Origin: a virus
Lineage: Duplodnaviria; Caudoviricetes
IMG/VR virus record: IMGVR_UViG_3300024996_000140
Location: 1-38,218 of that record
Direction: 5' to 3' (one strand)
Length of the DNA stretch: 38,218 nucleotides
Numbering within the stretch: the first letter of the stretch is position 1; each line of letters starts with the position of its first letter. Positions 1-38,218 of the stretch are shown in pieces. The notes beneath the pieces are model-generated. The model did not search any database. It was not told the origin of the DNA and saw only the letters and a list, made by a program, of their open reading frames with translations. The position numbers were made by a program, and so were the translations under genes.

Positions 1-807
1 ATGACACCGAACCGATGGAAAGAACCGCTCACCGGCTGGCGCGCATGGCTGAAGTCCGGCGCCGTCAGCAATCAGACCCTCGTCCTGCGTATGTACCAGC
101 TCCGACGTTTCGCCGGTGACCACGCACAGCGATCTCCGTACAGCCTCACGCCCGACGACCTCGGCGCGTGGCTCGCTGCGCAGGAATGGGGCGCTGAGTC
201 GCTTCGCTCCTACCGCGCCGCGCTGCGCAGCTTCTACGGATGGGCGCACGCCGCCGGGCACACCGACACCGACCCGGCGCGGCTCCTCCGGAAGATCAAG
301 CCCGGCGCAGCTCGACCGCGGCCCGCTCCGGAGATCGCGATCGACCAAGCACTCGCCGAAGCCGACGAACGCACATGGCTGCTGCTCATGCTCGGCAGCC
401 GCGAGGGACTGCGCCGCGGCGAGATGGCTCGCATCCATTCCGATGACGTCGTGCGAGACGGTACCGGCTGGTCACTCATCGTGCACGGCAAGGGTGGCAA
501 GGACCGAATGGTCCCGCTTCTGCCGACCGTCGCCACCGCGCTCCGGGCACGGCCGCGTGGTTGGACCTTCCCGAACGGAAAGGGCGGTCCGATCACCTCG
601 GCGCATGCCGGCGTGCTCATCCGGCGCGTGCTGCACGGCGCGACCGCGCACCAGCTGCGGCACCGATTCGCCTCGACGGCCTACCAGGCGACGACCGATA
701 TTCGCGCTGTGCAGGAACTCCTCGGTCACGCGTCGGTGGCCACGACCCAGCGATACACCGCCGTGGCGGACGGTGCTCTCCGGCGGGTCATGCAGACAGC
801 CGCGTGA
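1..807 (+). CDS. int: Tyrosine integrase, short form (268 aa, apparently no arm-binding domain)
   Basis: Catalytic motifs GLRRGE, GKGGK, HQLRH, LLGH, TQRY; C-terminus MQTAA. Confidence 0.93.
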   Translation: MTPNRWKEPLTGWRAWLKSGAVSNQTLVLRMYQLRRFAGDHAQRSPYSLTPDDLGAWLAAQEWGAESLRSYRAALRSFYGWAHAAGHTDTDPARLLRKIKPGAARPRPAPEIAIDQALAEADERTWLLLMLGSREGLRRGEMARIHSDDVVRDGTGWSLIVHGKGGKDRMVPLLPTVATALRARPRGWTFPNGKGGPITSAHAGVLIRRVLHGATAHQLRHRFASTAYQATTDIRAVQELLGHASVATTQRYTAVADGALRRVMQTAA

Positions 808-875
808 TTCGTGCGATCGGCAGCGAATGCGCGCATACTGCGCAACACGTACGAACGACACGAGAGGAGCGGTCG

Positions 876-1787
876 ATGCACACCTACGATCATGAGCCGC
901 CAATTATCGCCGGCACACCGACATGCGAAACGTGCGGTGCGACGAGGATGCGTGCCGGGGTCGACGGCTTCACGGAATGCCTCGGCTGCGGCAGCCGCTA
1001 CGCGGCGGCCGACTTCGTTCACGAATGGCAGCTATCGACACCCGACCCCGCAGATCACGGCAGCCTCGCCGACGCGCCAATTGCCCCACCCGCGCCCACA
1101 AGTGCCGATCTCAATGACGGCGACGAGGGTGCAAAAAACCGAAGGCGGATCGCCGGCGCTTTTGCGATTCTCGCCGTCGCCGTTGTCGCCGCCTTCATTT
1201 ACGGAGCTGTAGGAAACAGTCACGACGACAGCGAGACCTCGGCGACGGCCGCGGGGGCATCGTCAGCCCCGGGCAGCTACACGCCAATAGCTACTAAGGT
1301 TTTCCGCGGTAGCGGAGACGACGTGATCGATATCGGCGAGTTCACGAGCGCGGCTATTCTGACATTCCGCTGCGGTGCGTGCTCCGGCAACACCGTCGTG
1401 CAAACAGACGGTCGCGAAAGTCTTCTGGTCAACACAATTGGTTCCTACTCCGGGTCGCACTTCATCAACATCCGCGACAACAGTATGACCACCAAGATCA
1501 CCGTGACCGCGACGAGCGCTTGGGATATGTCTATCTCGGATATCACCACGGCACCGCGCGCGGCCAACGGAAACGGCGATGCCGCAATCCTCATCAATCA
1601 ACCCGGCTCGAAGGCACAGATAACTAATCGCGGTGGCGGCAATTTCGTGGTGCAGGTCTACAGTCTGTCCGGGCACACGGACCTTGCAGTCAACGAGATT
1701 GGCTCCTATCAGGGAACCGTGCCGGTCGATGCGCCCGCTTTCATTCAGGTCGAGTCGGAAGGCGCATGGAGCATCGCACTCGGATGA
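876..1787 (+). CDS. Single-pass membrane protein with N-terminal Zn ribbon and duplicated extracellular beta domain (303 aa)
   Basis: GAGAGGA RBS before ATG 876; CETC...CLGC; TM IAGAFAILAVAVVAAFIYGAV; repeats GSGDDVI...LLVNTIGSYSG and GNGDAAI...LAVNEIGSYQG. Confidence 0.8.
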   Translation: MHTYDHEPPIIAGTPTCETCGATRMRAGVDGFTECLGCGSRYAAADFVHEWQLSTPDPADHGSLADAPIAPPAPTSADLNDGDEGAKNRRRIAGAFAILAVAVVAAFIYGAVGNSHDDSETSATAAGASSAPGSYTPIATKVFRGSGDDVIDIGEFTSAAILTFRCGACSGNTVVQTDGRESLLVNTIGSYSGSHFINIRDNSMTTKITVTATSAWDMSISDITTAPRAANGNGDAAILINQPGSKAQITNRGGGNFVVQVYSLSGHTDLAVNEIGSYQGTVPVDAPAFIQVESEGAWSIALG

Positions 1788-1827
1788 CCTGTCAGCCCAG
1801 CATCGGGCCGACCTGTGTGGTGGACGC

Positions 1828-1868
1828 GAATGCCGCCCCGTCTCCACGAGGGAGGCGGGGCGGCATTC
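1828..1868. terminator. Strong hairpin between convergent genes, likely bidirectional terminator
   Basis: GAATGCCGCCCCGTCTCC-N5-GGAGGCGGGGCGGCATTC. Confidence 0.75.
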
Positions 1869-1912
1869 TGGGCGCGGCAGCGGCAACTGCTTAGCGTCTC
1901 CTGGTAGGGCGT

Positions 1913-2224
1913 CTAAACGCGGGGCGGCTCGTGCCACTGGCCGGGCTCGTCACCTTGGCTGCGGCTGGTGGCCCAGTAGGCGTGGTCTCCGTCGAGAAGG
2001 ACCTGGAGGTTCACCGCCGCGTTCTCGGTCGGGGGCTCGCCCCAGACGCGGACGATCACCGCCGGGTAGACCTGACCGGGACGCAGCGCGTTGTGATTCG
2101 GCAGCAGCGCGGTGGCCGCCGTGCTCGCGGGCATCGTATCAATCCTGCGCTGGCGGTCGTTGATCGCGGCGACGTCGCCCTCGGTGAGCATGTACAGGAC
2201 GGTGCGTCCGAGGCTTGGAACCAT
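1913..2224 (-). CDS. Hypothetical phage protein (103 aa)
   Basis: AAGGAG RBS then MVPSLGRTVLY...PAVIVRVW...VNLQVLLDG. Confidence 0.8.
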   Translation of the reverse strand: MVPSLGRTVLYMLTEGDVAAINDRQRRIDTMPASTAATALLPNHNALRPGQVYPAVIVRVWGEPPTENAAVNLQVLLDGDHAYWATSRSQGDEPGQWHEPPRV

Positions 2225-2267
2225 GGTGTTCTCCTTGCTGACGGGGTGATGGTGTCGGGGCAGCCGT

Positions 2268-2291
2268 GGAAATATGCCGGGAAATATGCCG
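2268..2291. repeat. 12-bp tandem duplication GGAAATATGCCG x2
   Basis: Exact copies at 2268-2279 and 2280-2291, intergenic. Confidence 0.85.
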
Positions 2292-2294
2292 GCG

Positions 2295-2507
2295 CTACGG
2301 GGTCTTCGTGGGGCGGTTGGCGACGGCGAGTCCGTGGCCGCCGATGCCGGCGAGACCGAGGATCCAGATGACGATGTCCTTGACGGTGGCCAGGTCGGCG
2401 GCGCCGACCGCGACGAGCACGGCCAGCACGGCGAGAGTGAGGACAACCAGGAGCAGCGCGACCACGTAGACGATGGTGCGCGCCCGGTCGGGCAGGTTCA
2501 GGTTCAT
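2295..2507 (-). CDS. Putative holin (70 aa, two TM segments)
   Basis: MNLNLPDRARTIVYVVALLLVV...IVIWILGLAGIGG; ATGA overlap with endolysin stop. Confidence 0.75.
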   Translation of the reverse strand: MNLNLPDRARTIVYVVALLLVVLTLAVLAVLVAVGAADLATVKDIVIWILGLAGIGGHGLAVANRPTKTP

Positions 2508-3277
2508 GCTTTGGTTCCCTTCTTGAGAGCGGCCACATCGGCCTTGAGTACCGCGAGGTCGCGGAGAGCGGACGACAGGAAGTTGAGAGTGCCGGCGAGC
2601 GCGGCTGTGCCGTCGGGGTAGGTGACGGTGGCCCGCTTCCGGGCTTCGGTTTTCGAGACTCCTTGCGCGATCAGGTTTGTCATTTCGTTGGCGTCCACGA
2701 ATGTCACTTTGGCCATCAGGTCCTCCAGGAAGTCGGTGCCGGTTGGGGCGGGGCGGTGCGCTGCGATGCGGTTGCGCAGCTTGTTCATGTCGAGGTTCGG
2801 ATCGACCTTGCGACCTTGCGGCACCGCGGCTTCTTTGTGGCCGCGCCACCGGATGCTGTAGTGGTCGCCGAGCGCCCGGCAGCCGGTGACCAGTGAGGCG
2901 TACTGCACCGCCGGCCACGGTGTGGAGCCGCCCGGGTTCTCGCACTCGACACCGATCGCCCGCGGGTTCGCAAAGTCCGGGTCATCGGTCGGGCCGGCGT
3001 GGTTGCAGTAGCCGGCGGCGATCACATACCAGACGCCGGACCGTCCGAGACCGAGCTGCGCGAGCGGGCCCTGTAGATCCGAGCGGCCGCCGCGCACCAC
3101 ATGCAGTGACGGGTAGTCGCCGGCGGCCGCGGCGGCCGTGCCGGTGTGGTGCACTAGGCCGCCGAACGGGCCGTTGATGCCCCAGCCGTTCACGCCGCGG
3201 GTCTTCCACCCGGGCATCTCCCGGACCGGCAGCCCGGCGCCGCGCAGCACGTCCGCGAGATCAGTGAGCATCGGCAC
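2504..3277 (-). CDS. Endolysin, N-acetylmuramoyl-L-alanine amidase (Amidase_2-like)
   Basis: VHHTG, GPLAQL, CNHAG, IGVECEN, GHKE...RKVDP motifs; start may be ATG 3271. Confidence 0.9.
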   Translation of the reverse strand: MPMLTDLADVLRGAGLPVREMPGWKTRGVNGWGINGPFGGLVHHTGTAAAAAGDYPSLHVVRGGRSDLQGPLAQLGLGRSGVWYVIAAGYCNHAGPTDDPDFANPRAIGVECENPGGSTPWPAVQYASLVTGCRALGDHYSIRWRGHKEAAVPQGRKVDPNLDMNKLRNRIAAHRPAPTGTDFLEDLMAKVTFVDANEMTNLIAQGVSKTEARKRATVTYPDGTAALAGTLNFLSSALRDLAVLKADVAALKKGTKA

Positions 3278-3278
3278 G

Positions 3279-3644
3279 TCACCCCTTGCCGTTCTCGATG
3301 TGTCGGTCGAGGCGTTCCGCGAGGGTTTGCACCCGGTCGGATGATGCCGCCGCGATCGCGGACGCTTTCGCTGCCTCGGTCTCCGCCCGCGCCGCTGACC
3401 GTTCGGTGCGGGTGATGGCGTCGCGCATCGACTGGCCGCCGTTCGGCAGCACCTGGTGCTGGATCGTGGCGATGGTCGTGTTCTGCGCGGCCATCTGATC
3501 CATCAGGCCGGGCCGGCCCGGCTCGCCCTCCACAGCGCGCAGCACCCGCCCGGCGCGGTGGATCGGCCTCCAGAACAGCGTCACGACGGCCGCGAGTGCG
3601 AGAACGACGCCGAGCAGTGTGGAAAGCGGGTCGAGCCAATCCAT
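3279..3644 (-). CDS. Lysis-cassette membrane protein (TM plus coiled coil)
   Basis: GGAGG RBS; N-terminal TM; PNGGQSMRD motif typical of actinophage lysis-region proteins. Confidence 0.75.
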   Translation of the reverse strand: MDWLDPLSTLLGVVLALAAVVTLFWRPIHRAGRVLRAVEGEPGRPGLMDQMAAQNTTIATIQHQVLPNGGQSMRDAITRTERSAARAETEAAKASAIAAASSDRVQTLAERLDRHIENGKG

Positions 3645-3664
3645 CAGACCTCCAGGTATGCGTG

Positions 3665-3686
3665 AGCCCCGCACGACGGCGGGGCT
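3665..3686. terminator. 8-bp GC hairpin between tail and lysis genes
   Basis: AGCCCCGC-ACGACG-GCGGGGCT; no U-tract. Confidence 0.4.
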
Positions 3687-3715
3687 GCGATCGGTGACGG
3701 GCCGGCGGGGGACGG

Positions 3716-4006
3716 TCAGGCGGGTGTGCCCAGCACCGCGGTGAGCGCATACAGGATGTGCGCGTCCGTCACCGCCGCCGGGTTCACCCCGGGCCGCGGT
3801 GTCGGGCTGTAGGTGGCCTGCGCGTACTCGTACACGGATGCGATCGTGTCACCCGTGTCCGTCGCAGCGGCGGCGGCGAGCCGGATCCGCACCGACTCCA
3901 CCTGCTGCTGCCCGTAGCCCAACGTCGCGCCCAACGCGACCATGCGGGCCAGCAGATCCGAGTCGGAGGAAGCGGCGATTATCGACGCCGAGGTAGGAGT
4001 GGACAT
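3716..4006 (-). CDS. Small tail-region protein (96 aa)
   Basis: AAAGGA RBS; MSTPTSASII...AVTDAHILYAL. Confidence 0.75.
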   Translation of the reverse strand: MSTPTSASIIAASSDSDLLARMVALGATLGYGQQQVESVRIRLAAAAATDTGDTIASVYEYAQATYSPTPRPGVNPAAVTDAHILYALTAVLGTPA

Positions 4007-4034
4007 GAGAATGTTCCTTTCGGTGATGTGACTC

Positions 4035-4622
4035 TTACTCGATGACGGGGGAGCCCGGGTAGGTCGTCGGCCACGGCTGCACGGTTTGCACGACGGCCGC
4101 GAAGTTGTGGGTTCCGGTGCCGACCGCAATTCCGCCGAACTTGACGCTCCCTCCGATCCTCGAATCGAACGTCGCGTCGTTTGCGGTGAACGCGGTGGTG
4201 TAGTTATACCCGGTGCCCTTCAGCAATCCGCCGACGTTGAAACTGGCGCCGTTAACAGCTTGGAATCCGGTCGGGACGTTCATGAACGTTGTGCCGTAGG
4301 GCACCGTCCCCGTGGCGCTTCCGTTGATATACACCAAGCCGTTGATTCGCTGAACGGTGGCGGTGCCGCCGATGGAGCTGACGATGTAAGTTTCGTCAAG
4401 CCATCTCGGGCGAGTGTCCCCAACGGTGACGATCCACCCAGACGCCGTCTTGACCCACACCTGCGCGCCCTGGTCCCCGGTTGTGGAGTGGAACTCCGCG
4501 CCCTGCGTTGCTGCTGCGACCCACGCCGCCCCGGCCGCGTCGAGCGTCCCTGTGATGTCCGGGCGTCCCTGCCCCCAGTACTGCCGGCGAGACACCGTCT
4601 CCCCGTGGAGCACGGGGATCAT
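4035..4622 (-). CDS. Tail-tip/fibre-like protein, MIPVLH paralog B (195 aa)
   Basis: GAQVWVKTASGWIVTVGDT, VQRINGLVY, VPTGFQ, PWPTTYPG resemble actinophage fibre C-terminal domains. Confidence 0.7.
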   Translation of the reverse strand: MIPVLHGETVSRRQYWGQGRPDITGTLDAAGAAWVAAATQGAEFHSTTGDQGAQVWVKTASGWIVTVGDTRPRWLDETYIVSSIGGTATVQRINGLVYINGSATGTVPYGTTFMNVPTGFQAVNGASFNVGGLLKGTGYNYTTAFTANDATFDSRIGGSVKFGGIAVGTGTHNFAAVVQTVQPWPTTYPGSPVIE

Positions 4623-4632
4623 CGGGCACCTA

Positions 4633-5007
4633 CTAGGCGGGCACCCCGGGGTAGGGCGCCGGCGGGAAGTCGATCAGCTGCGGCAGCACGAGGACGTTCA
4701 TCTCCGCGATGTCGAGTGTGCCGGTGGTGCCCGTCGTCCCGTCGTTCCGGAAGAACAAGGTGCCGGCGGGTGACCCGTTGCGGTAGTACTGCATCGGCGC
4801 GCCGTAGAAGTTCGTTCCCCACGCTCGCCAATGGGCGTTGAGGGCCGTCGTAGCGAGCGACGCCGACGAGCTGGCGTTGGAGAACCTCCAGGCGAGAAAC
4901 GGGCCGATGCGACGGACCAGGATCTTCCCGCCCGTCACGACACTGAACAAGCCCGTGATGTCCCGCCAGCCCGTGTCCGGCATCCCGGCGTGTAACACCG
5001 GGATCAT
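4633..5007 (-). CDS. Tail-tip/fibre-like protein, MIPVLH paralog A (124 aa)
   Basis: MIPVLH...DTGWRDIT...VRRIG...FPPAPYPGVPA; shares start and YPG-containing end with 4035..4622. Confidence 0.7.
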   Translation of the reverse strand: MIPVLHAGMPDTGWRDITGLFSVVTGGKILVRRIGPFLAWRFSNASSSASLATTALNAHWRAWGTNFYGAPMQYYRNGSPAGTLFFRNDGTTGTTGTLDIAEMNVLVLPQLIDFPPAPYPGVPA

Positions 5008-5028
5008 GACGCGGTCCTGGTGGCGTGC

Positions 5029-5082
5029 TCATCGAGCCCACCGGCCCAGACGAGCGGGGGGGGGGGGGAATGTCAGCATCAT
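5029..5082 (-). CDS. Putative 17-aa mini-ORF MMLTFPPPPARLGRWAR containing the C13 tract
   Basis: GGAAGG RBS-like motif, ATGATG start, TGA at 5031-5029. Confidence 0.45.
   Translation of the reverse strand: MMLTFPPPPARLGRWAR
5056..5068. repeat. G13 homopolymer (C13 on coding strand)
   Basis: Direct count; the only run of this length I saw in the window. Confidence 0.95.
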
Positions 5083-5107
5083 GCCGCCTTCCATGTGAGA
5101 GACCCGG
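5081..5107. repeat. Direct repeat copy 2 (orphan GSLTWKAA* gene end)
   Basis: 24/27 identical to 6833-6859. Confidence 0.85.
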
Positions 5108-5113
5108 GGTGTT

Positions 5114-6175
5114 TCAGGCGATCGCATACCGGTCACCGCCGTGCACGAGAGCGCCGGCCGCGGGCATCGGCAGCGCCGGGGCGTCGGTCATGGCCTGAAT
5201 GCTGGTGCCGGCCAGGACGTCGAACAGGGTCCAGGTGACACCGTCCGTGGACTGGATGATCGAGACGCCGTCCGTGGCTAGGAAGCGTGCCCCGCCGGTC
5301 CACCACACGACGCGTTTCATGTTCGCGGTGCCGAGCGGGTTGACCCGCGCCGTCCACGTCGTCGCCGTGGAGTTGGAGGTGGTGATGCCGCCGCCGTCGC
5401 CGACGACGCAGAACATGTTCTGCGTCGGCGAGTGGGCCGCCGACCGGGCGGGGCCGGGCAGGTTCGAGGTTCGGGCCGTCCAGCCCGACCCGTTCGTCGA
5501 AGTGGAGATCCGGCCGGCGTTGCCGGCGATCACCGCCAGCGCCGCCACCGTCGAGACGGCGATACAGATGATGTGCTCAGATCCGAGCGCGTTGTTCGTG
5601 AAGTTCCACGGTGACAGCCCGGTGGTCGAGTAAGACAGTGTGCCGGTGGTGTTACCGCCCAGGAACATGCCGAGCTTCGCCGACCAGCGGACCGCCCCGG
5701 TGTACAGGTTGTAGGCGTTGATGCGCTGCGACGCCCACGTGACACCATCGGTGGACACCGCCCCGTAGCCCATGTAGCCGGCGGCGACGAACCGGCCGCG
5801 CACAGGCGACCAGTCGATCGTGTTGAAGCCCTGCCCGGTCAGCGGGGTGGTGTGCTCCGTCCAGTGGATCCGGTCCGGGGACGTGTAAGTGTTACCGTTC
5901 GCGCCGGCCGCGCACAGCAAGCCCAGCGACGGCGCCCAGCACATGTCGGATATGTTGCCGACGATCCCCGTCGAAGCGTCGATCGCCGCCTCGACGTCGG
6001 CGATCGTGATGAACTTGCTCGACGAGCCAATCGCCACGGCCAGATTCGGCGTGGACTTCGGGATGATCTCGAAGCGGGTCGCCGGCAGCGCCCCGGTGAT
6101 CTCCGCGCCGATGAACGCCCGCACGGTCTGCGTCGCCGCCCCGACCTCCCCGCCGCCCAGGAACAGCCGGCTCAC
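5114..6175 (-). CDS. Beta-propeller (Asp-box/BNR repeat) tail protein, candidate receptor-binding protein (353 aa)
   Basis: YTSPDRIHW, STDGVTW (twice), STNGSGW; GTG start overlaps the upstream TGA. Confidence 0.75.
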   Translation of the reverse strand: MSRLFLGGGEVGAATQTVRAFIGAEITGALPATRFEIIPKSTPNLAVAIGSSSKFITIADVEAAIDASTGIVGNISDMCWAPSLGLLCAAGANGNTYTSPDRIHWTEHTTPLTGQGFNTIDWSPVRGRFVAAGYMGYGAVSTDGVTWASQRINAYNLYTGAVRWSAKLGMFLGGNTTGTLSYSTTGLSPWNFTNNALGSEHIICIAVSTVAALAVIAGNAGRISTSTNGSGWTARTSNLPGPARSAAHSPTQNMFCVVGDGGGITTSNSTATTWTARVNPLGTANMKRVVWWTGGARFLATDGVSIIQSTDGVTWTLFDVLAGTSIQAMTDAPALPMPAAGALVHGGDRYAIA

Positions 6176-6348
6176 AGCAGCGTCCAAGCCCCGGACGCCC
6201 GCAGGTGGAACGTGACCGTCCCCGAGGCGGGCTGAATCCACACCGTGCCGTCATCCACTGCGCCCGGGTCGGTCGCGCTGATGATCGTCGGATGGCCCGA
6301 GCCGTCGCCGAACGAGACGAGCTGGTCACCGAGGTAGAGGCTGATCAT
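6172..6348 (-). CDS. Small tail-fibre-associated protein (58 aa; absent from ORF track)
   Basis: Hand translation MISLYLGDQLVSFG...IISATDPGAVDDGTVWIQP...WTLL; ATGA and GTGA overlaps at both ends. Confidence 0.75.
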   Translation of the reverse strand: MISLYLGDQLVSFGDGSGHPTIISATDPGAVDDGTVWIQPASGTVTFHLRASGAWTLL

Positions 6349-6827
6349 GACTGCACCAGGTATGCCATCGCCGGGTCCTTCGTGGCGAGCGCGTCAAACT
6401 CGGCCTTGGTTCCCACCCACACGTTGGTGAGCGTCACCGACCCTGCGGGCTGCAGCGCAGTGTCCGCCAGCTCGCCCTGCGCCGCGGTTGCATACGTTCC
6501 GGCCGGGGCCCCGCCGAGGTCCTCGTAGGTGAGCGCCACATTCCCGTCGACGTCCGGCAGCTTCCCCGCCACCGACGACACGGTGCCGGTTCCGTCCACG
6601 CCGCCCTCAGCGAGCACCGCCCAATGCGCCGTGTCCGCATCGGGGGTGGTTGCGGTCGCCGTGCGGTCCAGAATGCACAGGTACGTGGAGCGGCCGTTCT
6701 TCACGAAATCCATGGCCTGATACATCGCCGACGACGACCAGGTGCCTTTCCGCACGAGCCCGACCGGGCCGGGCATGAGCGGCCGCCACGCTGATGTGGC
6801 CGTGTCGAAGTACTTTGCGACCGCCAT
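6345..6827 (-). CDS. Minor tail/fibre protein with CBM5/12-like motif
   Basis: GTWSSSAMYQAMDFVKNGRSTYLC...W; C-terminal VWVGTKAEFDALATKDP. Confidence 0.7.
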   Translation of the reverse strand: MAVAKYFDTATSAWRPLMPGPVGLVRKGTWSSSAMYQAMDFVKNGRSTYLCILDRTATATTPDADTAHWAVLAEGGVDGTGTVSSVAGKLPDVDGNVALTYEDLGGAPAGTYATAAQGELADTALQPAGSVTLTNVWVGTKAEFDALATKDPAMAYLVQS

Positions 6828-6830
6828 GTC

Positions 6831-7682
6831 CTATGCCGCCTTCCAGGTGAGCGATCCGGACAGCACCGCGCCGGCGGCGGGCGGCCCCAGGATCAGCAGC
6901 TGCGTCGTGGAGGCGTACGCGGCCCACCATTCGCCGACCGAATCCACCAGCCAGCCGTGGCCTTGCGGGAAGGCGGGGGTGAACCCGGCCGGGATCGTCG
7001 CCACATGCTCCACCGTGGAGGCTTTCGTCAGCCCGGAGATCGCGCACACGACACGGGTGCCGACCTTCTCGAGGGTGATCGTGCCGGCGGACGCCCCGGT
7101 GGTGAGCGCGGCGGTGGCGGTGGTGGCGCCGGCGCCGGCCGCGCCCGGCTTCCACGAGGATGTGGCCGCGTCGTACACGAGCGCGTCCTTATCGACCGCG
7201 CCCGTCGTGGCGACGTCGGTCAGGTCGTCCAGCGCCATCGGTGTCGCCGCCCCCGGGTCGGAGGTGTCCACCCAGATCCGGTCCGTCTCGGCCGGGGCCG
7301 CGCCACCGACGTGCGTGCCGGTCGCACCCACATCGCCGCGCGGGATCGTGAGCTTCGGCTTCGACGCCAGTGGCGTGCCGGTCTCCTCCAGCGTCACGTC
7401 CGTGCCCGGGGCGCCAGTCACTACCGGCTGCCACTCGATCGTGGCCGCCGTTCCTGGGATGCCCTGAGGGATCCCCAAGCTCAGTTTCTGATTCGGGGCG
7501 TCTCCGTCGATCGCCGCTGTCGCGGGGTCTTCCGGGTCCAGTGTGGTCACCTGGTCGATCGTGAGCGTGTTCGCCGGGCCGCGGCGGCCCTCACCGAACG
7601 CCGCCTCCACCTGGTAGGTGACGCCGCCCATCTCGACGGTGAGCTGATACACGTTCGCGTTGAGCGTGGCCTCCGTGCTCAT
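6831..7682 (-). CDS. Tail fibre-like protein (283 aa)
   Basis: GIPQGIPG and IPRGDVGATG collagen-like hinges, RIWVDT, LDDLTDV, ATIPAGFTP; ends GSLTWKAA. Confidence 0.75.
   Translation of the reverse strand: MSTEATLNANVYQLTVEMGGVTYQVEAAFGEGRRGPANTLTIDQVTTLDPEDPATAAIDGDAPNQKLSLGIPQGIPGTAATIEWQPVVTGAPGTDVTLEETGTPLASKPKLTIPRGDVGATGTHVGGAAPAETDRIWVDTSDPGAATPMALDDLTDVATTGAVDKDALVYDAATSSWKPGAAGAGATTATAALTTGASAGTITLEKVGTRVVCAISGLTKASTVEHVATIPAGFTPAFPQGHGWLVDSVGEWWAAYASTTQLLILGPPAAGAVLSGSLTWKAA
6833..6859. repeat. Direct repeat copy 1 (3' end of fibre gene)
   Basis: ATGCCGCCTTCCAGGTGAGCGATCCGG vs ATGCCGCCTTCCATGTGAGAGACCCGG. Confidence 0.85.
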
Positions 7683-8038
7683 CGCGTGTATCCCTGCAGC
7701 CAGCGGGTCTCGCCGCGCACCCACGTGCGGGGCACCCCGGCGCCATCCACGGCCTCCAGGTCGTAGCCGCCATCGGAGTGCATCAGGCCCATGCGCGCCT
7801 TGTCCATCAGGGACCAGGCGATCACCCCGGTGGCGGCGCCGGAGACGTCCACATCCAGATCGATGTGCTCGTCGGATCCGGTCGCCGGCCGCCACTGGCA
7901 GCGCCACCCGGACCAGCCATCCGTCAGATCGACCGGCACGCCGGCGGCGTCCTTGATCGTGACCGTCCCGCCCGGCCAGCCGTCGTCGTCGTACAAAGTC
8001 ACTGGCGGCAGCTGCGCCGGCTCGTTCACACCGCTCAT
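7679..8038 (-). CDS. Minor tail protein, baseplate-upper (BppU-N)-like (119 aa)
   Basis: PVDLT...WRCQWR...GVIAWSL...YDLE pattern; ATGA overlaps. Confidence 0.6.
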   Translation of the reverse strand: MSGVNEPAQLPPVTLYDDDGWPGGTVTIKDAAGVPVDLTDGWSGWRCQWRPATGSDEHIDLDVDVSGAATGVIAWSLMDKARMGLMHSDGGYDLEAVDGAGVPRTWVRGETRWLQGYTR

Positions 8039-9699
8039 CGAACGGTCACCACCCCTCCTGTGTCGGCGATCGCCTGCACCATGTAGTCGTTGGTGGGCCC
8101 GGCGTAGACGTCGGTCCACGTGTAGCCGGTGAGGCCGGTGACATCGACTGAGACGATGCGCACCCCGTCGCGGAAGATGTCCAGCCGCACCGGCGGCGGG
8201 TTCTCCAGATCGGAGCCCTGGAACGTGACCTGCATCTGCACGGCGGCGTCCGCCTCCAGCGGGGTCAGCCGCACATACGGGGGACGGGGGAACGCCAGCT
8301 GCATCCCCACCCGGAGCGTGGCCCACTCGGACCACAGCTTGCCGCCGGCCGTGGTTTGCCTGCGCACCTGGATGTGCTCGAACCCGGAGTCGTGAACACC
8401 GTTCGTTCCGGACACCCGCCAGTAGGCACCGTCCGGGGTGAACGTGAGGTCGTCTTCGATGATGCGGGTCTCGTCGGGGGCGCCGGCGTTGTCGGTGACC
8501 CGGCGGCCGTCGAACGCGGTCGCGTCCGCACCCATGTCGAGGGTGGCGATGTTCGCCGCCACCACCGTGTCGTTCACCGCTGGGGCGATGAACGTCGGCG
8601 GCGCCGGCGCCTCCCGCAGCCAGAAGAACGAAGACGGCGACCACTCCGACAGGTTGGAGAACGAGTCGGTGGATCGGGCCTGCACCTCGATCTGCGCCGG
8701 GGCGGTGAACCCGGCCGTGGGCACCGTCCAGTCGCCCGGCCCAACCCGCGCCGCATCGACCTCGGTCCAGGTTCCGGTGCCGGCCGGGGCGTAGCGCACA
8801 TCGACCTGCTGCATGTCGTTGCCCGGCCCGTAGTTCGACTCGATCGAAACGACCAGCGGCGCCGCGGCCGACACATCCGACCCGGAGACGGGGGCGGCGA
8901 TCGACGGCGGGGTCAGCATGCCCGGCCGCTGCAGCACGAAATTGTCCAGCGCCGAGGCGTACGACCCGGAGTCCGAGCCGCCCAAGCCGATGCCGTGCTT
9001 CGTGGCCTCCGAGTTGAAGCCATCGGTGACAGTGCGGGCCACGTCCAGCCCGTTCGGCTGATAAATCTGAATCGTGGCGTCCGACGTCGCCACCCGCAGG
9101 ATCTTGAACGCCGACACCGCCACGTTCGTCACGCCCGACACCACACCCGCGACGGACTTCTCCAGCATCAGATAGCGGTAGGAGCTGGTGCCCGAATACA
9201 GGTCCCGGGTCACCGACTGCGTGTAGGTGAACTCGACCATATGATCGAGGCCGTTCCACACGTGATCAACCCGGCGGGTCGGGATGCCGTGCTGGTAGTC
9301 GAAATACTCCGTCCAGTCCGGCAGCCTGATCGAGCCGCCCTCGGAGCGGGTGCGGTTGCCCCAGCCGGTGCCATACCAATCCCCGTAGTACGAGTACGAC
9401 TGGCTGTAGGCACGCTGCCGCAGCCTCCACCAGTTCGCCGTGTCCGACACCCGGAAATACAGTGCGTCCCCGCCGGCGAACCCGGTGTAGGCGTTGGCCT
9501 GCACATCGACGTCGCCGACACCGGCCTCCATCACCAGCATCGGATTGCTCGACACCGCCGCCGTCGTCTTCGCAGCCCCCGACGTGCGGGCCCACGCCCC
9601 GGCCAGCGCCGACCATGTCGCCCCGGTGGCGCCAACCGCCGAGCCGTTCAGATCCCCGGCGCCGGCGAAATCATCCGTGAACCGCAGCGTCGTCGTCAT
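8035..9699 (-). CDS. Minor tail protein with beta-rich/FN3-like domains (554 aa)
   Basis: Position in tail operon; EVQARSTDSFSNLSEWS, SEW motifs. Confidence 0.75.
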   Translation of the reverse strand: MTTTLRFTDDFAGAGDLNGSAVGATGATWSALAGAWARTSGAAKTTAAVSSNPMLVMEAGVGDVDVQANAYTGFAGGDALYFRVSDTANWWRLRQRAYSQSYSYYGDWYGTGWGNRTRSEGGSIRLPDWTEYFDYQHGIPTRRVDHVWNGLDHMVEFTYTQSVTRDLYSGTSSYRYLMLEKSVAGVVSGVTNVAVSAFKILRVATSDATIQIYQPNGLDVARTVTDGFNSEATKHGIGLGGSDSGSYASALDNFVLQRPGMLTPPSIAAPVSGSDVSAAAPLVVSIESNYGPGNDMQQVDVRYAPAGTGTWTEVDAARVGPGDWTVPTAGFTAPAQIEVQARSTDSFSNLSEWSPSSFFWLREAPAPPTFIAPAVNDTVVAANIATLDMGADATAFDGRRVTDNAGAPDETRIIEDDLTFTPDGAYWRVSGTNGVHDSGFEHIQVRRQTTAGGKLWSEWATLRVGMQLAFPRPPYVRLTPLEADAAVQMQVTFQGSDLENPPPVRLDIFRDGVRIVSVDVTGLTGYTWTDVYAGPTNDYMVQAIADTGGVVTVR

Positions 9700-9863
9700 A
9701 TGCGTGCCACCACCACAAGCTCACCCTCCACGGGCAGCACGATCACCGTCTGCCCGGCCGCGAGGGAGATCGTCGGCGACCCGGGCAGCCGGGCCGGCAC
9801 CGCTTTCGTCGCGGCCGGGGTGAGCACCGTCAACGGGCTGACGGTTGCGACAGTTGCGCGCAT
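9696..9863 (-). CDS. Small tail protein (55 aa)
   Basis: MRATVATVSPLTV...VVVARI; overlaps both neighbours. Confidence 0.65.
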   Translation of the reverse strand: MRATVATVSPLTVLTPAATKAVPARLPGSPTISLAAGQTVIVLPVEGELVVVARI

Positions 9864-10990
9864 CACACGACCTCCCACTCCATGGAGAACGGGCCCGTAT
9901 CGGGCATCGACCAGGAGCGGCCGCGCACCCGGCTCACACCGCCGGCGTCGATCCACTCGGCGATGTCGTCATGCCACAGCGCCAGGAAATCGCCGATCTT
10001 CGCCTTGATCACCGTGGTGCCGCGCATCTGCTTCAACGCCAGCTCGTCGCCGTGCAGCACCAAAGAGGCGTAATCCCAGGCGTCCAGGGCGACCGGCGGG
10101 GCCGGCACCACACCCAGGTACAGCTGCGACGACGGGCCCACATCCAGGTTGTCCTTGATGTACAGGGTGGAGCCGGCGACCGGCGGGCCGTAGAGGCCCC
10201 GCGAGTAGAAGAACCACCGGTTCGGGGCGCCCCACACATCCGTCGAGGTTGCATATTCCGGCTCGACGATGCCCTGCGCCGTGTCGCCCATCGTGAACGT
10301 CCACTCGATCTCCCGGGCCGTCACATCGGCCAGCTTCCGAGAGCGCAGCCGGCCGTCCCAATCCGCCCACAGCGGCTCGTGCGCGATCATGCCCAGCAGC
10401 TCGTTGGCCACTTTCAACCACGACGCGGGCTGATCCCCGGAGGCGCCCCGGATCGGGAACAGCGGCCACGACCTCGCGGCCGGCAGCGTCGCCGCCGCCG
10501 AATCCGCGTCGATCAACACCGGGGCGCCCACCCCAGAAGCAGCGATCACCGCGTTCACCGCATCGACGATCTTCGTTCCGGCCGGGATCGTGTAGGCGTC
10601 ACCCACCAGGCGCTGCAGCAGCGACAGCACATCCTTACCCGCCGCGTCGAACGTCACCAGGTCCACCCCGGACGGCTCGTCCGGCTTGTCGATCACATAC
10701 ACGCCCAGGTTCCAGCGGGTCGTGATGCCCGCCGCGGTCAGCAGCGCGTAGACGCGGACCCGGTCCACACCCCAGCGCAGCCGCCGCGAGATCCGCAGCC
10801 GCACCGCGCCATGCACATCGACCGTCATATTCCGCGACACCGTCAGCGACTCGACATCATCGGAGATGTCCTCGATCACCGTCAGATCCGGGCGCACCAG
10901 CTCCACACCGAACCGGATCGAGGTGCCGTCCGTGAGCAGCTGCCTGCGCACCGCGGCAGCGTCGTAGCCGTCGCGGGCCAGCGGCTGCAT
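9863..10990 (-). CDS. Minor tail (hub-like) protein (375 aa)
   Basis: Second gene after tape measure; LGVYV, LWADWDG, PNRW. Confidence 0.75.
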   Translation of the reverse strand: MQPLARDGYDAAAVRRQLLTDGTSIRFGVELVRPDLTVIEDISDDVESLTVSRNMTVDVHGAVRLRISRRLRWGVDRVRVYALLTAAGITTRWNLGVYVIDKPDEPSGVDLVTFDAAGKDVLSLLQRLVGDAYTIPAGTKIVDAVNAVIAASGVGAPVLIDADSAAATLPAARSWPLFPIRGASGDQPASWLKVANELLGMIAHEPLWADWDGRLRSRKLADVTAREIEWTFTMGDTAQGIVEPEYATSTDVWGAPNRWFFYSRGLYGPPVAGSTLYIKDNLDVGPSSQLYLGVVPAPPVALDAWDYASLVLHGDELALKQMRGTTVIKAKIGDFLALWHDDIAEWIDAGGVSRVRGRSWSMPDTGPFSMEWEVV

Positions 10991-11373
10991 CAGACCGCCT
11001 CCGAATGCGAGACCTCGAGCACGGTGAAGCTGATCCTCCACCGGTCATTCATGGCGTACGGCTCCTCGGACACCGTCGTGTAGGCGCCGAACATGCGGGC
11101 CCGGATGAACCGGCCCCGGAAACACAGATGCACCCCGACGTGGGCGTCGATCCAGTCCGCCTCCGCGGCGGTGGCCAGCGTGCAGTTCACCGTGAACGAG
11201 CGCTTCTTACCCGGGCGGCGGAAGATCCGAAGCCGCCCCGACTCCATCGCCCGCACATCCGCCGGCAGATCCACCGACTTCGGCACCTGATCCAACGTGG
11301 CCAGCTCGAGCCGGTCGGCCGGATCGTCCAGCGCGGTCATCCACAACGTGGGCAGCTTGAGGGTGGCGATCAC
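10990..11373 (-). CDS. Distal-tail-like minor tail protein (127 aa)
   Basis: GTG start overlaps tape measure stop; synteny. Confidence 0.65.
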   Translation of the reverse strand: MIATLKLPTLWMTALDDPADRLELATLDQVPKSVDLPADVRAMESGRLRIFRRPGKKRSFTVNCTLATAAEADWIDAHVGVHLCFRGRFIRARMFGAYTTVSEEPYAMNDRWRISFTVLEVSHSEAV

Positions 11374-14300
11374 CGCAGCGCCACCGTGCTGCCGCGCCGC
11401 TGCAGATCGGTGCGGGCGGCGTCCCACTCCACCAGCTCCACCCGGGCGGTACGCGCCATAGCGTCGGTGATCTCGCCGTCCCCGGCCAGGATCACCTTCG
11501 CGATGTACGCGGTCGGAGCGCTCGTGCTCGCCGCGCTGGCCTGTCCGACGTTGATGCCGCCGGGGCCGCCGGTGAGGATGCCGCGCATGCCCGCTATCGC
11601 GTCCTGGAGCGCCGGCGACCGGCGGCGCATGCCGGCGATCACCCCGTCCACGACCGGCACGCCGACCTCGCGGTTCATCACCCCGGACGGCGAGTTGATA
11701 TCCAGCGTCTTCTTGAACGCCGCGGTCATCGACTTGCCGAGCTCCTCCATCTTCGAGACCAGCGCCGCCTTGCGGGAGTCAAGGCCGGCGATCACCCCGT
11801 CCGCCGCCGAGACGCCTTGCCGCTTCATCTCGTCGGCGGTCAGGATCTCCACACCGCCGGACAGGTTCGCGATCGTGTCCTGTAGCTGCTGCTGCTCCGA
11901 GATCAGACCATCGACCACTGCCTGCGCGGCGTTGATCCCCGACCGGTACATCCACTCCGCAGACAGCGAGCCCATCTTCGTGCCCGTGCCGAACACCGCC
12001 GACTGCAGCGCGTTGATCTTCCGCAGCTCCGCGTCGGTCGCCGACGCCAGCGACGACGCCTGCGCGGCCGCGGCCGGGCCGGCGTCCATCATCTGCTGCC
12101 AGGTCGCCTGATTCAGACCGGAGGTGCGCAGCTTCTCCATGTCCTTCGAGAACTGCTCCTCGACGCGCAGCCGGTCCTCGAGCTGATTGATGATGCCCTC
12201 GGCGGACACCGCCATGCCCCAGCCGTCCGTGCCCTGCACCGAGGTCACCGACGCGAACTTCACCCAGGTCTGCGTCACCGCATCGACCCGCTGCCGGTAC
12301 TGCTCCATCACGGCGTTGAGCGCCGACTGGGCCTGCTCCAGCTCCTTCGTCACCTCGGTACGGCGGGTCATCGCCGTCGCCAGATACGTCTCCAGCGCCC
12401 CGACCCGGGACAGCGTCGCCGACGAAGCGCCCGCCGCCCGCATGTCCTTCTCCAGCTGCTGCATCTCGCGGTGCATCGCATCCACACTGTCGGTGAGCGA
12501 CGCCTCGAAATTGTCGATATCCGCGGTGAGGATCTTCAACCGCAACGATCCGAGCTGCCGCTGCGCCTCCGCCCCGAGATCGGCCAGCTCCTTGCGCAGC
12601 GCGTCCGCCTTCCGCGGATCCAGACCGTGCGCGAGCGCGTTCTCCAGAGAGCGCTGCGACCGGGCCAGCTGCGACTCGACCCCACGAATGCCGAACTCCG
12701 CGACGTCGAACGGCTTCTGCACCGACTTACCGATCCGGTCGAAGGTGCCCTCCACCGTGCGGGCCAGGGCCTCCTGCCGGGTCTGCTCCCGCCGCGCCGC
12801 ATCATCCGCGCTCTTCTGCGCGTCCTTCTGCGCCTTCTCGGCGGCCTTCTGCGCCGCCGACTTCCCGCCGCCCGACCCGCCGCCCGACCCGCCGCTCGAC
12901 GTGGACGCAGACGGGGTCACACCCAACGCGATCTTGTTGAACGCCGAGTCCGCCAACGCCGCCCACTCTGACGCCGACTGGCGCGCCATCCGCGGATCCT
13001 GCAGCTGCTCCATCAACGACAGCACCCGGGCCAGCACCGGGGTCGCGTTGTCCACCGCGTTCAGGCTGAACGTCTTGTCATCGATCCGGATGCCCTGGAT
13101 GAACCCCAGCTTGTCCGCGATCGCCTCAGCCGCCGGCACCGACATGCCCATGATCGTGGTGGCCATGGCCACGAACCCGGCGCGCTGCTGATCGGCCGCC
13201 GCCCGCGCCGCCGCGACCGCGCCCTCCAGATCGCCAGTGGCCGCGACATGACGGTAGGTGGCCTCCACAGCCGACAGGGCATCATCCCGGTACTGGCCCA
13301 TCGATGCGGCCAGGTCCCGGCCCGCCGCCGAGGTGAGATCCAGATCGCCCGCCGTGTCGAACAGGGCCTCGCCCGACTTCCGCGACGCCTCCTCGGCGTC
13401 ACGCATCCCGTCCGCCAGATCCTGCGCCGACGCGTACACATCCGAAACCGCCTGCGAGAACGCCACATCCACGCCCTGCGCCTCGAGAGCCGCCTGCGTG
13501 AACGACTTCACCGCGACCGTCGTCTTATCCCACTCCGCGGCCAGAGCCGACGCCCCGGAGCGCTCCTCGTCCTGCCACTGCGCCAGCTGAGACGCGTTCG
13601 CCGCCGCCAGCTCAGCCGCCGACGTCCGCTCCACCAGCGCCGCCCGCGCACCGTCCTGCGCATCCCGATACGTGCCCGCGGCGATCGCCGCCTGCACAGT
13701 CGAGGCCGCGTTCGCGCCGGTAGCTTCCGCGAGCGTCTTCTGCGAGTCCGACAGATTCGATGACGTGTTCTGCAATGCGTGCATCAACTCGTCGGTCTGC
13801 GAAATCGTAGAATTAGTGCCGTTGAACTGCGCGACGACGCTTTCGATTGGACCGCTGCTCAGTGCGGCGGTGCGGTCTTTGAACGCACCGAGCTTGCTCA
13901 GAACCGCGTCGAGTTCAGGCCCGCCGGCCTTCACAGCCGACACCATCTCGGTCACGCTCACACCGGCCTGCGTGAACGTGTCCCGGTACTTCGCCAGACT
14001 CGCAGCAATTGACGCATCCGAGTTCGCGATCAGCAAGCCGGTATTCTGATCGACCAGCGTGTTGACATCCAGGAGCATTGCGTGCTGCCTATCCCAGGCC
14101 GCCGTGAGCTGGTCTACCGCAACAATCGCCGCACCCAAGGCCGCGCCGCGAGACAGTACCCCAGTCAGGCCGCTCAGCCGCGTCTGCGCTGTGGCAGCGG
14201 CAGCCCCCATCTGGGAAAGCTCCACGCCCTGGGCGGCCGCGAGGCCGCGCTGCAGCGTCATCTCGTCACGGAACCCGCGCGCCGAGGACGCCAATGACTC

Positions 14301-15236
14301 GAAGACGCGCGATTGCTGGAACAGCTTGAACCCGGCCAAGGCCGCGACGGCCACCTTCACCGGACCCGGGATCGCATCCACGACGTCGATGACAACGCCG
14401 AGCGCGTCAGCGAGAGCGCCGAGGATCGGCACGAGATCCTCAGCGGCGAAGTTCGTCAGATCCGTCACGATCGGCAGCAACTTCTCACCGATCTCTGCCT
14501 GCGCATTCTGGAATTGAGCCGTGGCCGACTGCTGCGCGTTCGCCAGCTGGTCGATGTTCTTCACGAAGTCACCCGACGCCCGGGCGCCATCCTGATGGAT
14601 GATCGCAAGGGTCGCGGCGGCCTTCTCCTGAGCGGTGAGAGCCGAGGCGTTGGTCTTGCCGCTTTCTGCCATCGCCTCCTGCTGCACACGGGCGGCGGAG
14701 ATGTTCGGGATCACCTTCTGCAGCGCGTCGTACTCGCCGCGCATCGCGCCCGCGATGCGCTCGAGCACATCACCGGTCGTCAGGTTGTTGAAGCTCCCGA
14801 GGTCACCGGCGAGCTGCACGACGTCCTTCGACATGTCAACGACCCGGGCGCCAGTGAAGCCGATCTGCGCGAACATGTCACCGAAGGACGAACTCGCCTC
14901 GAGAGCGGCCTGCTCCGAGAGCCCCACCGACTTGTACGCGGTTTTGGCCCACGCATCCATCTCGGCGGCGCTTTCGTCGAAGATGACGCCAGACTTACCG
15001 ACCGACTGCTGCAGATCCGACGCCTGCTGAACCGAGTCCTTCACGAACTTGCCGAACCCGATCGCCGCGAGGGCGCCGGCGGCCATCTGCGCGCCCTTCT
15101 GGAACGCCTTGCCCATACGGTCGCCGGACCGCTCCATGTCGCCGGCGAGATCGGTCGCCGAGCGGCCGACTTTGTCGAACACCGGGGAGGCCTTATCGAC
15201 ACCAAAGATGGTCGCCTGCAACGACTTTGTAGCCAC
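11370..15236 (-). CDS. Tape measure protein (1288 aa)
   Basis: Longest ORF, Ala-rich helical; LDINSPS motif; follows the tail chaperone. Confidence 0.93.
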   Translation of the reverse strand: MATKSLQATIFGVDKASPVFDKVGRSATDLAGDMERSGDRMGKAFQKGAQMAAGALAAIGFGKFVKDSVQQASDLQQSVGKSGVIFDESAAEMDAWAKTAYKSVGLSEQAALEASSSFGDMFAQIGFTGARVVDMSKDVVQLAGDLGSFNNLTTGDVLERIAGAMRGEYDALQKVIPNISAARVQQEAMAESGKTNASALTAQEKAAATLAIIHQDGARASGDFVKNIDQLANAQQSATAQFQNAQAEIGEKLLPIVTDLTNFAAEDLVPILGALADALGVVIDVVDAIPGPVKVAVAALAGFKLFQQSRVFESLASSARGFRDEMTLQRGLAAAQGVELSQMGAAAATAQTRLSGLTGVLSRGAALGAAIVAVDQLTAAWDRQHAMLLDVNTLVDQNTGLLIANSDASIAASLAKYRDTFTQAGVSVTEMVSAVKAGGPELDAVLSKLGAFKDRTAALSSGPIESVVAQFNGTNSTISQTDELMHALQNTSSNLSDSQKTLAEATGANAASTVQAAIAAGTYRDAQDGARAALVERTSAAELAAANASQLAQWQDEERSGASALAAEWDKTTVAVKSFTQAALEAQGVDVAFSQAVSDVYASAQDLADGMRDAEEASRKSGEALFDTAGDLDLTSAAGRDLAASMGQYRDDALSAVEATYRHVAATGDLEGAVAAARAAADQQRAGFVAMATTIMGMSVPAAEAIADKLGFIQGIRIDDKTFSLNAVDNATPVLARVLSLMEQLQDPRMARQSASEWAALADSAFNKIALGVTPSASTSSGGSGGGSGGGKSAAQKAAEKAQKDAQKSADDAARREQTRQEALARTVEGTFDRIGKSVQKPFDVAEFGIRGVESQLARSQRSLENALAHGLDPRKADALRKELADLGAEAQRQLGSLRLKILTADIDNFEASLTDSVDAMHREMQQLEKDMRAAGASSATLSRVGALETYLATAMTRRTEVTKELEQAQSALNAVMEQYRQRVDAVTQTWVKFASVTSVQGTDGWGMAVSAEGIINQLEDRLRVEEQFSKDMEKLRTSGLNQATWQQMMDAGPAAAAQASSLASATDAELRKINALQSAVFGTGTKMGSLSAEWMYRSGINAAQAVVDGLISEQQQLQDTIANLSGGVEILTADEMKRQGVSAADGVIAGLDSRKAALVSKMEELGKSMTAAFKKTLDINSPSGVMNREVGVPVVDGVIAGMRRRSPALQDAIAGMRGILTGGPGGINVGQASAASTSAPTAYIAKVILAGDGEITDAMARTARVELVEWDAARTDLQRRGSTVALR

Positions 15237-15250
15237 AGCTCACCTCCAGA

Positions 15251-15497
15251 TCATCGGGACGGGTTCTTGCCGTAGGCGTCGGCGGCGTAGGCCAGGGCGT
15301 GGAAATCGTCCACCGCCATCTCCCACACGTTCATCGGGGTCAGACCCCCGTACAGGTGCAGCAGTGTCGGCAGCCGGGACAGGACAGCTAGTCGGATGTC
15401 TGCGAGGAGGGGCCAGCGATCCCCGGCGCCGGCGGCTGCTGCGGGGTGCCGCCGACGGTTGCCGGGCCGCCATCCGCCGGCGGCAGCGTAGGGTCCG
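15251..15497 (-). CDS. -1 frame extension of chaperone (gpT-like)
   Basis: Open -1 frame ...DIRLAVLSRLPTLLHLYGGLTPMNVWEMAVDDFHALAYAADAYGKNPSR*; start coordinate is the inferred shift site. Confidence 0.6.
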
Positions 15498-15882
15498 CCG
15501 CGTCGTCCTCGCCGGGCCGGGCGTCACCCGGGTCAGGCTCCACGCCGAGCCCCTCGAACGGGAAATCCGCGGCCTGCTCCACAGTGAGGACCGAGCCGTC
15601 CGGGGCGCGGTCGCCGGCGCGATGCCGGGCCATCCACACCAGCGCCCGGTAGGCCTCCATCAGATCCAGGCTCCGCGACATCGCCACCAGCACCTTGTCA
15701 TTCGGGATGCCGATCAGCCGGTCCAGCATGCCCAGCCCGGTGTAGACGCGCGCCAGGTCCATGCCGGTGACCCGCTTGAGCTCGATGGTCTCGTTCAAAG
15801 TCACCCGGGACAGATCCAGCACCCCGTCCAGCTCGTACGCCCGGTCCGCGCCGCCCTCACCGGTCGGCAGGATCAGCCTCAT
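15388..15882 (-). CDS. Tail assembly chaperone (gpG-like)
   Basis: Just upstream of tape measure; LNETIELKRVTG, ALVWMARHRAG. Confidence 0.75.
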   Translation of the reverse strand: MRLILPTGEGGADRAYELDGVLDLSRVTLNETIELKRVTGMDLARVYTGLGMLDRLIGIPNDKVLVAMSRSLDLMEAYRALVWMARHRAGDRAPDGSVLTVEQAADFPFEGLGVEPDPGDARPGEDDAADPTLPPADGGPATVGGTPQQPPAPGIAGPSSQTSD

Positions 15883-16364
15883 CTCGTCGCCTCCATCGCC
15901 TTATACGCGTCCTCGAGCGCTGACCACACGGCCTCGACCATTTCGTCCTCGTGCCGCTTGATCACCGACCCGAAGAACGGCCGGCCCGTCTGCACCACCC
16001 ACGTGTCCGCCCCGAACACGCGGTGCCGGAATGACACCTTGTTCTGCAGCCGCAACATCGGCTTGTGACCCTCCGGGATCTTCGCCGCGGTGCCCCGGAT
16101 CCGCACACCCTGCTGCCGCGTACCGGTGGCCACCGCCGTCGACAAACCCGCCGCGATACCGGCCCGCACACCGGTGCGGCCGCGGCCCGGCCCCGAGGCG
16201 ACGACCCGTTTCATGTCGTCGATCGTCTCGGCGCCGGCCTGCCGCAGCCGCCGCCGCGTCGCCGTCGCCAGCGACGGCTCGAACGTCTTCATCGCGGCCA
16301 TGAAGCCGCGGAACATGGCCGGGTCGAACTCGACCCGGAAGTCCGACTCGGCCACGCCCGTCAT
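15879..16364 (-). CDS. Tail completion-like (HK97 gp10-like) protein
   Basis: Basic; FRHRVFG...WVVQTGRPFF. Confidence 0.6.
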   Translation of the reverse strand: MTGVAESDFRVEFDPAMFRGFMAAMKTFEPSLATATRRRLRQAGAETIDDMKRVVASGPGRGRTGVRAGIAAGLSTAVATGTRQQGVRIRGTAAKIPEGHKPMLRLQNKVSFRHRVFGADTWVVQTGRPFFGSVIKRHEDEMVEAVWSALEDAYKAMEATR

Positions 16365-17371
16365 GCCGCCGCGACGGTGTTCTGCAGCAGCGCGTACGCG
16401 AACAGGTCCGCGTCGTCCTCGTACGCCGTGAACGAGAACTGCTGCGTGATCAACTCGCCCTTGTTCGAATTGGGCAGGTTCGAGTCCAGCGCGATCTTCG
16501 GCAGCACCAGCTGCAGCGCCTCATCCGTGCCGCCGGCGACCTCGAGGAGCAGCGCCAGCCCGGTGCCCGCCAGGGACGCGTCCCGCAGCGTCACCGCGTC
16601 GAACTCGGCGGTGAACTGGCCGGTGATCTTCCGCCGGCCGTACGGCGGCGCCGACAGGCGGGTGCCGCCCGACCCGAACACCGGCACGTTGTCCGGCAGG
16701 CCGTTGTCCAGCGTGATCGTCAGATCCCGCACGTTCGACGCCGCGGTGCCCCCAGTGGCCTTCGCCGTCGTCGTGGGCGGCACCACGGTGCCGCCGATCG
16801 CCAGCGACGCCGAGAAGAACGTCAGCAGCGTCGAATCGGCCGTGTAGGCGGGGGTGACGAACGCCGGCGCGGTGTCCATGTCCTTGCCCACCCACGACGA
16901 GGTGAGCTTCACGAACTCGCCGTTCGACGCGTCGAGCTTCAACTGGTTGCACATCATGCCCGTGAAGGTGTGCGACGCGATCGTGGCCGCGGACGAGCCG
17001 ATCGGCACACCCATCTGGATCGTGTACGACGGCGGCAGCCCGCCTGCCGCGCACGTCGCCAGATGGAAGTACGGGCCCGGCGCGGACCCGCCCGTTTCGA
17101 TCGCGCCGAACGCCGCCTCCAGGAGGATGCGGGTATCGACCGAGTCCGCCTCCAGCTCGATGTCACCCGACACGGTCAGGCTGCCCGGCACCCGGCCGGA
17201 AAAGCCCGGCCCGACCCGGCCTACCTTCATGCCCTCCGACTGCAGATAGTTGATCTGCTTCTGCAGCGGCGCCGCGGTGAACACCAGGTGCCGATCTACG
17301 GTCACGGCGGTGCCGTAGACCGTTTCCTTCTTGATGCCGATCGAGCAATCCGATGGCGCGAATGTCGTCAT
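16361..17371 (-). CDS. Major tail tube protein (336 aa)
   Basis: IGIKKETVYGTAV, PSYTIQMG, FTGMMCNQLKL. Confidence 0.85.
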   Translation of the reverse strand: MTTFAPSDCSIGIKKETVYGTAVTVDRHLVFTAAPLQKQINYLQSEGMKVGRVGPGFSGRVPGSLTVSGDIELEADSVDTRILLEAAFGAIETGGSAPGPYFHLATCAAGGLPPSYTIQMGVPIGSSAATIASHTFTGMMCNQLKLDASNGEFVKLTSSWVGKDMDTAPAFVTPAYTADSTLLTFFSASLAIGGTVVPPTTTAKATGGTAASNVRDLTITLDNGLPDNVPVFGSGGTRLSAPPYGRRKITGQFTAEFDAVTLRDASLAGTGLALLLEVAGGTDEALQLVLPKIALDSNLPNSNKGELITQQFSFTAYEDDADLFAYALLQNTVAAA

Positions 17372-17592
17372 TGCTTCCCCTTCTTTCCGGTCTTGGTCGC
17401 CGACTGGTCGGCCGGCGGATCAGCCGCGGCGTCACCGTCGGATGTCGCCGGCGGATCCGCCGGCACCTGCTGAAAGTTCGGGTTGCTCGAAAGCCAGCCC
17501 GCCTCGACGTCGCTGACCTCGACCGTGGCCCCGGCCGGGAACACCCGGCCCGCCACATCCAGGGCACGCCCCGACACATTGCGCATCAACAT
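17368..17592 (-). CDS. Small virion-region protein with low-complexity tail
   Basis: AGGAG RBS; GATVEVSD; overlaps tube gene start. Confidence 0.65.
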   Translation of the reverse strand: MLMRNVSGRALDVAGRVFPAGATVEVSDVEAGWLSSNPNFQQVPADPPATSDGDAAADPPADQSATKTGKKGKQ

Positions 17593-17602
17593 TTCGCGAC
17601 TC

Positions 17603-18055
17603 CTAGTTCCTCACACGGTTTTTCGCTTCGAAAGTGGCCAGCACCTCAACAGTGCGTCCCTGCCCGGTGTCATCCGAGAACGGCGCCGAATCCAGCTCGT
17701 GCCCGGTCAAAAGGCAGCTCTGCACCAGGCCGCCGAGCGTCTGATCCACCATGCGGGTGTGATGCTCGACCGCGTCCAGCAGCTCGTAGGCGCGGGCCGA
17801 CGCGATCTCCTCCTGCTCCTGACCACCCGGCCGGAACACCGAGATCAACACCTCAACCGTGATCGTCTCGACGCGTTGCCGCTGCGGGCCCATCGGGCCC
17901 GGCTCCAGGCCCACCACCACCCGGCCCACCGAGACGATGTCCGCCGAGGTCTGGGGCCACGGATAGCCCACCTCGACCTGCACCGCGGTGTCAGCGATCG
18001 CCGTGACCATCATCGACTTGAACGCCGTACGGACCGCGCCGGCCGCGGTGGCCAT
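17603..18055 (-). CDS. Tail terminator-like protein (150 aa)
   Basis: MATAAGAVR...DQTLGGLV; start overlaps adaptor stop. Confidence 0.65.
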   Translation of the reverse strand: MATAAGAVRTAFKSMMVTAIADTAVQVEVGYPWPQTSADIVSVGRVVVGLEPGPMGPQRQRVETITVEVLISVFRPGGQEQEEIASARAYELLDAVEHHTRMVDQTLGGLVQSCLLTGHELDSAPFSDDTGQGRTVEVLATFEAKNRVRN

Positions 18056-18627
18056 CAGGCGAACCCCGGCAACCGCGGCGTGGCCTGCAGCAGCTCCGCC
18101 ACGGCGTTCGGCACCGCGAACCCGGCCGGCGTGTACACCACGTCGCCGCCGCCCTGATCGAACCGCGGCCGCGGCCCCTGCCGGGTGCGCCACAGATGCG
18201 CGAAAAGCATTGACGCGGCCAGCTTCTGATTCCCCGGCACGGCGGTCACACCCACCGTCACCGTCGCCACGATGTTGCGGCGGCCGGGCAGCCATGCCCG
18301 CGGCCACGTCGAGGAGCCGCGGTAGATGATGCCCAGCTCGCCCGCCGGCACAAAGTCGCCCGCCGACAGGGTCGCGCCGGACTCGACGATCGACACCACC
18401 GCGGCGAACGGCCACGGCAACAGGATCGCCTCGCGCCCACCATCGGCCGTCTTAGACCGATCGAGCTGCGCCACCGGGCGCGACAGGTCCTCGATCACCG
18501 GCACCACCGCGTCGATGTAGCGCTGAACCAGCTCGTCGTTGGCCAGCTCACCGACAGACGTGCCCGCCGATGCTGCCGCCTCACGTGCCTCCGTGAGCGA
18601 CAGCAGCACCGGCGTTGGCGTCGTCAT
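18055..18627 (-). CDS. Head-tail adaptor (gp6/gp15-like)
   Basis: LLSLTEAR...DELVQRYIDA...HLWRTRQG...VPNAVAELL. Confidence 0.75.
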   Translation of the reverse strand: MTTPTPVLLSLTEAREAAASAGTSVGELANDELVQRYIDAVVPVIEDLSRPVAQLDRSKTADGGREAILLPWPFAAVVSIVESGATLSAGDFVPAGELGIIYRGSSTWPRAWLPGRRNIVATVTVGVTAVPGNQKLAASMLFAHLWRTRQGPRPRFDQGGGDVVYTPAGFAVPNAVAELLQATPRLPGFA

Positions 18628-18629
18628 CG

Positions 18630-18938
18630 TCAGTCGCCGGCCGTGCCGTCACCGGCGCCGTCAGAGCCGTCGTCAGCCCCGCCGGCGTCGTCGCCCGCGG
18701 GCGTGTCGGCCGGCGCGGCGGCGCCCTTGCCGCCCTTGCCGCCCTTGCCCTTGGCCGCGCGCGTGGCCTTGCTCACATCGAGCAACGCCTCGGTGCGCTT
18801 GATCTCCGCCTGCACCTCCGCGAGGCGGTCCTTGCGGCCGGCGTCCTTGTAGGCCTGCGCCTCGCGCTGCAGCCCCTCGAGGTACTCGGCTTGGGTCTTG
18901 CGTGCCGCGGCCGCGGCCGCGCTTTCGGTGTTCGACAT
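18630..18938 (-). CDS. Hypothetical protein after capsid gene (102 aa)
   Basis: GGAGG RBS; YLEGLQRE...RLAEVQAEI. Confidence 0.75.
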   Translation of the reverse strand: MSNTESAAAAAARKTQAEYLEGLQREAQAYKDAGRKDRLAEVQAEIKRTEALLDVSKATRAAKGKGGKGGKGAAAPADTPAGDDAGGADDGSDGAGDGTAGD

Positions 18939-18981
18939 AGAAACCTCCAGTTGTCGATGAATGGGGAGCGGGGGAGCGGCC

Positions 18982-19013
18982 CCCGGGCGCGACCGTCACG
19001 AGTCGCGCCCGGG
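18982..19013 (-). terminator. 12-bp hairpin after capsid gene
   Basis: CCCGGGCGCGAC-N8-GTCGCGCCCGGG. Confidence 0.6.
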
Positions 19014-19025
19014 AACCACGAACGG

Positions 19026-20444
19026 TCAGCCGAAGGTCGGCGTGACCAAACCGGTGCCGGTGATCTTGCGGTGCACGGCCTTCGACGAGTCCTGCACCCG
19101 ATCGAAGATCGCCGCGAAATACCCGTAGAGCACCAGGTCCACGCCGAGCTTCTTTGCCTGCGTCTGCTCCGCGCGGATGAACATCGGCGCCTTCGGGTCC
19201 TCCCACAGGTGCGCCTCCTGCCGGGCCACCAGGTACACCTCGTCCTGGTTGGTGCCCGTGCCGAGGTTGGTCACCACATGGTTATCGGTGACCACGGCGC
19301 CGCCGTCGGGCAGATGCCCGCGCACCCCCGCCGGGTAGGCGGCGGCCGCGTCCGTGCCCGCCGCCTGCCCGGGCACGCCCTGGTTGATGAACGGCCACGC
19401 CGTGGTGGTCTGAGCCTTGAGCCATGCCCAGCGACGCCCGTGCATCAGGGTGAGGAGGTCGCCCTCGTCGAGATCCAGCAGCGCGGACTCCACACCGGAT
19501 GCCGCCTCCTGCACCTTCGAGTACAGCTTCGCAGCCGTCGGCGCCGCCTCCGTCCACGTCGCCACCGTCGCCACCGCCGCCAGGCCCCACGTCGCCGAGT
19601 TGAGGAGCTTGTCGTCCAGCTTCGAGTTGTACGACTTCATCAGGTCCTCGAAGACGATGTCCTCGGTGCCGAGGGAACGCTCCACCGCCTGACGCGAGAT
19701 CGTCTGTGCGCCGGCGTTCGTGCGCACCGACACCGAGATCATCTCGTCGTCGTAGTCGGTCTCGGACACCGCCGACAGCTCCGACGTCTGCTCGTCGGCC
19801 GACGTCGAGGTGGTCTGCCGCGGGATGTAGACGGTCATGCCGGTGGCCGGCAGGTCGTGGTGCCGGCACTGGTCGGCGAACTTCCGGCCCGCCTGAGCCT
19901 TCGGCGCGTACAGATCGACCAGGTACTGCGGCACGACCAGGCCGGGCGCGCCCGATGTGGTCACACCCGTGGCCGCCCGCACCAGCTGGTCGCCGCGCAG
20001 GGACCGCTCTTCCCGCTCGTGCTGGTAGAGCCGCTCGCGTGCCTGCCGGTTGCCCAGGAAATCGGCCGCCACGTCGGACAGGAACCGAACGCCCTTCGGG
20101 TCGGACTGCTCCGTGTAGGTGCGGGCCTCCGACACCACGACAGCGCCGCCTCGGGGCAGGACCTCACGGGTCTGCTGCTGGGCCGCCTCGTCGGCGCGCT
20201 GCGCCGCTTCCTCGGTCTCCATCGGCGCCAGACGCGCGTCCAGGGCGGCGATCTCGCCGTCGAGGCGGGCCCGCTCGGTGTTCGCCGCCTCGGAGCGCTC
20301 CGACTCGGCCTCGGTCGGGTTACGCTGTCCGTCCGCGTCGCAGGCCGCCAGCACCTCCCGGATGATCGTTGACTGCGCGGCACGCTGGGTCACCAGCGCC
20401 GCACGCTCGGCGCGCAGCCGCGCCAGCACCTCTTCGAACTTCAT
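19026..20444 (-). CDS. HK97-fold major capsid protein with coiled-coil delta domain (472 aa)
   Basis: GAAGGG RBS; N-terminal coiled coil; GLVVPQYL; follows the protease. Confidence 0.9.
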   Translation of the reverse strand: MKFEEVLARLRAERAALVTQRAAQSTIIREVLAACDADGQRNPTEAESERSEAANTERARLDGEIAALDARLAPMETEEAAQRADEAAQQQTREVLPRGGAVVVSEARTYTEQSDPKGVRFLSDVAADFLGNRQARERLYQHEREERSLRGDQLVRAATGVTTSGAPGLVVPQYLVDLYAPKAQAGRKFADQCRHHDLPATGMTVYIPRQTTSTSADEQTSELSAVSETDYDDEMISVSVRTNAGAQTISRQAVERSLGTEDIVFEDLMKSYNSKLDDKLLNSATWGLAAVATVATWTEAAPTAAKLYSKVQEAASGVESALLDLDEGDLLTLMHGRRWAWLKAQTTTAWPFINQGVPGQAAGTDAAAAYPAGVRGHLPDGGAVVTDNHVVTNLGTGTNQDEVYLVARQEAHLWEDPKAPMFIRAEQTQAKKLGVDLVLYGYFAAIFDRVQDSSKAVHRKITGTGLVTPTFG

Positions 20445-20555
20445 GGCATTTCCCTTCTGAGTGGATGATCGGATTGCGCCGGACATACAGACGGGTCGCC
20501 GGCCCGGGCCTTGGCGCGGGGCGGACGGACGCGAATCGTCGCGGCAGGGGATCGG

Positions 20556-21224
20556 TCAGAGTGCGTGCGCCAGCAACTGCAGGCGACGGCGCCGGCCGAA
20601 GTCTTCCGGCGCCGCACGCAGCGCCGCCGAGGTGTAGGGGTTCGCGCCGTAGCCGACGATCGCCACATCGCCGCGATGCAGATCGACCTCGTCGATGCGG
20701 TACTCCGTGTAGTCCGGGGACCACTGGCCGCGCACGATGCGGAACGCGAACGACATCTCGTCGTACAGGCCGGCGCGGAGCTTCGGCGCCGCGTAGGCGA
20801 CATCCGCGTCGGCCGGGTCGAGATCCGGGGCCAGCACATGCAGGCCCTCGTCGATCTCCTCGAGCTGCAGCGTGCCAGTCAACGTGCGGGCGATCCGCCG
20901 CATCTGGTCATGCCCCAGGACCAGGGGAACGTCAAGATCTACCCGGGCCAGGGTGCGCGCGAACGCCCCGGCGGAGATGATCTCCGTGTACGGGCCGAAG
21001 AAATCCCACATCTCGTAGCCGCGTTCCGTCGCCGACGCGATCCCGTCGAACGTCAGATGCCCATCAGTGGCCGCCTCGCGCAGCTCCACGCTCGCCAGGT
21101 GCGCCGACGCCCGGGCCAGCGACCCGGCCGGCTCCGCCATGCGACGCTGCCGCGGCCGATCCGCCCGCTGCGCAGTCTCCGCGCTCCGCAGCTGCGCGGC
21201 CTCCGAAATCGTCCTCACGCTCAC
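20556..21224 (-). CDS. HK97-family prohead protease
   Basis: FDGIAS, YTEIISAGAF, LGHD, EMSFAF, DVAIVGYGANP. Confidence 0.9.
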   Translation of the reverse strand: MSVRTISEAAQLRSAETAQRADRPRQRRMAEPAGSLARASAHLASVELREAATDGHLTFDGIASATERGYEMWDFFGPYTEIISAGAFARTLARVDLDVPLVLGHDQMRRIARTLTGTLQLEEIDEGLHVLAPDLDPADADVAYAAPKLRAGLYDEMSFAFRIVRGQWSPDYTEYRIDEVDLHRGDVAIVGYGANPYTSAALRAAPEDFGRRRRLQLLAHAL

Positions 21225-22501
21225 GATGTACCTCCCGGCTCGAATGACGGACCCGGCAGCGCCAGGGACGCGCCGAACTGCTCATTGACGATCTGCCGCG
21301 CCTCGTCCGACGTGATGACCTTGCCGACAGACAGGTAGATCTGCTGCAGCGCCCGGGCAAGATCGGCCTGCGCCGGCGCCGGCGACAGGCGATCGAACTC
21401 CGCCAGCTGCGCCTCGGTCAGCGGCGGCAGATTCCACAGGTCACGAATCTCGGACGGGGCGCGCAGCCGATCCCGCACCTGCTGGCCGAACATCGCCGAC
21501 ACCGTCTGCGGGTCCATCCGCAGCAGCGCATCCGAGTTCAGCTTCACGTACTGCGGATCACGGATCATGCCGTGCGTCAGCGCCTCTTCACGCCGGGCGA
21601 TCGCGGGCCCGAAGTTCATGATCAGGAACTGCAGGTTCCGTTGCACGATGTTCGCGTACGTCACCGACGAGCCGCCCGACACCATGGCGTCGATCAGGTC
21701 CGCCGGGCAGCTCATGTACCGGGCGATGTCCGGCAGGGTCGCCTGCTGCGCCGCCAGGAACTGCGTGTCCGCCTTCTGCGCGGTCATCGGCGAGAACTCC
21801 CACGCCTTACCCGCCACCCAGATATCGCCGCCGGACACCGCAGCCCGATACGACTCCTTCGCGTCCAGCGCCTCGGCACGGGTCAGGTCCTTGGAGTTGT
21901 TCCGCAAGATCCCGGACGGCACCGCCGAGTTCGTGTACCAGCCGACCGTGAACTCCTGCGCCGACGTTGCCTGCGAGATCGCCAGAGCCGCATACGCGAT
22001 CGGAGACAGCCCAACGGCCAAACCGGCCACCGTGTACTGCTTCTCGTGCCAGATCTCATCACGGTTGTACTTCGTGCCGCCGTACCAGTAGGTCACGACA
22101 CGGTCCTTGTCCTGGCGAACCGTCACGTCCCGCGCCGGGATCAGATCCACCCGCGCCGGCCGGTTCGCGGCGTCCCGCGCGGTGATGATGCCGAACGTGT
22201 TCCCGAACGTGTCGAGGTCCTGCTGCGTCGAGTACATCCACTCCATGTAGCGCACGTCCGAGCCGCCCGGCTCGGTCAAAACCTTCGGCCGCGGCCGCTC
22301 GTACTGCACGCCGTTAACCCGCACGAACACGTCGAGCGGCAGCGTCGAGAGAAGATCGGCGCGCAGCCGTGTGCACGCCCACACTGCCGAGTTCCGGCGC
22401 GCGTCCTCCACGGTCGGCGCGGGGATCGACAGGCGAGATGTGCGCGGCGGGATCAGCTGCGACTTGGCGTCACGCCGCTCGCGTGCGAACAGAAGGCTCA
22501 C
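21221..22501 (-). CDS. HK97-family portal protein (426 aa)
   Basis: AVWAC...LSTLPL, FGN, GLSPI, PSGIL, TYAN; GTG start overlaps upstream stop. Confidence 0.9.
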   Translation of the reverse strand: MSLLFARERRDAKSQLIPPRTSRLSIPAPTVEDARRNSAVWACTRLRADLLSTLPLDVFVRVNGVQYERPRPKVLTEPGGSDVRYMEWMYSTQQDLDTFGNTFGIITARDAANRPARVDLIPARDVTVRQDKDRVVTYWYGGTKYNRDEIWHEKQYTVAGLAVGLSPIAYAALAISQATSAQEFTVGWYTNSAVPSGILRNNSKDLTRAEALDAKESYRAAVSGGDIWVAGKAWEFSPMTAQKADTQFLAAQQATLPDIARYMSCPADLIDAMVSGGSSVTYANIVQRNLQFLIMNFGPAIARREEALTHGMIRDPQYVKLNSDALLRMDPQTVSAMFGQQVRDRLRAPSEIRDLWNLPPLTEAQLAEFDRLSPAPAQADLARALQQIYLSVGKVITSDEARQIVNEQFGASLALPGPSFEPGGTS

Positions 22502-22653
22502 CGGCGGCGACCGCCCCGGCGCGCCAGCGCCCACGACACCGCCAGCAACGCCGCCCCCAGAACGACGAGACCGAGACGCCAGTCCACGACCGCGGCCGCC
22601 GCCACGATCGCAGCCAGCCCGGCCGATTCGAGAATCGTTGTAATGACGTCCAT
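22498..22653 (-). CDS. Small two-TM membrane protein between terminase and portal (51 aa)
   Basis: MDVITTILESAGLAAIV...GLVVLGAALLAVSW. Confidence 0.7.
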   Translation of the reverse strand: MDVITTILESAGLAAIVAAAAVVDWRLGLVVLGAALLAVSWALARRGGRRR

Positions 22654-22664
22654 TCCGCCTCCGA

Positions 22665-24098
22665 TCAGAAGTAGAAGTCCGGCTCGGCGTCGTCGCCGTC
22701 GCTGCCCAGGCCCCAGCGGGCGCCGGTCACCGATACCAGCGGGCAGATGTCGGTGTCGCCGCGGCGGTTCCACGTCCACCCGGTGTCCGTCTCGCGCTTC
22801 GTGGCTCCCGCCACCGCGATGTTCAGAGCCGCCTGGTCGATGTGGCGCACCCGCTCCGGCACCCGGTCGTACAGCTGAGCGCACGCCGTGCGCATGTCAC
22901 CGGACGACATCACCAAGCACTCGAGGCCCTCGTCCTCGAGGTCGGGCCGCAACTCCGCCGCGGCGCCGTTCGTCAGAATGATCGGCCCGGCCAGCGGCCG
23001 GGTCGCCTTCAACTGATGCAGCCGGCCCAGCAGAGCCGAGGTGCGGAACCGATCGTGGTAGACGACCTCGATGTGCTCCAGGCCGTCGGCGCGCAGCCCG
23101 GCCGCGCCAATCGCAGCACGCGACCGATCCGGGGTGAGGTCCACCGCCAGCCAGCGCGGCACGTCCGGCGGGATCACCGACGCCGGGTCAGCCGCGGCCA
23201 TCCAGTCCTCCACGGCGATCACCTGCACAATCGACACACCGTCGCGCCACTGGTTGAGAAACGCCCTGCGGAACTCGTCCTCGTTGTCGTCCTTCATCCC
23301 ATCCCACGTCGCTGCGACCGCATCGAGCGTGACGGTGTAACCGATCGCCGGCATGCATGCGAGCCAAGTCTTCGGGTCCGAAGGATCGGCGTCGTCCGGG
23401 GCAGACCACTCGAAGTAGGCCACCCTGCCGGGCTGCCCGTCGATCGACCTGGCGCGGCCGCGAGTCACCTTCGGCTTGAGGTAGGTACTGCGCCGGTTGC
23501 CGGCGGTGGACACGACCCACAGCTGCGGTTCCGGCCGCGTGATCATCGCCGGGCGGAACGCCTGCTCCTTCGTAGCGTCGACCTCGTACCAAGCCTCGTC
23601 CGTGAACGCGAGGTCCAGAGTCGCGCCGTGCCCGGCCGCATCATTGCCGGCGTCGATGCCGTACCGCGACCCGTTGGCCCAATACAGCGCCTCGGAGTCG
23701 TTCGAATAGCGGACGCCACGGATCAGCCGGCCGAACGGCGACTTCTGCAACGCCGGCACATGCTCGTCGGCCCACTTCGCTCGCGCCTTGCCGCGGGTCT
23801 GCGCCGTGTACACGATGTTCTGCGGACCGCCGAACCCGAACGCCCGATGCGTCGAAACACCAAGCTCCAACGTCGTCTTACCCGACTGGCGCGGCGTCAG
23901 GAGATCAATCTCCGAGTAGTACAGCCGGCCCGTGGCCGGGTCGATCTCGCCGGCCACGTCCGCGACCAGCTGCTGCCACGGCATGAACGGCGTACCGAGC
24001 GCGCCACCGGCCACCGCGATCTTCGGCCCGATCGTCTCCCGCGTGGGGTCCCGGCGCGTCGCGAACCGCGGCGGACACGCCAGCGCCGGCCTAGGCAC
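22665..24098 (-). CDS. terL: Terminase large subunit
   Basis: Walker A PRQSGKTT, Walker B FTDEAW, STAG, nuclease AVD...DI. Confidence 0.93.
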   Translation of the reverse strand: MPRPALACPPRFATRRDPTRETIGPKIAVAGGALGTPFMPWQQLVADVAGEIDPATGRLYYSEIDLLTPRQSGKTTLELGVSTHRAFGFGGPQNIVYTAQTRGKARAKWADEHVPALQKSPFGRLIRGVRYSNDSEALYWANGSRYGIDAGNDAAGHGATLDLAFTDEAWYEVDATKEQAFRPAMITRPEPQLWVVSTAGNRRSTYLKPKVTRGRARSIDGQPGRVAYFEWSAPDDADPSDPKTWLACMPAIGYTVTLDAVAATWDGMKDDNEDEFRRAFLNQWRDGVSIVQVIAVEDWMAAADPASVIPPDVPRWLAVDLTPDRSRAAIGAAGLRADGLEHIEVVYHDRFRTSALLGRLHQLKATRPLAGPIILTNGAAAELRPDLEDEGLECLVMSSGDMRTACAQLYDRVPERVRHIDQAALNIAVAGATKRETDTGWTWNRRGDTDICPLVSVTGARWGLGSDGDDAEPDFYF

Positions 24099-24612
24099 GC
24101 TTCATGGCGGCGAGCAGCTGCGACAGCTCGTCGTCCGTCTTCGCAGACAGCTTCCGAATCTCCGACAGCGTCGCCACCAGCTGCCGGGCCGCCCCGGCCA
24201 CCGACGTGCCGGCCGCCTCATCGATCTCCTGCGCCAGCGCCACGGCCACCGCGGCCAGAGGCGGCACACCCCGCGAACCCTCGTGCAACTCCAGCTCGGC
24301 GATAACCGCCGCCTCGACCTGCCCGGGTTCCTTGCCTGTCCCGCCTTCGGCCTCCGCTGTCGCATCCGCCGGCGGTTCCGTCACGCTTACGGGCGGTGTT
24401 GTCTCGCTCGCCGCCGTGCCTGTATCGGGCTCCATCGCGGCGGACGCGTCGCGCGCACGCTTCCGGGCACGCTCCTCGGCGCGCTGCGCGGACTTCGCAC
24501 GGGTGCACTTCCGGCACCGACAGCCCTTCCGATACCCGCCCGGCGTGCCGTGGTGGATCTCGGACGCACGCCGCGAGACGGTGCGGCCGGCCGGCAATTC
24601 AGCATCGGTCAC
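24091..24612 (-). CDS. Putative terminase small subunit with N-terminal Zn-binding motif (173 aa)
   Basis: GGAGG RBS then GTG; HGTPGGYRKGCRCRKC; LAQEID...ARQLVATL; overlaps terL. Confidence 0.6.
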   Translation of the reverse strand: MTDAELPAGRTVSRRASEIHHGTPGGYRKGCRCRKCTRAKSAQRAEERARKRARDASAAMEPDTGTAASETTPPVSVTEPPADATAEAEGGTGKEPGQVEAAVIAELELHEGSRGVPPLAAVAVALAQEIDEAAGTSVAGAARQLVATLSEIRKLSAKTDDELSQLLAAMKRA

Positions 24613-24650
24613 GTCGGCACCTCCTGAACACCCCTCAGACGGTGTGTTTC

Positions 24651-24748
24651 CGCAGGTGGTGGGTCCCAACTCGTACAGCCGTGGGGACAAAAAATTGGCA
24701 GACGCGGGGTGAAGCGTCCTCGCAGGTCACCAAAAAACCGCAGGTCAC
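24651..24748. repeat. CGCAGGT(CAC) direct repeats in probable cos/packaging region
   Basis: Copies at 24651, 24721 and 24739 with A-tracts, between HNH and terS. Confidence 0.55.
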
Positions 24749-24791
24749 AGCGCTGCCGCGAGTGCGACTGCGAGTTGTCCCTACTGTTCTG

Positions 24792-25067
24792 TCACCAGTT
24801 CTCGGAGCGCACCAGGCGGCGCCTGGTCACGTTCGCCGACCGCGAGCTGTTGCACCCGAGATGCGCCGGCACCCAGTTCGACATGTCCCTCGGATCCGCG
24901 CCGACACCGACCTCGATGCGGTGATCCACGGTCGGCGACAGCCGGTGACGCACCAGGTCGAAGCGCAGCGCGCCGCCGCACCAGAAGCAATGCGTGAAGT
25001 TGCGCAGGAACTCGCGACGGTCACGCCGGTATTCGTAGGTCACCAGATCGGGGCGACGACCAGCCAT
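24792..25067 (-). CDS. Packaging-associated HNH endonuclease (91 aa)
   Basis: CFWCG...TVDH...NWVPAHLGCNSSR, upstream of terminase. Confidence 0.85.
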   Translation of the reverse strand: MAGRRPDLVTYEYRRDRREFLRNFTHCFWCGGALRFDLVRHRLSPTVDHRIEVGVGADPRDMSNWVPAHLGCNSSRSANVTRRRLVRSENW

Positions 25068-25205
25068 GCCGACCACCCGCCGATCCCGGCCGGTCCTCCG
25101 CCTGTGGGCTGACGCCCGGCCTACAGCGCGCGCTGCCGAGGACGGCGCTGCGACCAGGAGACGGAGAACCGGTGGCCTGTACATCGGCCTACCCGGAAGA
25201 TGCGA

Positions 25206-25232
25206 AACGCCCCGGTGATCACCGAGGCGTTC
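25206..25232 (-). terminator. Hairpin with U-rich tail in late leader
   Basis: Minus strand AACGCCTCGGTGATCACCGGGCGTT then TCGCATCTT. Confidence 0.45.
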
Positions 25233-25279
25233 GGGAATTGGACCCACTCATTCCCACTAGATGGCAACTTACGCAGAAT

Positions 25280-25328
25280 TGTCAAGGATGTCCAGCATCG
25301 CGCCGTGACACGCGCGGCGTGTCACGGC
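25280..25328 (-). promoter_or_regulatory. Candidate late promoter: TTGACA with upstream 12-3-12 palindrome
   Basis: TTGACA at 25285-25280; GCCGTGACACGC-GCG-GCGTGTCACGGC at 25302-25328; no clear -10. Confidence 0.5.
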
Positions 25329-25509
25329 CGGGAGCGAACCCGAACGCTAGCGTCGCCGCGGTCGTGGAGCCGGCAGCACGCCGCCACGGCTGCGGACCAC
25401 CACACCGGTGATGCTCACGCCACCGATCGACATCCGCCCGAACCTGGGCGGCATCGTCGTCCTCCACCTTGATCTGCGCGCCGCACGCGCATGTCTCCTC
25501 GAGCTTCAC
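25282..25509 (-). CDS. Small Cys/His protein (75 aa)
   Basis: ETCACGA...WREHHRC; GTGA overlap. Confidence 0.6.
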   Translation of the reverse strand: MKLEETCACGAQIKVEDDDAAQVRADVDRWREHHRCGGPQPWRRAAGSTTAATLAFGFAPGRDTPRVSRRDAGHP

Positions 25510-26354
25510 CGCCGGCGCTTCCGCTCCCGGGCCCGGGCCAGCTCGAGCACCTCGCCGAGACGCCACAGCGGTGACCCGTCCGGCCCGATACCGCGCTGCG
25601 CCAGCCGGCCGCGGCGCACCCAGCCGGCCCACACCTTGTCATTGATCACGTACCCGTACGAGATCGGCAGCGCGTCGAGGATGTCATCCCGGGTCGCCAG
25701 GCCCGCGGCCGCCTCGTCCAGCAGCGCCGCCCGCCGAGCCGGCGCATCCTCCACGACCCGCTCGCACTTCTGGCACAGCGCCGAGCCCGCGCCGCCCCGG
25801 GCGAACAGAGCGCCGCCGCACACCTCGCACTGCCCGGCATAGGCGACGGACGCCGACGGATCCAGCACACCGCGGCCGCGACGCACCGCCGCGGTGATGT
25901 CGTGCCGGATCCCGCGGGCCCGGGGATGCCGACGCACCCGGTCGAGCCGGGCCAGCAACCACGCCGCCATCGCCGCGAGCTGCGTCGCCTCACCGCCTCG
26001 ATCGTCCGGCCAGCCGTCACCCTCGCCGAGATCCAACACCGCCAGCGCCAGCGCGGCCCGCAGACCGTCCAGCGCACGCCGAGCCGACGCGTCGAACAGC
26101 AGCGGGCCGGACGCTCCACGGCCGCCGTTGCCGGTGCCGGACTGGCCCAGGCGGGCGAGCTGATCCTCGAGCTGCGCCGCCAGGCCGGGCACCGCATCCT
26201 GCTCCCACGGCAACACCCCAGCCGCCGGCGCCCGGGGCACGAGCTGCTCCAGGGCCTCACGTAGATCCAGAGTGCAGGGCGGGCACAGCAGCGCATCACT
26301 GGACTTCTCACCACACCCGGGGCAGACACAGGCAGGCCTGACAACGCGACTCAC
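25506..26354 (-). CDS. Zn-finger/HTH protein, candidate late-gene activator
   Basis: CPGC...CPPC, CEVC...CQKC, C-terminal WVRRGRL...WRLGEVL; near end of early operon. Confidence 0.6.
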   Translation of the reverse strand: MSRVVRPACVCPGCGEKSSDALLCPPCTLDLREALEQLVPRAPAAGVLPWEQDAVPGLAAQLEDQLARLGQSGTGNGGRGASGPLLFDASARRALDGLRAALALAVLDLGEGDGWPDDRGGEATQLAAMAAWLLARLDRVRRHPRARGIRHDITAAVRRGRGVLDPSASVAYAGQCEVCGGALFARGGAGSALCQKCERVVEDAPARRAALLDEAAAGLATRDDILDALPISYGYVINDKVWAGWVRRGRLAQRGIGPDGSPLWRLGEVLELARARERKRRR

Positions 26355-27379
26355 GCTGATCTCCTGCGTCCACGGCGCCGTGAGCGGCGGCCGCCTGCCC
26401 GTGCCGTCCCGGCCTGTCCCGGCCCATCCCGGCCCGTACCTACCAGTCCAGACCTGTCCTGACCCGACCCGGGCCCGTCCCGACCCGACCCGGTAAATCT
26501 GGATCCTGCACCCCTCGGATCGACCGGAAATCTGTCGATCGGCGGCGCCGGCGTGGCCGGCGTCGCTGTGCGCGTTCCCCGGCCGGTGGCCGGGCCGCTG
26601 CTGTGTTCATCGCCTTCACCCGTGTGCGGGTGGTCGTGCGTGCGCGTTCCCCGGCTGGCTGCCGGGCCGCTGCTGTTCGCGTTCACCGACTGGCTGCCGG
26701 CCCGCTGATCCCGGGCGACCACAACAGTGATGCCCAGGTGTTTCGCGATGAACTCCGCCGACGCTGGTGAGTAGTGCGGCGGGGATGGGGGAGTGAGGAG
26801 GGGACGGTCCCAAGTCTCGGCGGCCTGCCGAGACGAGTTGCACGAGCGGCAGGCGACCACCAGGGTCTCCGCGGTCGCCTTCTGGTCCGTCTTCGTGACC
26901 GGGTTCAGATGGTCATAGGTGCCTGATCGGGCGCTCTTGCGGTCGCCCGGGCCCCACCAAGTGACCACGCCGCACCAGCGGCACTGGTCGCCGTCACGCA
27001 TGCGCACGACGGCGGTCACCAGCGGGTTGGTGTTGTCGTTCTTGCGCTGCCTCTCCGCGGCGATCTCCGCCGCCAGACGCATGTGCATGAACTCCGGGTC
27101 GGCGATCAGCTCCAGGTGTGTGAAGCCGCCGATGTCCTTCTCGCCGACGATCAGGCCGGTGGTCTTCCCGATCCTGATCAGCTCCGTGGTGCGGGCGCCG
27201 CCCATCAGGCTCGCCGTGCCGGGGTCCACCAGGTAGTCGGTGGTGAACGCGGCCGACTGCAGCATGCAGCGAGCCAGCCAACCGAAGAGCTCGTTCACCG
27301 TGCGGTCGTCGCCCAGCACCAGCGCCTTCATGACGGCGGGGTACAGGGCGGCGTTATCGCCGGTCTTCAGCCACGGCAC
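26351..27379 (-). CDS. HNH-containing replication-initiator-like protein
   Basis: MPWLKTGD start; RDGDQCRWC...TYDH...VACRSCNSSR; internal DNA repeats. Confidence 0.65.
   Translation of the reverse strand: MPWLKTGDNAALYPAVMKALVLGDDRTVNELFGWLARCMLQSAAFTTDYLVDPGTASLMGGARTTELIRIGKTTGLIVGEKDIGGFTHLELIADPEFMHMRLAAEIAAERQRKNDNTNPLVTAVVRMRDGDQCRWCGVVTWWGPGDRKSARSGTYDHLNPVTKTDQKATAETLVVACRSCNSSRQAAETWDRPLLTPPSPPHYSPASAEFIAKHLGITVVVARDQRAGSQSVNANSSGPAASRGTRTHDHPHTGEGDEHSSGPATGRGTRTATPATPAPPIDRFPVDPRGAGSRFTGSGRDGPGSGQDRSGLVGTGRDGPGQAGTARAGGRRSRRRGRRRSA
26395..26707. repeat. Degenerate pentamer array and 37-bp direct repeats, candidate origin
   Basis: CCCGA/CCCGT-like array ~26395-26492; GTGCGCGTTCCCCGGC...GCCGGGCCGCTGCTGT at 26568 and 26640, partial copy ~26679. 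Confidence 0.65.
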
Positions 27380-27426
27380 GGACAGTGAGCCTTTCGATCA
27401 GGAGGCGGCAGAGACGGCGGGCGGGC

Positions 27427-27765
27427 CTACGGCGGCCGGTCCACCCGATCGCCCGGCCACGGGATGACGGGCGCCACGGCCGCGCGCTTCAGCACCGGGA
27501 TCACGCGCTCGCCGAGCGCCAGTCGCTCGACGTACATGCCGCGGCGCGCCGCGTACTCCGTCGCCTCGTCACGCGCGGCGAACAGCACCAGCCGGCTACG
27601 CTCGCGCGCACCTTCCCGGAACCCTGAGTGCGCCGCCCAGACGGCCACCGGCGCTTCCGGCTCGTCATCACCGACCCTCGCTCGCCACGCCTCGGCGAGC
27701 GCGTCCACGGCGCGCACAGCGCCGATACCAGCCAGCGCGGCCACGATCCACGCCGCGGCCCTCAC
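27427..27765 (-). CDS. Hypothetical protein with N-terminal hydrophobic segment
   Basis: GTGA overlap, coupled in operon. Confidence 0.6.
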   Translation of the reverse strand: MRAAAWIVAALAGIGAVRAVDALAEAWRARVGDDEPEAPVAVWAAHSGFREGARERSRLVLFAARDEATEYAARRGMYVERLALGERVIPVLKRAAVAPVIPWPGDRVDRPP

Positions 27766-28010
27766 TGGTTACGCTCCCGAAAATCGGGCCACACCATGAG
27801 CGCCGCCTCGGAGACGATCGTGGCGGCCCGGGAGGCGCCCAGCGCCTCGCGCTGCTCCTGCGTCGGCTCGCCGAACTTGCGCCAGCCGAGGGTGTCGCGC
27901 ACCTCGTCGATCGCGACCAGCACGGCACGCACCGCGTCCTCCACGTCGCCGGCCGCGTCGGCCTGGCGCAGCGCGCCGGCGAGTGATCTGCGGGCAGTGG
28001 TCATCGTCAT
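27762..28010 (-). CDS. Hypothetical protein (82 aa)
   Basis: Coupled overlaps. Confidence 0.6.
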   Translation of the reverse strand: MTMTTARRSLAGALRQADAAGDVEDAVRAVLVAIDEVRDTLGWRKFGEPTQEQREALGASRAATIVSEAALMVWPDFRERNQ

Positions 28011-28216
28011 CACCAAACACCCCGCGCGGAGTGACCGTCGGTCGGGTCGAAGGCCGTCGCCCACATGATGGCGATGCGAAGGCCCCCGTCCGGATCGGCT
28101 CCGAGCATGCGCATGCGCGTCGCATATCTGTCGTACTTGGCTGCGCGCTCGAACGCATCACGGTCGATCAGAATGAGGAGCCGCGGCTGCAACCAATTGC
28201 GTATCCGCCGAATCAC
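28010..28216 (-). CDS. Hypothetical protein (68 aa)
   Basis: GTGA overlap with upstream stop. Confidence 0.5.
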   Translation of the reverse strand: MIRRIRNWLQPRLLILIDRDAFERAAKYDRYATRMRMLGADPDGGLRIAIMWATAFDPTDGHSARGVW

Positions 28217-28596
28217 CGAGGATCGCCGCCGTTCGCCAGTTCCAGCAGCACGTCGGCGTGGCAGGGCATGTCGAGATCGCACCAGCAGGCCAAGTCACGG
28301 CCAGCGAGCTCGGTGCGGATCCGATCCAGCAATGGATAGGTCCACTTGGCGCGGCCACGATGGCCGTCGGCGTACCGCCAGTTCGGGTACTCCAGATAGC
28401 CGCGCCGCGCCAGCACCTCGAAGTCCCGGACGACTAGTGTCGCTACCTGCCGCTCATCCAGCGACGGATACTGCCCGGCGACGTCGGACAGCGAGATCGG
28501 GTTGCCGTACAGCGTGCGCCGGTCCACGATCACGGCGTCGGGATGCTCGGCGCGCCACGGCTGGGTGCGCGTCATCTGAATGCGTTGAGGCATCAC
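28213..28596 (-). CDS. DUF4326-like protein
   Basis: PQRIQMTR...VDRRTLYGNP...ELAGRDLACWC...CHADVLLELAN. Confidence 0.85.
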   Translation of the reverse strand: MMPQRIQMTRTQPWRAEHPDAVIVDRRTLYGNPISLSDVAGQYPSLDERQVATLVVRDFEVLARRGYLEYPNWRYADGHRGRAKWTYPLLDRIRTELAGRDLACWCDLDMPCHADVLLELANGGDPR

Positions 28597-28599
28597 GCG

Positions 28600-28881
28600 T
28601 CACCGCCAGTCCTTGGCCGGCGGCGTCGGGATTGTCACCGATCGTCGATGCCGCGCGCGCCACGGGGTGCGCACGGGATCCGGCGCAGGCTCGTAGATGA
28701 TCACGGGCTTGCGCGCCTCGGCCGCCGCGCGATCGATCGCCTCAATCACGCCGCCGACTGTCACGCCGCGTATGAGCACGGTCTGTCCGGACCGCAGGAA
28801 CACGGCGATGTGGTCCTCGTGGTGCTGTTGCACGGCGGCGATGTCGGCCGGGGCCACCCATGCGCTTCCGATGCGGATCAC
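28600..28881 (-). CDS. Hypothetical protein (93 aa)
   Basis: GTG start overlapping stop; IRIGSAWVAPADIAAV. Confidence 0.6.
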   Translation of the reverse strand: MIRIGSAWVAPADIAAVQQHHEDHIAVFLRSGQTVLIRGVTVGGVIEAIDRAAAEARKPVIIYEPAPDPVRTPWRARHRRSVTIPTPPAKDWR

Positions 28882-29072
28882 AGGGGCACCTCCGCGTCGC
28901 GGAGCCGGCACCAGTGCGCTGGTGCGCGGGTGAGGACCTCGCGGGACTCCCGGTTACAGCACGGCTCGCCGATGGGGGCGTGGCAGTACTCGCAGGGCAC
29001 CGAGGTGGCCAGGAGTCGCTGTTCTCTCATCTCCGCCCGGATCCGGCCCGGGCCCACCGCGTAGACGGTCAT
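28878..29072 (-). CDS. Small zinc-finger protein (64 aa)
   Basis: VPCEYCHAPIGEPC...H..R. Confidence 0.7.
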   Translation of the reverse strand: MTVYAVGPGRIRAEMREQRLLATSVPCEYCHAPIGEPCCNRESREVLTRAPAHWCRLRDAEVPL

Positions 29073-29614
29073 GACGCGGCCCGGTGCAGCTTGACGTGAT
29101 CGAACGCCGCGGCGATAGCCGCCGGCCACAGGTCGAAGGACGACACGTCCCGGTCGCACGCGGTGCAGATGACGGCCCAGTCGCCGATGTCTCGGCGGAC
29201 CTCGACGTGTCCGGCGGCGCGTATGCGGCGGCGCCGGGCGCGGGCCCGCCAGATCGCCTGCTGCCTTTTCATCGCCGCCCGGCACGGGTCGCAGATCGGT
29301 TCGCCGCGCCGCTTGTGCCGGTTGAACCCGGTGTAGGTGCCGCACTCCGCCCGGGAGCGCCGTTTCAACACAGTCGGCCGCGGCGGCGCCGGCGGCGCTG
29401 CCGGCGTGACGGTCGCCCGGGTGGGTTGGGCCGTCCGGGCCGGCGGGGACGCCGGGACGGGCAGCAGCTTGAGCCGGCCCTCGGCGAGATCGTCGAGGAC
29501 CCGCTCCACCCGGGACACCCCGACGCCGAGCCGGGCCGCGACGTCGATCGCGTCCAGGCCCACGTCCAGCAGCCGCGCGATCGCGGCCGTCGTCTCAGTC
29601 CTCGTCGGTGTCAT
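29069..29614 (-). CDS. HTH plus Zn-motif DNA-binding protein (181 aa)
   Basis: DVAARLGVGVSRVERV; CGTYTGFNRHKRRGEPICDPC. Confidence 0.7.
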   Translation of the reverse strand: MTPTRTETTAAIARLLDVGLDAIDVAARLGVGVSRVERVLDDLAEGRLKLLPVPASPPARTAQPTRATVTPAAPPAPPRPTVLKRRSRAECGTYTGFNRHKRRGEPICDPCRAAMKRQQAIWRARARRRRIRAAGHVEVRRDIGDWAVICTACDRDVSSFDLWPAAIAAAFDHVKLHRAAS

Positions 29615-31115
29615 CGCCCGGCCCGTCGTCATCGTCCGGCTCCTCGCCGTCTTCGTCGTCGTCCTCGTCCTCGTCTTCGTCGTCGTCTTCGTCGTCGCCG
29701 TCGTCGCCGGCGGCGCGCTCGGCGAGCTCGGCACGCACCTGCGCGATCCACTCCTGCTCCACCTCGGAGAGGCTGTAGCCGAGGGACGCGAGGTGCTCGA
29801 GGTAGGCGACCGCGATCGCCGAGCCGGCGCCGCGGATGATGCGGATCTCGATCCGGGCGGCGCACGACGCCCACAGGATCGCCGTGTGCCGGGTCGGCGG
29901 CTGCGCCCACACAAACTCGCGCACCGCCTGCGCCGACGGCTCGACGGTCAGGCCCAGGATCGGGGCGAGCTGCTGGCAGTCGTCCCAGTACGGTTCCGCG
30001 ACCGACCGGTACGACTCCGCGTCCCGGCGGGCCGCCCGGGCCAGCGCCCACTCGAGGACCTCCCGCGGCTGGTCCTTCCGCGCCACCACGCTGCGCAGGA
30101 ACTCAACGCGCACCTGCCGGGCGGTCGCCCACCGGGCGGCGAACTCATCCTCGGCGGCCTGCTCCGCCTCGCGCGCCGCGATATCCTCCGCGGACATGTC
30201 CGGGTCGGTGCCGATCGTGTTCACGTGCCCGTTGGCTTCCCAGTCGAGGCACACGTATTTCTTCTCGACCTTCGGCTCGGAGCTGTACCGGTTCACCGAC
30301 AGGTACACGGCGTCGCCCGGGCAGCGGCGGTGCGTCAGCGCGGTGATCTTCTTCCCCTGCGGGGAGCGCAGGTCCTCCAGCAGCGCCGGCCGCTCCGTCG
30401 AGTCCCATCTCGAGGTGCGCGGCCTCTTTGTCGTCACGGTGAGCCCGGCGTCTTTCGCCTCCTGGCGGGCGGCGGCCATCACCTCGGCGGTCTTGCGTTC
30501 GCGGCGCAGATCCGCGACCTCGTACTCCGTGTGGCCGTTCGTCGTGGCGGCCAGGAGCCGCTTCACCGCGCCGGCGTCGTCCTGGAACTCGACCAGCGCG
30601 GCCAGGTCCTCGAGCGTCGCTTCACGCTCGTACGCCTTCTCGGCGAGATCAGTGCGCAGCGTCGCCGCGGCGCGGGCCATCTCGACCCGCTGCACCGGGC
30701 GTGCCGTGGCCCGGGCGACCGCCTCCACGTCGATACCGAGATCGAGCATGATCTGCGTCGCCCGCACCTCCTCGGCGACCGTGAACCCGTCACGCACCAG
30801 ACCGGTCACGGCCATGGTCTGCGCCGTCTGTCGGGCGGAGGCAAGATCCGGGCGCACAATGCACGGCAACACGGCGCCGGCGCGGGTCGCCGCGGCCTGC
30901 CGCCGGTTCCCGTCGATCGCCACATGCGTCACACCCGCCGGGAAGGTGTGCCCCTCCACGGTCTCGACCGGGACCACGATCAGGGGCACCAGCACACCCA
31001 CCTCGGCGATCGACGCCGCCAGGGCGTCCAAGCCCCGGGACGCGTCCCGCACGTTATCCGGGTGCTGCGCCACCACACCCGGATCCAAATCCATCACAAC
31101 AGCCTCGGCAGCCAT
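29595..31115 (-). CDS. ParB/Srx N-terminal domain protein with acidic tail
   Basis: HPDNVR...LAASIAEVGVLVPLIV...IDGNRRQAA, HTH-like region; start within a few codons. Confidence 0.85.
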   Translation of the reverse strand: MAAEAVVMDLDPGVVAQHPDNVRDASRGLDALAASIAEVGVLVPLIVVPVETVEGHTFPAGVTHVAIDGNRRQAAATRAGAVLPCIVRPDLASARQTAQTMAVTGLVRDGFTVAEEVRATQIMLDLGIDVEAVARATARPVQRVEMARAAATLRTDLAEKAYEREATLEDLAALVEFQDDAGAVKRLLAATTNGHTEYEVADLRRERKTAEVMAAARQEAKDAGLTVTTKRPRTSRWDSTERPALLEDLRSPQGKKITALTHRRCPGDAVYLSVNRYSSEPKVEKKYVCLDWEANGHVNTIGTDPDMSAEDIAAREAEQAAEDEFAARWATARQVRVEFLRSVVARKDQPREVLEWALARAARRDAESYRSVAEPYWDDCQQLAPILGLTVEPSAQAVREFVWAQPPTRHTAILWASCAARIEIRIIRGAGSAIAVAYLEHLASLGYSLSEVEQEWIAQVRAELAERAAGDDGDDEDDDEDEDEDDDEDGEEPDDDDGPGDDTDED

Positions 31116-31170
31116 CACTACAATTCCTCCACTTTCCTTCACAGACAACAGGTTTCAGCCCACCCGCCGG

Positions 31171-31338
31171 TTACGAGTGGAGCGGCCATCTCCGTTTCAC
31201 CGGGGCGATCCGCGGCAGCGGATGCACATCCAGCACCAAGTACTTTTCGAACTCCACATGCAGCGCCGCACCCGCCAGATACGGCGTCTGACAGCAGTCA
31301 CACCGGCCATCCGCGGCCGCCTTCCGCGACGTGGTCAT
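31171..31338 (-). CDS. Small Cys-rich ORF, possibly frameshifted (55 aa; absent from ORF track)
   Basis: ATGA overlap; MTTSRKAAADGRCDCCQTPYLAG... Confidence 0.45.
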   Translation of the reverse strand: MTTSRKAAADGRCDCCQTPYLAGAALHVEFEKYLVLDVHPLPRIAPVKRRWPLHS

Positions 31339-31964
31339 TGGGTGTCACTCGTCTCGGACGCGGGCGACCAGCCGAGCTCGCGCATCATCTGATGCATCGC
31401 CTCGGCGCTGACCCGGTAGACGCCCGGCTCGTCCTGGCGCAGATGGCACCGCTGAGTTGTGCCCGGGTGCGACCAGTAGACGCCGGGTAGCTCGACCGCC
31501 TCGAGCGCTGATCCTGAACGCTCGTCCAGGGGAGCGAGATCCAGCATCCACGCCACGATCTCGTCCAGATCGTCAGTGACGAGATTGGCCATCTTCGCCA
31601 TCAGTTCCGGCTCCTCGCCATCGCGGGTGAGGATCGCCGTGCGCTTGCCGGCCCCGGCGCACCAGCCCAGCTCGAGGTGCGCGGAGCGGCCGGCCGGCAG
31701 CAGCAACACACACACATCCGCCCACTGCATCGCCTCGAAATCCGAGCGGAACCCCTCGACCGCGCGCGGATGCTCCAGGGCGGCGACGTACTCATCTGCC
31801 GTCCACGACTGCCAATCCGGATCGATCTCCGACCACGCGAACCCGGTCGCGTTCGGCGGGTTCCGGAAGTCGTAGACCTCGTGACCCGCAGACCGCAGAT
31901 GCGCGACCACCGCCGGCTGGCCCGGGTGCCGCCACGACGACGCCAAATAGATGCGCGCCATCAC
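31335..31964 (-). CDS. Nucleoside 2-deoxyribosyltransferase-like protein with C-terminal extension
   Basis: IYLASSWR, HEVYDF, DFEAMQWAD, GRSAHLELGW. Confidence 0.75.
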   Translation of the reverse strand: MMARIYLASSWRHPGQPAVVAHLRSAGHEVYDFRNPPNATGFAWSEIDPDWQSWTADEYVAALEHPRAVEGFRSDFEAMQWADVCVLLLPAGRSAHLELGWCAGAGKRTAILTRDGEEPELMAKMANLVTDDLDEIVAWMLDLAPLDERSGSALEAVELPGVYWSHPGTTQRCHLRQDEPGVYRVSAEAMHQMMRELGWSPASETSDTQ

Positions 31965-32428
31965 CGATCACCCGCCTCGAGTGCGAGCAACTGCCGCGGC
32001 ATCTCGCCGGCCACGATCGCCCGCTCTACCGCCGGCAGGATGTGCTCGGCGACCGTGGCGCCGTCCGGCATCACCGTGTACGGCAGGAACTCCTGCTCGA
32101 ACGTGGTGATTCCGGTCTCGATCACGTCGAGCTTCGCTTTGATCGCCAGCGTCAGCGATCGCCACCGGCGGCGCACTTCGGCCTCCATCGCCTTCGTTGC
32201 TTCCGGCTGCTTGCGGCGTCTCCCGCCAGGCGAGACGGTGAACCCCTCCCAGTCGGTCGGCACCTCCAGGTTGAAGCGGATCGTGCGGCTGTGCGCGATG
32301 AACGTGACGAACGCGCTCTCGCCATCCCAGCCGGTCGCGAAGCTCCCCGCGCCGTACTTGCGGATCAGACCGGCTATCTCCATCTGGGAGCGCTCCGGCG
32401 TGACCGTGGTGCCCTCTGCGTACGCCAT
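31961..32428 (-). CDS. Conserved phage hypothetical protein (155 aa)
   Basis: MAYAEGTTV..ERSQMEI...RRWRSL...IKAKL...FEQEFLP. Confidence 0.75.
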   Translation of the reverse strand: MAYAEGTTVTPERSQMEIAGLIRKYGAGSFATGWDGESAFVTFIAHSRTIRFNLEVPTDWEGFTVSPGGRRRKQPEATKAMEAEVRRRWRSLTLAIKAKLDVIETGITTFEQEFLPYTVMPDGATVAEHILPAVERAIVAGEMPRQLLALEAGDR

Positions 32429-32742
32429 CACGCCACCGCCTCGGCCAGGGCGGTCAGCACAGCGCGGGCCTGACTCGTGAGGAACTCGCGCTCGGCATCG
32501 GTGATCGACTGCCACTCGGATTCGGTCACACTGTCCGGCTCGTCGTATTCGGAGGCATGCAGCGCCCGCGCCACAGCCTCCACCTGCCGCGCGTCGTCCG
32601 GGTTGGGGCGGACGGTGGCGAGAGTGGCAGACAGCCAGCGGTCGAACGCGGCGCGCGCTTCATCAACCGCTGTCGACTCAGCGATAAGGGCATTGACGTA
32701 CTGAACGCGCACGTACTCCGTCGGCGGCGTGTAGGTGCTCAT
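32428..32742 (-). CDS. Hypothetical protein (104 aa)
   Basis: MSTYTP...FDRWL...VEAVARALH. Confidence 0.65.
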   Translation of the reverse strand: MSTYTPPTEYVRVQYVNALIAESTAVDEARAAFDRWLSATLATVRPNPDDARQVEAVARALHASEYDEPDSVTESEWQSITDAEREFLTSQARAVLTALAEAVA

Positions 32743-32966
32743 GCGGCGGCGCTCCTGTGGCCGGCGGCGCGCAGGGCGCGGTGCCGGCGGCGTAGCTCGC
32801 CGTCTTCGTCCGGGATCGGTCCGAGGGGCCGGGCGCCGATCCACCGGGTGCGCTCCATGGCGGTGTTGTGCGCCGTCTGGTAGGCGGCGTAGGTGCCGAG
32901 GGCGATCGCGACGACGGCCTGCACCGCGTAGGGGATCGCCGCGGCGATGATCTGCGTGGTGGTCAC
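32739..32966 (-). CDS. Small membrane protein
   Basis: N-terminal TM; coupled overlaps. Confidence 0.6.
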   Translation of the reverse strand: MTTTQIIAAAIPYAVQAVVAIALGTYAAYQTAHNTAMERTRWIGARPLGPIPDEDGELRRRHRALRAAGHRSAAA

Positions 32967-33772
32967 GACTCGTCACCGCCGTCGAGGTCGATCGTGAGCG
33001 TGGTCAGATCGACCGGCGCGTCGGTCTCTTTGGTTTCGGGTGCGCCGGTGTTGGGCGGGTCGGGTGGCAGCTCCGGGAGCACAGAGGACAGGGAGCCGAA
33101 GCTATCGAGCCATCCGCGCCGCGACGTGTCCCACCAGTCTTCGTCCGCGCCGGTGACCTGCCGGCACATCAGAGCGCCGACGAACGACTCGCCGCAGGAC
33201 ACCACGACCGCCCGGGCGCCGGCTACTGGTTCGGCGAGTAGCTCCCACTCGAAGGCGCGGGTCGCGGCGGTGAATCGGGCCATGTAGTCGCCGGGCATCG
33301 GCAGCTGGGACGCTGGGGCGCGGTTTCGCCACAGGCCGGCCAGGATGGTGGGCACGTCCGGCCAGCGCGGATGCGGGGTCGCGGGCACGATCGTGAGTGA
33401 CGTGCCCGGAAACAGGCCGCTGACATCTGTTACCGTGAGCGCCTTCTCGGTGACGTCGAGGCGCACGACCGGGTTGTCGTCCTTGTTCGCCGGCCGGAAC
33501 ACCTTCAAAAGCAGCCGGGCCATCTCCGGGTACAGGTCGAAGCAGCCGAGGACTTGCGGGCGGTCCACCAGGTGCACGCCTGCCAGCGCCATGGTGAAGC
33601 GGTCGGTTGCGCCGACGTGCACGCCGGCCGCGGTGACGAACACGCGCAGCCGGGCGAGATCCGGCGTCACCTTCGCATCGGCCACGTGCGGCAAAGTTGA
33701 CAGCAACGCCCCGCGGAGTGATCGGAGTTTCGCCGAGAACTGGAAGTCCACAAGCGTTTTCGTCTTAGCCAC
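32963..33772 (-). CDS. Sliding clamp (DnaN)-like protein, partial (269 aa)
   Basis: VGATDRFTMA resembles the DnaN ATDR/GxRLA motif; WPDV; ALM. Confidence 0.55.
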   Translation of the reverse strand: MAKTKTLVDFQFSAKLRSLRGALLSTLPHVADAKVTPDLARLRVFVTAAGVHVGATDRFTMALAGVHLVDRPQVLGCFDLYPEMARLLLKVFRPANKDDNPVVRLDVTEKALTVTDVSGLFPGTSLTIVPATPHPRWPDVPTILAGLWRNRAPASQLPMPGDYMARFTAATRAFEWELLAEPVAGARAVVVSCGESFVGALMCRQVTGADEDWWDTSRRGWLDSFGSLSSVLPELPPDPPNTGAPETKETDAPVDLTTLTIDLDGGDES

Positions 33773-34127
33773 GGCTATCGACCACCCATCCGACGATGAA
33801 CAGGAACAGAGCAAACGACACGATCCCGATACCGACCGAGGCGCCGAGGAACACCGCGAACGGGATCCCGATCGCGAACGTGAGCGCGAACGCCGCGGAG
33901 ATCAGCACCACGCCGAGGTGCCGGCGCCACGCACGCCGCGCCGGCCGGGGCCAGGCGTCAGCGGTCGGCGGGGTGATGACGATCATGTTGGGCGGCACGT
34001 CGAAGATCCGGGCGAGCCGCTCAACGATCAAGGCGTGCTGCGTGCACCACGGGCAGATGCAGCCCGGCCGGTAGTCGTGCCGCTCAAGGAACACACGCCC
34101 GGCACGGGTGCGAGGGTGCGGGCTCAT
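33765..34127 (-). CDS. Membrane protein with Cys/His motif (120 aa)
   Basis: H...GCICPWC; two C-terminal TMs. Confidence 0.65.
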   Translation of the reverse strand: MSPHPRTRAGRVFLERHDYRPGCICPWCTQHALIVERLARIFDVPPNMIVITPPTADAWPRPARRAWRRHLGVVLISAAFALTFAIGIPFAVFLGASVGIGIVSFALFLFIVGWVVDSRG

Positions 34128-35125
34128 CGAGGCTCACCCGCCTCGGCGCGGTAATCCGACACGAGACGGTGCAGCTCGGCGGCGATCGAGTCCACGACCG
34201 CGCCGGCCCCGATCATCCGCAACTCGGCGGCGCCCACAGGAAGGCGGCGGATCACGTCGCCGATCAGGTCCGACAGCCCGTAGGCCGCGAGCTGCAGCCG
34301 GTGCCAGCGCCCCGCCGGCGTGTCCGGGGCGGGGATCTCCGTGCGCCCCGGCTCCGGTGAGGCGTGACGCGCCGCCGGGCCACGCCCCACCGGGGCCTCG
34401 TCCGCGCCCGGTACGCCGGCCCCCGCCGGCACACCATCGGACGGCGCGACGTCCGACAGTTCCTCACCGAACGCGAAAGACTCCAAGGTGCCGTCCGGCA
34501 CGGCGCGGGGAGAGTCGTCCCGCGCCGTGTCGGAGGCGTCTCCTACAGTCGCCTCATCCCGGGTGTGTCCAGCACCCGGCGCAACCGAAGGAGAGTCACT
34601 ATGGGTGAAGCCGCGGACATCGCGCGGGGAGCCATGCCCCTCAGCGCCCGGGTCTACAACACCACGCAGCCAGGGCCGCAGACGTACCAAGACCTCGGAA
34701 ACGCGATCCTTAAGCTCGTCCGGGCGGTCGAGAACCTCGACGAGCGACTCCACCGCATCGAGCGTGTCGTGAGCCGATAGCTGCCGCTCAATCACCGCGG
34801 GGCCGTGCAGCACGCACGACGGGTTGTAGACACCGGCCAGCGACAGTGGCTCGAACGTCAGACACGAACAGCGCGGGTCACTCGCCGGCAGATCGACGTC
34901 CAGACCTAGGTCGGTCAATGATTCGACCGAGGTGCGAACGACGCCGCGGATCCGGTCAAGCGCGTCGGCCGCGGCGATGAACGTGCGCGCGGCCGGGCCG
35001 TGGACGCGCTCCGCCCAGTCCCGCCAATCCATCAGCTCGTCGTCGCCCTCTACGGGCTCGTCCGTGCCGCAGTCGTCGGCGCCCAGCGCCCACGCGAGCC
35101 GGCGCCACTCCTGCACGTCGCTCAT
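34124..35125 (-). CDS. Hypothetical protein spanning a nested antisense gene (333 aa)
   Basis: ATGA overlaps at both ends; MSDVQEWRR start. Confidence 0.55.
   Translation of the reverse strand: MSDVQEWRRLAWALGADDCGTDEPVEGDDELMDWRDWAERVHGPAARTFIAAADALDRIRGVVRTSVESLTDLGLDVDLPASDPRCSCLTFEPLSLAGVYNPSCVLHGPAVIERQLSAHDTLDAVESLVEVLDRPDELKDRVSEVLVRLRPWLRGVVDPGAEGHGSPRDVRGFTHSDSPSVAPGAGHTRDEATVGDASDTARDDSPRAVPDGTLESFAFGEELSDVAPSDGVPAGAGVPGADEAPVGRGPAARHASPEPGRTEIPAPDTPAGRWHRLQLAAYGLSDLIGDVIRRLPVGAAELRMIGAGAVVDSIAAELHRLVSDYRAEAGEPR
34601..34780 (+). CDS. Nested antisense coiled-coil protein (59 aa)
   Basis: TACAGT -10-like at 34544; AAGGAG 7 nt before ATG; LGNAILKLVRAVENLDERLHRIERVV heptads. Confidence 0.6.
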   Translation: MGEAADIARGAMPLSARVYNTTQPGPQTYQDLGNAILKLVRAVENLDERLHRIERVVSR

Positions 35126-35322
35126 GCGGACACCGCCCGGGACACGGTCCGGGGCCGGCGGGTCGGCCGCACCCGGGAGCCATCGACCCGGCGCACCGCG
35201 GTGCAGCCGAGGCACTTCTCGATCACGGGTGCTCCCGGCCGCCACGGCCGGTGATGCACCCACCGGATCGCCGTGCACGTATCGTCGTGCATCGCCGCCG
35301 GGCGCCACACCGGGCCCGTCAT
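35122..35322 (-). CDS. Small Cys/His protein (66 aa)
   Basis: H...C...KCLGC; ATGA overlaps. Confidence 0.55.
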   Translation of the reverse strand: MTGPVWRPAAMHDDTCTAIRWVHHRPWRPGAPVIEKCLGCTAVRRVDGSRVRPTRRPRTVSRAVSA

Positions 35323-35642
35323 CGCGTCACCGCCGGCGCCCACAGCTGCGCGCACTCGGTGACGAACGCGACCACATCGGCGCGGCGCGGCGCGCGCGGC
35401 ATCTCGCGAACCACGAGGCCGTCTGGGCCGTCGAGCCACGCCTGATAGCCGGTCCAGATGGCGTCGTTCTTCGGCCACCAGGTGTCACGGATCTCGACCC
35501 GGAAGTCGCCGGCGCGGACGGTCGCGCCGTAGTTCGCCCGGTTCACGACGTCCACGCTGCCGCGGGGCAGCTCGTGGACTTCGACGACGTGACCGGCAGC
35601 GTGCAGCGCCTCGGCCAGCCGATCCCACCGCGGGCTACTCAC
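35319..35642 (-). CDS. Hypothetical early protein
   Basis: GTGA overlap with cro stop. Confidence 0.65.
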   Translation of the reverse strand: MSSPRWDRLAEALHAAGHVVEVHELPRGSVDVVNRANYGATVRAGDFRVEIRDTWWPKNDAIWTGYQAWLDGPDGLVVREMPRAPRRADVVAFVTECAQLWAPAVTR

Positions 35643-35890
35643 GACGCCACCGACCGATTCGCTGGTGGTTCGGCGAGTAGTTCCGACGTTGAGATGCCGA
35701 GTACTTCCGCGATGGTCGCGAGTTCGCCAGCCGTAATGGGCACTTGCCCCAGTAGCCGCCGCGATACTGCCGCGCCACTCACTCCCAACCGGTCCGCAAG
35801 CGCGGCACGCGATACGCGGCGTCTCGCGACCTCCGCGCGGACCTGATCAGCCACGCGCGTCGTGTTCGATGTAACGGAATGCGTTCTCAT
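35639..35890 (-). CDS. Cro-like XRE HTH regulator (83 aa)
   Basis: VRAEVARRRVSRAALADRLGVSGAAVSRRL; divergent from repressor. Confidence 0.88.
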   Translation of the reverse strand: MRTHSVTSNTTRVADQVRAEVARRRVSRAALADRLGVSGAAVSRRLLGQVPITAGELATIAEVLGISTSELLAEPPANRSVAS

Positions 35891-35926
35891 GTCCGCAACT
35901 GTGAACGCTTTCCGTTCACATGTCAA
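35869..35926 (-). promoter_or_regulatory. Early lytic promoter with two operators
   Basis: TTGACA(35926)-17-CACAGT-7-ATG; palindrome TGTGAACG-N5-CGTTCACA at 35900-35920; related site at 35869-35889. Confidence 0.8.
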
Positions 35927-35967
35927 GCCAGACGGAGACTTCTATCCATTCAATTTCTCAAGGTGGG

Positions 35968-36003
35968 TTCCACTGTCACGCATAGCGTGATAATCTTCGC
36001 TCC
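35968..36003 (+). promoter_or_regulatory. Repressor promoter with operator
   Basis: TTCCAC-17-TAATCT-7-ATG; palindrome TCACGC-ATA-GCGTGA at 35976-35990. Confidence 0.7.
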
Positions 36004-36349
<346 letters not shown>

Positions 36350-36532
36350 ATGCGCCGGTCGAACGCCCCCGGAGCCTCGTCCACTGTACAGCCTCACCGC
36401 TTCCGCCGAGAAACCGGCTGGTCGAGGTGGTCATAGCGCCGCCGGTCCGCACCGCACCGGGTGGGCGATGCTGCGTCGGCCGGTCCCTCATGCGAGGCCA
36501 TTGTCGCCGGCGGGGATCAATGCGCGGTCGCG

Positions 36533-36958
36533 CTACTGCGGGTCCTCGATCGCGCGCCGCGGTCGTGCGACACCTGCGCGGGCCTTGCTGAGCAGGTGCC
36601 ATGCGAGCCCACCGACGATGCACGCGACCGGCAGTTGCATGGACAGCAGCGACAGCACCATCAGTGTGCCGATGGATTCGACCGCGTTCGGGAACGAGGT
36701 GGCGGTGAGCGCGCCGTAGGAGACGGAGATCGCCAGCGATGTCACGATCCCCAGGCCGACCCCCACCAGGTATCGCTCCTGATACCCCAGGAAGCGCGGA
36801 CGAGTGCCACTGCGCAGCCACGCGACGGCTCCGAACACCACCGCGCACACCATGCCGCCCACGGCATGCGCGAGAATCGTCGATCCGATCGTCAGCGACT
36901 CGTCGAGTGATTCCGGTCCGAGCAGCAGTAACTCGACCGTCATCTGGACGGTGCTCAC
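36533..36958 (-). CDS. Host multi-TM membrane protein (may start at ATC 37024)
   Basis: Three hydrophobic segments; frame open upstream. Confidence 0.6.
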   Translation of the reverse strand: MSTVQMTVELLLLGPESLDESLTIGSTILAHAVGGMVCAVVFGAVAWLRSGTRPRFLGYQERYLVGVGLGIVTSLAISVSYGALTATSFPNAVESIGTLMVLSLLSMQLPVACIVGGLAWHLLSKARAGVARPRRAIEDPQ

Positions 36959-37488
36959 CGCTGCGACGATCAGGACGGTGGCCGGGGTCCACCACGCGCG
37001 CGCACGGTAGTCGAGGGTGGTGATGGCGGCCTCCGGTATCGAGAAGGGGCGAGTCCGAGGGCCGCGTCATACTCGATCCTGCCGCCCCGGCGAAGCGCCC
37101 TCATCGTACTTTGAGGCGGCTGTCAGGGGATCGCCGCACCCAATCGTCCACCGCTGCAACGGGTCTCGATGCCGCCCCGCCGTCGCGCGATGCCGGACAT
37201 CAGCCGCGAATGCCGAACCCGCCCGTCAGGTCTGCTTCACCACGTCCACCGAGATCGATCGTCGTCAGCACCTCGACCCTCACGCCGTCCGCTGCCGAAT
37301 GCCCACGTCCTGCGTCCATGGCTGTCCTCCGAACCGAGCCCAACGTCGGATCGTCGAAGGATACGCTCCGCCCGGGAGGCGCCGCCGGATCAATACCTCA
37401 CGGCGGCATTGTGCCGATCTCGTCATCGGATCGGCGGTGCCGTGTCAACGAAGATCATTCTTATAGCATCTGACCTGCACTTACTCGG

Positions 37489-37562
37489 GGTGGATGACGG
37501 GGCTCGAACCCGCGACAACCGGCACCACAAGCCGGGACTCTACCAACTGAGCTACATCCACC
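37489..37562 (-). tRNA. tRNA-His(GTG)
   Basis: G-1 then GTGGATG/CATCCAC stem, TTGTGGT loop, GTTCGAG. Confidence 0.95.
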
Positions 37563-37597
37563 ATGGCACGCGAAACAGCACGCGCCGAACCACGAGT

Positions 37598-38203
37598 CTA
37601 GCCGATCGGAGCCAGTGACTGCGCAATCCGCCCAGCCGTGTCGACGCTGGGTCCAGGAGCGGGCACGAACACCGTCGCGCGGTAGTAAGCGAGCTCCTGG
37701 ATCGACTCTTTGATGTCCGCCAGCGCCCGGTGCGCCATGCCCTTCTCCGGCTGTGACGAATACACCGGCGGGTACCAGCGGCGGGTGAGTTCCTTGATCG
37801 TGGAGACGTCGATCATCCGATAGTGCAGGAACGACGAGAACTCCGGCATATCCCGTTCGATGAACCCGCGATCGGTGGCGATCGAGTTGCCGGCAAGCAG
37901 CGGCCGGCCGTCCGCCGGGACGTACTGCCGCACATACGCGAGCACAGCGGCCTCCGCGTCGGCCATCGTGATCGTCGAGGTGCGCACCTCGTCGGTGAGC
38001 CCCGACTTCGCGTGCATCTTCGCCACCACCTCGGGCATGGACGCCAAGGCCTCGTCGTCGGCGTGGATCACCAGGTCCACGCCCTCGCCGAGTACGTTCA
38101 GCTCGCCGTCGGTCACCAGCACGGCGATCTCGATGAGCTTGTCCTTGCCCAGGTCGAGGCCCGTCATCTCGCAGTCGGCCCACACGATGTTTTCTGTCGT
38201 CAC
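37598..38203 (-). CDS. orn: Oligoribonuclease
   Basis: [44 protein letters not shown]. Confidence 0.97.
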
Positions 38204-38218
38204 GAGATATAGCCTAGG

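Follow-up and report, generated by a model that had tools for sequence, protein, structure and literature searches.

A poly-C tract in a leader mini-ORF as a candidate slippage switch upstream of two receptor-binding-head-like genes in a prophage of a likely actinobacterial host

Introduction

Can a mutable repeat placed in a small, separate leader reading frame switch a tail gene on and off while leaving that gene intact? This question is raised by a 13-nt poly-C tract located within a mini-ORF upstream of two tail-tip-like genes, A and B, which the initial annotation had proposed to act as a phase-variable selector between the two. Recombinase-dependent tail-fibre switches (Gin of Mu, Cin of P1 and the Rin shufflon of Bifidobacterium) and DGRs provide alternative receptor-binding tips within one genome. 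Phage contingency loci have been named only recently, and the published cases considered here break their own gene.

In T2 and T4, such loci undergo reversible on/off frameshifts within genes at simple repeats, in a form of bet-hedging (PMC12633550), and Campylobacter Fletchervirus phages carry tracts of 7–11 G in receptor-binding-protein genes (Sorensen et al. 2021, as cited in PMC12633550). The same article describes repeats as under-represented in infection genes such as those of tail fibres and makes no mention of translational coupling. Leader-borne repeats are known from Streptococcus gallolyticus pil1, where GCAGA repeats in a leader peptide act through transcription attenuation at a stem-loop terminator (PMC3894217), and bacterial uORFs act by translational coupling or RBS occlusion (PMC13285730 and PMC12548453). 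Neither leader peptides nor translational coupling are mentioned in PMC11868660, and PMC10877375 deals with host-side variation.

The tract lies within the tail operon of a prophage

The window, that is, the whole stretch of DNA analysed, corresponds to an entire record of 38,218 nt (69% G+C). It contains a siphovirus-type late operon on the minus strand, encoding terminase, portal, protease, capsid, tail tube, tape measure, tail proteins and an amidase endolysin, and a tyrosine integrase/recombinase at 1–807, beside an att core. A tRNA-Lys(CTT) is located at 36274–36350 and, since 37 nt of this tRNA (36276–36312) recur upstream of the integrase in the contig of a relative, the window is an integrated prophage. 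In the host, attB would lie in tRNA-Lys(CTT), adjacent to tRNA-His and an oligoribonuclease-type gene. The sequence is best represented in bioreactor and wastewater metagenomes, from which it may originate. Based on the G+C content, WhiB-like matches and actinophage terminase matches at ~30% identity, the host is likely an actinobacterium. The tail genes preceding the tract, which are joined to their neighbours by ATGA and GTGA overlaps, are as follows.

6831–7682, minus strand: T283, tail fibre of full length that carries a head-type C-terminal domain of its own (PHROG 3971, weak match at E 0.003)
6345–6827, minus strand: T160, tail protein ending in PF24243 Phage_tail_C (Pfam)
6348–6172, minus strand: 58-aa gene, ATGA-coupled to T160
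6175–5114, minus strand: 353-aa gene directly upstream of the leader, GTGA-coupled to the 58-aa gene

Tract length sets the reading frame of the leader

The tract and the reading frames that depend on it occupy the following positions.

5087–5092, minus strand: SD-like GGAAGG, 4 nt before the first leader ATG and 7 nt before the second
5004–5082, minus strand: leader mini-ORF (ATG 5082, second ATG 5079), its stop position being set by tract length
5056–5068, minus strand: poly-C tract, C13, inside the leader mini-ORF
4619–5032, minus strand: bypass frame (A+2) with internal ATG 5032, from frame analysis

C13 is the sole homopolymer longer than 6 nt in the 38 kb; other C or G runs do not exceed 5 nt, and the longest dinucleotide run in the window comprises 5 units. 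From the run-length spectrum of the 38,218-nt window, 0.004 runs of at least 13 nt and 0.05 runs of at least 11 nt would be expected.

The leader frames were worked out by setting the tract to 8–18 C in silico. With C9, C12, C15 or C18, the leader encodes 24, 25, 26 or 27 aa, respectively, and its TGA (5006–5004) overlaps the ATG of A at 5007. With C8, C11, C14 or C17, it extends to 152–155 aa and its TGA (4621–4619) overlaps the ATG of B at 4622. With C10, C13 or C16, it is 16–18 aa long and its TGA (5031–5029) overlaps ATG 5032, which opens the bypass frame. Accordingly, all coordinates, frames and stop/start overlaps put forward previously for C11–C15 were confirmed. The stop/start spacing is −4 at leader/A (C12), bypass/B and C13-leader/ATG 5032, +10 at A/B and +21 at C13-leader/A. 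The tract belongs to an ORF distinct from A and ends 48 nt short of A's ATG, and the leader is fused to A at no tract length; an in-gene switch of the Fletchervirus type, in which the tract belongs to the receptor-binding-protein coding sequence, was therefore rejected.

The open bypass frame had been read as a sign of a selector, with the caveat that alternative frames are often open in GC-rich DNA. It is the caveat that prevailed. The same frame of 17 other genes was stop-free in 967 of 4552 128-codon windows, and when A was recoded synonymously, the bypass frame was still open in 7554 and 7023 of 20000 recodings (35–38%). An open bypass frame is thus no more than expected by chance (21–38% open unselected), the +2 frame being kept open by G+C-rich third positions. 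As the frame must also end on B's ATGA, for which the odds are 1 in 3, the bypass layout would arise unselected with a chance of roughly 7–13%. The bypass-frame peptide has no Pfam or PHROG match.

Tract length differs between near-identical prophages

All tract lengths reported here were read from assembled contigs, in which homopolymers are error-prone. Of 120 loci returned by a pattern scan of GTDB genomes (62 of 64 parts), 119 were not real and one (L127) was a true relative, namely a 37-kb contig (G001:C65) that differs from the window by 14 substitutions and 2 indels over 36,316 nt (99.945% identity). One of these only two indels is the tract itself, which is C11 in the relative; at this length, the leader reads 153 codons (153 aa) to B's ATGA with the bypass frame open. 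A pattern search of JGI metagenomes yielded 12 matches, 11 of which were not real, the remaining one (L004) being identical to the window, with C13, and perhaps its source.

A Logan contig of run X1, which may be the source run, spans 3700–6400 in one piece (depth 21, no gap) and differs from the window at a single position, 5067, where it reads C-A-C11 instead of C13 with length and frame unchanged. With this disagreement, the exact tract of this isolate is uncertain; L004, like the window, carries C13. Run X3 provided two short contigs starting at 4888, one equal to the window and the other carrying the nine substitutions of the C11 variant, indicating that both alleles of A's 5′ part are present in one sample. 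The variant contig (record 2, depth 4) shows 12 G's up to 5067 without mismatch, followed by 6 unaligned letters, and its end reads, weakly, as C12, the frame in which A would be on. Given the nine shared substitutions, G001:C65 and X3 perhaps represent the same data and were not counted as independent; the contigs of X6 lie outside the tract.

The differences between the two prophages are concentrated around the tract.

4918–5110, no strand assigned: variable patch, 10 of the 14 substitutions and 1 of the 2 indels between the two 36-kb prophages

A's 5′ part, with 9 of the 14 genome-wide substitutions, is the most variable spot of the genome. The patch, with its 10 substitutions around the tract indel, has a recombined appearance, and recombination rather than slippage may have brought in the C11 allele. 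Relative to the C11 variant, A has 6 synonymous and 2 non-synonymous codon changes, whereas the same differences amount to 7 non-synonymous and 2 synonymous changes in the bypass frame. This pattern shows that A is a working gene under purifying selection and that the bypass peptide is unconstrained.

Taken together, the repeat is far above the genome background, its length differs among close relatives and its length changes the reading frame. With these three features the locus would work like a phage contingency locus, and the tract in the leader is likely a real slippage switch. The earlier expectation that the tract varies is borne out by C13 versus C11 in a 99.945% identical prophage and, weakly, by the contig end with 12 C.

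A different repeat occupies the same position in a more distant relative

More distant relatives were found on contigs of other studies that have small word shares with the window, the loose ends being reverse-complemented by eye. A soil contig of X9 (record 14, 140 nt, depth 2.7), which matches 5077–5142 with 1 difference, carries (TC)9 nine nt after ATGATG, at the place of the window's poly-C. Although it comes from this single contig, the replacement of poly-C by another slippery repeat is the strongest hint that the property being kept is mutability as such. A sediment contig of X8 (2,332 nt, depth 7.3) matches 5056–5197 and 4953–5018, and a second X9 contig matches 5057–5142; both align across the tract without gaps, the purity of the repeat being unreadable (4 of 9 and 3 of 4 differing letters unlisted). 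Between its two matches X8 has 415 letters compared to 37 in the window, which leaves space for an additional head gene of ~122 codons.

In a loose end of X5 (soil), the leader is 20/30 identical and retains 5 of 10 residues (by eye); the on-frame is open and the internal ATG with its overlapping TGA is kept, and a bypass-frame stop lies directly before the internal ATG, so that both off frames would end beside this ATG. In a second X5 loose end, an upstream gene terminates in frame 9 nt ahead of a MIPVLH start. Should X8 share this X5 junction, its spacing suggests, by eye, that the X8 bypass frame would not end on the ATGA of the second gene. The bypass frame, whose openness in relatives had been named earlier as a check, is open in one complete relative (G001:C65) and interrupted in the X5 soil contig. 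A repeat-bearing leader before head genes looks common to relatives, while the exact bypass-to-B wiring may not be.

A broader reading of these data, which we consider unlikely, is that of a three-position dial, in which a leader repeat (poly-C or TC, interchangeable between phages) would route ribosomes to three frames, each wired by stop/start overlaps to another intact head, and in which the heads would share a 5′ DNA segment allowing cassette swaps by recombination. The locus would then be a recombinase-free, choose-one host-range selector, spread in a family of soil and bioreactor actinophages.

No IMG/VR relatives were recovered for A, for B or for the final 60 aa of the upstream gene; three DNA patterns had 0 matches there, and a C10…ATGATCCC pattern had 10, none of them related. 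Among GTDB genomes searched by DNA, 65 of 401 had short weak matches only, and the 15 loci examined showed no protein match or repeat; family profiles matched in 2 of 401 and 1 of 58 genomes, where the 3 loci scanned lacked a simple repeat, and a start-pattern search gave 0 of 5. Cultured phages had short matches only.

A and B resemble receptor-binding heads

4633–5007, minus strand: gene A, 124 aa, stand-alone receptor-binding-head-like domain (PHROG 3971, predicted fold)
4035–4622, minus strand: gene B, 195 aa, head domain of A's fibre family together with a neck-like segment (PHROG 3971, predicted fold)

A and B have no Pfam match. PHROG 3971 is matched by A (E 2e-4) and B (E 1e-9) and, more weakly, by the C-terminal part of T283. 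Homologues are mostly collagen-containing fibres of 300–520 aa, of which the A/B domain forms the C-terminal end; B also keeps the segment that precedes the head domain in the longer forms. The two proteins share the N-terminal MIPVLH, and no other stand-alone MIPVLH protein was found among the protein-search matches examined (13 of 24 matches in one search).

The predicted models reached a pLDDT of 75 (A) and 67 (B). By VIA, the A model matched the Pa223 tail needle (Z 7.5), Zamilon Zav_19 (7.2), Listeria PSA gp15 (7.1; rmsd 3.2, 104 aligned), TP901-1 ORF49 (6.6), the lactococcal head 2fsd (6.6) and p2 (5.9). None of 48,161 chains reached Z 8, and values below 8 perhaps reflect only a common arrangement. 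Foldseek against the PDB agreed with head folds for A, with a best E of 0.03 and none below 0.001. In BFVD, the top match of both A and B is a 168-aa Corynebacterium phage protein, and Arthrobacter minor tail proteins come next; for actinophage minor tail proteins, E ranged from 4e-4 to 1e-3 with A and was 7e-9 with B. Compared to the lactococcal and listerial receptor-binding heads (TP901-1 ORF49/BppL, p2 RBP, PSA gp15), predicted A is likewise a beta-barrel head (Z 5.9–7.1, 91–104 residues aligned), but with 7–14% identity only and no evident neck or anchor. A complex prediction of three copies of A with the last 50 aa of T160 gave a score of 0.01.

The initial annotation described A and B as paralogous tail-tip genes. 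Paralogy is indicated by the shared PHROG 3971 match, the family alignments and the common best fold match, and the predicted folds are head-like, whereas direct BLASTP of A against B recovers 6 of 7 identities at the N-terminus with an E of only 0.058. Position, family and fold together make it likely that A and B are receptor-binding heads; a shared fold alone shows no function.

Start-site structure is consistent with a gate on A

4982–5004, minus strand: 10-bp RNA hairpin predicted immediately behind A's AUG (−16.7 kcal/mol for +1..+30)
4600–4618, minus strand: 8-bp RNA hairpin predicted immediately behind B's AUG (−13.9 kcal/mol)

A is preceded by a weak SD-like AGGA (−4.0 kcal/mol) and B, which starts 10 nt after A's stop, by a moderate SD-like AGGT (4631–4628; −6.2 kcal/mol). 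The start hairpin of A ranks 2nd of 31 starts and within the top 1.4% of 3172 background 30-mers, that of B 3rd of 31 and within the top 5.6%; the start-codon controls for SD and hairpin ranks include some miscalled starts. As a hairpin is predicted directly after both AUGs, the shared MIPVLH may be due to an RNA element no less than to a peptide.

Structure at a start site can render a gene reliant on translation upstream of it, but in one screen (Chemla et al.) reinitiation was negatively correlated with structure located immediately behind a stop codon (both in PMC12548453). The hairpins of A and B could thus weaken coupling instead of enforcing it. Alternatively, ribosomes crossing A's start in the bypass frame could unfold the A hairpin and permit de novo initiation. 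In E. coli and Haloferax, a gap of ~20 nt nearly abolishes reinitiation; coupling across 10 nt is weaker than at a −4 overlap (PMC10666635). The 21-nt gap present at C13 fits such a near-abolished reinitiation and would leave A off.

Considering all versions together, it is fairly probable that the locus harbours a real DNA-level regulatory switch of some form. The version that we favour, tentatively and with slightly less than even confidence, is a non-polar gate in which A is on, by translational coupling, only at C12 or C15, and B is made at every tract length. Tract length would change by replication slippage, helped by the lack of indel repair by NucS. At C12/C15, the leader stops on A's start codon and the ribosome would restart on A, whose own weak SD and start, buried in a predicted hairpin, would make it reliant on the leader; after A, the ribosome would restart on B, 10 nt past A's stop, to give A plus B. 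At C11/C14, ribosomes would cross A out of frame in a frame that stops on B's start, and coupling at that overlap would yield mainly B. At C13, the leader stops 21 nt short of A on the ATG that opens the bypass, which would again result in mainly B, with more leakage. The bypass would keep the A-off state non-polar on B and on the lysis genes behind it, and the phage population would be a mix of 'A+B' and 'B-only' virions. If true, the attachment kit would be varied at random with both head genes intact. With regard to slippage, NucS does not repair indels in M. smegmatis, and DnaE1 proofreading largely suppresses short ones (PMC7015689).

The A-on state probably makes B too, since A's stop lies 10 nt before B's start and B has its own AGGT. 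This spacing speaks against the exclusive choice originally proposed, in which C12/C15 would give A only, C11/C14 B only and C13 little or some B, and which we now regard as quite unlikely. Such a choice would account for frames that end exactly on both ATGA overlaps, for a bypass that is open over 153 aa in the C11 variant, and for an N-terminal hexapeptide common to A and B, as if the two competed for one socket. B's SD is predicted to be paired, with the hairpin after B's start in addition, and the 10-nt gap should couple less well than a −4 overlap (PMC10666635). However, AGGT lies between A's stop and B's ATG, and a ribosome ending A sits on the very hairpin that hides it. Moreover, the bypass is open at chance frequency (21–38%), and the 415 letters of X8 together with the X5 junction suggest, by eye and assuming a shared junction, that the bypass would miss the second ATG in that relative.

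The leader probably arose by local duplication

5079–5108, minus strand: copy of the last 10 codons of T283 (…GSLTWKAA*, source 6831–6860), 89% over 27 nt

The T283-end copy differs from its source at the first codon and elsewhere synonymously only, and its TGA overlaps the leader ATG. As the leader's SD sits within this 30-nt copy, which changed almost only synonymously, the leader probably arose by local duplication. It might be a neutral remnant, a decayed duplicate of a fibre end or adaptor in which the C run drifts while A and B initiate on their own weak SDs. The placement of the leader's SD inside the copy would be expected of such a remnant; so would an on-frame peptide that loosely recalls, by eye, the C-terminus of T160, with the same TCATGATC junction at its end, as well as the SD-like words at both A and B and the 5 of 10 leader residues kept in X5 (by eye). 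The leader peptide, however, has no Pfam match, and none to PF24243 even at E 10, and the predicted start hairpins argue against free initiation. As a neutral drift would also leave unexplained both the unique 13-mer and the other repeat type at the same spot in a relative, we consider it distinctly unlikely.

A fixed tract and attenuation are less likely alternatives

It is improbable that the tract is fixed and its length differences are assembly or sequencing errors, any action then being exerted by ribosomal or RNA-polymerase slippage on CCC codons, which would split ribosomes among three frames at a fixed A:B ratio. CCC-C frameshifting near start codons is known, two assemblies of perhaps one sample disagree within the tract (C-A-C11 versus C13), and the 12-C and (TC)9 readings each come from one contig of depth below 5. 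Nevertheless, a 2-nt difference on a distinct haplotype and the dinucleotide repeat of a relative, a typical substrate of DNA slippage, are hard to obtain from base-calling error.

Least probable is an attenuation in which tract length sets ribosome travel and thereby controls whether transcription ends prematurely, at a hairpin or through Rho, before A and B are reached. C-rich RNA that is not translated serves as a substrate of Rho, and a structure of −28.9 kcal/mol (z −1.6) is predicted between tract and A, but 0 terminator-like sites were found in 3500–7000 by a scan that needs a T run, often absent from actinobacterial terminators, termination here would also cut off the downstream endolysin region, and ribosomes stay on the RNA in two of the three frames.

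Comparison with known systems

Such attenuation is how the leader-peptide repeat of S. gallolyticus pil1 acts (PMC3894217). As in pil1, a simple repeat in a leader peptide gene shifts the ribosome stop upstream of intact genes of a surface-structure type; unlike pil1, the T-run scan of the present locus is empty and the stops overlap downstream start codons. With Fletchervirus, as described in PMC12633550, the locus would share phage homopolymer slippage aimed at accessory receptor-binding proteins and giving sub-populations, both being predicted here. It differs in that the tract resides in a separate leader, both head genes are intact and control would be exerted via coupling, and also in belonging to a temperate siphovirus that likely infects an actinobacterium. 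The T2 and T4 loci are likewise in-gene frameshifts as opposed to a separate leader (same source). Similar to bacterial uORFs, the leader is an ORF whose stop overlaps, or whose frame crosses, a downstream start; in contrast, no frame-setting slippery repeat is described in the uORF work considered here, and the words 'phase variation' and 'repeat' are absent from the review PMC12548453.

Unlike the Gin, Cin and Rin systems, the cassettes here are co-oriented whole genes and the tyrosine recombinase (1–807) sits at the att core like an integrase. An invertase or shufflon was rejected, as A, B and their neighbours are all on the minus strand and none of the 25 longest inverted repeats brackets A or B as a cassette. 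Shared N-terminal inverted repeats were also dismissed as recombinase sites, their spacers differing between A and B. A DGR, which would bring adenine-specific variation at the 3′ end, was likewise rejected: only 2 of the 9 changes in A affect adenines, every change falls within the 5′-most 90 nt, and the ORFs scanned yielded no RT match.

We found no report of a repeat-bearing leader that gates phage genes by translational coupling, in a literature coverage that extends to few subscription papers. In-gene poly-G switching in phages and a repeat-bearing leader peptide (Pil1) are known; apparently new is their combination via translational coupling. If confirmed, the mutable repeat would have been moved into a disposable leader, with stop/start overlaps gating a receptor-binding gene that itself stays intact and with no polar effect on the late operon, and phage phase variation would be extended to temperate phages of (likely) actinobacteria, whose NucS leaves indels unfixed. 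Gene callers would miss such a locus, since both target genes look normal. The locus also offers a compact stochastic switch for synthetic operons.

One further gene follows B.

3716–4006, minus strand: 96-aa gene after B, with its own SD

Its sole IMG/VR relative (n = 1), which has no leader of the poly-C kind, also follows a fibre-like gene, and the position of the 96-aa gene would be chaperone-like.

Substitutions and repeats in the tail region

Within the first 90 nt of A, the 124-aa gene with a predicted receptor-binding-head-like domain, nine substitutions (window 4918-4995) separate the window from the otherwise near-identical variant prophage, and both alleles of this segment are present in a single metagenome run (X3). 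Two or three of the nine were found again in contigs from soil and sediment (X5, X8 and X9), as though the head genes had an exchange hotspot at their 5' ends. A second cluster, comprising four substitutions at window 8848-8881, lies within the gene of the 554-aa tail protein and includes one synonymous change as well as V283A and V284I.

The end of the gene encoding the 283-aa tail fibre is present twice as a direct repeat (window 5079-5108 and 6831-6860). Recombination between the two copies would delete a 1.75-kb module containing the genes of 160, 58 and 353 aa, and would place the poly-C leader upstream of A directly behind the fibre gene. The 58-aa gene (6172-6348) begins with MISLYLG and the 353-aa gene (5114-6175) with SRLFLGG after GTG, both resembling MIPVLHAG in pattern; the true start of the latter is probably GTG 6175, which overlaps the stop of the upstream gene.

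Within the poly-C tract, position 5067 is T in the X1 metagenome contig versus G in the window and the identical sequence L004. The difference is either a base-calling error adjoining a run of G's or a true allele whose tract is interrupted, C-A-C11.

Early region and host flank

Matches to PHROG were obtained for three early-region genes:

29595-31148, ParB-like gene
31335-31964, nucleoside deoxyribosyltransferase-like gene
32963-33814, RusA-like gene

The variant prophage carries a 4-nt insertion at window 27987, which is not a tandem repeat and is surrounded by small unannotated early-region ORFs. Behind the integrase and antisense to the late operon lies a further ORF, possibly a moron, with no match in Pfam or PHROG:

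about 870-1787, + strand, lipoprotein-like ORF

The host flank provides a useful handle for host identification:

36274-36350, tRNA-Lys(CTT), att site
37487-37561, tRNA-His
37598-38203, RNase T-family exonuclease

The contig carrying the variant prophage (L127 / G001:C65) comes from a bin that bears the label Gemmatimonadetes, yet its genes look actinobacterial, and it is likely mis-binned.
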